DNA of 52,026 nt from Candidatus Campbellbacteria bacterium (lineage in GTDB: Bacteria; Patescibacteriota; Minisyncoccia; Phycocordibacterales; CSBR16-193): the NCBI GenBank assembly GCA_007125155.1, contig SLDR01000016.1:1-52026 (forward strand), given 5' to 3'. Both the position numbers and the translations under genes were made by a program. The notes below the pieces were generated by a model, which was given only the letters and a program-made list of their open reading frames with translations, did no database searches and was not told the origin of the DNA. Shown here one piece after another: positions 1-52,026 of this stretch (positions are counted from its first letter, which is position 1; each line of letters starts with the position of its first letter).

Positions 1-121
1 CCTCATTATCCTCATTATCCGCTTCAATGTGATCAGCCTCATACGTACCGGTCAAGATCAAAGTACCTACCACCATTCCACCGGCAACGAAAAGGGTTGC
101 AATAACAGGAATGCTTTTCAT
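1..121 (-). CDS. Partial membrane-anchored or exported protein running off the window start
   Basis: Manual translation from ATG at 121 gives MKSIPVIATLFVAGGMVVGTLILTGTYEADHIEADNEDNE, a hydrophobic N-terminus followed by an acidic stretch; the frame is open to the edge. Confidence 0.55.
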   Translation of the reverse strand, partial: MKSIPVIATLFVAGGMVVGTLILTGTYEADHIEADNEDNE

Positions 122-342
122 ATGGAACCAAAAATACCGCTTACCGATCGCATAAAAGGCAGTATACCTCATAGATAAATACCGGCCAAGCAGAAGTGGC
201 CCGATACAATGATCTTTCAACCGCAAGCGGATAAACCTGAAAAGCACTGCTTCATTTATTCAAACTGAAATTCATAGATCCGGTTTTTTTAGCCACATAC
301 AATGTTTTTATACCTAATCCGTAAAAAACCTAAACGGAAATG

Positions 343-370
343 TTGACAACAAAGTCTTTTTTGTCATTAT
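343..370 (+). promoter_or_regulatory. Putative sigma70 promoter of the ATP-grasp gene
   Basis: TTGACA at 343 followed by CATTAT. Confidence 0.45.
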
Positions 371-467
371 TACACAATGCTGAAAATTTATAACTTTAGT
401 CGAAGTTAAAAACGATGACCTTAAGTTTAAAAATCGATCTTGATCGAGCAAGATCTTAAACTCACAT

Positions 468-1751
468 ATGTCCCACATAACCAGAGAAAAAAACATTATT
501 CTTCTTGTTGCTTTCGGAGTACCTCCGGGCATAAAAGAACTGAAAGAAAGCAAAAAATTAAAAGGTTACAGGTTCGCCCTGCTCCATCAGAAGAAAGTTG
601 TTGCCAAGAAACAACAGGATCTGCTGGAAGAGTTCGACATAGTATTAAGATGTAACCTCGAGTCTCATAAAGCCATTACCAAAGAACTAAAACCCTACGA
701 AGACGAACTTTTGGCCGTAACCTGCCGAGGCGAGGTGAACATTCCCGCATTCCAAAAGGTGATTCCTCATGTGCCTTATCTGATGACCCCTACCACCGAA
801 TCGCTTGAATGGTCGACTAACAAACTTAAGATGCGAAAGCGATTCTCCGCTTACGACGGTTCAATAACTCCGAAATTCATGGTGGTAAAAGACGCCAAGA
901 AAAAAACACTGAAGAATATTGAAGAGGCGGTAGGATTTCCTTTGATCATCAAACCTGTCGGCTTGGCAACAAGCCTCCTGGTAAGTGTCGCCTTTTATAA
1001 AGAAGAGATGGAAACATCCCTAAAACGAACACTTAGAAAGATACAAAAACTTCATAAGGACCTGAACGGAAGAGGCACTCCGGAAATACTGGTCGAACAG
1101 TTCATAGAAGGAAAGATGTACTCTGTTGACGCGCATGTTGGATCAAGAGGGGGGGTGATTTTTAACCCGTTCGTTTATGTAAAGACCGGACACTCCATCG
1201 GATTTGAAGATTTTTTCGCCTACCAAACAATAACACCGACAAAGTTGAACAGAAACAGCATAAAAGAGGCGAAGGAAGTAAGCATAAAGGCGATCAAAGC
1301 CCTCAGGCTTAGGAACGTTACCGCCCATATAGAACTTTTGCAAACGGAAAGCGGATGGAAAGTAATAGAGATCGGACCAAGAATGGGGGGATTCCGACAT
1401 TTGATGTACAAGCTTTCATATGACATAGACGCGGCCGCTAACGATGTCATAACAAGGATCCCGAAGAAGTTCTCGATCCCGAAGAAAGAAAAGGGTCATA
1501 CGGCGGTCTTAAAATTCTACGCCAAAAAAGAGGGACTCATAAAAAGCATAAAAGGAGTAAAGAAGGTTTGCGAACTTAAGTCCTTCCACTCCATCAGGGT
1601 CGGCAAAAAGGTCGGAGACCGGGCCGTATTCGCCAAACACGGCGGAAAAGAGATACTCAGAGTTACTCTCTTCGACCCCGATCGATCTAATCTTCTGGCT
1701 GACATAAGAAGGTGCGAACAGACAATATTCATAGCCACCGATAAAGACTGA
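468..1751 (+). CDS. ATP-grasp domain protein (L-amino acid ligase-like)
   Basis: NKLKMR, GFPLIIKP, LVEQFIEG, HIEL and IEIGPRMGG motifs typical of ATP-grasp ligases. Confidence 0.8.
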   Translation: MSHITREKNIILLVAFGVPPGIKELKESKKLKGYRFALLHQKKVVAKKQQDLLEEFDIVLRCNLESHKAITKELKPYEDELLAVTCRGEVNIPAFQKVIPHVPYLMTPTTESLEWSTNKLKMRKRFSAYDGSITPKFMVVKDAKKKTLKNIEEAVGFPLIIKPVGLATSLLVSVAFYKEEMETSLKRTLRKIQKLHKDLNGRGTPEILVEQFIEGKMYSVDAHVGSRGGVIFNPFVYVKTGHSIGFEDFFAYQTITPTKLNRNSIKEAKEVSIKAIKALRLRNVTAHIELLQTESGWKVIEIGPRMGGFRHLMYKLSYDIDAAANDVITRIPKKFSIPKKEKGHTAVLKFYAKKEGLIKSIKGVKKVCELKSFHSIRVGKKVGDRAVFAKHGGKEILRVTLFDPDRSNLLADIRRCEQTIFIATDKD

Positions 1752-1901
1752 CGAGGAATTTATCAAAGTTAGAACCTCGATCAAAAAAACTATCTCGCAA
1801 AAACAAGGTTCGTCTCGAAAAATAGACGTCTATATTGAAAAAAGTCAAAAAAACTGTTAAAGTTCTTCTCACGTGTGTAAGCGTAAAAAATAATTCAAGC
1901 C

Positions 1902-2420
1902 GTGGCAAAGAACTCGACCGTTAAAATAAACAATCAGATAACAGCACCCAAACTACTCGTTGTAGACAAAAACGGAACAAAGTTGGGAGTGCTGTCTTTG
2001 AATGAAGCTCTGAAAAAAGCGGAAGAGGCGGAGTTGGATCTCGTAGAGATAGCTCCCGACACCGAACCCCCCGTTGCAAAGATAATGAGCTACGGAAAGT
2101 ACCAGTACGACCAGAAGAAAAAAGCTCAGAAGGTCAAAACCAAAGCTCATTCGGTTGAAACAAAGGCAATACAGATAAAGCCCAGCACGGGCGAACATGA
2201 CCTTGGTCTCAAAGCAAAAAAGATATCGGAATGGCTCAAAAAGGGAAACAGGGTCAGGGTTGAACTATTCCTGAGAGGGCGTTCCAAATACATGGAAAAA
2301 GATTTTCTTGAAAAACGTCTTCAGAGGGTACTGGATCACGTGGTTGAACCTTATAAAGTGGCCGATGGACCTAAAAAGAGCCCAAAAGGTCTCGCGGTGA
2401 TAATAGAGCGATCCTCTTAG
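1902..2420 (+). CDS. infC: Translation initiation factor IF-3
   Basis: INNQI, LDLVEIAP, PPVAKIMSYGKY and LRGR motifs; followed by rpmI-rplT. Confidence 0.97.
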   Translation: MAKNSTVKINNQITAPKLLVVDKNGTKLGVLSLNEALKKAEEAELDLVEIAPDTEPPVAKIMSYGKYQYDQKKKAQKVKTKAHSVETKAIQIKPSTGEHDLGLKAKKISEWLKKGNRVRVELFLRGRSKYMEKDFLEKRLQRVLDHVVEPYKVADGPKKSPKGLAVIIERSS

Positions 2421-2487
2421 CAAGATCCTCTCCAAGAAGATAAAGGGTTGAAAAAAAAACCGATCTGTGTAATACTTGGCAATCAAT

Positions 2488-2685
2488 ATGAAGAATAATA
2501 AATCATTTTCACAGCGAATAAAGGTAACAAAAACGGGAAAAATGCTGCGTCGACCGACGGGACAGAACCACTTCAACTCAAAAGATTCCTCGGAAAAAAG
2601 AATGAGAAAAAGAGGTCTTAAAGATGTTTCTTTCGGAACCCGTATAAAGAGAAGGTTTTTGCCCGGAACATCAAAGAAAAAATAA
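2488..2685 (+). CDS. rpmI: 50S ribosomal protein L35
   Basis: KSFSQRIKVTKTGK...GQNHFN; lies between infC and rplT. Confidence 0.92.
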   Translation: MKNNKSFSQRIKVTKTGKMLRRPTGQNHFNSKDSSEKRMRKRGLKDVSFGTRIKRRFLPGTSKKK

Positions 2686-2694
2686 GATTCGATC

Positions 2695-3042
2695 ATGACA
2701 AGGGTAAAAAAATCAATAAACGCAATAAAATCAAGACGCTCGATCCTTAAAAAGACAAAAGGATACAGGTTCGACAGGTCACGCAAAAAGAGAGCGGCAC
2801 GGGAAGCGATCTCACACGGGGCGGTATATTCATTTGATCACAGGAGGGACAAAAAGGGCGATTTCAGGAGATTGTGGAACATAAGAATAAATGCGGCGGT
2901 AAGAAAACACGATCTTTCTTACAGTGGCTTCATTCACTCTCTGGCAGAAAGAAATATAATCGTAAACAGAAAAATGCTATCCGAAATAGCGAAAGAAGAA
3001 CCGAAAGCATTCGAAAGGATAGTAAAACACGTTACGTCTTAA
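2695..3042 (+). CDS. rplT: 50S ribosomal protein L20
   Basis: MTRVK, DFRRLWNIRINAA and NRKMLSEIA motifs. Confidence 0.97.
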   Translation: MTRVKKSINAIKSRRSILKKTKGYRFDRSRKKRAAREAISHGAVYSFDHRRDKKGDFRRLWNIRINAAVRKHDLSYSGFIHSLAERNIIVNRKMLSEIAKEEPKAFERIVKHVTS

Positions 3043-3067
3043 AAACCGAACATCAAAAGCAACCCCC

Positions 3068-3095
3068 GCCCTTCAAAATAAAGAAGGGCTTTTTT
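3068..3095 (+). terminator. Intrinsic terminator after rplT
   Basis: GCCCTTC-loop-GAAGGGC followed by a T run. Confidence 0.7.
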
Positions 3096-3579
3096 AATTT
3101 TGATCAGTCTGGTTGAGAAAAGGCTCGCCAATACCACCCGGACCACCGGCCTCCTCTTTATCCGGTAGAAATTTTGTCGAACCGGAAAAAGAAAGAAAAG
3201 CCAAAGTTCCACCTAATAGACCGGCCGTTACGTCACCGAATGTGTCCATCCAGTATATCCGCCCCATGGAAGGGTCAACATTCCCTATGTAAAACTCAAA
3301 CAGCTCCCATAAAACAGCTACCGCCATGACACAGAAAAAAACCGTAAGGAATCGTTTTTTATAGGAAGCAAGGGAAGAATGCCTTCGAAGGATCCACATG
3401 ATCAATGTGGCCACCCAAAAACCGCCTAAAAGATGCATTATGACGTCCAGCCACCAATAAAACCAGTAAAGATAAAAAAGGGTCGCAAAAACGTGAAAAA
3501 GTATCAGCAAAAAACCTCCGACAAATAAAATAATGCCCGAAAGACGATCGTTATCTTTTGATTTTATCTTTAAAAACAA
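3094..3579 (-). CDS. Membrane protein (VanZ/DUF2238-like)
   Basis: Four hydrophobic segments with WLDVIMHLLGG, LWELFEF and DTFGD motifs. Confidence 0.65.
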   Translation of the reverse strand: MFLKIKSKDNDRLSGIILFVGGFLLILFHVFATLFYLYWFYWWLDVIMHLLGGFWVATLIMWILRRHSSLASYKKRFLTVFFCVMAVAVLWELFEFYIGNVDPSMGRIYWMDTFGDVTAGLLGGTLAFLSFSGSTKFLPDKEEAGGPGGIGEPFLNQTDQN

Positions 3580-3761
3580 TGAGATTCTAATTACGGACTT
3601 GATAAAACTTGATGAAAAAACTCAAACCCAAGTATTAAAAGATCCTATAGAAAATATAAATGCTCTATCTAACTTACATTGAGCCCCTTATTGAACTTTC
3701 TTCTTTATCTTCCGTGCAACAACAACTTTCTAAAGCAATCTCTAAAAGCAAGTCCAATAAG

Positions 3762-3935
3762 GGGCCATTTGAAATATCGCCTCGACCCTGAAAGTCAAGT
3801 GGGTTCTTACAACCTGCGTTCATCAGTACTCCTTTCCCGATCTTGAATTGTCGAAACCGAGGAAGGGTTCATCAAAACGAGGTGATATCAAGATCCCTTG
3901 CGATTGGCGTCTAAGGAATATTTCAAACAACCCAC
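3762..3935 (-). ncRNA. 6S-like RNA, copy 2
   Basis: About 173 nt rod: closing stem GGGTTGTTTGAAATAT/ATATTTCAAATGGCCC, central bubble, GGGATCTT/AAGAACCC inner stem and apical CCTTCCTCGGTTT/AGATCGGGAAAGG stem; has its own promoter. Confidence 0.6.
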
Positions 3936-3941
3936 ACACAT

Positions 3942-3969
3942 ATACTATCACACAAACCGCCCTTGTGAA
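3942..3969 (-). promoter_or_regulatory. Promoter of 6S-like copy 2
   Basis: TTCACA-16 nt-TAGTAT with extended TG. Confidence 0.55.
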
Positions 3970-3995
3970 ACAAAGGTCATAAAACGCACAACAGA

Positions 3996-4027
3996 AAAAA
4001 ACAACAGCCCGGTTTTACGGGCTGTTG
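3996..4027 (-). terminator. Intrinsic terminator after 6S-like copy 1
   Basis: CAACAGCCCG-loop-CGGGCTGTTG followed by TTTTTTT on the minus strand. Confidence 0.8.
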
Positions 4028-4037
4028 GAAAGGTCAA

Positions 4038-4211
4038 CAGGATTGAAGTGCTTGCCCTAGCAAAATGCTAGGTGGGTGCCTGCACTTAAAATCGTTCAGA
4101 ACTCCTCCTCAACCTTGGGATACCAAAACTGGGGAGGAGCTCTTCACAACATAAGGATATAAGGCTCCCTTTTTTTGTGCACCAAATAAGGACAAGCGTT
4201 ATCAATCCTGC
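4038..4211 (-). ncRNA. ssrS: 6S RNA, copy 1
   Basis: About 174 nt rod: CAGGATTGA/TCAATCCTG and GCTTGTCCT/AGGGCAAGC closing stems, central bubble, GGGAGCCT/AGGCACCC stem followed by ACCT, apical GAGCTCCTCC/GGAGGAGTTC stem; promoter upstream and terminator downstream. Confidence 0.7.
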
Positions 4212-4216
4212 TTTTA

Positions 4217-4246
4217 ATAATAGATACTTATGAACAAACAAATCAA
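4217..4246 (-). promoter_or_regulatory. Promoter of 6S copy 1
   Basis: TTGATT-18 nt-TATTAT, which places the start at the 5' end of the closing stem. Confidence 0.6.
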
Positions 4247-4281
4247 GTCCTTAAGTGGAAAAGCTGTTTACAAAATGTTAA

Positions 4282-4887
4282 TTACTCCAAAAGACCGTCT
4301 AAATTAACGTCATAAAGGATAGACTCCTGCACAAGCCTGTACTGCATTATTTCCTTATCTTCAAACCATAAAGGTATCTCCTTTTCGGCTTCTTCGGGAT
4401 TTCCGGAAGCGTGGATAAGATTTCTTATCGCTCGACCGTCGGAATCAGCCATAGAGTAAGAGTCGAGAACATAGTCACCCCGGATCGTACCGACATCGGA
4501 AGTTCTCGGCTCCGTACCTCCGGTCGCTTTCCTCACCAATTCTACGGCATGTGCACCCTGCCATATCATTGCCACCACCGGACTGCAGGTCATGTAGTTT
4601 TTAAGTCTCTTAACGACACTGTCGCCAACGACCTCGGGATCATTTGAAGGAGGTGTCTCTCCTTTTGTCTTATAACTCTCAATAGCCTTGGCCCCGACCT
4701 TCTTTTTAAAATCCGGATCGACCGAATAGTGTCTTTCTATAAGATCCTCCGACGGGAGGATCATTTTTATAGCTATGGCCTTTAGGCCGCTCTGTTCATA
4801 TCTCTTTATTATCTCTCCGATCAGTGAACGTTGAACACCGTCCGGCTTGATGATCACCAATGTTCTTTCTTTGCTATAATGATCCAT
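4282..4887 (-). CDS. ndk: Nucleoside diphosphate kinase
   Basis: ERTLVIIKPDGVQR, GTIRGDY and NLIHASG motifs. Confidence 0.97.
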   Translation of the reverse strand: MDHYSKERTLVIIKPDGVQRSLIGEIIKRYEQSGLKAIAIKMILPSEDLIERHYSVDPDFKKKVGAKAIESYKTKGETPPSNDPEVVGDSVVKRLKNYMTCSPVVAMIWQGAHAVELVRKATGGTEPRTSDVGTIRGDYVLDSYSMADSDGRAIRNLIHASGNPEEAEKEIPLWFEDKEIMQYRLVQESILYDVNLDGLLE

Positions 4888-5146
4888 GTTGATTTTTTAA
4901 TGCTATTTATAAATATTAAACTTGATAGGAGCAAATTTCCAACCGCCCGGAATTTGCCAATTTCACCGATCACGAGAGGAACTTGGCTAGATCGAATATA
5001 TTATCAACTTCTTTACATATGATGTTCCTCCCGCGGATAATATGCTCAACATTTTAGCAAATAAATATATTTCCTCAAAATAAGAACGGGGTTCATTTTC
5101 AAAAAAGTATGTCGTGGGCGGTATTTAAAAATTCCAATATGGCGTC

Positions 5147-5920
5147 TCAATCACCCGTAAGGATCTTTACACCTTCGTCCGTAACGGCTACCGAATGCTC
5201 CCAGTGGGCAGAAGGGGCTCCCTCCTTCGTGGCGTAGGTAAATCCGTTATCTAAAAGAATAATGTCACCGGAGCCTGTGGTTAGCATGGGTTCTATGGCA
5301 ATGACCAAGCCTTCAACAAGACGGTGACCCGTGCCTTTTTTATTAACATTGGGCACAAAAGGGTCTTCATGAACGGAATATCCCACCCCGTGACCGGATA
5401 GATGCTTTACCACCGAAAAAGAGGTCTCGTTGCGTACAAAAAAAGAAATGGCGGCGCCTATATCACCCACATAACCTCCGGGCCTCATTGCTTCAATACC
5501 TTTATATAAAGCTTCTCTGGTGCTCCAGTTCAAATTATTTTTTTCCTTCGAACAACGGCCCACGCAGACGGTAACAGCCGCATCGGTAACCAAGACCCCG
5601 TCTGAAAGCCCTATGTCTATACTGACCATGTCGCCCTCTTTAAAGGTTCTGGGGTTCTCATTGGGTACCCCGTGAACTATCTCCTCGTTGACCGAAACGC
5701 AGGTAAGTGCCGGATATGGGCGGATCGCTCCCTTTGGCCTGTAATTGAGAAAAGCGGGTCTTAAACCCGCCTCTTCCACAAGCTTGATCGCTCTATCTTC
5801 TATGTCTTCAGTTGTTCTATCAGGTAAACATGTCTCTCCCAGGGTACGAAGGATCTCATTGTGTATTTTCCCTATCTCACGTAATTTAACTATATCTTCT
5901 TTTGTCTTAATTTTTATCAT
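5147..5920 (-). CDS. map: Methionine aminopeptidase type I
   Basis: SVNEEIVHG, GHGVG, AIEPM and HWEH motifs. Confidence 0.97.
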   Translation of the reverse strand: MIKIKTKEDIVKLREIGKIHNEILRTLGETCLPDRTTEDIEDRAIKLVEEAGLRPAFLNYRPKGAIRPYPALTCVSVNEEIVHGVPNENPRTFKEGDMVSIDIGLSDGVLVTDAAVTVCVGRCSKEKNNLNWSTREALYKGIEAMRPGGYVGDIGAAISFFVRNETSFSVVKHLSGHGVGYSVHEDPFVPNVNKKGTGHRLVEGLVIAIEPMLTTGSGDIILLDNGFTYATKEGAPSAHWEHSVAVTDEGVKILTGD

Positions 5921-6533
5921 TTTCTCCTCTCAACGTTTTTCCAACGATCTCCCTATGAACCTCATCCGGGTCTTGTTCTCCGTTAACGGATACAAAATTA
6001 ACACTTTCGCTTTTTCTGAAAAATTCAATGGAAGGTACAACATTCTCTTCGTACCACTCCAGTCTGTCTTTGATTTTTTCTTCGGTATCATCGATCCTAC
6101 CCCTTTTTTTCAAACGTTCCATTACACACTCCGGAGAAACATCAATGTATACAACAAAAGGTTTTACACATTTATAAAACCTCAGAGCTTCCTCCAGAAT
6201 GGGAGACTCTCTTAACCTTCTAGCTATACCGTCAAATACAAGACTTTCATTTCCGGTGTATTTTTTTATCAAAAAATCGGACCACATCCATACCGGCAAA
6301 AAAGCGGGAAGGAGACCTCCGTTATCGATCACCTCTTTCACAAGATCGGCCGAGTGGTCTTCATTTTCTGCAATAAATTCACGAAAAAGTCTTCCGGTTT
6401 CTATGTAGAGAACCTCTCTTTCCGGAGATATTTCTTTCAAGTGAGTTATCATCCTTTGGGACTGAACACCCTTTCCCGACCCGGAACGACCGAAAAAACA
6501 AAAAACATGGGGTCCTTCCTTATTTATTTGCAT
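5907..6533 (-). CDS. adk: Adenylate kinase (short-LID type)
   Basis: GRSGSGKG P-loop, FDGIAR and RGRIDD; lies between secY and map. Confidence 0.88.
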   Translation of the reverse strand: MQINKEGPHVFCFFGRSGSGKGVQSQRMITHLKEISPEREVLYIETGRLFREFIAENEDHSADLVKEVIDNGGLLPAFLPVWMWSDFLIKKYTGNESLVFDGIARRLRESPILEEALRFYKCVKPFVVYIDVSPECVMERLKKRGRIDDTEEKIKDRLEWYEENVVPSIEFFRKSESVNFVSVNGEQDPDEVHREIVGKTLRGENDKN

Positions 6534-6551
6534 AAAATAAAAAGTGCACTA

Positions 6552-7826
6552 TTAATACTCCCTCAAAGTTATCTGAGCGTCTATCTTTTTTATCAGATCG
6601 GTAACCACGACCACGGTAATAAGAAGCGCCGTTCCACCTATGGCCAATGCTTCTATACCCGTAATAGCACGCATGGCAAGCGGTAGAACCGCCACAGCTC
6701 CCAGGAATAAAGCTCCGACCAAGGTGATCCTGGTGACGATATTACCGATGTACTCGGAAGTTGGTTCACCGGGCCTTATTCCCGGCACGAAAGCCCCTCC
6801 TTTTTGAAGGTTCCCGGCGATTGACTTCGGATCAAAGGTAATAGCTACATAGAAGAAAGTAAACCCGAAAACAAGAGCAAAATATATACCGGCATAAACC
6901 CACCCGTTCTCCAAGAAAACAATAACGGAGTCCGAAACGGAGGCCACAATGGCATTGTCAACATTCCTTAAAAATTCAAATATCATCTGAGGAAAGAGAA
7001 GGATCGAGAGCGCAAATATGATCGGGATAACTCCTCCCTGATTAAGCCTTAAGGGCAAATAAGTGGATATTCCGCTTCGCATCTTCTCACCTCTAACTCT
7101 TTTGGCATAAGTGACGGGGACCGGACGTTCCGCCTCGGTCACCAGAACGACACCAAAGACCACAACCGCCGCAACCGCAAGAAATCCCAAATAAAGTGGG
7201 ATCTGGCCCGGATCAAAATCAAATAACCTCTCCGCAACTATTCCCGGAAGACTGGCCACGATTCCGGCAAATATGAGAAGAGAAACGCCGTTACCGATCC
7301 CATACTGGGTTATCAATTCGCCTATCCACATAAGGAGAACCGATCCTGCGGCTATCACAATAACACTGGTCACCATTCCGAAGGTGTCCAGCTGAGGAAG
7401 AATGCCCTCTCTCGTCAACAGGGTCAAGAATCCGAATGCCTGTATAAGTGCCAAAGGAACCGTTAACATCCTGGAATATTGAACAAATTTCCTTTTTCCG
7501 GCTTCACCCTCCTCATGATATAAAGACTTGAGTTTGGGGGACATTACGGTCATCAATTGCATGATAATGCTTGCTGTAATGAAGGGCCCGACACCGAGCA
7601 TCACGATAGAAAAGTTGGAAAGACCTCCTCCTGAAAATATATCAAGAAGGCCGAAAAACTGTTGACTCTCCAAAAAACGAGCCAATCCTTGAGCGTCAAC
7701 ACCCGGAATGGGAATGGCTCGCAAGATCGTGAACAGGACGAGTCCGCTTAAGAGGAAAAATATACGCTGTCGCAGATTTTCGTCAGAAAATACAAAACTT
7801 AACTTTTGAAAAAAAACTGTTAACAT
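6552..7826 (-). CDS. secY: Preprotein translocase SecY
   Basis: About 10 TM segments; LGVGPFITASII, GIGNGVSLLIF and PGIRPG motifs. Confidence 0.98.
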   Translation of the reverse strand: MLTVFFQKLSFVFSDENLRQRIFFLLSGLVLFTILRAIPIPGVDAQGLARFLESQQFFGLLDIFSGGGLSNFSIVMLGVGPFITASIIMQLMTVMSPKLKSLYHEEGEAGKRKFVQYSRMLTVPLALIQAFGFLTLLTREGILPQLDTFGMVTSVIVIAAGSVLLMWIGELITQYGIGNGVSLLIFAGIVASLPGIVAERLFDFDPGQIPLYLGFLAVAAVVVFGVVLVTEAERPVPVTYAKRVRGEKMRSGISTYLPLRLNQGGVIPIIFALSILLFPQMIFEFLRNVDNAIVASVSDSVIVFLENGWVYAGIYFALVFGFTFFYVAITFDPKSIAGNLQKGGAFVPGIRPGEPTSEYIGNIVTRITLVGALFLGAVAVLPLAMRAITGIEALAIGGTALLITVVVVTDLIKKIDAQITLREY

Positions 7827-7860
7827 GTGAATTCTTCTTTTTTTATAAAGCGGTAATATC

Positions 7861-8301
7861 TTACTTTACGCTTCCTCCCGCTTTCTCTATTTTCTTTCGA
7901 GCATTCTCAGACACCGCACAACCGGACACAGTGACCTTCTTTGAAAGGTCTCCACCGGCAAGTATTTTCACATAGATCTTTGACGCCCTTCCTTTTTTGA
8001 CCTTCAAAACGCCCTTTTCAAGTAATGTCAGAGTGGAGACCTCTTCACCATCGGAATAAGCACTTTCCAAGGCTTCTAAATTAACAACGTAATACCCTCT
8101 TCTAAGAACGGTCTCGGCGGAATGCCCTCGCAGTTTGGGGATGGTTTTTATATAATCCCTGATCTCCGGCCTTATCTTCCTTCCGGCCCTGGACTTTTGG
8201 CCTTTATGTCCTCGGCCCGATGTTTTACCTCTTTTTCCACCTCTCCCGATCTGGCGGGCTTTTATTCTTTTGGTTTTAGGTTTTAAACTGTCTTTTTGCA
8301 T
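7861..8301 (-). CDS. rplO: 50S ribosomal protein L15
   Basis: GRGGKRGKTSGRGHKGQKSR; IEKAGG. Confidence 0.97.
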   Translation of the reverse strand: MQKDSLKPKTKRIKARQIGRGGKRGKTSGRGHKGQKSRAGRKIRPEIRDYIKTIPKLRGHSAETVLRRGYYVVNLEALESAYSDGEEVSTLTLLEKGVLKVKKGRASKIYVKILAGGDLSKKVTVSGCAVSENARKKIEKAGGSVK

Positions 8302-8302
8302 A

Positions 8303-8941
8303 CTATTTATTTTTTCTTTTTTGAGAAGAACTATCTTCCATAAGCTTCAATTCCAACAGCGCCTGGATGGCGGCTTTGGCATTATTGAAATCATTTTTAC
8401 TCCTTGAGTATATTTTGGCATTAACATCAGTAATACCCGCAAGCTCCAGCACGGTCCTGACAGACCCGCCGGCTATGACTCCTTTACCCGGAGCCGGCTT
8501 TATGAAAACATTGGAAGAAGTGAATTTTGTCCTCACAACATGAGGAATAGACATACTTTCGGTCAAAACCGGCTTTATCATGGAGTTCTTTGCATCATTG
8601 TAAGCTTTTTCGATGGCAAGCGCCGTATCTGACGCCTTTCCCATTCCCACACCCACGGAGCCTTTTTTATCACCTATCACCAAACATACACTGAAACTAA
8701 AACGTCGACCTCCGGCCACCACTCTGGTAACCCTTCGTATACTGACTATCTTTTGTTGGAACTCAGCTCTGGGTTTCCTGGACTCACGTCTGAATTGTCT
8801 TCTCCCTTGAAATGATCTTTCGTTCGTTTTATCAGAGCCGGAACTGTTTTCTTTTCCGCCATTTCGATTACCGTCATTATTTTTAAATGTCTTGCTGTTC
8901 TCGTTATTCTTTACTTTTTTTATTGTTTTTTCCATATTCAT
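8303..8941 (-). CDS. rpsE: 30S ribosomal protein S5
   Basis: RVTRVVAGGRRFSF and PAPGKGVIAGG; long N-terminal extension. Confidence 0.97.
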   Translation of the reverse strand: MNMEKTIKKVKNNENSKTFKNNDGNRNGGKENSSGSDKTNERSFQGRRQFRRESRKPRAEFQQKIVSIRRVTRVVAGGRRFSFSVCLVIGDKKGSVGVGMGKASDTALAIEKAYNDAKNSMIKPVLTESMSIPHVVRTKFTSSNVFIKPAPGKGVIAGGSVRTVLELAGITDVNAKIYSRSKNDFNNAKAAIQALLELKLMEDSSSQKRKNK

Positions 8942-9288
8942 TAAAATTCCAAACCTCCTTCACGGGCACCTTCGGCGACCATTTTGACCTGTCCGTGATA
9001 AACAAACCCTCCCCTATCAAAGACAACTTTTTCAACACCTTTCTTTTTAGCCTCTTTGGCCAAATCCAGACCGGCTCTCTTCGCCTGCTCCGACGGAGTT
9101 CCCTTTTTACCGCCGATATAAGAAGCGGACGCAATGGTGATCCCCTTGTCGTCATCTATCAACTGAACCCGTACTCCTTTGTTCGATCTATGAACGGATA
9201 TCCTGGGCCTTTCGGATGTTCCCCGTATCTCTGACCTCACTCTGGCGTGCCTTCTCTTTCGACTTGTTTTTTTATTTACTAACGACAT
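8941..9288 (-). CDS. rplR: 50S ribosomal protein L18
   Basis: GTSERPRISVHRSN; VVFDRGG. Confidence 0.97.
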   Translation of the reverse strand: MSLVNKKTSRKRRHARVRSEIRGTSERPRISVHRSNKGVRVQLIDDDKGITIASASYIGGKKGTPSEQAKRAGLDLAKEAKKKGVEKVVFDRGGFVYHGQVKMVAEGAREGGLEF

Positions 9289-9296
9289 AAAATTTC

Positions 9297-9836
9297 TTAT
9301 GCGGCTCTTTTACCTTGTTTTCTTCTTACGACCTCGTTATCATACCTGATCCCCTTTCCTTTGTAAGGCTCCGGTTTTCGGACACTCCTAACCTCTGCGC
9401 AGAAGCTTCCTACAAGTTCTTTATCGGCCCCTTTTACCATGATGACATTCTTCTCGACCGAAACCTCCAATCCCTCGGGAATATCAATTTCGACCGGATG
9501 AGAATAGCCCACCTTTAATATCAAAGATCTGCCGGAGACCTCCACTTTATATCCGACGCCCTCAACCACCAATTTCTTCTCAAACCTCTCGCTTACACCC
9601 TCAACCATGTTCATTGCATGCGATGCATAAGTGCCCCAAAGAGCTCTGGAGAAAATATTCTTTCCCCGAGGCGTGAAAACCAAGGACTCTTCATCCAACT
9701 CAACATTAACTTCAGAGCGGATCTTTCTGGACAACTCACCATGGGGCCCGGAAACAGCCAATATCCTTTTTTCCGGATCAAAACTGACTTTTACCCCTTG
9801 GGGAATAATAATGGGTTGTTTTCCAATACGAGACAT
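9297..9836 (-). CDS. rplF: 50S ribosomal protein L6
   Basis: MSRIGKQP; RKPEPYKGKGIRY. Confidence 0.98.
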   Translation of the reverse strand: MSRIGKQPIIIPQGVKVSFDPEKRILAVSGPHGELSRKIRSEVNVELDEESLVFTPRGKNIFSRALWGTYASHAMNMVEGVSERFEKKLVVEGVGYKVEVSGRSLILKVGYSHPVEIDIPEGLEVSVEKNVIMVKGADKELVGSFCAEVRSVRKPEPYKGKGIRYDNEVVRRKQGKRAA

Positions 9837-9850
9837 GAATCACTATTTTA

Positions 9851-10273
9851 TTACCATATTTCAAAAAGTATCTCTCCTCCGACCCCTTTCTCCCGGGCAT
9901 CTTTTTCAGAAAGAACTCCTTTCGGAGTTGACAGTACACGCGTACTTCTTTCAGGGCGATCGAACTTTATATCCGCAACCCCTGCATAAATGCGTCTTGA
10001 TGGTTTCGAAACACGGGTAAAGCCACTCATCACCGCCTTACCCCTGCTCTCATCCGCTTCAACCAGGCCATTTTTAGAAAAGTAGCTTATTTCGACTTCT
10101 ATATTCTTCTTCGGATCCTTACCGGTCTTGGTAAAAGAGTCTATGTATCCTTCGGAATGCAGAAGTTCGGTTATGGATTCGGTGATCTTGGTTGCGGGAA
10201 AAGAAACAGTCCTCTTTCCGGCAAGCGATCCGGTATATATTCTGTTCAGCATGTCAGAAATGATGTCATTCAT
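9851..10273 (-). CDS. rpsH: 30S ribosomal protein S8
   Basis: DIISDMLNRI, RVSKPSRRIY, LSTPKG and GGE motifs. Confidence 0.96.
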   Translation of the reverse strand: MNDIISDMLNRIYTGSLAGKRTVSFPATKITESITELLHSEGYIDSFTKTGKDPKKNIEVEISYFSKNGLVEADESRGKAVMSGFTRVSKPSRRIYAGVADIKFDRPERSTRVLSTPKGVLSEKDAREKGVGGEILFEIW

Positions 10274-10279
10274 ATTATT

Positions 10280-10465
10280 TTACCAAGATGATTTTTTTAC
10301 CCCGGGGATCAGCCCTTCATTCGCCATCTCCCTAAAGCAGATCCGACATAGATCAAAATCTTTCATATAACCTTTTTTTCGACCGCATTTGAAGCACCTT
10401 CGCACTATACGCGACTTGTACTTCGGTTTTTTTAAAGATTTGGCTATTATTGCTTTTCTTGCCAT
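10280..10465 (-). CDS. rpsN: 30S ribosomal protein S14, zinc-binding type Z
   Basis: CFKCGR...CRICFRE...PGVKKSSW. Confidence 0.97.
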
Positions 10466-10586
10466 GTTAATTTCAATTGATATTTTTCAAAAAATCCATC
10501 AATAACCCTTTTGAATGCTTTTATCGAACACCTTAAAAAAAGGCGGCACGCCGGGTAGCGCGCAAGCCACAAAAAGCGTACAAAAT

Positions 10587-10615
10587 ATCCTATCAAGATG
10601 AATGGTTATTGTCAA
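10587..10615 (-). promoter_or_regulatory. Internal promoter upstream of rpsN
   Basis: TTGACA-17 nt-TAGGAT with extended TG. Confidence 0.65.
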
Positions 10616-10694
10616 ACCGTGGTAAAAGGACATTTAAATAAAAATCATCTAATCAGAGCGGTTTTTCAGGGATCAACAAAACGAACCGGATATT

Positions 10695-11249
10695 TTATTT
10701 AACCTTTGCCTCCCTCTCTTTGAAAGGCACCCCGAGATGTTCAAGAAATGCTTCCGCCTCTCCTCGATCGGAAGAGGTGGTTACTATTGTCACTGACATA
10801 CCGAAGACGTTTTTTATCTCTTCATCCGGCGTTTCGGGAAAGATCGTGTGCTCCGGTATCCCTATGGTCATATTCCCCATCTCATCGATCGAATCTCTTG
10901 AGATCCCCTTAAAGTCTTTCATTCTCGGAAGTGCGATGTGAAAAAGCTTCTCAAGGAAATCATACATCATTCGCCCTCTTAAGGTGACCTTGTAGCCGAT
11001 TATGTCTCCTTCACGAATTTTGAAAGAAGCGATAGATTTGGAGGCACCGCAATGAGCGACCTTTTGTCCGGTAATAAGGGCCAAACGGTCCTCGATGAGT
11101 TGACGATGGTCTTTACTTTGAATCGATCCCACTCCCGTATTTACGGTCACTTTCGAGATCCTGGGTGCCTCTAAATCATTCGAATAGCCGAATTTTTCTT
11201 TCAAGGCAGAAGGCGCCGATACTTCTTTTTCTTTTACCTGTTTACTCAT
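10695..11249 (-). CDS. rplE: 50S ribosomal protein L5
   Basis: ITGQK, FKIREG, VTLRG and LPRMKDFKG motifs. Confidence 0.97.
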   Translation of the reverse strand: MSKQVKEKEVSAPSALKEKFGYSNDLEAPRISKVTVNTGVGSIQSKDHRQLIEDRLALITGQKVAHCGASKSIASFKIREGDIIGYKVTLRGRMMYDFLEKLFHIALPRMKDFKGISRDSIDEMGNMTIGIPEHTIFPETPDEEIKNVFGMSVTIVTTSSDRGEAEAFLEHLGVPFKEREAKVK

Positions 11250-11551
11250 ATTTCCTTACCACTTTTTTTACTTATTCGCACAAAACCTTTTTCGGTTTTT
11301 TTCTTACCCACTCTCGAGGCGACCTTAAGATCGGGATCGATAATGGCGACGTTGGAGATGTCTATCGGGTAGGATCTTTCCAAGATCTGGCTCTGTTCTT
11401 TTTTGCTTCTTCGCCTGAGGTGAACTTTCTTTATATTCACACCGGGAATAACAACCTTTCCTTCTTTCGGAAGAGATCTCGAAACCTTACCTTTTTTCCC
11501 TTTATCTTTTCCGGCAATAACGATGACCGGATCTCCTTTCTTTATTTTCAT
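11246..11551 (-). CDS. rplX: 50S ribosomal protein L24
   Basis: IKKGDPVIVIAGKDKGKKG (KOW motif). Confidence 0.97.
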   Translation of the reverse strand: MKIKKGDPVIVIAGKDKGKKGKVSRSLPKEGKVVIPGVNIKKVHLRRRSKKEQSQILERSYPIDISNVAIIDPDLKVASRVGKKKTEKGFVRISKKSGKEI

Positions 11552-11674
11552 AAAATCTCCAATAATGACCTATACAAACTACATCAAAAGATATAATATT
11601 GCAACTCTTTTTATTGATAAATGCTCAGTTTAGAGGTTGCACCGGATACCGACCGGCGAACTCACTCAAGTCTG

Positions 11675-12046
11675 TTATATCACCTCCGGCGCCAAAGAGG
11701 CGATCCGATTAAAACCCTTCTCGGAAAGCTCTCTCGGAACGGGCCCGAATATACGGCCTCCTAGGGGATCTTTGTTATTCTTGTTAATGACCACAACCGC
11801 ATTTTCATCAAAACGTATGTAAAATCCGCCCTTGCGGCGATAAGAGGCTTTTTGTCTTACCACAACCCCATACAAAACGTTTTTCTTTTTAACTTGCTTC
11901 CTGGGCTCCGCCTTTTGAACCGAAAAGACAACAACATCACCTATGCGCGCATATCTTCGACGGGAACCGCCAAGCACTTTGAAGACCCGGCCTATCTTTG
12001 CACCGGTGTTATCAGCGACGTTAACTATGGTTTGGGGCTGTATCAT
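11675..12046 (-). CDS. rplN: 50S ribosomal protein L14
   Basis: [20 protein letters not shown] and SLAPEV motifs. Confidence 0.98.
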
Positions 12047-12057
12047 AATAAATTCTT

Positions 12058-12306
12058 TTATCTCTTTACTTTGAAGTGCTTATCTTTTGATATCGGACGA
12101 GTTTCCTCTATGGTGACCTCTTCTCCCAAGGAGGTCAGATTGCCGGGATCGTGAGCTTTGATGCGTTTTTGGATCTTGATGAACTTACCATAGCGCTGAT
12201 GTCTGAAGAACCTAGAAACGGCCACAACTATAGTATCTTTCATCCCCACAGAAACAACCCTTCCGCTAAATATCTTTTTCTTTTTCTCTGTTTCAGTATT
12301 TTTCAT
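12058..12306 (-). CDS. rpsQ: 30S ribosomal protein S17
   Basis: GRVVS, KAHD and ETRPISK motifs. Confidence 0.96.
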
Positions 12307-12321
12307 AAATATATATAAAAA

Positions 12322-12510
12322 TTATCGGACCCTTTCTCTCATTTCCGTAAGTATTCTGGCAATATCACGTCGGAGCTTCATTTTCACATACGCGTCCTTG
12401 CTTTTACTTCCGGCCGTATCAAACCGAGCATCACGCAATTCCTTCCGCTTTTCATTCAAAAGTTCTACCAATTCAGTGTCTTTTTTTTCTTTTATTTCTG
12501 AAGATTTCAT
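12322..12510 (-). CDS. rpmC: 50S ribosomal protein L29
   Basis: LRRDIARILT; lies between rplP and rpsQ. Confidence 0.93.
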   Translation of the reverse strand: MKSSEIKEKKDTELVELLNEKRKELRDARFDTAGSKSKDAYVKMKLRRDIARILTEMRERVR

Positions 12511-12527
12511 ATTTTTTCAGATACGAG

Positions 12528-12556
12528 ATTCTATCCCATTAAACAATTTCTTGCAA
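12528..12556 (-). promoter_or_regulatory. Possible internal promoter upstream of rpmC
   Basis: TTGCAA-17 nt-TAGAAT in the 50 bp gap. Confidence 0.5.
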
Positions 12557-12560
12557 GCGA

Positions 12561-12980
12561 TCAAATTCTTTTTACCACTTTCGTCTTTACTGACAGTTTG
12601 GTTCCGGCCTTTCTTAAAACTTCATTTGCAAGGGCATCGGATATACCATCCACCTCAAAAAGCACCCTGCCGGGATCTACTTCCACACAAAAACCCTGCG
12701 GATCTCCCTTCCCTTTTCCCATCTTTACCTCGGCCGGCTTTGCGGTATAAGGCCTGTCGGGAAAAACTCTTATCCATATCTTGCCGGTCTTACCCGTAGC
12801 TCGTGTCGCCGCCCTTCTGGCCGCCTCTATCTGATTTGATGTTATTCTGCCGGCGGTTACGGCCTTCAGTGCATGAGAACCGAAGGATATCTTTACCCCT
12901 CGCGTTGCAGGTGTGGCCTTTCTTACATCCCTTCTTTTTGTGTGCCACTTTCTGAATTTTACCTTCTTTGGAAAAAGCAT
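12561..12980 (-). CDS. rplP: 50S ribosomal protein L16
   Basis: QIEAARR, WIRVFPD and MGKGKG motifs. Confidence 0.98.
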   Translation of the reverse strand: MLFPKKVKFRKWHTKRRDVRKATPATRGVKISFGSHALKAVTAGRITSNQIEAARRAATRATGKTGKIWIRVFPDRPYTAKPAEVKMGKGKGDPQGFCVEVDPGRVLFEVDGISDALANEVLRKAGTKLSVKTKVVKRI

Positions 12981-13018
12981 AAATATTCATTCATTAAAAA
13001 ATCATAAACGCACTTCAG

Positions 13019-13708
13019 CTACATCTTTCTGGACAGCGATCCGGGATTGATCTGATTTTCAAAAACCTCCCCTTTATATATCCAAACCTGGATCCCTATG
13101 GTACCGTAAGGCAAACGGGCCTCGAACCTGGCAAAATCTATGTCGGCCCTGAAGGTTTGAAGTGGTATCCTGCCTTGCTTCATCTTCTCTTTTCGCGCCA
13201 TATCGGCCCCACCCAGTCGACCGGAAACCAAGATCTTCACCCCCTTCACATCTCGGTTGGCCATCACTTTCTCCATGGTCTGTTTTACAGCTCTCCTGAA
13301 AGGAAGTCTTCTCTCAAGCCCCTCGGCTATCATTTGAGCAACAACGGAAGCATTTGATTCCGGAGACTTTATTTCCTGAATATCTATCTTCAGATCCTCA
13401 TTATCTATGAGTTTCTTTTTCTTCAAAAGAGAAAGTAGCTCCTTTTTCAGTTTCGTAGAACCTTCACCTTTTCTCCCAATGACCATTCCCGGTCTCGATG
13501 TTTCGATAATAACTTTTATTGCCTTTTCTTCTCGCTCTATGTCTACATTGCCGACAAAATAACCTCTCAGTCTTTTCTCCAGGAACTCTCTGATCACTAT
13601 GTCTCCTCTCAATGAATTAATGTAGGCACCCTTGGTTCCAAACCAACGAGACCTCCAGTTACGGATTATTCCAAGCCTATGTGAAAATGGGTGAACTACG
13701 TGTGACAT
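13019..13708 (-). CDS. rpsC: 30S ribosomal protein S3
   Basis: RPGMVIGRKG, SGRLGGA and GIQVWIYKG motifs. Confidence 0.98.
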   Translation of the reverse strand: MSHVVHPFSHRLGIIRNWRSRWFGTKGAYINSLRGDIVIREFLEKRLRGYFVGNVDIEREEKAIKVIIETSRPGMVIGRKGEGSTKLKKELLSLLKKKKLIDNEDLKIDIQEIKSPESNASVVAQMIAEGLERRLPFRRAVKQTMEKVMANRDVKGVKILVSGRLGGADMARKEKMKQGRIPLQTFRADIDFARFEARLPYGTIGIQVWIYKGEVFENQINPGSLSRKM

Positions 13709-13724
13709 AAAATTATATTAATAT

Positions 13725-14204
13725 CTAAGATCTTACGGCCTTCTTTTTTTCCGGAGCTTTTTCCTTTTTTTCTCTTTTTTCGCCCTTCTCCTTAGAAGCA
13801 GAACTTGTTTTAACCTCGGAAGATCTTGTTTTTGCTTTCTTTTCGACGTTTTCTTCTTCGTTGGCTCTTTCTTCTTTACCCGGAGCCAAAACGACCGTTA
13901 TGTGACTGGTTCTTTTTCTTATAACAAAGGCTCTGCCATGAGCTCTGGGCCTCATCCGAAACATGGTGGGACCTTCATCAACCGAAAGTTTCGTTATCCT
14001 AAGACTTTCCATATCCATGTTCTTTTCACGAGCATTGGCTTCGGCCGATCTTAAAAGCTTCAAAAGTACGGGAGCAACCCTCTTGGGAGCCGAATCAAGT
14101 TTTGATTTCGCTCTTTCGATCGAATGTCCGGTCAAACCTCCGGCCAAAAGCCTGACTTTTCTTGGAGACTGTCTATACATTTTTAACGTCGCTTTCGCTT
14201 CCAT
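13725..14204 (-). CDS. rplV: 50S ribosomal protein L22
   Basis: QSPRKVR, RPRAHGRA and KRTSHI; charged C-terminal tail. Confidence 0.97.
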   Translation of the reverse strand: MEAKATLKMYRQSPRKVRLLAGGLTGHSIERAKSKLDSAPKRVAPVLLKLLRSAEANAREKNMDMESLRITKLSVDEGPTMFRMRPRAHGRAFVIRKRTSHITVVLAPGKEERANEEENVEKKAKTRSSEVKTSSASKEKGEKREKKEKAPEKKKAVRS

Positions 14205-14210
14205 ATAAAA

Positions 14211-14546
14211 CTATTTACTCCCACCCGCCTTGGCCGCTTTTGCGGCAGCTATCTCGGCCGCCTTCTGCTTCTGCTCCAACTCTTTCTGCATCTTACCTCC
14301 GTGCCTGATGAACTTGCGCGTGGGAGAGAACTCACCCAACCGATGACCGACCTTATCCTCGGTTATCAAGACCTCTATATGCTCCCTGCCGTTATGTACA
14401 CCAAAGGTAAACCCTATCATCTCGGGAGATATCTGGCTCGCTCTCGCCCAGGTCTTAATAACCCCGGTTTCTTTAGGAGTTTTACCTTTTATTTTTCGTA
14501 TTATCCTTTCGTCAACAAAAGGTCCTTTTTTAAGCGATCTGGCCAT
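14211..14546 (-). CDS. rpsS: 30S ribosomal protein S19
   Basis: [13 protein letters not shown] and [11 protein letters not shown]; start placed at ATG 14546. Confidence 0.97.
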
Positions 14547-14671
14547 GACAATAAAACTTGAAACTTTCAAACGTTCTTCGTGGTCTCACTGAAGAAATCC
14601 ATCGAATATGCATCGAGAGTCTCGATAATTCTACACCTTTCAATACCGCACTTGAACATGCGTGATTAGGT

Positions 14672-14700
14672 ATATTAAACAAAAGACCGATAAATGTCAA
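14672..14700 (-). promoter_or_regulatory. Promoter restarting the S10 operon at rpsS
   Basis: TTGACA-17 nt-TAATAT. Confidence 0.7.
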
Positions 14701-14871
14701 TAAAAGATAACAAAAACAAGGACTGAAGTTGTCAAGGTATGCACAGCAAATTTTATTATTCTCTGATATAATTAGAACATTGAATATCCTTCTCGGCTCA
14801 AAGAGATCAAGGTTGAACCTTAAGTTCAACCACCGCAGTTTAGAACTTGATAAACATCAAAATAATATTTT

Positions 14872-16038
14872 ATGAGGTCACCGGAAAACATCCCATCATT
14901 TGAAACAAGCCCGGAAATAATGGAGCTCCCGGAGGTTGAGGTCAAAGAAGAAAGAGGCCCTCTGCTCCTCTCCCTTCTTTTAAAGGGATACGACTCTGAA
15001 TGGAGAGAGGCCGGACCGAATAGGAGATGCTCAAAGAATGAAATAGAAGAAAAAACTTACAAATTCTTCAAAAAAGAACCTCTTGATAATGGATCAAAGA
15101 AGTTTTTGGAAGGCATAGGTGCGCTTGAAGAGGGCGGTGTGGATGATGAGACTCTTTACAAAATAGCCCTCACATATGGTCGACCCGAAAGGGTCGACCA
15201 TATTTTCGATCTTATCGAAAAACACAAAAAACACATAAAAGAACCTCTCAAAATTAGAGATGGCCTCGTTGAAGAACTGGAAAAGATGGAAAGTTCCCTT
15301 CCCGAAGATCTAAAAAAAGCATTGGAAGAGGAGACCCTGAAAGATATTGAATTGCGTAAAGAAAACATTAAAACTACAAAAGAACGCTTCAATGACATAT
15401 TGGAATTTTTCAAACCTCATGCGAAAACAACGAATGTTGAAAGGGTCTCGATAATGCCGACCGACCCACTACAACCTGAGGATTCCTTCAGTTCTTTCAG
15501 ATTCGGCAACGAAACGGTATTGCATTCCCACATTGAGAACCCGAAAGGCCTGGAGCACGAATTCTTACACCCGATCATAAACCCTATCGTTAAGAAACTC
15601 GAGAACAAGCTAACTGAAGAGCAAAAGAAAAATGTAGTGGAAATGGGAAGCCACAACCTTCGCGTCGAGCAAGGATACGGGGATTATCATTTCGTTCTTT
15701 TAAGTGAAGAGTTAATAAGAACTTATAACGATCTATTGCAAAAAGTTGAAACTCCCGTGATGTACGAGGACTTTCAAAAAAAATTGAAAGACATTGACGA
15801 AACAGATTTTAAAGATCTAATGAAGGAACAAAACTTCATAGATCGTTGCAAGGAGCTTAACATTTTGACGCTTGACGACCTTAAAAGAAAAAGTTCGGAG
15901 TATTATGAAAGATTCGAAAAAAACGAACTCAGGGAAGTGATCTTTCTTTTTTATCAAAAATACATTCACAATAAAGAAGAATCGGAAGAGAGCACCTTCG
16001 AGCGGTTCTTCCTCGAGAACTTCGATAAAGAGATCTGA
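14872..16038 (+). CDS. HExxH zincin-like protein (DUF4932-like)
   Basis: EHEFLHPIINP plus downstream SEELIRT; long ORF with extended -10 (TGaTATAAT) near 14765. Confidence 0.55.
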   Translation: MRSPENIPSFETSPEIMELPEVEVKEERGPLLLSLLLKGYDSEWREAGPNRRCSKNEIEEKTYKFFKKEPLDNGSKKFLEGIGALEEGGVDDETLYKIALTYGRPERVDHIFDLIEKHKKHIKEPLKIRDGLVEELEKMESSLPEDLKKALEEETLKDIELRKENIKTTKERFNDILEFFKPHAKTTNVERVSIMPTDPLQPEDSFSSFRFGNETVLHSHIENPKGLEHEFLHPIINPIVKKLENKLTEEQKKNVVEMGSHNLRVEQGYGDYHFVLLSEELIRTYNDLLQKVETPVMYEDFQKKLKDIDETDFKDLMKEQNFIDRCKELNILTLDDLKRKSSEYYERFEKNELREVIFLFYQKYIHNKEESEESTFERFFLENFDKEI

Positions 16039-16059
16039 AAAATAGAAAATAAGTAAACA

Positions 16060-16086
16060 AAAAACCCCCTTAAAAAGGGGGTTTTT
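16060..16086. terminator. Bidirectional terminator between the HExxH gene and rplB
   Basis: AAAAACCCCCTT-AA-AAAGGGGGTTTTT. Confidence 0.8.
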
Positions 16087-16115
16087 GATGATCTTTTTTT
16101 AAAACAAGACCTTTC

Positions 16116-16958
16116 TTATCTTCTCTTTCCGACCTTTCGTCTCTTTATTATCATTCTGTTGGAATACTTCTTGGGTTTTCTTGTCTTTTGACCCTTTCCG
16201 GCGGGTTTGCCCCATTTTGTTTTGGCGCGCCTGAGTCCTCTACCGGCTCGTCCTTCTCCTCCTCCATAGGGATGATCGACGGGATTCATTGCGGAGCCTC
16301 TAACCGTCGGTCTTCTGTTCATATGACGACTTCTGCCGGCCTTTCCTATAACAACCCGTCCGTGCTCATGATTGGAAACTTCGCCTACGGTGGCCCAAGA
16401 AGTATCCTTTATCTTCCTTATTTCGGTTGAAGGCATCTTTAGATCGACATATCCGGCATCTCTTGCTATGACCTCGGCGGCGGAGCCTGCCGATCGAACC
16501 AATTTGGCACCACCTCCCGGCTGGATCTCTATGTTGAAAACAAATGTTCCCACGGGAATGGCCGACAGCGGTAAGCGATTTCCGGGCTTTACAGAGGCCT
16601 TTTCAGACACAGATAAAGTACTGCCGACGGAAACCTTCCTCGGAAGAAGCATGTACCTCCTTTCCCCGTCCTTGTAAGCCACCAATCCTATGAAACCTGA
16701 TCTATTAGGGTCATATTCGATCGTTTTCACTTCGAAGGGAATGTCTTTTTTATCCATTTTAAAGTCTATTTCCCGAAAACGGCGTTTATGTCCTCCTCCT
16801 CTGTGACGAGAAGTTATTCTTCCGAATGAATTACGACCCTTGGCTGATTTTCTTCCAAAGGTGAGGCTTTTTAAAGGTTTTGTAGCCGTTAATTCGGAAG
16901 AATAGGATATTCCCGTCATGCCTCTTCTTCCCGGTGTTGTCGGTTTGAATTTCTTCAT
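16116..16958 (-). CDS. rplB: 50S ribosomal protein L2
   Basis: EYDPNRS; VRGSAMNPVDHPYGGGEG. Confidence 0.99.
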   Translation of the reverse strand: MKKFKPTTPGRRGMTGISYSSELTATKPLKSLTFGRKSAKGRNSFGRITSRHRGGGHKRRFREIDFKMDKKDIPFEVKTIEYDPNRSGFIGLVAYKDGERRYMLLPRKVSVGSTLSVSEKASVKPGNRLPLSAIPVGTFVFNIEIQPGGGAKLVRSAGSAAEVIARDAGYVDLKMPSTEIRKIKDTSWATVGEVSNHEHGRVVIGKAGRSRHMNRRPTVRGSAMNPVDHPYGGGEGRAGRGLRRAKTKWGKPAGKGQKTRKPKKYSNRMIIKRRKVGKRR

Positions 16959-16959
16959 A

Positions 16960-17349
16960 TTATATTAAAGATATACTATCGTCCTTCCTTAGGTAAACAT
17001 ACGCTTTTTTACCGAAAGACCTTACTCCCTTGCGCCCCTTACGCCTTTTAATTTCCTTGGTCGGTATAGGGGCCGTCCTTATCTTACGAGGCCGAACATT
17101 GTATATGGAACGCATGGCAAAATCTATATCACGTTTGGTTATAGACTTATCAACTTCAAATACATAAACATTGTACTGGTTTTGAAGTGTGGCCTTTTCC
17201 GTTATTCTTGGAGCCCTAAGAACTGCATCCGTATTAAAACGCTTTAGAGCTCTTTTAATGAGGCCACGACCGCCAACACCCGCATTGTCAAGCTCTTTCT
17301 TGGGATCTTTTTTTTCTTTTTCCTTTTTCTTTGATTCGAATATCGACAT
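16960..17349 (-). CDS. rplW: 50S ribosomal protein L23
   Basis: PRITEKA, YVFEV and KKAYVYL; N-terminal extension. Confidence 0.93.
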   Translation of the reverse strand: MSIFESKKKEKEKKDPKKELDNAGVGGRGLIKRALKRFNTDAVLRAPRITEKATLQNQYNVYVFEVDKSITKRDIDFAMRSIYNVRPRKIRTAPIPTKEIKRRKGRKGVRSFGKKAYVYLRKDDSISLI

Positions 17350-17353
17350 GTTC

Positions 17354-18025
17354 TTACTTTAATCTGCTCTCTAGAGCAACAAGAGATCTCTCCGGATCTT
17401 CTATTATCAAATATTTTTTCGAGAGTAAAGACATCGGACTTAACGCGCGCGTCTCTTTTATCTCAATATTTCCAAAATTGCGAAAGCTTTTTTTAACATT
17501 AGTCCCACGCTGTGCGTCCTCACTTAAAGACAATATGGCCGCGTTCCTTCTTTTGGTTCTTAGATCTTCAAATCCCTTTATGGAACTCAGGGATTCCAGT
17601 ACCTTTTTTGCTTCTTTTGTTTTCGGCTCATTGAAGGAGAATCCGTTCACGAAAAGAATTTCTTTATCTCTGTATTTCTGAGACAGAACGCTCATAAGAG
17701 CCTTGGCTCTCATCTTTTTATTTATTTTCTTTTTATACACCTTCTCTTCGGTCGGCCCATGAGTAACTCCCCCACCTTTCCATATCGGCGACCTTCGCGA
17801 GCCGTGTCTTGCACGACCGGTCCCCTTCTGTCTCCAAGGCTTTCGACCTCCTCCCCTCACTTCACTTCTGTCTTTGACCGAAGCGGTCCCTCTCCGAGCG
17901 TTTGATTCCATCGAGACCACCACCTGATGAACCAGATCGGAATTCCATTTTTGTCCGAAAATTTCCTCCGACAGATCTATAACGCCGACCTTGTTTCCTT
18001 CCTGATTGTAAATATCCGCTTTCAT
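17354..18025 (-). CDS. rplD: 50S ribosomal protein L4
   Basis: RGGGRKPWRQKGTGRARHGS. Confidence 0.98.
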   Translation of the reverse strand: MKADIYNQEGNKVGVIDLSEEIFGQKWNSDLVHQVVVSMESNARRGTASVKDRSEVRGGGRKPWRQKGTGRARHGSRRSPIWKGGGVTHGPTEEKVYKKKINKKMRAKALMSVLSQKYRDKEILFVNGFSFNEPKTKEAKKVLESLSSIKGFEDLRTKRRNAAILSLSEDAQRGTNVKKSFRNFGNIEIKETRALSPMSLLSKKYLIIEDPERSLVALESRLK

Positions 18026-18027
18026 GA

Positions 18028-18642
18028 TCAACTTTTGGTTTTAATCTCAACTATTGTACCCGGGCATCCCGGTACGGCACCCTTAACAAGAAGACATCCT
18101 TCTTCAGGTAAAACGTCAACTACGGTAACATTCTTCACGGTGGTTCGATTACCACCCATTCGACCGGCCATTTTTGTCCCCTTAAAGACCCTCTGAGGTC
18201 CTGTGGACCCTATAGATCCGGGCTCCCTTTCCGAATGTTTCTGCCCGTGAGAACGGGGCCCTCCCGCAAAGTTATGGCGCTTAACTACTCCCTGAAAACC
18301 CTTTCCTTTAGATACGGACGAAATGATCAGGTTGTCTCCGGGGGAAAACTGTTTAACGTCGAGCACGTCTCCTTCCGCGGGCATATCTCCTTTATCCAAC
18401 CTGAATTCTTTGATCACGCGAAAGGTTCCATATTTTTTGGTATGACCCCTTTCGGGTTTGGATACATTCTTCTCTTTTCGCTCTCCGGCTCCCAACTGAA
18501 ATGCCCTGTAACCGTCTCTATCGGTATCACGAACGAATACGACCGTTGAAGGATAGGTCTTGATCGAAGTTACGGGTACTACTGAGCCGTCCTCGAGGAA
18601 GACCTGAGACATATTCTTTTTTTCTCCCAAAATAAACTTCAT
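18028..18642 (-). CDS. rplC: 50S ribosomal protein L3
   Basis: KGKGFQGVVKRH, PGSIG and KGAVPG motifs. Confidence 0.98.
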   Translation of the reverse strand: MKFILGEKKNMSQVFLEDGSVVPVTSIKTYPSTVVFVRDTDRDGYRAFQLGAGERKEKNVSKPERGHTKKYGTFRVIKEFRLDKGDMPAEGDVLDVKQFSPGDNLIISSVSKGKGFQGVVKRHNFAGGPRSHGQKHSEREPGSIGSTGPQRVFKGTKMAGRMGGNRTTVKNVTVVDVLPEEGCLLVKGAVPGCPGTIVEIKTKS

Positions 18643-18707
18643 GAATTATGACTTCCATGTTTCCGGGTCAAAAGACCCGAGAAACAAATACTTAATTAAC
18701 GCGTAAG

Positions 18708-18736
18708 AGCTTACCAGTTTATGGGCCCGCAGTCAA
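18708..18736 (-). promoter_or_regulatory. Internal promoter upstream of rplC, with a leader hairpin at 18658-18686
   Basis: TTGACT-17 nt-TAAGCT with extended TG; TGTTTCTCGGGTC-TTTT-GACCCGGAAACA hairpin downstream. Confidence 0.6.
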
Positions 18737-18843
18737 TAGAAACCGCCCTAAGAGGTCGACTCGCTCCCGATCGGCGTAACCTATCGAAAGGACCGAAACC
18801 GAAAAACGATCATAGGCTCTACAGATGATCGCTTCGGATATGA

Positions 18844-19296
18844 TCAAATCGTTTTGACCTCAATGCTAACCCCGGAAGGCAAGCTCATGTTCGTCAATGA
18901 TTCCATCACCTTCTGAGTCGGGTTTATGATATCGATGAGACGCTTGTGTATCCTGATCTCAAACTGCTCTTTTGACTTACTGTAGACAAAAGAAGCACGG
19001 TTTACCGAATACTTTTTGATCTCGGTGGGTAGGGGCACCGGACCTCGAACCTCGACATCAAATCGTAAAGCTATATCCATTATCTGCTGGACTGAGGCGT
19101 CAAGGATCCTGTACTCATATGCCTTTACCCTTATGCGCAACCGTGGCACCATTTCTTCTTCGGTCTTCCCTTTCAAGGTCTTTTTGGCCGTGGAAGATCC
19201 TTTTTTGACGCTTTTTCCGGCGCCTTTTGTGGAGCCCGATCTTTTTTCATCAACCTTCACCGAAGGTACTTTTTTCTTTTCTTTGCTTTCGTTCAT
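18844..19296 (-). CDS. rpsJ: 30S ribosomal protein S10 with a Lys-rich N-terminal extension
   Basis: LRIRVKAY, GPVPLPT and EQFEIRIHKRLID motifs. Confidence 0.96.
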   Translation of the reverse strand: MNESKEKKKVPSVKVDEKRSGSTKGAGKSVKKGSSTAKKTLKGKTEEEMVPRLRIRVKAYEYRILDASVQQIMDIALRFDVEVRGPVPLPTEIKKYSVNRASFVYSKSKEQFEIRIHKRLIDIINPTQKVMESLTNMSLPSGVSIEVKTI

Positions 19297-19298
19297 TA

Positions 19299-20492
19299 TT
19301 AAGATACGATCTTTGTTACAACTCCGGCACCGACGGTCTTACCTCCTTCACGAACGGCAAATCTCTGCTGCTCCTCCAGAGCCACAGGATCGGTCAACTG
19401 AACCTTAAAAGTAACCGTGTCTCCGGGCATGACCATCTCCACTCCTTCCGGCAGGTCGACCTTCCCGGTCACATCGGTGGTCCGAACATAGAACTGTGGT
19501 TTATAACCGCTGAAGAAAGGGGTGTGCCTTCCGCCCTCCTCTTTGCTTAAAATATACACCTCCGCCTCGAATTCAGTATGGGCCTTAACGGAACCGGGAG
19601 CGGCCAATACCTGACCACGATGAATTTCATCTTTCTTTTTACCTCGTAAAAGGATCCCGGCATTATCTCCGGCCATACCTTCTGAAAGGGATTTATTGAA
19701 CATTTCGATACCCGTAACGGCTGTTTTCTCGGTCTTTTCTTTTATACCGACTATCTCAACCTCATTACCGACCTTGATGATCCCTCTTTCTATTCGACCG
19801 GTAACAACGGTACCTCTACCTTCTATCGAGAATATGTCCTCAATGGGCATAAGGAATGGTTTGTCTGTATCACGCTCGGGCTGAGGTATGTACTCATCCA
19901 TCGCGCCGGTCAACTCCAATACACTCTTGGCCCACTGGCTGTTAACATCCTCGGCCTCCAAAGCTTTTAGGGCAGAACCGCGAACGACCGGGGCTTTTTC
20001 TCCCTCATAGCCGTACTTGTCCAGAAGCTCCCTTACTTCTTCTTCAACCAAGTCAATAAGCTCGGCGTCAGAGACCATGTCGCACTTGTTCAAAAATACG
20101 ATTATCTTGGGTACACCCACCTGGCGTGCAAGAAGGATGTGCTCTCTGGTTTGTGGCATAACACCGTCGGTTGCGGCAACAACAAGAACCGCACCGTCCA
20201 TCTGAGCGGCGCCTGTTATCATGTTCTTAATATAATCAGCGTGGCCGGGAGCATCTATATGGGCATAATGCCTGTTCTCCGTCTCATACTCATTGTGCGA
20301 AAGAGCGATCGTGATCCCTCTTTCTTTTTCTTCCGGAGCGGCATCGATCTGGTCAACGTTCTTAAGCCTTACGTTCTGACCTGATGATTGCAACACCTTA
20401 AGTATTGCCGCTGTTAAAGTAGTCTTACCATGGTCAACATGACCAATGGTTCCGACATTAACGTGTGGTTTGGTTCGATCGAATTCCACCAT
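19299..20492 (-). CDS. tuf: Elongation factor Tu
   Basis: [21 protein letters not shown] and REGGKTVG motifs. Confidence 0.99.
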
Positions 20493-20770
20493 AATTATTT
20501 TTTTAAATTAATAATAAATTTAAACGCCGTGTTTTAATTTTACAAGCTGGAAAGATCTTCCGATATTTTAATTCCTATGATCCTATCGACTTAAATAAAA
20601 AAGAATAAACCTTCTTTTTTATCTTCCTTTCCGGAACCATCTTTCGTTTTTCTCCGTAACTTGAAAATATAAGGCTTGCTTCCAATATCATATTTGCGCG
20701 TTTTATGATATTCGTGAAACAACGACATCATAAAGAAACGCGACGGGACAAGCCACACCGTCGTAGGCAA

Positions 20771-20800
20771 ATACTAGCAAAGCAAACAAGTAAATGTCAA
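20771..20800 (-). promoter_or_regulatory. Promoter of tuf
   Basis: TTGACA-18 nt-TAGTAT with extended TG. Confidence 0.65.
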
Positions 20801-21149
20801 CAATTTGGCGCGATAATTCTTTCACTTCATCCTTTCCCGTCCCATCGTTAGAGAAAATACCTTCAGCAAAGTTGAGATCTCTACTGTTGATATGCGACAA
20901 AAGAACCATAAAAACATCTCTGAACAAGTTTTTTAACGGTTTTACCTAAGATCTTTTGCGAAAAACCTATGCTTTGATCGCCAAATATCAGAGCTCAACA
21001 TGTCAAACACCTCTTAAAAAGTTTTGAACAGATAATCCACATTTTATCCACCGAATCGATTCATACGGATCCTTTCACATCGGGCTTAAGAGAAGATCGA
21101 GGTCTGCGAAGTATTCAATTTAAGAGCTTCAACCCGATCTTATGGTCCT

Positions 21150-23309
21150 CTATTTTTTTCTTAATGAGATCACCTCATCCGCCACATTTCGGGGGACGAT
21201 CGCGTAACGGTCGAATTCCATTGAAAAGTTGGCTCTTCCGGCCGTCATGGATCTTAACTGGGTTATGTAGCCGAACATTTCTGAAAGTGGGACGAAAGAG
21301 TGAATGACGGTGTCGTTGTGACCTCGTTCTTCCATTTTTTCTATCTGTCCTCGTTTGGAGTTAAGATCACTGTTCACATCTCCCATGAACTCGGTGGGAG
21401 TTACCACCTCAACGCGCATGATCGGTTCAAGAAGAACCGGTTTTGCTTTCACGGCACCTTCCTTGAAGGCCTGCGAAGCGGCTATCTGGTATGCGATCTC
21501 GGAAGAATCCACATCATGATAAGTTCCATCGATGAGCTCGCAAGACACATCGGTCATAGGAAATCCGGCCAATATTCCCCGATTCATAGCCTCAAAAACA
21601 CCCTTTTCCACCGCAGGAATGAATTCCTGAGGAATGACGCCTCCTTTAATGGAATTTATGAACTCGTAACCTTCTCTTCTTGATACGTTTTTGGCTTGTT
21701 TTTTATTAGCTTCATCTTCAGATATCTCAAGAGGTTTGATCACTATCTTGACATGACCGTACTGACCCCTACCACCCGTCTGTTTGATATGCTTATACTC
21801 CGCCTCCGCCGTATCGGTTATTGTCTCTTTATACGCCACCTGGGGCTTGCCTATCCCGGCTTCTACGGAGAATTCTCTTTTCATCCTGTCTACAATGATA
21901 TCCAAATGAAGCTCGCCCATTCCCCATATGACGGTTTCTCCCGTCTCATCCGATGTCGTGACCCTGAATGTGGGGTCCTCGGCTGAAAGTCTGCTTAAGG
22001 CCATTCCCATCTTCTCCTGATCAGCTTTTGTTTTAGGCTCTATCCTCATGGATACCACCGGTTCCGGAAACTCTATCTTCTCGAGTTCTATCGGATGCCC
22101 TTCGTCACAAAGAGTGTCCGAGGTTGTCGTCTGCTTCAATCCGACCGCGGCGGCTATTTCACCGGCATATACCTCATCAACCTCTTCACGATGGTTGGAG
22201 TGCATCCTGACGACTCTCCCTATCCTCTCTTTTACCCCTTTTGAGGCATTATATACATAAGATCCGGCCTTAAGTTTTCCCGAATAAACCCTGAAATAAG
22301 TGAGTTGACCGACATAAGGGTCTGTCTGTAATTTAAATGCCAACGCGGCAAAAGGTTCATCGTCCCCAGCCTTTCGAGACACCTCCTCTCCGGACTTCGG
22401 GTGAACACCCACGATCGGCGGAACATCCAAAGGAGAAGGAAGATAATCCACGACTGCATCGAGCATAAGCTGGACACCTTTATTCTTTAAAGCCGAACCG
22501 CATAAGACCAGAACGATCTCATTGCTCAAAACCGCCTTCCTCAAGACCTTCTTTGTTTCTTCAAGCGGAATATTCCCCGTTTCAAGGAATTTCTCCATCA
22601 TTTCTTCATCGTTCTCGACAATTTTTTCCATCAACTCATTTTTCAATTTGGCCACATCCTCTTTGTACTCATCGGGAACATCACGGACCTGAATGTCCTC
22701 GCCCATTTTACCCTCAAAGTAATAAGCCTTTTCCGTCAGGAGGTCTATGATGCCTTCATGGTTCTCTCCTTCGCCTATCGGTATCTGTGCACGAACCGCA
22801 TTGGGGGTCAAGCGATCGATTATGGTCTTGAATGATCGCTCAAAACTGGCACCCGTACGATCAAGCTTATTAACGAAACATATGCGAGGAACCTTATACT
22901 TATCAGCCTGCTTCCACACGGTCTCGGACTGAGGTTCAACACCGGCAACCCCGTCAAAAACCACAACACCTCCGTCAAGGACCTTCATCGACCTTTCCAC
23001 CTCAACCGTAAAGTCAACGTGTCCGGGAGTATCTATTATATTAAAACGGTATTGATTCTTTTTGTCCTTTCTTTCTTCTATCCAACTGGGGGCCCAAAAA
23101 GCGGTTGTCGCCGCAGAGGTTATTGTGATACCTCTTTCTTTCTCCTGCTCCATCCAATCCATGATAGCTTCACCGGCGTGAGTCTCCCCCATTTTGTGGG
23201 AAATACCGGTATAAAAAAGTATCCTCTCACTTACAGTGGTCTTACCGGCATCGATGTGAGCAATAATGCCAAAATTTCTTACTTTTTCTAGTTCAAAGTC
23301 TCTTGCCAT
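21150..23309 (-). CDS. fusA: Elongation factor G
   Basis: [24 protein letters not shown] and YHDVDSS motifs. Confidence 0.99.
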
Positions 23310-23347
23310 ATTTTATTGAAACAGCTTATAAATAAGATCAAAAGGTT

Positions 23348-23818
23348 CTACCATGCAAAATGAGCGAATGCTTTGTTCGCTTCCGCCATCTTATGGGTGT
23401 TTTCCTTTTTGGTAACGGCCTCTCCTTCATTCTTGCTGGCCAGTATCATTTCAGAGGCAAGCTTTTTGTAAGACGGCATTCCGGACTTTGAACGAGCGGC
23501 GTTTATTATCCACTTCATTGCCAAGGCCTGCCTTCTTTCGGGGCGAACTTCTTTTGGAACCTGATAGCTGGCCCCACCAACTCTTCTGGACCGAACCTCC
23601 ATTACCGGCCCGGCATTCTTAATGGCCTCATAAAAGACCTCAAGAGGCTCATCGGTTCCGGTTTCTTTTTTTATCTCTTCAAGGGCCGAATATACCACCT
23701 TTCTAGCGGTGTGTTTTTTCCCGTCAAGCATTACATAATTGATGAATTTTTCGACCTTTTCCGACTGATGTCGGTAATCGGGTTTGACCGGAGGTCTTTT
23801 TTTGATCGGACTTCTCAT
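23348..23818 (-). CDS. rpsG: 30S ribosomal protein S7
   Basis: RRVGGASYQVP; HKMAEANKAFAH. Confidence 0.98.
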   Translation of the reverse strand: MRSPIKKRPPVKPDYRHQSEKVEKFINYVMLDGKKHTARKVVYSALEEIKKETGTDEPLEVFYEAIKNAGPVMEVRSRRVGGASYQVPKEVRPERRQALAMKWIINAARSKSGMPSYKKLASEMILASKNEGEAVTKKENTHKMAEANKAFAHFAW

Positions 23819-23821
23819 ATG

Positions 23822-24226
23822 TTAACCTTTTTTAGTTCCATAAAGACTTCTGCTTTGTTTTCGGCCTTGAACTCCACCGGCATCGAGCTTACCTCGAACT
23901 ATCGTATAACGAAGACCGATATCCTTCACTCTTCCGCCTCGAACAAGAACAACGGAGTGTTCCTGAAGTCCATGACCAATGCCGGGGATATAGGCAGTTA
24001 TCTCCATGCCGTTCGTCAAACGAACCCTCGCAACTTTACGGATGGCCGAGTTGGGCTTCTTCGGATTCTTGGTGGTAACTCTTATACAGACACCTCGTTT
24101 GAAGGGGGATGGATAGAAGGTCGGCTTGTTCTTACGCGTATTGAAACCACGAGCCAAAGCCACCGCCTTAGACTTTTTGCGGATCTTCTTGCGTCCATTT
24201 CTTACTAATTGATTTATTGTCGGCAT
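23822..24226 (-). CDS. rpsL: 30S ribosomal protein S12
   Basis: [16 protein letters not shown] and LQEHS motifs. Confidence 0.98.
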
Positions 24227-24488
24227 GATACAAAAAAATAAACTTCACACGAAGTCATATTCAACCTCGAACGATAGCAAATAGGTTATTATAAGTTAAA
24301 GAAAAAAGCAAGTTTTTTATGTCGAATGAACTTGCGGATATCCCTCTAAGCACCAAGGCCGTTAATAAAAATCTATTACTCCTCGGCTTAAGTAAAAGAA
24401 CCGCCATAACTTGTGGCAAATTCTTCATCTGTGAGGATCGAAACAGAGTTCGAGTTAAGGATCCGAATAAAGGTGAAAGGCTTCGGAT

Positions 24489-25151
24489 CTAAGGAGAGAA
24501 GAATCTATCCAGAGTTTCCATTATCAATCCGACATCACCCGTTAAAGCGGTGAATATCAAAGCCAATAAACCTATAATAAAAGGAAAGATGATCCCCCCG
24601 GCCAATATGACGGCGGCCAATACGATCAAAAGACCGTATCTTTCAAGGAACATCCGCGCCTCCGAGACCTTTACCGATCTCGGAAGAAGGTCGAAAAGTA
24701 TCTTCGACCCGTCCAACGGTGGCAGAGGTATCAGGTTAAAAATGGCGATGATTATATTAATAATTACTATCAAGCTGGCAAGCAATATCGCATCTTCGGA
24801 AAGGGTGCCCGCCCCGAAACGAACAACCAGACCAAAAATTAGGGCCACCACCAAATTTGAAGCCGGACCTGCGGCGGCCACGAGAGACTCCCCCCACCGC
24901 TGGTTATTAAGGTTGTAAGGATTATAAGGTACCGGTTTTGCCCATCCAAGGATAACGCCGACCGGTAAAATATAAAGAATTAGCGGTACGATGAAGGAAC
25001 CGACGGGATCCAGGTGCTTGATCGGATTCATCGTGAGCCTTCCGGCATACTTGGCGGTCGGATCACCTTGAGCGAGAGCGGCATACCCATGAGCGAGTTC
25101 ATGAATGACTATAGAGAGTATAAGAACAACTATTACAAAGAGAAACTCCAT
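24489..25151 (-). CDS. Site-2 protease (M50 family)
   Basis: HELAH, AAGPASN and FNLIPLPPLDG motifs. Confidence 0.93.
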   Translation of the reverse strand: MEFLFVIVVLILSIVIHELAHGYAALAQGDPTAKYAGRLTMNPIKHLDPVGSFIVPLILYILPVGVILGWAKPVPYNPYNLNNQRWGESLVAAAGPASNLVVALIFGLVVRFGAGTLSEDAILLASLIVIINIIIAIFNLIPLPPLDGSKILFDLLPRSVKVSEARMFLERYGLLIVLAAVILAGGIIFPFIIGLLALIFTALTGDVGLIMETLDRFFSP

Positions 25152-25210
25152 TATATATGTTTACTTTACAGGTTATTCATGATAGCATAACGGTTCATAA
25201 ATTAAAAATC

Positions 25211-25453
25211 ATGGCAAAGATCTGTCCGATAACAAATAAAAGCAGTCAAGTGGGAGGCAAATATTCCAACCGCGTCCGAGCAACCCAGTTCAATCCGACC
25301 GGTAAATACAGAAGAAAAGCCAATATTCAGAAAAAACGAATATATATTCCGGAGCTCAAAAAAACGGTGACTGTCAGCATTTCAACCAAAGGATTGAAGA
25401 CGATCCAAAAAAAAGGAGCCTATAAAACACTGAAGGAGGCCGGGGTGATCTAG
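25211..25453 (+). CDS. rpmB: 50S ribosomal protein L28
   Basis: MAKICPIT...RRKANIQKK...ISTKGLKTI. Confidence 0.85.
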   Translation: MAKICPITNKSSQVGGKYSNRVRATQFNPTGKYRRKANIQKKRIYIPELKKTVTVSISTKGLKTIQKKGAYKTLKEAGVI

Positions 25454-25547
25454 ATCGACACCAACTAACTAACGGAGAGACGAAGAGAGTAGCGAGCCTC
25501 TCTATCTTTCGTCATTCGTTCATTTAAGATAAAAAGGTAAATGTTAT

Positions 25548-26423
25548 CTATTTTATCCTTTCAATTCCGTGTTCATTGGAGATGAACACTATGTTGCCAT
25601 CATTGGGAGTCTCCAGGACTTCGGCACCCACATACTCAAACGCTTCCAAGGCCTCACTGTGAGGGTGGCCGTATCGATTGTTAACACCTGCCGAGACCAC
25701 AACATACTCGGGCATTACGGAGTTGAGCAGGTCGAAACTGTTGGATGTCCGCGAACCGTGATGTCCGGCCTGAAAAACGTCGCTTCTCAATCTTTCGCCG
25801 TCCATATCGACCATATACTCTTCAATGGCGACAAAGGCGTCTCCGGTAAAAAGAAAAGAATTGCCTCCGTGCTTGACCTTTGCCCAGACGGAGGCGTTAT
25901 CGGGGTCCAGTGCTCGGGTATTTCTGTCCGGAAATAAAATATATACCTTTACTTCTCGGCTCAGATTCACGATCATACCCCTTCTGGCGTAGATCTTATC
26001 AACATTATTCTCTTCAAGAGCAATGAGATAGTCCTTGACCACCCCGGTGGTGTGACCCGAACCCGAATCCAACACCAATCCGACGTCGACATATTCCAAA
26101 AGAGCGACCAAACCGTCCATGTGATCCGAATGGGGATGAGTCACCAAAACAACATCTATCCGCTGGTCATAAAAAGGTAGCAGACCCGCCACCGTGTCCG
26201 CCGTTGATCTTCCGCCACCCACATCTATCAGCATTCGATTACCGGTGGCCGTTTCAATAAAAGTGGCATCGGCCTGACCCACTGCCAAATAATGGATGGT
26301 GAGAGGTGGCCGTGATCCTTCAATGAAGATAATGGAATAGACCAGAATATTCAAGGTCAACAGCGTCACGACCGCGATCGTGTAGGAAGTGCAACTCACA
26401 GCTATTCCCAAACCTCTTTTCAT
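25548..26423 (-). CDS. ComEC/Rec2-type metallo-beta-lactamase-fold nuclease domain protein
   Basis: VGQADA, THPHSDH, LFTGD, GHHGS and NRYGHP motifs; N-terminal TM segment. Confidence 0.9.
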   Translation of the reverse strand: MKRGLGIAVSCTSYTIAVVTLLTLNILVYSIIFIEGSRPPLTIHYLAVGQADATFIETATGNRMLIDVGGGRSTADTVAGLLPFYDQRIDVVLVTHPHSDHMDGLVALLEYVDVGLVLDSGSGHTTGVVKDYLIALEENNVDKIYARRGMIVNLSREVKVYILFPDRNTRALDPDNASVWAKVKHGGNSFLFTGDAFVAIEEYMVDMDGERLRSDVFQAGHHGSRTSNSFDLLNSVMPEYVVVSAGVNNRYGHPHSEALEAFEYVGAEVLETPNDGNIVFISNEHGIERIK

Positions 26424-26444
26424 GCTTGTTCTATAATAACCAAC

Positions 26445-27977
26445 ATGGGTTTCTTTGTTAAATACATTATACCGGCGGGGTCGAGTTTTGCCGTTGGAAT
26501 ATTGTTAACTTCTCTCTTTGATCATTATTTCATCTTTTTTCTTTTTACCTTGATATCAATATCCTTTTTGGCGACCCTTTACTCTCTGGACGTAAAAAGG
26601 TCTGAGATGTCGCCGATCTTCATTCTTATCATTATCTTTTTATGGACGGGCGGTATCTATGCCGAGAGTAAAATGGACCTGTCGGGGAAGAATATCGAAA
26701 GGATGGTGGCCGATGAGGTGGTCAAGGTTGTTTCAGAGAGTAAAACAGCCGGAGAACTTTCTCGATATACCGTCCGACTTGATGACGGAACAAAGGTTCT
26801 CCTTACCACTCACATTTATCCCAAATTCTCATACGGCACCAAATTGAAAGTAAGCGGTGAGATCCGTAAGGCGCCCGTCTTTGAAAATTTCAACTACCGG
26901 GCCTATCTTAGAAAGGAGGGTATCGATGCCATAATGTATATGCCAAAGATCAGGGTCGAGGATGAGGGCGAGAGATCAGTTGCGAGTTTGATGTACTCGG
27001 TTAAAGACTCTTTGCGAACTTCCTTGCACTCATCTCTTCCCTACCCTCATAACACGATAGCCGGAGCAATGATACTGGGAGACGGAGACCGGGTGCCGGA
27101 GGAAATAGGATCCCTTTTCAGCTCAACCGGCATAAGACACATCATAGCCATATCCGGCATGCACGTAACGATAATCGCCGGGATCATTCTGGTCCTGTTC
27201 TCTTCTTTGATCAGCCACAACAGGAGCATTTCATTCTATGCGGTATCTTTATTGATAGTGATCTTCGTTTTTTTTGTCGGCGCACCGGCATCGGCGGTTC
27301 GAGCGGGAATAATGGCCATAATATTCCTGTTCGCCTTTAAAACGGGAAAAATATACGATGCCCCAAGAGCTCTTTTTATAGCGGGCGTCTTAATGCTTGC
27401 CATCAACCCCCTTCTTTTGGTCTACGATATCGGTTTCCAACTTTCATTTCTTGCCGTATTCGGAATACTTTACCTAACTCCGCATTTCGAAAGGATCCTT
27501 GGACGTAACGAGTCTTTTTTAACATCTGAAAATACTCTTTCTTCATTGAAAGACGGATTGATCTCGTTATTGTCGGTCTCGCTCGGAGCACACTTGGCAA
27601 CTCTGCCTATCGTGGCTTACAATTTCGGAATAATATCTTTTTCCGCTCCAATGGCGAACCTTATAGCGGTACCGCTGTTGCCTGTCGTTATAATAAGCTC
27701 CTTTTCGGCTGCCTTTTCAGGGATGTTCGTGTCCTTTCTGGGGTCCCTTTTCGCCCTACCGGCTCTCATGGCTCTGGAGGTCATACTTCAGAGTGCTCGC
27801 TTACTGGATGCCTTGCCGATGAGTAGCTTGGAGCTTGAGATCCATGTCATATGGGTCGTTGCAACGTACATTATCATTATTTCGTTGCTTGCATTTCCAA
27901 ATTTTAAAAACTATCTCTTCAAGCCGACCAATCCCTTATCAGTTCCCGCTCCTCGTCAGGAGAATAAACCTTTTTAA
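26445..27977 (+). CDS. comEC: ComEC DNA-uptake channel (OB and Competence domains)
   Basis: GIRHIIAISGMH, SAVRAGIM, GFQLSFLA and ANL motifs. Confidence 0.92.
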   Translation: MGFFVKYIIPAGSSFAVGILLTSLFDHYFIFFLFTLISISFLATLYSLDVKRSEMSPIFILIIIFLWTGGIYAESKMDLSGKNIERMVADEVVKVVSESKTAGELSRYTVRLDDGTKVLLTTHIYPKFSYGTKLKVSGEIRKAPVFENFNYRAYLRKEGIDAIMYMPKIRVEDEGERSVASLMYSVKDSLRTSLHSSLPYPHNTIAGAMILGDGDRVPEEIGSLFSSTGIRHIIAISGMHVTIIAGIILVLFSSLISHNRSISFYAVSLLIVIFVFFVGAPASAVRAGIMAIIFLFAFKTGKIYDAPRALFIAGVLMLAINPLLLVYDIGFQLSFLAVFGILYLTPHFERILGRNESFLTSENTLSSLKDGLISLLSVSLGAHLATLPIVAYNFGIISFSAPMANLIAVPLLPVVIISSFSAAFSGMFVSFLGSLFALPALMALEVILQSARLLDALPMSSLELEIHVIWVVATYIIIISLLAFPNFKNYLFKPTNPLSVPAPRQENKPF

Positions 27978-28668
27978 AACGGGCGCCTGAGATGCCTTCC
28001 ACCCTTTTCTTACAGTCATCCCAGCTCTTATGAGATCGAACCTCCCCTTCGACCGAACTTACGTAAGAGTAAGCTTTGGCGGAAGAACGGCTACCCGCCT
28101 TGATCTCTTTTTTCGTAAGTGTCTGTTCCAATGAAAAGATATTTTTACCATATTCTTCGAAACTTACATCCTTAAGACCGGGGTCTTTACCGTCGGCGAA
28201 CGCACATGCGATCTCATCCGCACGCTCGTTACCGACCACACCGGTGTGACCTGAAACATGCTTCCAAGAAATTGACATATTCCCCATTAGCGCTTTCAGC
28301 TCCTTCCACAGGTCCTCGTTTTTAACAGGATCGCCATCTCTCTTTCTCCACCCCCTCTTCTCCCATAGACCGATCCACTCGGTAACGCCTTTTACAAGAT
28401 ATTCGGAATCGGTGTAAACGGTCAACAGAGGACGACTTTTTTCATTCATATATCTTTCGATAACATACCTTAGCGCTTCTATTACCGCCTTCATTTCCAT
28501 TCTGTTGTTCGTCGTGTCGTCCTCCCTCCCTCCGAGTTCAACAACCCTTCTTTCCTGTTTCGATTTACCCGGAAAAACGATCACGGAGCCCCATCCGCCG
28601 GGACCGGGATTTCCTCGAGATGACCCATCGGTAAATATGATAATATGTTCTCCGGCATTTTTCGTCAT
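27919..28668 (-). CDS. rnhA: Ribonuclease HI with a C-terminal hybrid-binding-like domain
   Basis: FTDGS..GNPG, TTNNRME, TDSEY, GH and NERAD; C-terminal SWDDCKKRVEG..GARFKK. Confidence 0.93.
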   Translation of the reverse strand: MTKNAGEHIIIFTDGSSRGNPGPGGWGSVIVFPGKSKQERRVVELGGREDDTTNNRMEMKAVIEALRYVIERYMNEKSRPLLTVYTDSEYLVKGVTEWIGLWEKRGWRKRDGDPVKNEDLWKELKALMGNMSISWKHVSGHTGVVGNERADEIACAFADGKDPGLKDVSFEEYGKNIFSLEQTLTKKEIKAGSRSSAKAYSYVSSVEGEVRSHKSWDDCKKRVEGISGARFKKVYSPDEERELIRDWSA

Positions 28669-28720
28669 AAGAAATATTATACATTGTAGTTTTTGAAAAG
28701 AAAAAATTTAAAGTTTTTTG

Positions 28721-28785
28721 TTGACAAAATTCTTTCAAGTATGTATTCTTTTACAAGCAATTTACTGTAATGTCAATTACAGTAA
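28721..28785 (+). promoter_or_regulatory. Promoter and palindrome heading the exported-protein cassette
   Basis: TTGACA-17 nt-TATTCT, then TTACTGTAAT-GTCA-ATTACAGTAA. Confidence 0.6.
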
Positions 28786-28836
28786 CGATCTTGCTCATTG
28801 AAAATTCATGAAACTTATATAATAAGGAGGTAAGAA

Positions 28837-29376
28837 ATGCAACAAAGACTGGCGTTCCTTTTGGGACTTGCTTTATTGGTCCTATCCGGATGCTCAGCCA
28901 AACAACCTCAAATAGTCTTCGATGACGGGACTCCCGCGCCAACAACGGTCTACATGGAAAGAAATTTCCAGACCGGAATCTCGGTGGAAGCTTACATTGC
29001 AAGAATATTGCTGGAGGAAGAAGGGTCTCGAATGGTTCCCGCTGATTATTTAAGATTGGGATTCAACGAGTTCCAAGAGCTCCCCAAGGATACTTTCGCT
29101 GTTGGCGGAAGAGTCAGAATAGTGAATCCAAATGAAAGGCCCTACACTCTATTCGTAGTCTATACAATAGACTACAAGGAAGAATCTTGGCCTTACACAG
29201 TTTCCCGAACTCTCTACATGGGAAGATCGGAAGACGGAACATTCTCCGTAAAAAGAGAGATCGAGGATACCAATCCACGGATAAACATGCGGATCGCAAT
29301 TTTGGAAGGTGAAAGTCATCAGTTTAAAGAGGAGAAGGTCCTGTTTGATTTTGAAACAGCCTTCATAAGAAAATAA
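28837..29376 (+). CDS. Hypothetical lipoprotein
   Basis: Signal peptide with lipobox LSGC; AAGGAGG Shine-Dalgarno. Confidence 0.8.
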   Translation: MQQRLAFLLGLALLVLSGCSAKQPQIVFDDGTPAPTTVYMERNFQTGISVEAYIARILLEEEGSRMVPADYLRLGFNEFQELPKDTFAVGGRVRIVNPNERPYTLFVVYTIDYKEESWPYTVSRTLYMGRSEDGTFSVKREIEDTNPRINMRIAILEGESHQFKEEKVLFDFETAFIRK

Positions 29377-29549
29377 GGAGGTACGAAAATCGAAACAGTC
29401 CGGTGCCATACAAAAAAACAAACTTGGCGTGGCACCACCTTAGGGGGAGATCCCCAAACCTTAAAAGGAGGTGATGCCTGAGTAAATAAGTTTGTTTATG
29501 TTCGGCAAATGTGAATTGTGGTAAACCCGAGATCAAAAAAGGAGAAGTT

Positions 29550-30491
29550 ATGAAAAGAGTTTTAAGTTTCGCTTTCGCTTTAGTGATCGCCTTTCTTCTG
29601 GCAAACCCCGCCTCGGCCTGCACCGGACCTTATTGCTCCGGTTGGTTTAATTTGGAATCGGAAGCACGTCAAGGCGTCGATGACAAAAGCTTCAGGGGTT
29701 GGAAGAACCATGGAACCATGGGATCCTATGATGCCGAAGGTTACGGCCACTCCGCCTTGAGCGGTTGGGGAGGTGACATTGAAGGTCATACGGAAGCCCT
29801 GGGCGGTGCACTCGGTAAGACCGAGAGCTACAAGTTCGATCCAGAGATCGGAGATACGAGCTTCGGTATAGGTTCGGTAAGCCAAGCGGAAGCTATCTCC
29901 GGGGCAGGATTGGAAGGAGAGATCGAAGGGAAAGGACACCTTTCCGGCTCCATAAGTGGCGGAATTGATATGAAAACCGGTGCCAATTCTTGGTACGGTG
30001 GCAACTGGAAAGATCCGGACACCCGCGGATTCGCACATCAAGGAGCCTGCGGGAGTTTCCAGGGTGCCCATAAAAGTGGAGCCGATCAAGGCTACAGCGC
30101 ATACATCAATGCGCGAGGGCTTAGCTACTCGGAATCCTACGGATATGAAATAACCCATGAGGGATTAACCACCGTAGGTAAGGGTACCAATGTCGGGACA
30201 CAAACCGCACTGGAAAGCGGTGTAGACAATATGCACCACGAAACACCGGTCGTGACCGGCGGATGGGAAACTTCCGGTATGGCGGGAACCGAAACACATC
30301 AAACTCATCATTCCGGATTCGCCACAGCCAAAGCACTCGGAGCTTATTCATGCTCAGGTCACCTCGGACAAGGATTCGAGGGAATGGTAGACGGCTACAG
30401 CCACACCTCGGTAACGACCGTGGACGGCTGGAATGGCTCGATCAACAGAGCCGAGTCTGGAATGAAAGTGGAGAGCAAGCTGATTCCTTAA
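29550..30491 (+). CDS. Secreted Gly/Ser/Thr-rich beta-repeat protein
   Basis: Signal peptide MKRVLSFAFALVIAFLLANPASA; AAGGAG Shine-Dalgarno; three degenerate internal repeats. Confidence 0.75.
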   Translation: MKRVLSFAFALVIAFLLANPASACTGPYCSGWFNLESEARQGVDDKSFRGWKNHGTMGSYDAEGYGHSALSGWGGDIEGHTEALGGALGKTESYKFDPEIGDTSFGIGSVSQAEAISGAGLEGEIEGKGHLSGSISGGIDMKTGANSWYGGNWKDPDTRGFAHQGACGSFQGAHKSGADQGYSAYINARGLSYSESYGYEITHEGLTTVGKGTNVGTQTALESGVDNMHHETPVVTGGWETSGMAGTETHQTHHSGFATAKALGAYSCSGHLGQGFEGMVDGYSHTSVTTVDGWNGSINRAESGMKVESKLIP

Positions 30492-30546
30492 CAAATCGGG
30501 ATGGGCTTGGGCGATCAGGTCCATCCCATCTCAAGAAGGAGGTAAT

Positions 30547-31458
30547 ATGAGAAAAATGAGATGGTCCCTGATCGCCATGATAATGGCATTATTGATCCCT
30601 CTTAAAATGGAACCTGCCGAAGCGCAGGAGACATCAGCCGAAGCACACACGGAGGCCCACCAGTATTTCTCTCCGACCTTTGAAGGATCGGAGCAGAAAA
30701 GGAACTACCCCGCTGGAATGTTGCCCGGATTTCCAATGTTGCCGGGTTACTTTTCTCAACCTCTAATGACCCATGAGTTCTCATCTTTATCTCTATTCTC
30801 TGAGATGAAGATGGAATGGACTCGAGAAGACATAATTAACTGGTCCGAAGCATCGGACCGCAGGAACGTAAATCTGAGTGCAAGAAGCACTCTGAAAGGT
30901 CTCGGAAGTTCCGACCGTCTAAAGTTGGTGATGGAGAGACCGCAAGCCTATGAGTTTATCGGCATGTTGGTAGCGAACGCGACCAGGGCCGAAACTCCAT
31001 CAGAGGCGGTGTTCTCCGTCCTGGCGGAAGAAGCCCTCCTTCACGGTGCCAACATAATGGTACCGATGAACGAAGGTGCTCGCCGAGTGCTCGAGGCTTC
31101 CGGTTGGGGAGTTTCACTCGGGGCGACATGGGTCCAGATAGGTGGAGGCGACGAGAGAGGTGCCGGGGTCGGTACCGCCGGTATCGGCTACGCCCGGGGG
31201 CAGAGCTCGCATCGACACGAACCGTTTGCCCGTGTCATGATCGCCAGAATATCCCCCGAGCAATACGCCCGACTGGGTGCTCCGGAACCGGAAAAGGTCA
31301 GAGATGAAATAGGACTTCCCGAAGCCGAACTGCTTATGGAGAACAATGAGCTTCTCCGTAAAATGATCGAGCAGAGGGACTACGAGATAAAACAGCGGGA
31401 GAGGATGTTGCATGACCTGCAACGAAAAACCCCTCCGCCCGTTCCTGGTAAAGGCTGA
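30547..31458 (+). CDS. Secreted hypothetical protein with a YbjQ-like core, Gly-rich beta-hairpin and C-terminal coiled coil
   Basis: Signal peptide ending AEA; AGGAGGT Shine-Dalgarno; YEFIG...AEEALLHGANIMV; fold assignment tentative. Confidence 0.65.
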   Translation: MRKMRWSLIAMIMALLIPLKMEPAEAQETSAEAHTEAHQYFSPTFEGSEQKRNYPAGMLPGFPMLPGYFSQPLMTHEFSSLSLFSEMKMEWTREDIINWSEASDRRNVNLSARSTLKGLGSSDRLKLVMERPQAYEFIGMLVANATRAETPSEAVFSVLAEEALLHGANIMVPMNEGARRVLEASGWGVSLGATWVQIGGGDERGAGVGTAGIGYARGQSSHRHEPFARVMIARISPEQYARLGAPEPEKVRDEIGLPEAELLMENNELLRKMIEQRDYEIKQRERMLHDLQRKTPPPVPGKG

Positions 31459-31489
31459 TAAAGTTTCATGAATACTGTACATTAAAAAA

Positions 31490-31524
31490 CAAAGAGGTTG
31501 ACTCGGCCGAGTCAACCTCTTTTT
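31490..31524. terminator. Terminator closing the cassette
   Basis: AAAGAGGTTGACTCGGCCGAGTCAACCTCTTTTT, a perfect palindrome with a T run. Confidence 0.85.
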
Positions 31525-31667
31525 CTTTTTCCGACTTGAATTTCAAATTAACAGAGGGCGGATGCTTCTAAATTTTGAAATTAATACAAGATCACCCTCT
31601 GTCAACCAATGCTCGTCGAAGAGCTCGAGTGGTAGAACTTATCAGGATGAATAGAGATGAACGAAAG

Positions 31668-33356
31668 TCAGACGACATCTACTATCCGCAAGCGAAGCTC
31701 GGCTCTTCCTTTAAAATACGAACGTTCCATCGTTGCAATAAGATCGGCTCGATCACCCTCGACGGGCTTCTTATCCAAGCTCTCCGTCGACATAAAAAAA
31801 CCTATCGCCCTGATATCTTCTCTCTCGGAATTTTCAAAAACGATCTCGAGATGTTCTTTCTGTCTTCCGAAAGTTCTAACGCTTTTGAAGGATACGTTTT
31901 TAAATTTAAAGACCGGTTTCGGATTACCGACACCGAAAGGAGCGAACCTTTCCACTCTCTCGTAAAGAGTGTCGGTAACGTCATCAAGAGAAATTATCGC
32001 ATCAACTTCCACCGGCAATTCCGTCACGCTGATCCCGTTCTTAGCGTAAGCAATGTTGAGTGTTTCTCGCAGTGAGTGTATGCTCTCAAAGTTAACCGAA
32101 AACCCGCCGGCAAAACGGTGCCCCCCGAATTGCTCAAATGCACCATCGACTGAACCCATCAACTCCAAAAGATCCACACCTCCGCACGAACGACAGGACC
32201 CTTTGATCACCCTCGACCCGTCCCTTCCCCAGAGGAAGACGGGTTTGGAGTATTCTTGCGCCAGAGAGTTGGCGACCAATCCAAGGAGGGACGGTCTCCA
32301 GTTGGGATTGCCTGCAACGATCACATCATGCTCGACTAAAATTGACCTGCTACTTTTGATCTCTCTAACCAACGAAGCCACCACTCCTTTACGTTCATTG
32401 TTGACTCTCTCCAGCCCTTTGACCGCCTCCCCGGCCTCCGTCTCATCGCAAGTTGAAAGAAGAATGAACGCATCCCTTACATCCCCCATTCGGGAGGCGG
32501 CATTAAGCCGGGGGCCTATCATGAAACTGACATCATCTTCCGTGATGTTTCTCTGAGAGAGGTTAAGTTTACGACACAGTTTTGATATGCCGACCCTGGA
32601 AGATTTTCTTAAAACCAAAAGTCCATAGAAGGCCAGAGCGCGGTTCTCTCCGATAAGAGGTACCGAGTCCGATATCGTCGCAATCCCCACCAGATCCAAA
32701 AGCCATTTTTCATGACCTTCAAGTATCCCGAAACGTTCACGTGAAAGCAGACCCTGGATCAATTTGAAAACAACACCCGCACCACACAGATCCTTGTAAG
32801 GATACGAACAGTCTTTGCGCTTGGGGTCGACAACGGCAACGACACCCGGAATACCATTGACCGGCTCATGATGGTCGGTCACTATCACATCGATCCCTCG
32901 ATCTTCGGCTCCCTCCAGGACCTCCGCATCGGCGATACCGCAATCAACCGTGATCATTAAAGAAACCCCGTCTTCGGCCAGGATCTCGATAGCATCCGTG
33001 CTCACCCCGAAACCTTCCTCATGTCGGTGTGGGATGTAAAACGTTACGTTGTCATAACCGGCCCGAGAAAATAGATCCTTCAAGCAGACGCTGGCACAGA
33101 GGCCGTCGGCGTCAAAGTCGCCGAAAACGGCTATTCTCTCACCTTTTTCCATTGCTTTCAAAATACGTGAAACGGCTTTATCCATGTCGGTCATCAGAAA
33201 TGGATCATGAACATCTCTCTCGTAAGAGACCTTCAAAAAACGCTCCGCCTCCGTTTCATCTTTTACCGACCTTTGGTAAAGAAGGATCCGCTCAAGGTCC
33301 GGGTACTTCGCAAGATATCTCTTTGGAGGCGCCTTCTTCAAGAGATATTTTTTCAT
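31668..33356 (-). CDS. recJ: ssDNA exonuclease RecJ
   Basis: DFDADG, TVDCG, DHH, PRLNAASR, GSCRS, GGH and PFGVGNPKP motifs. Confidence 0.96.
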   Translation of the reverse strand: MKKYLLKKAPPKRYLAKYPDLERILLYQRSVKDETEAERFLKVSYERDVHDPFLMTDMDKAVSRILKAMEKGERIAVFGDFDADGLCASVCLKDLFSRAGYDNVTFYIPHRHEEGFGVSTDAIEILAEDGVSLMITVDCGIADAEVLEGAEDRGIDVIVTDHHEPVNGIPGVVAVVDPKRKDCSYPYKDLCGAGVVFKLIQGLLSRERFGILEGHEKWLLDLVGIATISDSVPLIGENRALAFYGLLVLRKSSRVGISKLCRKLNLSQRNITEDDVSFMIGPRLNAASRMGDVRDAFILLSTCDETEAGEAVKGLERVNNERKGVVASLVREIKSSRSILVEHDVIVAGNPNWRPSLLGLVANSLAQEYSKPVFLWGRDGSRVIKGSCRSCGGVDLLELMGSVDGAFEQFGGHRFAGGFSVNFESIHSLRETLNIAYAKNGISVTELPVEVDAIISLDDVTDTLYERVERFAPFGVGNPKPVFKFKNVSFKSVRTFGRQKEHLEIVFENSEREDIRAIGFFMSTESLDKKPVEGDRADLIATMERSYFKGRAELRLRIVDVV

Positions 33357-33398
33357 AGTGGATATGTTAACATATAAAGAAAGAAGCTGATAAAGATC

Positions 33399-33830
33399 AT
33401 GAAAAGAGATGAAAAAAAGGAAGAGTGCATCTTCTGTAAAATAGTGAAAAAAGAGATACCCTCCGCGGAGGTTTATGAAGATGAACTCGTCAAAGCTTTC
33501 TTAGACATCAACCCGGTAACTTACGGCCACACCCTCCTCATAACCAAAGACCACTTCCCGCTGATGACCGACGTTCCCGACGAGGTGGTCTCTCACGCTT
33601 TCAAGGTGGCGAAGCGCTTGATGAAGAACATAAAAAAAGCGTACAAAGCAGACTTCGTCACACTGGCGGTCGTCGGAATAGACGTGTGCCATTTCCACAT
33701 TCATCTCATACCCAGAAAACGTTCTGACGGCATTCCGATCTTCTGGCCGACGGGTGAATACGAAGAAGGGGAGATGGAAAGAGAGGCTGAAAGGATACGT
33801 TCCCATATTTCCAAAGACTTAAAAGTGTAA
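33399..33830 (+). CDS. HIT family hydrolase
   Basis: CIFCKI, GHTL and HFHIHLIPR motifs. Confidence 0.93.
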   Translation: MKRDEKKEECIFCKIVKKEIPSAEVYEDELVKAFLDINPVTYGHTLLITKDHFPLMTDVPDEVVSHAFKVAKRLMKNIKKAYKADFVTLAVVGIDVCHFHIHLIPRKRSDGIPIFWPTGEYEEGEMEREAERIRSHISKDLKV

Positions 33831-33859
33831 CGCCAGACAAAGGTGGTCCGAGCATATCT

Positions 33860-35008
33860 CTAAGACCGGTCTTTCTGTGACTTCCTCAATGCATCTATAC
33901 CGGGCAAGGTCTCATTTACCAGAAAGTCCAACATCGCTCCTCCTCCGGTAGATATGAAAGAGAAACGGTCGTCCGGGCCCGGATCACCGACCGCTGCGAT
34001 CGTGTCACCTCCGCCTACTATTGAATAACATTTCGAGCGAGAGACCTCCTCCGCGACCGCATGAGTGTAACGAGTGAATCCTTTTTCAATATTACCCATC
34101 GGTCCGTTCCATACCACCAGTTGCGCTGAAGATATTTTTTCCATCAAGATCTTCATGGTCTCAGGTCCGATATCTACAATGTTGTCCGATCCCGAAACAC
34201 CGCTCGCCTCAACCACCACGGAAGCACCTCCCTCGTTCTCAACAACGACATCAACAGGAAGAAAGAGATTCTTCTTCTCTATAAGACCACTGAGATCAAC
34301 TCCCTCATCGAAAGCCGACACTCCTATCTCCCATCCTTTTTCTTTAAAGAAAGAATTGGCGAGAGCGCCTCCCACGAAAACAACATCCGATCTTAAAATG
34401 AACTTCTCTATAAGAGGAGCTTTGGTCTTGAACTTTAAACCTCCAAGAATAAAAACAAAAGGTCTCTCCGGCGAAAACGAGAAAGAAAGTTCTCTTATCT
34501 CTTTTTCAAAACAAAAGCCGGCAAAAGACGGCAGGTGACGAGGGATTCCCACGACGGAAGCATGCGCTCTATGCGAGACCGAAAACGCTTCGTTGACGTA
34601 AACATCCGCCAAAGAGGCGAGAGCTCGGGCGAAGTGTTCATCGTTCTCCTTCTCGTAAGGGAGAGATCTCAGGTTCTCCAAAAAAAGCACCTCTCCGTTC
34701 TTCAGGACATCAACATGTCCACGGACGTGTTCCGGTTCACAACTTTTAATAAAACTGGTCGGAAAAAGTTTTTTATAGTATTCGGCGACCGCCTCGATGC
34801 TCGCCTCGGGCGAAGGCTCCATGTGTCCGACGGCAACGACTCTCGCGCCTCTCTCCAACAAGAACTCGAATGTCGGCAACACCGCACGAAGTCGAAAATC
34901 ACTTTTAACACTTCCTTCCTCAAGGGAAACATTCGTATCAATACGAACAAGGAATGTCTTCCCCTTAACGTCCGCGTCTTTGATATCAGATAATGATGAT
35001 ACTGTCAT
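33860..35008 (-). CDS. pgk: Phosphoglycerate kinase
   Basis: LENLR, HRAHAS, WNGPMG, GGGDT and STGGGA motifs. Confidence 0.96.
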   Translation of the reverse strand: MTVSSLSDIKDADVKGKTFLVRIDTNVSLEEGSVKSDFRLRAVLPTFEFLLERGARVVAVGHMEPSPEASIEAVAEYYKKLFPTSFIKSCEPEHVRGHVDVLKNGEVLFLENLRSLPYEKENDEHFARALASLADVYVNEAFSVSHRAHASVVGIPRHLPSFAGFCFEKEIRELSFSFSPERPFVFILGGLKFKTKAPLIEKFILRSDVVFVGGALANSFFKEKGWEIGVSAFDEGVDLSGLIEKKNLFLPVDVVVENEGGASVVVEASGVSGSDNIVDIGPETMKILMEKISSAQLVVWNGPMGNIEKGFTRYTHAVAEEVSRSKCYSIVGGGDTIAAVGDPGPDDRFSFISTGGGAMLDFLVNETLPGIDALRKSQKDRS

Positions 35009-35014
35009 AAATTT

Positions 35015-35785
35015 TTACAGGTTATCGGCAAGTTCTATAATTTTTGAAAAACTTTTCGGATCAAGACTTTCTCTTCCTATCAAGAGACCGTCGGCGTTCC
35101 CTTCCCCGAGTATTCCTTCGGCGTTGGAGGGTGAAACGGAACCGCCGTAAATTATCGGAACCGAAAAACCCCTCTCTTTCCCGTACTTGCGAGAAAGAAA
35201 ACGCTTTATCAAAATCACGATCTCGTAAAGAGAATGGCCGGTGATCGCATCGTCCTCATTTTTGCCTATTGCCCACACCGGCTCATAAGCGATCACCACT
35301 CGATCCAACTCCGCCGAAACAACATCACTAAAAACAGTATCCAGTTGAGACTCCAGAAAGTTCAGATATCTTCCATCCCCGTCCCTTTCGCTCTCGCCCA
35401 CACAAACGATCGGCCTTAAACCGTTGCTTAAAAGGGCTTTGATCTTTTTTGATACAAGTCCGTCATCTTCTCCCAATGTTCTTCGCTCCGAATGTCCGAG
35501 TATCACGTACTCGACCTTCATATCTACAAGCTGAGTGGGTGATATCTCTCCGGTAAAAGAACCTCTTTCTTTCCAGAAACAGTTCTGAGCTCCGATGCTC
35601 AAACTTTTAGGCAACCTTCCCGTGTACATCGCGTTCAAATAGACAAAGGGAGGACATATGATGATCTTCGATCTTCTTCTTTGAGAGGCCTTTTTTATTT
35701 CACCAAAGATCTTTTTCGCGTCCTTTTTATTTTCAGGATTCATCTTCCAGTTACCGATGATGTAATATTTCTTGTCTTTGTTCAT
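35015..35785 (-). CDS. tpiA: Triosephosphate isomerase
   Basis: GNWKMN, GHSERR, AYEPVWAIG and YGGSV; start placed at ATG 35785. Confidence 0.96.
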   Translation of the reverse strand: MNKDKKYYIIGNWKMNPENKKDAKKIFGEIKKASQRRRSKIIICPPFVYLNAMYTGRLPKSLSIGAQNCFWKERGSFTGEISPTQLVDMKVEYVILGHSERRTLGEDDGLVSKKIKALLSNGLRPIVCVGESERDGDGRYLNFLESQLDTVFSDVVSAELDRVVIAYEPVWAIGKNEDDAITGHSLYEIVILIKRFLSRKYGKERGFSVPIIYGGSVSPSNAEGILGEGNADGLLIGRESLDPKSFSKIIELADNL

Positions 35786-35829
35786 GCTTTCATTTTTAGT
35801 TTGTAATTCGATCTCGGCGGACCGGGTCC

Positions 35830-37164
35830 TTACTCTACCTCCTTCCAAGTAAAAATACTATAGCCTCCACCGGGTCCGGTCGAGAAAAACGCATCAGCCA
35901 GCCCTCCTTCATACGTAACAACCGCATTGTCCTGCAACCTTACCCCGTATCCGGTTATTGATTTGAGATCAACTCCGTCCCTTAGAACAACAAACCCTCT
36001 CGATGTGTAAACAACATCTATATCCGCATCGTCGCCGATAATTATGGCGTCCCCGTCAAAAGTGGAAAGGAGTAGCAAGTAACTGCGACCATGGCTTGTC
36101 CCCCTTGCCGTCGCGCCGTCCCGCAGATCTATTACTCCGTCGCCGATGATCACACCGCTCGTAAATCCAAAGGTTCCGTCATCCAAAGATAATTCGGCCT
36201 GATTGCTCATTTCAACATTACCTGTGACCCAAACGGTGCCGGTGACCTTAAGTTTTGCATGTCCCGATAGTATCAGGTCGCCTTCTATCTTGGCGGGGCC
36301 CAGCGATTCCTCGCCCGCAGTCAAAACATAGTCTCCGGAAACAACCATACTTTCCTCGGCAAAATTTTTCCATCTCTCTATCTCTTCTTCCGATATCGGA
36401 AGATCGCCCTTCTCCGTCGGTTCGGTATTCGGATGCATATCGCCCGACACGGTCGTGTTTATTATTTCCCGGTAAAAAGCATTCCCCTCAACATGAGAAC
36501 CTTCTATGATGTCGGACTTCGCGTCGACATGTACATTTATATTATTTATCAAACCTTCGGGTCCGGCCGAAATAGCCGAACCCTCTATTTGTTTCTTGGG
36601 TCCGGATCCGCCGCTGATCGGCCCGTTGGAGAAGACGTTACCGATAACCTTGGCGTTTGGGTTCACTATGTTAAGCCCCCCATCGCCTGCGTGGACTCCG
36701 TAGTTGAACGCCATCCCATCTCCCAGTATCAGCCTAGTTTCCAGGTTTCTTATAATGTTTCCGGGCATCACACCTTGGGTTCTGATGTTTATCTCTTCTG
36801 CAATACCGATCCCGCCACCTTCAAGAACAAAGATCCGAACCTCTCCCGCTCCGACAGCAGTCGTTTCTTCCTCTTCCACCTCCGTTCCTTTTTTAAATCT
36901 ATAAACAACATCCTCCATTCCACTTTCCGCAACGGCAAAAGCTTCGAGTGAAGAGTGAAGTGATCTTGAACTTTTAAGGTGAGATAACGTCGGAGCCAAC
37001 AGGGCAAGTATCATGGACATGGAAATGAAAACAAAGAAAAGTACGGCTATCAGGACCGCCTGGCCTTTTTCCTTGGATCTTCTTTTTTCAGACGATCTCT
37101 CGTACCAAAAAAAGATCTCTCCCGGACTTTTCTTTGTATTTTTAAAAATCTTTGTGATTCTCAT
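35830..37164 (-). CDS. PilX-like minor pilin with a large beta-rich C-terminal domain
   Basis: KG^QAVLIAVLFF prepilin-like segment and AFAVAESG; within the pilus locus. Confidence 0.75.
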   Translation of the reverse strand: MRITKIFKNTKKSPGEIFFWYERSSEKRRSKEKGQAVLIAVLFFVFISMSMILALLAPTLSHLKSSRSLHSSLEAFAVAESGMEDVVYRFKKGTEVEEEETTAVGAGEVRIFVLEGGGIGIAEEINIRTQGVMPGNIIRNLETRLILGDGMAFNYGVHAGDGGLNIVNPNAKVIGNVFSNGPISGGSGPKKQIEGSAISAGPEGLINNINVHVDAKSDIIEGSHVEGNAFYREIINTTVSGDMHPNTEPTEKGDLPISEEEIERWKNFAEESMVVSGDYVLTAGEESLGPAKIEGDLILSGHAKLKVTGTVWVTGNVEMSNQAELSLDDGTFGFTSGVIIGDGVIDLRDGATARGTSHGRSYLLLLSTFDGDAIIIGDDADIDVVYTSRGFVVLRDGVDLKSITGYGVRLQDNAVVTYEGGLADAFFSTGPGGGYSIFTWKEVE

Positions 37165-37687
37165 ACGATCCTCTTAATATCGCCGTGGTAAAAAATCTTT
37201 GCTCCACTGACCCGTCACTGTATGGATGCTCAAGAACCACCTCGACCCTTATCGATTCGATTCCGCCCGATTCGATCTCTGTAATAATGAATTCCCGGAC
37301 TTCGGTATTTTTGTGGGTCAACCGGTGGGTCAGTCCCTCTTTTTCAATATACAAAGAGCCGTTATCGGTATAAAACCTTATACCTCCGAAAACACTCTCG
37401 TTGTTGAGTACCAAAACGCTTTCAGACTCATCAAAAACGGACCCGGCTCTGCATATCGAATCGCTTAAACGAACCTCTCTTAAAAATCTATCAAGAGAAA
37501 TAACCGCCGACCTTTCCAGGGCTTTACCTGCGACCACTCTTTCCTGAACCTGCGCCATCATTATCAAACTTCCGATAAGAATTAACAGAACCACCGTCAA
37601 TATCGACAGATAGACCAAGACCTCTGCAAGAGAAAATCCCTTTTCCATTTCCATTTTTCGCTTCTCGGATCCGGATCTTCTTTTCAT
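37142..37687 (-). CDS. Type IV minor pilin (PilW-like)
   Basis: KG^FSLAEVL N-methylation motif. Confidence 0.85.
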   Translation of the reverse strand: MKRRSGSEKRKMEMEKGFSLAEVLVYLSILTVVLLILIGSLIMMAQVQERVVAGKALERSAVISLDRFLREVRLSDSICRAGSVFDESESVLVLNNESVFGGIRFYTDNGSLYIEKEGLTHRLTHKNTEVREFIITEIESGGIESIRVEVVLEHPYSDGSVEQRFFTTAILRGSYENHKDF

Positions 37688-37689
37688 GA

Positions 37690-38205
37690 TTATTCAAAAA
37701 TATTGGTCACATAAGCCGACATCTCCGCCTTGCTTCGACCCATCAACCCGTCCCAGGTTACTTCCACATTTACCAAACGTGTACCCGGGTCCAAGATCCC
37801 TTCTTCCGCTATTCTATTGTTCTCGTCCCGCCTTACTTCCTCCAGGCGCATCTTTCTGATAAAAGTACCGTCCGTTATCTGCTCGGTGGTGGTGGCCCGC
37901 CATTCATTCTCACTAACATAAAGAAAAAAGGGAACCCCGCACTCGATCTCTTCTATCCCCGAAAACCACCCCCTGCCTCTTATGCTTTTAACCGCCTCTA
38001 TTCCTTCTTCGGCCAAAAAAACAGCGGCGGTGTGCTTGGGTCCCGCTGTCGCGATCTGAAGATGGAACATCAAAGCCAGAACCAACAGACCTATAAAAGA
38101 AGACATTATGGCCACCGCAAAAAGTATCTCGACCATTGTTATCCCACGGTCTTTTTTTAAGTAGTTCTTTTTAAATAAATGAAGATTTTTTTTCAATAAA
38201 TACAT
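37690..38205 (-). CDS. Type IV minor pilin (PilV-like)
   Basis: RG^ITMVEIL; AVFLAEEGIE. Confidence 0.85.
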   Translation of the reverse strand: MYLLKKNLHLFKKNYLKKDRGITMVEILFAVAIMSSFIGLLVLALMFHLQIATAGPKHTAAVFLAEEGIEAVKSIRGRGWFSGIEEIECGVPFFLYVSENEWRATTTEQITDGTFIRKMRLEEVRRDENNRIAEEGILDPGTRLVNVEVTWDGLMGRSKAEMSAYVTNIFE

Positions 38206-38215
38206 GCTGTGAAAA

Positions 38216-38692
38216 CTATTCCACGAACCCGCTTGAAAGAAGATCTATAATGATGTCCCTTCCGAAGCCCGAAAGGATTATCTCACCTGAAACATCAGGT
38301 TCGCCGAAGAGCCTTTGAAACACCACCTCGTTATTCCCATTAAGACCTTCAACGGAGATCGAAACAGAAGGATCGAGGTCATGATCTTTAATACTTTCGT
38401 GTCTTTCTTCCCAGGAATCACCTCGAAAAAGCTCCACCGATCCTTCTTCAAAACGGACTCCGTAAGATGATGCATGGTGGGATCCTTGAGTATATATCCT
38501 GGCCTCTTCGAGATACGCCCTGACCTCGGCCGCATCCCTTTCCAAGGCTCTGTAACGATTCAAGTTAAAAAAAACCGACAGCAGTAAAGAGGAAATGATC
38601 CCCAGAATTGCCAACACCATGAGTATCTCCGCCAATGTGAAACCTCTTGTGTCCCCGATCAAAAATAGGGTTTTTTTATCTAAATGATCCAT
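38216..38692 (-). CDS. Type IV minor pilin (FimT/GspH-like)
   Basis: RG^FTLAEIL N-methylation motif. Confidence 0.85.
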   Translation of the reverse strand: MDHLDKKTLFLIGDTRGFTLAEILMVLAILGIISSLLLSVFFNLNRYRALERDAAEVRAYLEEARIYTQGSHHASSYGVRFEEGSVELFRGDSWEERHESIKDHDLDPSVSISVEGLNGNNEVVFQRLFGEPDVSGEIILSGFGRDIIIDLLSSGFVE

Positions 38693-38729
38693 ACACGTTT
38701 TTCGGTATATATTTTGTACTTACTATTTT

Positions 38730-39959
38730 TTATATCTGCTCAAGTAGAGAATACATCGGCATTAACATTGAGATCGCGAAGAATCCGACGGCTACACCGA
38801 TGAACACCATTAAAACAGGCTCAATAATGGTGGAAATATCCTTGGTCCTCTGATCAACTTCTCCTTCAAAGAAAACGGCTACTCCTTTGAGCATCTCGCT
38901 TATCTTTCCGGTTTCCTCTCCAACGCTCATCATTTCACCCACAAAGACCGGGAACAGATGTTCGTTCTCAATAAAAACCCCCGAGATCTGTTCGCCCTTT
39001 TGTATCCTCTCTTGGGCTAAACGAATTACCGGTTTATAGTAAGAGTTCTGAATGACGTCTTCCGTTATCGCCAAAGCCGGCACGACATCAACCCCGGCGG
39101 TAAGAAGTGAGGAAAAAGTTCTCGTAGTTCTTGCGGCATTAACCTCTTTTACTATGGTTTTTATAAAAGGCGTCCTGAGCAAAACGAAGTCAATGAAACG
39201 TCCGCCTTTATCGGTTCTGAAAAAAACCACAGCCGACGCCAGCAATGCCACGAAGGACAAAAAGACCAAAAGAAAATTATTAACAAGCGTATCACTTGCC
39301 CATATTACGGCCTTGGTCTGAATGGGAAGTTCGGCTCCCATATCATCAAAAACATCGGTAAGCGTCGGAACTATATAGGTGAGCATCAAGGCGCCTATAA
39401 TGATCATGATAGCCAAAACGACCATGGGATACATCATCGCTCCGCGGACACGTCTTTTAAGCTCGTAATTCTTTTCCATCTGAAGAGCTATGGTATCCAG
39501 GCCTTCTTCCAGATTCCCGCTTTCCTCTCCGGCGCGGACCATGGCAACGAACATTTTTGAGAAAGACCCGGGAAACTGCTCCAATCCGCCACTTAAGGTT
39601 CCCCCCTCCCTTATCTTGTCCTGCACGGAAACAAGCACTTTCTTCATCTCCGGATTCTTTGCCTGTCTTTCCAGTACCGAAAGAGCTCTGGAGACGGGAA
39701 GTCCGGCCGACAGCATCGAGCTCATGTGTCGTGCGAAGTTTATCTTCTCTATCTCCTTCACGGAAGAGAAAAGGGTGATTTTTTTTGAACTCAATGAACC
39801 GAGCAATCCTTTTCTTTTTGATTTGGAACCGGTGACCGATATAAGCGAATCGCCCCGTTTATGGATCTCTTTGTACAACTTGAGCTTGTCTTCAGCCTCA
39901 AGTGTATCGGTATACTCTTCACCGGATATTTTTTTTGCCTTAAAGGTGTAGGTGGGCAT
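38730..39959 (-). CDS. pilC: Type IV pilus platform protein PilC/GspF
   Basis: AGEESGNL, AMMYP, GEETG and IIEP motifs. Confidence 0.93.
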   Translation of the reverse strand: MPTYTFKAKKISGEEYTDTLEAEDKLKLYKEIHKRGDSLISVTGSKSKRKGLLGSLSSKKITLFSSVKEIEKINFARHMSSMLSAGLPVSRALSVLERQAKNPEMKKVLVSVQDKIREGGTLSGGLEQFPGSFSKMFVAMVRAGEESGNLEEGLDTIALQMEKNYELKRRVRGAMMYPMVVLAIMIIIGALMLTYIVPTLTDVFDDMGAELPIQTKAVIWASDTLVNNFLLVFLSFVALLASAVVFFRTDKGGRFIDFVLLRTPFIKTIVKEVNAARTTRTFSSLLTAGVDVVPALAITEDVIQNSYYKPVIRLAQERIQKGEQISGVFIENEHLFPVFVGEMMSVGEETGKISEMLKGVAVFFEGEVDQRTKDISTIIEPVLMVFIGVAVGFFAISMLMPMYSLLEQI

Positions 39960-40006
39960 CTTAAATAAATTTAAAGATCATAACAATACCACTCACATGG
40001 TCGGTC

Positions 40007-41761
40007 TCATTCATGGGTTACTCTAAGGACCTCCTCTATGCTGGTATATCCCTGTACGGCCTTACATAGTCCGTCTTCCATCATTGTAAGCATTCCTTCT
40101 TTTCTGGCCTGTGCGTCTATCTCATCTGCGGAGGCATTCTTAAAAACAAGCTCTCGAATACTGGATGAAACTTGAAGGACCTCATAAACCCCCAAACGGC
40201 CTCTATATCCGTCTTCACTCTCTTGTGACGGCTTCGGTTTATAAAAAGGGATATCTTTCCAGTTCTTGTTTTTTTCAATAATATTTTGACTTTTGAGATA
40301 TGACAGCACCTTATCAAGATCGACGGTCTTATCAAGTTGCGATATCTCGTCATCATCCATCAAATATTTTTCCTTTACATCCGTCAATTGTCTTATCAAA
40401 CGCTGGGCGATAATAACATTAACGGTCGACATAACAAGAAACGGTTCTACTTCCATGTCGATCAATCTCGGTATGGCGCCCGCGGCGGAATTGGTATGCA
40501 AGGTGGAGAGAACAAGATGTCCGGTAAGGGAAGCATTCACCGCCAGCGCGGCCGTTTCATTATCGCGTATCTCACCGACCATTATAATATCGGGGTCCTG
40601 TCTGAGTAAGGTGCGCAGACCGTTAGAGAACGTCAGGCCTATTTCAGGCTTTACCTGTGTTTGATTTATACGTTTCATCTGATACTCCACCGGGTCCTCC
40701 ACTGTCGATATGTTGACCTCGGGAGTGTTCAATATGTCCAAAACGGTATAAAGAGTTGTTGTTTTACCCGAACCGGTAGGCCCCGTGGTCAATATCATTC
40801 CCGTTGTCGATTTTATGGCATTATGTATGCGCTCAAGTGCGTCACCATGAAAACCCAAACTTTCAAGGCTGAATCCGGAGACCTGTTCCCTTAAAAGCCT
40901 TAGAACTACCTTTTCTCCGTAGTAGGTCGGCAGAGTCGAAACTCGAAATGACACCCTCTCATTATTGAGCTCCGTCTTAAAACGCCCATCCTGAGGAAGT
41001 CTTTTCTCGTCAAGTTTCAAATTGGAAAGAACTTTTATTCTGGCAACGATACTGGAAAGGGCATTTTGAGGGAGAACCATAGCATCACGCAGTATGCCGT
41101 CTATTCTGTAACGAACAATGAGCCTGTCTTCCAAAGGCTCTATGTGAATATCCGAAGCGTTCTGAATGATCGCGTGCTTGATCAATGTATCAACAACCCT
41201 TATTACAGGCAGGTCTTCGGCGGACTTCTTAAGATCCTCTTCGGAAAGGTCGTCCTGATCGGCTTCCGGGACCGTCTTTAGAGAACTTGCCTCCTTCTGA
41301 ATTATGTCACCGAACTCGGCTTTTAAGCTCTTTTGATACTGGAGAAGAGCGTGTTTCACGGACTCCCCGTCAGTTAAGCGTGGAAGGATCTTTAATCCGG
41401 TCTTTTTCTTGATAAAGTCGATCGCCGCCAGATCCTCCGTATCCAACATGGCGACCTCAAGACTGCTTTGACCTTTTTTGCGAAAGGCTATGATGTTATG
41501 ATTGCGCGCGATGGGCTCGGGGATCAATGACAGAACATCGAAATCAAGCTGTTCGTTTTTAAGATCGACAAAAGGTATCCCCAGAACATAAGCCTGAGAT
41601 CGTCGCATATCATCCTCGCTCAATATTCCTTTTTCAACCAAAACCTCGCCAATACTTCTGGTGGTGTCATCAGCCTCGCGCTGCGCTTCGGTAAGATCTG
41701 ATTTTGACACCAAACCCGAATCATAAATGAATTCACGAAGTCTCTCTTCGTTGATCTGCAT
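40007..41761 (-). CDS. pilB: Type IV pilus assembly ATPase PilB/GspE
   Basis: ASDIHIEP, GPTGSGKTT, LRQDPDIIMVGEIRD and STLHTN; start placed at ATG 41761. Confidence 0.94.
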   Translation of the reverse strand: MQINEERLREFIYDSGLVSKSDLTEAQREADDTTRSIGEVLVEKGILSEDDMRRSQAYVLGIPFVDLKNEQLDFDVLSLIPEPIARNHNIIAFRKKGQSSLEVAMLDTEDLAAIDFIKKKTGLKILPRLTDGESVKHALLQYQKSLKAEFGDIIQKEASSLKTVPEADQDDLSEEDLKKSAEDLPVIRVVDTLIKHAIIQNASDIHIEPLEDRLIVRYRIDGILRDAMVLPQNALSSIVARIKVLSNLKLDEKRLPQDGRFKTELNNERVSFRVSTLPTYYGEKVVLRLLREQVSGFSLESLGFHGDALERIHNAIKSTTGMILTTGPTGSGKTTTLYTVLDILNTPEVNISTVEDPVEYQMKRINQTQVKPEIGLTFSNGLRTLLRQDPDIIMVGEIRDNETAALAVNASLTGHLVLSTLHTNSAAGAIPRLIDMEVEPFLVMSTVNVIIAQRLIRQLTDVKEKYLMDDDEISQLDKTVDLDKVLSYLKSQNIIEKNKNWKDIPFYKPKPSQESEDGYRGRLGVYEVLQVSSSIRELVFKNASADEIDAQARKEGMLTMMEDGLCKAVQGYTSIEEVLRVTHE

Positions 41762-42037
41762 GATTAACAGTATAACAAAGAAAAGAGCGGATCGTTCCAA
41801 CGCCGTTGTTGACATCAAAGAATCGAGGAAGTATATTTGTTTCAATGATGTTCGCGGTTTCGCGGACATTGTTCGTTTATAATAAAACTTGTTAGAATTA
41901 AAGAAGTTCTTGGGTTACTTCTCTCAGGACGAATCGAGAAAACGATCTAAAGAGAGTAAAACATCCCGGGTCATTAAAAGTTTCCTCGTTCCGGCCAAAA
42001 ACAAGGCCATTAAGTGTAACGAGATCATTTGAATAAC

Positions 42038-43369
42038 ATGTTCGATCTAAAAGTAATAAACTCGGTTTTAAATCAGCTTGAGGAAGAAAGGGGAATACCC
42101 AGAGAAAAAATAGTGGAAGCCATAGAATGGGCTTTGGCAACCGCTTATAAAAAAGAATATGGAAAAAGAGGTCAGATAATAAGGGCGAAGTTCGATCTAA
42201 ATACCGGATCGGCCGAACTTGAACAGGTCAAGATAGTGGTGGACAAAGACACTGTTGTCTTCGAAGATGACACGACTGATAAAGAGGCCAGAAAGAAAGC
42301 CCTTGAAGAGGGCAAAATAATCTTCAATCCCGAACAGCATATATTCCTTGAAGATGCCAGAAAGATAAAAAGAGACTCTCAGATAGAAGAAGAGATATGT
42401 TTTCCTCTGGATAACGGTAAGGAATATGGACGGATAGCGTCCCAAACAGCAAAGCAGGTCATTATGCAAAAGATACGCGAAGCGGAAAAAGCCTCGGTAC
42501 TGAGCGAATTTGGGGAAAGAGAAGGAGAGATAGTAAGAGGAACGGTTCAACGTATTGAAAGAGGAAACATATTCGTGGACATGGAAAGGGCTACGGGTAT
42601 ACTTCCTTACGAAGAACAGATACCGGGTGAAAGATATCGCCAAGGGGAACGCATACGAGCCTATCTTTACCACGTCGAAGAAAGCCCTCGGGGGGTGTTT
42701 TTAAGGCTCTCCCGCTCCCACCCGATGTTCCTGGAGAAACTTTTCGAAGCCGAGGCTCCCGAAGTGGCCAACAAGGTCATAGAAATAAGATCGATCGCTC
42801 GGGAACCGGGTTCACGAAGTAAAATAGCAACATTCTCACATGATGACAGCATCGACCCTGTCGGCTCACTGGTCGGACAAAGAGGTGTCAGAGTTTCCAC
42901 TGTAATGAGCGAGCTGGGGGGTGAAAAGATAGACATAATCGAATGGTCTGACGATCCTAAGCAGTTCGTGGCCGACGCCCTTTCTCCGGCAACGGTCTTA
43001 AATGTCGAAATAGATGAAGAAAACAAAGAGGCTCATGTGGAAGTTCAAGAAGATCAACAGTCTTTGGCCATCGGTAGAGGAGGTCAAAATGTCCGTCTTG
43101 CGGCCCGGCTGACAGGGTGGAGGATCGACATAAAATCAATTGAGGGAGAATCCGTGGCGCAGGCGGACGAAAAGGGGGATTTCGAGATCCTGGAAGAGAC
43201 AGTTCAGGAGGGTGTCACAAAGGAAAATGAGGATACGGACAATGAAGGTGAAGGGGTTGCAGAGGAAAAAGAAAAAAACGAGGAAACAAAGACAGGAGAC
43301 GTTGAAGAATCAAAAGAATTGGACGAGACGGATAAAAAAAAGAATGACGAAAAAGAAAAAAGTCATTAA
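42038..43369 (+). CDS. nusA: Transcription factor NusA
   Basis: GRIASQTAKQ, AREPGSRSK and AIGRGGQNVRLA; acidic tail. Confidence 0.97.
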   Translation: MFDLKVINSVLNQLEEERGIPREKIVEAIEWALATAYKKEYGKRGQIIRAKFDLNTGSAELEQVKIVVDKDTVVFEDDTTDKEARKKALEEGKIIFNPEQHIFLEDARKIKRDSQIEEEICFPLDNGKEYGRIASQTAKQVIMQKIREAEKASVLSEFGEREGEIVRGTVQRIERGNIFVDMERATGILPYEEQIPGERYRQGERIRAYLYHVEESPRGVFLRLSRSHPMFLEKLFEAEAPEVANKVIEIRSIAREPGSRSKIATFSHDDSIDPVGSLVGQRGVRVSTVMSELGGEKIDIIEWSDDPKQFVADALSPATVLNVEIDEENKEAHVEVQEDQQSLAIGRGGQNVRLAARLTGWRIDIKSIEGESVAQADEKGDFEILEETVQEGVTKENEDTDNEGEGVAEEKEKNEETKTGDVEESKELDETDKKKNDEKEKSH

Positions 43370-43428
43370 ATGCCTTTGAGCTTAATTTAAAAAATCATTA
43401 AATATTAAAAATTAACCAAAAATTGACT

Positions 43429-43959
43429 ATGAATCTATGGCACGATCTTCCGGCCGGAAAAAAGAATGAAATAAATGTAATTGTCGAGGTCTTTAGAGGA
43501 TCAAAGAACAAATACGAAATTGACAAAAAAACCGGTTTAATAGCGCTTGACAGAGTAATGCACACCGCCCAGGATTTCCCTTTCGATTACGGGTTCGTAC
43601 CACAAACTCTATGGGACGATGATGACGCGCTGGATGTCGTTATACTGACAACCTACCCCCTCTATCCGGGTATTCTTGTCAGAACTCGACCTGTGGCGAT
43701 AATGCAAATGATAGACAGCGGGGATCCCGATGACAAAATAATAGCGGTGCCCGCCGACGATCCTCGCTGGAAAGACACCAAAGATCTTTCGGATATAAAT
43801 AAGCATACTCTGAGAGAAATGAAACACTTTTATTCCACATATAAAGCACTGCAGGGAAAAGAGGTTGTGATCAAGGGTTTTAAGGGAAAGAAAGAGGCGG
43901 AAAAGGCGTTTGAAAGAAGTCTGGACCTTTACTCGAAAAAATATCAAAAAGGTAACTGA
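43429..43959 (+). CDS. ppa: Inorganic pyrophosphatase, family I
   Basis: NKYEID, YGFVPQTL..DDDALD and DDK motifs. Confidence 0.96.
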   Translation: MNLWHDLPAGKKNEINVIVEVFRGSKNKYEIDKKTGLIALDRVMHTAQDFPFDYGFVPQTLWDDDDALDVVILTTYPLYPGILVRTRPVAIMQMIDSGDPDDKIIAVPADDPRWKDTKDLSDINKHTLREMKHFYSTYKALQGKEVVIKGFKGKKEAEKAFERSLDLYSKKYQKGN

Positions 43960-44003
43960 CCGACCCTAAGGGTCGCGGTACAAGGATCGATCCATATCAA
44001 AAG

Positions 44004-44036
44004 AACCTCCTTATCGTTAATATGAGGAGGTTTTTT
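44004..44036 (+). terminator. Intrinsic terminator after ppa
   Basis: AACCTCCT-loop-AGGAGGTTTTTT. Confidence 0.7.
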
Positions 44037-44139
44037 ATTATTCCGCGAGGCGAGATGGCGGTCAACACCTTTGGGATAAGATTAAAAGGATGTTATAATT
44101 AATCAGGTCAAAAACGCTTTACAAGCTTAATAAATATAT

Positions 44140-44460
44140 ATGCAAGAAGAAAAAAACGAAGATAAAGAAATTCACACGGAGAATATAAGCGGGAACAAAG
44201 AAGAGAATGTCTTTCATACGGAACGCGAATCCGAAGATAACAAGAATCCCGTTGGCCCTCTTATAGGGATAATCCTTATTATAGTAATAATAGTTTTGGG
44301 TGCGGTATTTTTCTGGACACAAGACAATGCGACCATTCCGGTCGAAGAAGAACCCGTTTTGGATGATGAACTTGAAGATGATGAGGAGGATGAGGAAGAC
44401 GATCTGATCGAAGAAGTTCCCGAAGAACCCGAGATAATCGATCTGGAGTTCGAAGAATAA
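44140..44460 (+). CDS. Small single-TM protein with acidic tails
   Basis: PVGPLIGIILIIVIIVLGAVFFW flanked by E/D-rich regions; TGtTATAAT upstream. Confidence 0.75.
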   Translation: MQEEKNEDKEIHTENISGNKEENVFHTERESEDNKNPVGPLIGIILIIVIIVLGAVFFWTQDNATIPVEEEPVLDDELEDDEEDEEDDLIEEVPEEPEIIDLEFEE

Positions 44461-44491
44461 GAAGAATAATTAAGAGTGTTAATGAGTCAAA

Positions 44492-44528
44492 CCGCCCTTT
44501 CGTTAAAAAAACGAAAGGGCGGTCTTTG
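44492..44528 (+). terminator. Terminator hairpin
   Basis: ACCGCCCTTTCGTT/AACGAAAGGGCGGT stem. Confidence 0.7.
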
Positions 44529-44626
44529 ATCATCAATTACAAAAAACCGTACTTATTTGTGATTTGGGTAATGATAACTCGCGTGATATACTGCGTCAGA
44601 CCTTGTGAATAAATGATAAATAATAT

Positions 44627-45772
44627 ATGAAACCAATAAGTAAAAACATTTCTATCGATCAAAAGGAAAGCTCTGAGGTTGAAATAACCGCGGAGATCCC
44701 CTCTGAAGAAGTTGCTAAACAATACAAAAAAACCTTGGAAGAAGCTCGAACGGATTTCGAAATGGATGGGTTTCGAAAAGGAAAGGCGCCCCTGGAAGTG
44801 GTTGAGAAGAGTATCGGACAAGGTGCCCTTATGCAAAGAACGGCCGAGTCATTAATAAAAGATGAGTATCCCCGAATTTTGAGTAACGAGAAAATATCTC
44901 CCTTAGGTCAACCTCAGGTGACGATAACGAAGATAGCTCCCGAAAACGATCTGGGGTTCAAGATAAAAACAGCAACCATGCCGAAAGTTGAGGTCGGAGA
45001 TTATAAAAAAATAGCAAAAAAAGTATTGGCCGAAAATCCCCTATCTGAAAATCCCGAGATCACCGATAAGGAACTGAACGAGACCTTATATAACATTCGA
45101 GCCAGTCACGTCATGGAGGAAAGGAGGCAGAAGGGAGAGAAGGTTCCCTCACCCGAATCATTAAAAGAAGAAGATCTCCCCACCCTTACGGATGAATTTG
45201 TATCCTCGTTGGGAGAATTCTCTGATTTAAATGATTTCCATACAAAGATAAAAGAGCATCTGTCGAGACAGAAAAAAGGCAAAGAGCAAGAAAGATTATG
45301 GACTCTTATTCTTGAAGGGATCGTGAACGAATCAAAAATTGACTTGCCGGCAATACTTGTTGAATCAGAGCTTGATAAAATGATGGCCCAATTGAAAGAC
45401 GATGTGGAACGTGCCGGATTGCAGTTTCCTGAATATTTATCGAAGATAAAAAAGACCGAAGAAGAGATCCGTTCCGAGTGGAGAGAGAACGCCAAAAAAA
45501 GAGCACAGACCCAATTGGTCCTAAATGAGATCGCTTCCAAAGAGAGCATCACGCCCGATCCGGAGATCGTTGAAGCTCAAACCAAAAATCTTTTGGAACA
45601 TTACAAAGAAGCTGACCCGGAAAAGGTCAAAACGTTCGTGGCTTCACAAATGACAAATGAAAAAACACTTCTATTCTTAAGCTCACTAAATAATAAAGAA
45701 ACTGAAATACCGGAAGAGAAAAACTCGGATGAAATAAAGGATAAAAACGAAAAAAGATCGGAGAAAAAGTGA
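44627..45772 (+). CDS. tig: Trigger factor lacking the FKBP domain
   Basis: GFRKGKAP ribosome-binding loop and C-domain; lies upstream of clpP. Confidence 0.9.
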   Translation: MKPISKNISIDQKESSEVEITAEIPSEEVAKQYKKTLEEARTDFEMDGFRKGKAPLEVVEKSIGQGALMQRTAESLIKDEYPRILSNEKISPLGQPQVTITKIAPENDLGFKIKTATMPKVEVGDYKKIAKKVLAENPLSENPEITDKELNETLYNIRASHVMEERRQKGEKVPSPESLKEEDLPTLTDEFVSSLGEFSDLNDFHTKIKEHLSRQKKGKEQERLWTLILEGIVNESKIDLPAILVESELDKMMAQLKDDVERAGLQFPEYLSKIKKTEEEIRSEWRENAKKRAQTQLVLNEIASKESITPDPEIVEAQTKNLLEHYKEADPEKVKTFVASQMTNEKTLLFLSSLNNKETEIPEEKNSDEIKDKNEKRSEKK

Positions 45773-45936
45773 TACTCTATCAATAACCGGGTGTGTCCTG
45801 ATAAAAATATCACGAACACCCGTTGATCTCCCTCGATCAGGTCTTCTCGGTAAACCCTTAAAAGGTTGATCTTTAAGAAATGTTTGTTTAAAAAAGATGT
45901 TGTGTTATATTTAAGCAATAATCTCGGACCAGACCT

Positions 45937-46515
45937 ATGTTGATACCTACCGTTATAGAAAAATCCCAGTTCGGAGAGCGAGCTTATGACATTTACTCAC
46001 GTCTTTTGCGTGAGCATATAGTCTTTTTAGGGGGAGTCATAAATGACAATATGGCCAATACGGTAATAGCCCAGCTATTATTCCTTCAGTCTGAAAATCC
46101 TCAAAAAGACATCCAGCTATACATAAACTCCCCCGGAGGATCGGTAACATCAACCCTTGCGATGTTGGACACCATGAACCACATCAAAAACGACGTGTCC
46201 ACCGTTTGCATAGGTATAGCCGCCTCGGGAGCGGCCATAATATTGTCAGCCGGAGCAAAAAACAAAAGATTTGCTCTTCCGAATTCCGAGATTATGATAC
46301 ATCAGCCTTGGGGCGGTGCAGAAGGCAGAGCTTCCGATATAGAGATCACCGCTAAGCACATAATAAAAACAAGAGAAAAGCTGAATAAGATCCTGGCCAA
46401 AAATACCGGAAAAGCACTGTCCGGCATCGAAAAAGATGTTGACAGGGATTTTTTCATGTCTTCGGAAGAAGCAAAGAAATACGGAATAATAGACAAGATA
46501 TATTCCGGCAAGTAA
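45937..46515 (+). CDS. clpP: ATP-dependent Clp protease proteolytic subunit
   Basis: [23 protein letters not shown] and DRD motifs. Confidence 0.98.
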
Positions 46516-46789
46516 AGAGATGTCTTTGATCGCGAACCTTTAGACTCAAAAGACACTTTTTAAGGGGCTGTTTTTGTAAAAAGGATCAAACACGTCTTAA
46601 GTTCTTGTAAAAAGAAGTGCATTTAAAAAAGTGCAAGCATTTTATAACCAAGCTTGTTTGAAGTAGACGAAAAACCCTCTTTTTCGTTTTATACCAAGCA
46701 ATTGATCCAAGGTCGGTTCCGTCGGGGCAGATCTTAAATGAATCGAGATCCTTGAGACGACAAAGCAAGCCGAAAATTAAAATAATTTC

Positions 46790-48319
46790 ATGGAAATACA
46801 AATAATCTTGCTCCTACTGGGGGTTACGTTGATCACGGGTGTAGCTTTCGGATACTTTCTTCGTTGGATAATTTCAATGGGAAAACGTGGCTCAATGGAG
46901 CTAAAGATAAAACAAATGATGCTTGAGGCTCGCGATGAGGCTAAAAAAATAGTCTCCGAAGCCGAAAAAAAATCAGAAGAGATCCTCGAAAACGGCAGAA
47001 AAGAAATAAAGGAGAAAGAAAAACAGATCAAAAGATCCGAGGACCGTATCATAAAAAAAGAGGAATATATCGACCAACGTCAGATCGACCTGGACAAAGA
47101 AGAAGACCTGATAAAAGAAAAAATGGCTCAGGCTGAAGCCATAAAGGCCGAGGCTGAATCTTTGGATCAGCAAAAAGTTGTAGAACTCGAAAAAATAACG
47201 GGTCTCAGCAAAGATGAGGCCAAGGAGGAGCTCTTGGCGCAAATGGAAAAGAACGCCGAAGAGGATCTCTTGGTTCGGATGCGCAAATTGGAGAATATCG
47301 GCTCCGAAAAACTTGAAAACAGAGCCAGAGAAATACTTACCAGCGCAATTCATCGGCTTGGCAACTTTGTTGCATCCGACGTAATGTCGACAACGGTATC
47401 CATTCCATCTGATGAAATAAAGGGAAAGGTCATAGGCAAAGAAGGACGAAACATAAGAGCCTTTGAACGTGCGGCCGGGGTCGAAATAATAGTTGATGAC
47501 ACTCCCGGTTCTATCACAATATCCTCTTTTGATCCGATAAGAAGACAGGTGGCCCGAATAGCCTTGGAGAATCTGATCCTGGATGGAAGGATCCAACCGG
47601 CCAAAATAGAGGAAGCGGTTGATACTGCTCAAAAAGAGATAAACCGGATAATTAAAGAAAAGGGAGAGCAGGCCGTTTACGAATGCGGTATTTATAATCT
47701 CGACCCGAAACTGGTATCTCTTTTGGGAAGGCTATACTTCAGAACAAGTTACGGGCAAAATGTTCTTCAACATTCCATCGAAATGGCCCACATAGCCGGA
47801 ATGATCGCCGAAGAACTCGGTGCAAATGTTTCTGTTGCCAAGACCGGTGCGATCCTTCACGACATTGGAAAAGCGGTGGACCATGAAGTCGTGGGGACAC
47901 ATGTTCAGATAGGTCGCCGAATACTTCAAAAATTCAATGTAAACGAAGATATAATCAAAGCAATGCAGTCTCACCATGAGGAATATCCCTATGAGACCAT
48001 TGAATCGATAATAGTTCAGGTGGCCGACTCAATATCCGGGAGCCGACCGGGAGCAAGAAGGGACACCGTGGAAAATTACCTTAAAAGATTGAAAGAACTT
48101 GAATCCATAGCCAACTCCTTCGAGGGTATAGAGAAATCCTTCGCTCTGCAAGCCGGAAGGGAGGTCAGAGTATTCGTAACCCCGGAGAAGGTAAGTGATC
48201 TGGAAGCTAAAAAGTTGGCACGAGACATAGCTCTAAAGATAGAACAGGAGCTGAAGTACCCCGGAGAGGTTAAAATTAACGTAATAAGAGAGACCCGCGT
48301 CACAGAGTACGCGAGATAG
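46790..48319 (+). CDS. rny: Ribonuclease Y
   Basis: N-terminal TM, coiled coil, KH (GKVIGKEGRNIR) and HD (LHDIGK) domains. Confidence 0.97.
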   Translation: MEIQIILLLLGVTLITGVAFGYFLRWIISMGKRGSMELKIKQMMLEARDEAKKIVSEAEKKSEEILENGRKEIKEKEKQIKRSEDRIIKKEEYIDQRQIDLDKEEDLIKEKMAQAEAIKAEAESLDQQKVVELEKITGLSKDEAKEELLAQMEKNAEEDLLVRMRKLENIGSEKLENRAREILTSAIHRLGNFVASDVMSTTVSIPSDEIKGKVIGKEGRNIRAFERAAGVEIIVDDTPGSITISSFDPIRRQVARIALENLILDGRIQPAKIEEAVDTAQKEINRIIKEKGEQAVYECGIYNLDPKLVSLLGRLYFRTSYGQNVLQHSIEMAHIAGMIAEELGANVSVAKTGAILHDIGKAVDHEVVGTHVQIGRRILQKFNVNEDIIKAMQSHHEEYPYETIESIIVQVADSISGSRPGARRDTVENYLKRLKELESIANSFEGIEKSFALQAGREVRVFVTPEKVSDLEAKKLARDIALKIEQELKYPGEVKINVIRETRVTEYAR

Positions 48320-48488
48320 TTCGATCGGTCATTTTAGTACATAAATACGTTGCCAAATAAGCCTTATAAGGTATATAATTATATTAGGTGTAAATAAATT
48401 AATAGTTTTACGCCTACTTTTAAACGCGGCGACACAATTAACCGCGTAAGGTCGAATACAAATAAGTCTAATTAAAAAATCCAAAATT

Positions 48489-48767
48489 ATGAACAAACAA
48501 GGACTTGTAGAAGTGGTACATGATAAGATCGGAGGCACAAAAACTCAATCTGAAGAAGTAATGGAAACCCTGATCTCCACCATAACTGACTGTCTAAAAA
48601 AAGGAGAAGATGTTTCCATTGCCGGCCTCGGTATCTTCTCAACGAAAGAACGTCAGGCGCGTCAGGCGCGTAATCCTCGCACCGGTGAGACAATAAACGT
48701 TCCGGCAATGAAAGTACCTAAATTTAAACCCGCCAAAGGTTTGAAGGATGCCGTAAGAAATTCATAG
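48489..48767 (+). CDS. hup: HU family DNA-binding protein
   Basis: MNKQGL, GLGIF, ARNPRTGE and PKFKPAK motifs. Confidence 0.95.
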   Translation: MNKQGLVEVVHDKIGGTKTQSEEVMETLISTITDCLKKGEDVSIAGLGIFSTKERQARQARNPRTGETINVPAMKVPKFKPAKGLKDAVRNS

Positions 48768-48783
48768 ATTTTTAAAAACTAGG

Positions 48784-48820
48784 TATCAAAAAAACCCCTA
48801 TTTTAGGGGTTTTTTTGATA
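48784..48820. terminator. Bidirectional terminator between HU and tRNA-Gly
   Basis: TATCAAAAAAACCCCTA-TTT-TAGGGGTTTTTTTGATA. Confidence 0.85.
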
Positions 48821-48842
48821 TCCTTTTATTTGAATTTTTGTG

Positions 48843-48913
48843 TGCGGACACGGGGAATCGAACCCCGATCTCGGCCATGGCAAGGCCGCGTCATACCATT
48901 AAACTATGTCCGC
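48843..48913 (-). tRNA. tRNA-Gly(GCC)
   Basis: GCGGACA acceptor, CGGCC-TTGCCAT-GGCCG anticodon arm, GTTCGATTC T-loop; CCA not encoded. Confidence 0.95.
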
Positions 48914-49288
48914 AATACTCTTTTAACAACGAACCGTCCGGATGCGATCAAGCGGTTAATAAAAATTAATTGACCAAATTCAATGTTAACAAAAAACACG
49001 TTCTCTAGCAATTTCTTTATGCATTTGATCATTAGAGATCAAATTTTCAAAAACAATAAGGACCCGGTGTTCATCGAAATTTCATATCTTAAAAAACAAA
49101 CTTCGATCACTTATGAAACTTCCATTTTCTCTGATGGAAAAGATAAATAAAAATAAAATAAAGTTCGGTATCTATTTCCAAACATACCAAACCGAAAACG
49201 ATCATCACGGCGACGGGAATAGACAGACATAAGGATCGGACACCTTAAAAAATAAAAGACCGTTGGGCATAAACTGTGGACAAAATGT

Positions 49289-49567
49289 TCACATTCCGAC
49301 AAGCCGGTCCAACGAATCCCGGCCATTCATTTTGTTCTTTTTTTCAAACCCGCAGTTCGTACACCTATGCTTTATCCATTTTTCAGAAACGGAATAGTGA
49401 TACTCTACAGGCCTCATTAGCCCCCCGCACGATGACATTCTGTCACCGGGATCGATGTCGACATGCTTGCTCCAAAGACATTTGGGACAGTGGTTTGTGT
49501 AGCCATCGCCTTGAACGAATTCGTTGCAGTTCTCACATTCAAAATTTTCGATTCTTTTTTTAAACAT
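49289..49567 (-). CDS. RNHCP domain zinc-binding protein
   Basis: CENC..TNHCPKCLWSKHVD..PGDR..CGGLM..HRC..CG. Confidence 0.9.
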   Translation of the reverse strand: MFKKRIENFECENCNEFVQGDGYTNHCPKCLWSKHVDIDPGDRMSSCGGLMRPVEYHYSVSEKWIKHRCTNCGFEKKNKMNGRDSLDRLVGM

Positions 49568-49737
49568 ATTCTCCGGTCCGCTCCGGATCGATTCAAATAT
49601 TTTTTATAAACGTTCCAATTGAAGAAAAACGGTCATGTGTTATTCTTTATTATTATTGATCTAAAGAATCATAAAGAGATAATACACATATTCCTTTACT
49701 TTTCATACCTTAATAATTAAAACCAAAAGACGAACTG

Positions 49738-50136
49738 ATGAAAAAGAACAATGAAATAGATAAAATCCTCGTAGTTGATGATGACCCCTTCATCTGTGAG
49801 ATATATAAAAAAGTATTTGATAAAGAAGGGATCGAAACGGAGTTCCTGCATTCCGGGATAGAGATGCTCGAAAAACTAAGAGAAAAGAAGGATGATTGCA
49901 AGGTAATACTTTTAGACATATTCATGCCGGACATGGATGGTTTTGAGGCCCTCGAAGAGGCCCATAAGGAAGATCTGATCAACGAAACTTTTGTAATAAT
50001 GCTAAGCAACCAGGCCGATCAAGTGGCTAAAAAAAAGGCTGAGAAATTGGGAGCCAAAAAATTCATAGTAAAATCATCGTTGCTTCCGGAAGATATAACC
50101 AAAGAAGTTATAAAAGCTTGCAAAGAAAACCTTTAA
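49738..50136 (+). CDS. Single-domain response regulator
   Basis: ILVVDDD, ILLDIFMPDMDG, MLS and FIVK motifs. Confidence 0.92.
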   Translation: MKKNNEIDKILVVDDDPFICEIYKKVFDKEGIETEFLHSGIEMLEKLREKKDDCKVILLDIFMPDMDGFEALEEAHKEDLINETFVIMLSNQADQVAKKKAEKLGAKKFIVKSSLLPEDITKEVIKACKENL

Positions 50137-50168
50137 CGTTGATAGGATCCTTTAAAAGGATAAAAGTG

Positions 50169-50239
50169 TCGGGGAGCCGAGAATCGAACTCGAGCCTCAC
50201 GCTCCCAAAGCGTGTATACTACCATTATACTACTCCCCG
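50169..50239 (-). tRNA. tRNA-Pro(TGG)
   Basis: CGGGGAG acceptor, CACGC-TTTGGGA-GCGTG anticodon arm, GTTCGATTC T-loop. Confidence 0.95.
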
Positions 50240-50322
50240 ATCAAAAATATCTCCGTGATATGAACTTATGTCTAAATAAACGTTATTCAGGCGAACATAG
50301 TTTAACATATAAAGACAACCGA

Positions 50323-50706
50323 TTAAAGAAAGATATCTTCCATTATCTTGATCTCTAAAAGATCGCCACTGTAAGAAAAAAAGACCATTACAAGATCTAT
50401 GGACCAAGGGTGATCTTCACGTCCGACACGTTCCAGGAAATTAAGAGCTGTTTTTTCAATTTTTTTTATCTTCTTTATACCGATCCTTTCCGACATCTCC
50501 ATTTCACCTTCAGCGGTTCGACCGAAGCAGCTTTTTACCTCGATAAAATGGAACCTGTTATTTCTAAAGGCGACAATATCGATCTCTCCGCCTTGGATCT
50601 TCAAATTTCTATCTACAATATCAAAGCCCATTTCGGAAAGATAAAAGACAGCGGCATTTTCGCCCTTGTCTCCTTTATCTTTCTTACTCCCTTTTGTTTT
50701 CAACAT
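50323..50706 (-). CDS. YraN family PD-(D/E)xK nuclease-like protein
   Basis: GDKGENAA, GEIDIVA and FIEVK; start placed at ATG 50706. Confidence 0.88.
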   Translation of the reverse strand: MLKTKGSKKDKGDKGENAAVFYLSEMGFDIVDRNLKIQGGEIDIVAFRNNRFHFIEVKSCFGRTAEGEMEMSERIGIKKIKKIEKTALNFLERVGREDHPWSIDLVMVFFSYSGDLLEIKIMEDIFL

Positions 50707-50761
50707 TTTTTGTAAAAGAATGTGATCCAAAAAAACAATTTTCCTGAACTTTTCCTGTCTT

Positions 50762-50790
50762 TTATGCACAAATCCCCAGAGTTATCCACA
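50762..50790 (+). promoter_or_regulatory. Pair of DnaA-box-like sites
   Basis: TTATGCACA at 50762 and a perfect TTATCCACA at 50782. Confidence 0.45.
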
Positions 50791-51080
50791 GTTTCTGTCC
50801 TTAAACCGTCTTTTTAGTGGCTTTTCTTAAAAAACAAAGAAAATAGGGCTCCAATAAAAAGACAGGAACAGTTAAGACCGGTCTTTTTATAAGGATACAT
50901 TAAATATCCCTAAATTACAGTCCCTCAAAGGGCCTTTTTTGCATAAATGAAAAGTTACTTACTTTTAAAAAGTTTCCAAAAAAGCTTTATTTTAAATTCC
51001 GGGTCAACTGACCGGTCCTCGATCTGTCATGGCATTCCTAGAGTGAAAATTTCCAAAGATCGGGCTTCGCGGCGACTTCG

Positions 51081-51398
51081 GTTCGATTCCCTTATCCTCG
51101 CCAAAATACTATCCTTCGACGCTCCGCGTTATCGTCTTTATTTTGTGCGGGATGCGGGACTTGTCCCGTCGTAGCTTTAGCGGAGTGGGAATCGGTCACA
51201 AGTTGCTAAGTAAATTCATCACTGCGTTCTTCATTTACTAAGCACTCGCGACCCCGACTCGGCGACAAGCCTCCCTCGCACAGCTCGGGATCTTGTTTAC
51301 CGCCTCCGTCTTTCGATTCCCACCTCCGGCTACAAAAACATTGTCGCGCAACCACAAGGGTTGCGCTCTGTGTTTTTGTGCGGGATGCGGGAATCGAA
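51081..51398. repeat. Direct and inverted repeats derived from the tRNA-Gly 3' end
   Basis: TTTTGTGCGGGATGCGGGA at 51141 and 51374; degenerate inverted copies at 51081-51108 and 51312-51340. Confidence 0.75.
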
Positions 51399-51449
51399 CC
51401 CGCGTATTCAGCTTGGAAGGCTGACATTTTACCACTAAATTAATCCCGC
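51379..51449 (-). tRNA. tRNA-Gly(TCC)
   Basis: GCGGGAT acceptor, TCAGC-CTTCCAA-GCTGA anticodon arm, GTTCGATTC T-loop. Confidence 0.95.
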
Positions 51450-51566
51450 CTTTTAGAGATCAATATTCTCTACGATTTCAACCTTTCCACTTTATCATAA
51501 ATTTTTATTTTTAGCTAAATAAAAATGTGATAAAATAAGAAAATTAATAGATCTCAATAAAAAAAT

Positions 51567-51890
51567 ATGAAGCAGTTGAATCTGGTAAAAAAAGAATTCG
51601 AGGAAATTGAAAAAGAATTGGCGAACAACAAGAATCTTTACCATAATCTTAAGTCAGAATCAGTCCAAAAGGAGAGCGAACTGAAAAAACTAGAGAGTGA
51701 TCTCAAGGCCAACGAAAATGAGAACGGTAAGATAAAGATGGAAATAGAAAAAACAAAGAAAGAAATACAAGGCAAAGAAAAAGAGATCAAAGAGGCGGAA
51801 AGAAAGATAAGCGAGGCCGAAACAAAGAGAGATTCGAGCATGAAAGAATTAGAGAAAGTTCAAAAAGAGATCGAGAGAATGACGGGTTAA
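51567..51890 (+). CDS. Small coiled-coil hypothetical protein
   Basis: E/K-rich heptad pattern; TGaTAAAAT upstream. Confidence 0.7.
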   Translation: MKQLNLVKKEFEEIEKELANNKNLYHNLKSESVQKESELKKLESDLKANENENGKIKMEIEKTKKEIQGKEKEIKEAERKISEAETKRDSSMKELEKVQKEIERMTG

Positions 51891-51905
51891 AGGCTTAAGT
51901 GCCTT

Positions 51906-52021
51906 TCCTACCCGGGCTCGTCTGTCGCTCCAAGTATTCGCGACATGACTCCGCCTTTCTCGTCCACACGAAAGAGCAGAAATGCTCTTTCTCCGTTCGC
52001 CAGCGCGCCCGGGAGGACTCG
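51906..52021. repeat. tRNA 3'-end fragment (Arg-like) with an inverted copy
   Basis: GCGCGCCCGGGAGGACTCG (52003-52021) is the reverse complement of a tRNA T-arm/acceptor 3' end; TCCTACCCGGGCTCG at 51906 is its inverted copy. Confidence 0.55.
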
Positions 52022-52026
52022 GTGTC

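Follow-up and report, generated by a model that had tools for sequence, protein, structure and literature searches.

What is encoded between ndk and the next predicted gene on the minus strand of this contig? Within the window, the whole 52,026-nt stretch of DNA analysed here, the gap extends over 702 nt from the ndk stop codon at 4282 to the predicted start of a DUF2238 gene at 3579. An earlier note, made from the letters alone, had read these roughly 700 bp as an ORF-free interval holding two 6S-like RNAs on the minus strand. The first part of that reading stands: the ORFs in the gap are all short (31–57 aa). Those lying over the RNAs (e.g. 4086–4241, 51 aa) were considered as genes and rejected. 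The lengths of the R1 orthologues in six genomes (176, 182, 148, 190, 156 and 157 nt) and of the R2 orthologues (176, 180, 185, 193, 176 and 177 nt) differ by non-multiples of three, so the short ORFs are not conserved reading frames. The explanation that we consider probable is that the gap holds two paralogous genes for compact, divergent 6S RNAs, R1 and R2, the second derived from the first kind by a tandem duplication at the level of the genus. The upstream neighbour of R1 is ndk, on the same strand, and the locus reads as follows in the direction of transcription.

4282–4887, minus strand: ndk, nucleoside diphosphate kinase, 201 aa (Pfam PF00334, E 2.3e-37)
4038–4210, minus strand: R1, 173 nt, ends placed from alignments
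3762–3933, minus strand: R2, 172 nt, ends placed from alignments
3094–3579, minus strand: DUF2238-like predicted membrane protein, 161 aa (Pfam PF09997, E 1.3e-5; 25.5 bits, slightly short of the curated cut-off of 26.4)

Both sequences fold more stably than their shuffled counterparts. RNA folding yields −71.2 kcal/mol for segment 4040–4215 (R1), against −44.7 ± 3.9 in shuffles, and −61.5 kcal/mol for segment 3762–3935 (R2), against −44.4 ± 4.2; the corresponding z-scores are −6.8 and −4.1, and in each case none of 200 shuffles folded as well. Rods of about 173 nt had been described from the letters, and the predicted folds bear them out, with the same succession of parts in each RNA.

4202–4210 with 4038–4046, and 4192–4197 with about 4049–4054, minus strand: closing stem of R1
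4170–4191, minus strand: 5′ bubble strand of R1
4163–4169 (GGGAGCC) with 4074–4080 (GGCACCC), minus strand: core helix of R1
4140–4146 (UGAAGAG) with 4093–4099 (CUGAACG), minus strand: tandem G-A loop of R1
4099–4142, minus strand: apical stem of R1
4055–4073, minus strand: 3′ hairpin of R1
3919–3933 with 3762–3776, minus strand: closing stem of R2, 15 bp
3898–3918, minus strand: 5′ bubble strand of R2
3890–3897 (GGGAUCUU) with 3801–3808 (AAGAACCC), minus strand: core helix of R2
3868–3874 (UGAUGAA) with 3820–3826 (CUGAUGA), minus strand: tandem G-A loop of R2
about 3831–3867, minus strand: apical stem of R2
3781–3799, minus strand: 3′ hairpin of R2

Both RNAs are present in all five sister species, and comparison of the six species reveals compensatory changes at 15 of the 46 predicted pairs of R1 and at 16 of the 53 of R2. 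The motif pairs quoted in the earlier note were all found at equivalent positions of the two copies (GGGAGCCTT and GGGATCTTG; GGAGTTCTGAACG and GGAGTACTGATGAACG; GGCACCCACCT and GAACCCACTT), and five motifs, AGGGA, A.AU, UGA.GA, C.GA and ACCCAC.U, are invariant across the 12 R1 and R2 sequences. In a combined MAFFT alignment of R1 and R2, closing stems and 3′ hairpin were misregistered by one column, so that RNAalifold kept only 24 core pairs; the first covariance model was therefore built from R1 alone. This model, made from six R1 sequences and assigning 178 bits to R1, aligns over the full length of the R2 copies at 34–68 bits, R2 of the present genome among them (52.1 bits, E 8e-12). These observations support R1 and R2 as real structured RNAs of one architecture.

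An order-wide model, whose training partly included R1 and R2, extends this architecture well beyond the genus. It matches 127 of the 151 genomes of the order (113 of the 134 of good quality) and assigns 124.1 bits to R1. In an alignment of 44 order matches, which was fitted to the model and includes one row that is a reverse-strand artefact, 91.1% of pair cells hold standard pairs, compared with 63.0% when columns are shuffled and 32–46% when structures are slid by 1–3 columns; 43 of the 48 pairs show changes on both sides. For the helix of the 3′ hairpin, standard pairs fill 87% of cells in the model-fitted alignment, and five of seven pairs have changed on both sides. Members are about 104–231 nt long, mostly 120–160, and the 5′ bubble strand measures 17–23 nt in all 41 examined. 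In many members the apical stem also has, at its base, a tandem G-A loop of the form UGAUGA/CUGA, a feature not seen in the Rfam 6S consensus line; a rough pattern count, which misses at least one true case, finds it in 24 of 41. A kink-turn or box C/D-like reading of this element was rejected, the loop being a symmetric internal one (U-U, G-A, A-G, U-U) with no 3-nt bulge. A search of the present genome for a partner of the L7Ae family (PF01248) gave no match, which also counts against a kink-turn.

Copy number separates the genus from its surroundings. Among the 127 matched genomes of the order, 123 have one match and four have two; all six genomes of the genus carry two copies, and all four from three sister genera carry one. 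By this comparison R1 corresponds, as orthologue, to the 6S-like RNA that the lineage carries in single copy and that is near-universal in the order, and R2 is a paralogue specific to the genus, its predicted origin being a tandem duplication at the base of the genus that has been retained since. Another family contains an independent tandem pair, in genome G040; a hairpin resembling a terminator separates its copies, and the second copy is preceded at 7 nt by a promoter-like site. In G089, a second, weak match (35 bits) lies on the opposite strand, 5 kb away.

The identity of the family as 6S is the point on which the earlier reading held in part and failed in part. Directly searched, the Rfam 6S model RF00013 hits neither copy: at E ≤ 10 it matches neither R1 nor R2 in region 3550–4350, where the Rfam scan at that threshold returned merely weak microRNA and sRNA look-alikes, reflecting long hairpins rather than homology. 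At gathering thresholds, the window as a whole yielded three tRNAs and no other Rfam match. Across the present genome RF00013 gave nothing above its cut-off and one 11-bit match, located elsewhere, and none of the 151 genomes of the order has a match over the cut-off of 46.4 bits, a gathering score that serves as an annotation threshold and is not a biological property. R1 and R2 both fall below that score.

What stands is the 6S likeness, by covariation and by transitive homology. Within the order, the top five matches to RF00013 (20.0–26.9 bits) all lie on family members, and the best of them, the orthologue of R1 in G003 at 26.9 bits, is matched end to end. In that alignment, GGGAG and CACCCACCUGG...CUGGG meet identical consensus letters with high posterior probability; GGGAG and CACCCACCUgg..cuGGG align to identical RF00013 consensus letters, and the family's conserved core, GGGAG ... 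CACCCACCU together with the 3′ hairpin, coincides with that of the Rfam 6S consensus. A sample of the wider phylum supplies intermediate sequences that link the family to accepted 6S members. RF00013 exceeds its cut-off in seven of 151 genomes of this sample, and with filters off the family model matches all seven of these hits over the same interval at 20.8–44.2 bits; under default filters it missed 13 of the 22 phylum genomes with RF00013 matches. Wherever both models match in the phylum sample, in nine of nine genomes, the matches are co-located. The family thus combines homology to accepted 6S RNAs through intermediates, a rod-like fold (closing stem, large central bubble, apical stem) with covariation, and conserved bubble-flanking sequence with the capacity for a hairpin on the 3′ strand. 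The 6S assignment is made because of covariation and transitive homology, not because of a direct RF00013 hit, and these comparisons support a family that grades, in sequence, into Rfam 6S. On E. coli K-12 ssrS, the order-wide model yields no match with default filters and nothing with filters off, when its best match in that genome is 7.9 bits, elsewhere; the family is therefore tied to experimentally studied 6S only through Rfam's model and intermediate sequences. Because RF00013 bridges both, this miss sets a limit on homology and is not a refutation.

How the two RNAs would be transcribed bears on whether they form one unit or two. The earlier note had given each RNA its own promoter, with a terminator separating them, and consensus scans, together with a predicted fold after R2, place the following elements around R1 and R2.

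4217–4246, minus strand: promoter-like site of R1, −35 TTGATT at 4246–4241, 18-nt spacer, −10 TATTAT at 4222–4217
3995–4027, minus strand: intrinsic terminator after R1, 10-bp stem CAACAGCCCG/CGGGCTGTTG at 4027–4002 followed by a T run
3942–3969, minus strand: promoter-like site of R2, −35 TTCACA at 3969–3964, 16-nt spacer, extended −10 TGaTAGTAT
3682–3766, minus strand: long hairpin directly 3′ of R2, overlapping the last bases of its closing stem, from the predicted fold

Two promoter-like sites in the region are no more than chance would supply (1.8 expected from shuffles), a count that would suit RNAs released by RNase cleavage of the ndk transcript or of one long precursor rather than separately promoted. 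The same explanation could call on the interval between ndk and R1, in which the scan found no terminator, and on the precedent of the only studied tandem 6S pair, which PMC7726162 describes as co-transcribed from a single promoter. The candidate promoters are credible because their position is conserved in relatives, not because of the number of sites. A TAnnnT hexamer stands at the R1 −10 position in all six genomes of the genus, its end 6 nt from the first base of the closing stem in the present sequence, with a conserved TTG at the −35 position in five of five aligned; before R2, whose −10 hexamer at 3947–3942 has an upstream TG, TGnTAnnnT recurs at a fixed distance in six of six. The 104-nt spacer between R1 and R2 holds this second −10 element and the intrinsic terminator, and the latter's hairpin and T run are found in all five aligned congeners with compensatory changes (stem variants AGCCCG/CGGGCT, AACCCG/CGGGTT, AGACAG/GTCTGT and AAACA/TGTTT). 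In the sister species G005, R1 is likewise followed by a terminator, beyond which comes an ORF of 245 aa or more; a different contig carries R2, which there has the end of a gene in front of it rather than R1 and whose −10 is intact. The G040 pair, with its own hairpin and promoter-like site between copies, also speaks against a shared precursor, an explanation that we hold to be unlikely.

Each RNA gene therefore appears, by the conservation of these elements, to be its own transcription unit, and the earlier claim of a −10 for each RNA and a separating terminator is upheld to that extent: it is conservation that supports separate candidate promoters and a terminator between the copies. The hairpin after R2, AACCCCUUAYCGG...CCGRUAAGGGGUU, is predicted in all six genomes of the genus; a T run follows it in G002 and G003 and is absent in G000. 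It is probably a terminator, though one without a U tract in this genome. Of the sequencing runs listed as containing the locus, none is recorded as RNA. The one metatranscriptome run consulted, available as contigs only, includes a single contig over ndk (4449–4600) and none over R1 or R2; contigs of this type lose small RNAs, and the result therefore speaks neither for nor against expression.

The setting of the RNAs between the same two genes invites a different explanation, in which they act in cis, either as a doubled riboswitch or leader of the DUF2238 gene or as a structured 3′ UTR of ndk. Order-level synteny is indeed strong: of 41 loci, 36 have an ndk homologue upstream and 27 have a DUF2238 homologue downstream, all on the same strand; the hairpin after each RNA resembles the terminator platform of a riboswitch, and an alternative pairing between the bubble strand and the 3′ hairpin would suit a switch as well as a 6S RNA. 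Outside the order, however, ndk lies near the RNA in only four of 39 loci and the DUF2238 gene in one of 39, ten of these loci having flanks of just 500 nt. The linkage to ndk is thus largely lost, which argues for an independent gene rather than a leader. The terminator, the second promoter-like site and R2 itself part R1 from the downstream gene, and a different gene follows R1 in G005. No riboswitch family matched at E ≤ 10; the idea that a riboswitch, of yjdF type or another, precedes the DUF2238 gene was dropped for want of an Rfam match. The yjdF riboswitch serves a protein family other than DUF2238. With the gradation into Rfam 6S also opposed to it, a cis-acting role is highly improbable, and a pair of independent 6S-like genes remains the preferred reading.

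Within that reading, the two copies have not diverged in the same way. The closing stem of R2 resembles that of the single-copy relatives, and its 3′ core deviates from the most conserved one of the family, near-invariant as UGCGrGCACCCACCU, with UUGUAAGAACCCACUU instead of UGCGGGCACCCACCU. R2 retains GGGA and ACCCAC, but the letters that flank them differ. Having departed from the conserved 3′ core, R2 may therefore not act exactly like R1. A stronger version would have R1 as the working 6S RNA and R2 as a drifting or re-purposed duplicate that has left RNA polymerase, for example as a decoy for some other protein or a base-pairing small RNA, and the lower score of R2 under the partly co-trained order-wide model (76.7 bits, against 124.1 for R1) points the same way. 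Drift, however, sits poorly with the retention of R2 in six of six species of the genus at a mean column identity of 79%, compared with 71% for R1, and with an apical stem that has undergone compensatory change. R2 further keeps its G-A loop and 3′ hairpin, the GGGA/CCC core helix, the relative-like closing stem and a conserved extended −10. We accordingly judge a duplicate lost to polymerase binding to be improbable, and treat R2 as a second 6S-like RNA.

6S RNA is counted as a near-universal bacterial regulator and restrains RNA polymerase. By homology, R1 and R2 would each fold as a rod in which a central bubble separates the closing stem from the apical stem; the bubble would have a single-stranded 5′ strand of 17–23 nt and a 3′ strand that can fold back into a small hairpin. 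The rod would imitate an open promoter and fill the active-site cleft of the holoenzyme containing the primary sigma factor; the present genome, 0.75 Mb in size, encodes one primary-type sigma factor (regions 2 and 3) and two short genes of the sigma-70 family. Release would follow once the polymerase has used the 5′ bubble strand as template for a short product RNA, a step that would unzip the inner closing stem and free the 3′ hairpin to form. In 6S RNA, product-RNA synthesis sets up a competition between the 3′ hairpin and the inner closing stem. In the present family, pairing is possible between the opening 10 nt of the 5′ bubble strand and the 3′ half of that hairpin, with a median duplex energy of −3.7 kcal/mol versus −1.0 in shuffles; the signal is modest, reaching p < 0.05 in only ten of 41 sequences and p < 0.2 in 24 of 41. 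With separate transcription units, R1 and R2 could differ in timing or amount, and the two might then be produced at different times or in different quantities.

These findings address a gap in annotation. Standard annotation places no 6S RNA above threshold in the 151 genomes of the order, whereas the order-wide model recovers the gene in 127 of them and so fills the gap for a large uncultivated group. A literature search of article full text returned no paper linking 6S RNA to these bacteria. The reduced genomes of this group would, on the present predictions, keep RNA-based global control of transcription, and the retained second copy, with its own candidate promoter, lends itself to the question of what purpose a second 6S RNA serves. 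The earlier note had conjectured that such a pair could form a two-state polymerase storage switch, for host-attached and free-living cells, or could target different holoenzymes. A broader proposal is that ultra-small Parcubacteria repeatedly duplicated 6S in place, in this genus and separately in G040, and that the copies became two separately transcribed regulators; R2 would have kept the closing stem of the ancestor and R1 its 3′ core, a pattern suggesting that tasks were divided between them. This proposal is speculative and in our view unlikely. Were it true, the cell might hold two polymerase stores that are loaded or released in differing circumstances, attached versus unattached life for instance, or through product RNAs that differ in sequence and release kinetics, and global control of transcription would then run through RNA in two channels, in a genome of 0.75 Mb that has very few regulators.

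The proposed family resembles known 6S RNA (SsrS, RF00013; E. coli ssrS, B. subtilis 6S-1) in its size class of about 150–190 nt, in its rod-shaped fold, with the central bubble between closing and apical stems, and in its single copy in most genomes. Two conserved sequences also align to the RF00013 consensus: GGGAG, which follows the 5′ bubble strand, and, on the 3′ side, CACCCACCUgg...caGG. It differs from Rfam 6S in scoring below threshold (at best 26.9 versus 46.4 bits), in being shorter and, in many members, in the UGAUGA/CUGA loop. Its gene is linked to ndk, whereas E. coli K-12 ssrS has the gene for 5-formyltetrahydrofolate cyclo-ligase directly downstream.

Adjacency of the two copies had been put forward as unusual, a claim that the literature tempers, since tandem 6S paralogues as such are already known: PMC7726162 describes tandem ssrSA-ssrSB (6S-1/6S-2) genes in the Bacillus cereus group. 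There too, two diverged 6S paralogues lie head to tail on one strand. In B. thuringiensis, ssrSA-ssrSB form one operon with a 21-nt spacer and a single promoter; neither promoter activity nor a start site is reported before ssrSB, and the RNAs are processed from a precursor (PMC7726162). In contrast with that pair, the R1–R2 spacer of 104 nt contains a conserved terminator and a second −10 element. The R1/R2 duplication is independent of the Bacillus one and restricted to one genus. Dispersed paralogues are also known, namely B. subtilis 6S-1/bsrA and 6S-2/bsrB, with pairs in several other Firmicutes reported in PMC8414754. These share with R1 and R2 the presence of two 6S RNAs per genome and a separate transcription, predicted in the case of R1 and R2, that leaves room for different timing; theirs lie at separate loci in multi-megabase genomes, whereas R1 and R2 are adjacent in a genome of 0.75 Mb.

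A gap of 702 nt between ndk and the downstream DUF2238-like gene contains no credible ORF and holds two structured RNAs, R1 and R2, both encoded on the minus strand. The features of the locus are as follows.

Features of the ndk-DUF2238 region
4282-4887, minus strand: ndk (Pfam NDK, E 2e-37)
4038-4210, minus strand: R1, structured RNA
4027-4002, minus strand: terminator between R1 and R2, a 10-bp GC-rich stem with a T run (consensus scan)
3762-3933, minus strand: R2, structured RNA
3682-3766, minus strand: long hairpin after R2, overlapping the end of the R2 closing stem
3094-3579, minus strand: DUF2238-like membrane-protein gene, downstream of the RNA gap
Minus strand, ending 6 nt before R1: promoter-like site TTGATT-18-TATTAT (consensus scan)
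Minus strand, ending ~8 nt before R2: promoter-like site TTCACA-16-TAGTAT with an upstream TG (consensus scan)

The source assembly comprises 745 kb in 38 contigs at 98.95% completeness, and its placement among Parcubacteria by the earlier note fits, because the closest named relatives of its NDK carry the labels Candidatus Campbellbacteria, Parcubacteria group or Patescibacteria. NDK here has 201 aa and matches the 135-position Pfam NDK profile in two stretches. Residues 1-201 are all covered by tblastn across the order, so the additional residues belong to the lineage and do not reflect a wrongly called start. Directly 3' of the ndk stop (4257-4281, minus strand) lies a block of ~25 nt, TTAACATWTTRTAAACAnCTTTTCC, that is near-invariant in five aligned genomes of the genus and more conserved than the remainder of the ndk-R1 spacer.

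Folding, compensatory change and conservation within the genus confirm the observation that this gap holds two structured RNAs, and the motif pairs quoted as common to both are present in the sequence. The stretch holding R1 folds at -71.2 kcal/mol, against -44.7 for dinucleotide shuffles (z -6.8), and that holding R2 at -61.5 against -44.4 (z -4.1); none of 200 shuffles was as good in either case. Both RNAs are kept in all five other species of the genus, with compensatory changes in 15 of 46 consensus pairs for R1 and 16 of 53 for R2, and the apical stems vary freely in length and sequence among species while retaining their pairing. Short ORFs overlying R1 and R2 were ruled out as genes because orthologue lengths differ by non-multiples of three. 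The two RNAs share a plan in which a closing stem and a ~20-nt single-stranded 5' strand lead to a helix of GGGAGyy with rrCACCC, followed by an internal loop, a further helix, a symmetric UGAUGA/CUGA loop and the variable apical stem; on the 3' side, a 7-bp hairpin directly follows CCC and abuts the closing stem. Invariant letters in the 12 aligned R1 and R2 sequences are AGGGA, A.AU, UGA.GA, C.GA and ACCCAC.U.

The UGAUGA...CUGA pair, which resembles box C/D, forms a tandem G-A loop (U-U, G-A, A-G, U-U) at the base of the apical stem, pairing 4140-4146 with 4093-4099 in R1 and 3868-3874 with 3820-3826 in R2. About 24 of 41 family members carry it on a rough pattern count; short members are without it. 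A kink-turn reading was rejected, since the predicted fold does not form one and a search of the window's own genome gave no L7Ae-family gene.

Trained on the six R1 sequences and no others, a covariance model aligns with every R2 copy over its full length at 34-68 bits (52.1 bits, E 8e-12, for R2 of the window); R1 and R2 are paralogues. The same model finds matches in 74 of 151 sampled genomes of the order. An order-wide model, rebuilt from an alignment of 41 clean matches of the R1 model, extends this to 127 of 151, or 113 of the 134 good-quality genomes. In a 44-row alignment, fitted to the model and including one row that is a reverse-strand artefact, 91.1% of pair cells are standard pairs, compared with 63.0% for shuffled columns and 32-46% for structures slid by 1-3 columns; both-sided changes occur in 43 of 48 pairs.

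The search of both copies with the Rfam 6S model (RF00013) proposed in the earlier note matched neither R1 nor R2, even at E <= 10; there was no real match in their own genome, and none of the 151 order genomes gave one above cut-off. Below the cut-off, the five highest-scoring RF00013 matches in the order (20.0-26.9 bits) each fall on a family member. One is the R1 orthologue of a sister species (G003), in which the whole model is covered and the family's most conserved letters fall on identical 6S consensus letters, ...AAAAAGGGAGucc... and ...gGaCACCCACCUGG..UUUUGCUGGGUCA. In a phylum-wide sample of 151 genomes, RF00013 at E <= 0.01 matches 22, seven of them above cut-off, and the family model matches 33. 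Nine genomes have both, including one (G263) whose RF00013 match lies above the Rfam cut-off, and the intervals overlap in all nine. The other 13 RF00013-matching genomes were missed by the family model under default filters. With filters off, it recovered all seven above-cut-off matches in the fetched loci, inside the RF00013 interval, at 20.8-44.2 bits, and matched three of four fetched sub-threshold loci; the fourth reached no more than 12.3 bits, and a spurious match at another place in that locus scored higher. The R1/R2 family thus shades into the accepted 6S RNAs of its own phylum. E. coli ssrS is not recognised by the family model, so the tie to biochemically studied 6S RNA runs only through Rfam's model. 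The 6S-like reading is well supported by transitive homology and covariation, but not by a direct RF00013 match to either copy.

Neighbouring genes bear on whether the RNA is a free-standing gene or a leader. The arrangement map-ndk-RNA-DUF2238 is common inside the order, with ndk adjoining the RNA in 36 and DUF2238 in 27 of 41 loci, a set that includes a few places fetched twice. Among 39 loci outside the order, ten of them with 500-nt flanks only, ndk is adjacent in only four and DUF2238 in one. Its location therefore varies independently of either neighbour, which is the behaviour expected of a free-standing gene.

The proposal that each RNA has its own -35/-10, with a terminator between them, is supported in part. 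The number of promoter-like sites in the region is not above chance (two found, 1.8 expected), but the -10 elements are conserved and the R1 terminator covaries. Upstream of R1, 6/6 genomes of the genus have a TAnnnT hexamer at one and the same position and 5/5 have TTG at -35; upstream of R2, an extended -10, TGnTAnnnT, is found in 6/6. All congeners examined have the terminator after R1, its pairing kept through compensatory changes. The hairpin after R2 also occurs in 6/6 genomes, with a clear T run in only two (G002 and G003) and none in the window's own genome, where its loop is enlarged. Its first bases are part of the R2 closing stem, and the two helices would therefore compete. The best available evidence that R2 is independent of R1's promoter comes from a sister species (G005) in which the RNAs lie on different contigs. 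There (L016, 1705-2660, and L004, 1-160), an ORF of at least 245 aa, open at the contig end and with a start resembling a signal peptide, comes after the R1 terminator, and R2, its -10 intact, lies behind a gene end encoding a hydrophobic C-terminus, indicating that at least one gene has been taken up between them. On conservation only, R1 and R2 would appear to be transcribed independently.

Within the family, 6/6 genomes of the genus have two copies and 4/4 genomes of the three sister genera have one, which makes the duplication genus-specific. In comparison with single-copy relatives (L131, L132, L040 and L048), R2 keeps the ancestral-looking closing stem (GGGUUAUUUGrAAUAUU...) and R1 the family's 3' core (UGCGrGCACCCACCUrG), which looks like divided inheritance after duplication. 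By the order-wide model, 123 genomes have one match and four have two: the window's own, G003, G040 from another family of the order and, weakly, G089.

Further two-copy genomes in the order
L058 (G040:C5), 1516-1636 and 1817-1943: second tandem pair in the order
G089:C2, 23082-23303 (minus strand) and 28157-28277 (plus strand): weak family-model matches, 35 and 41 bits

The G040 pair, apparently independent of that in the genus, lies downstream of an ndk-like gene. Hairpins resembling terminators separate its copies, the second of which has a promoter-like site 7 nt ahead of it; the copies are strongly unlike in G+C (0.56 and 0.43). The two G089 matches are 5 kb apart on opposite strands, and this genome may be another with two copies, here non-tandem.

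By homology, the R1 and R2 rods would imitate an open promoter and occupy the primary-sigma holoenzyme. A single primary-type sigma factor is encoded in the genome, along with two short genes of the sigma-70 family. A polymerase storage switch or different target holoenzymes, as proposed in the earlier note, would be hypothetical functions of the pair. In E. coli and B. subtilis, 6S release involves a switch in which product-RNA synthesis frees the partner of the 5' bubble strand so that the 3' hairpin forms. The 5' bubble strand begins with UCCUU in the genus and UCUAG in many relatives, and these bases have a predicted partner in the 3' half of the 3' hairpin. The signal for this duplex is modest (median -3.7 kcal/mol against -1.0 for shuffles; p < 0.05 in 10 of 41 sequences), and the predicted pairing would be compatible with such a switch.

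In full-text literature searches, "6S RNA" together with the candidate phyla radiation gave no paper and together with Patescibacteria one unrelated paper, and none of the papers listed for the group names contained the term 6S RNA. In the Bacillus cereus group, tandem 6S genes are described that share a single promoter as one operon, with a spacer of 21 nt (PMC7726162), and two dispersed copies are reported for several Firmicutes (PMC8414754). The local twists of R1 and R2 are the retained second copy with its own putative promoter, recurrent duplication and the tandem G-A loop.
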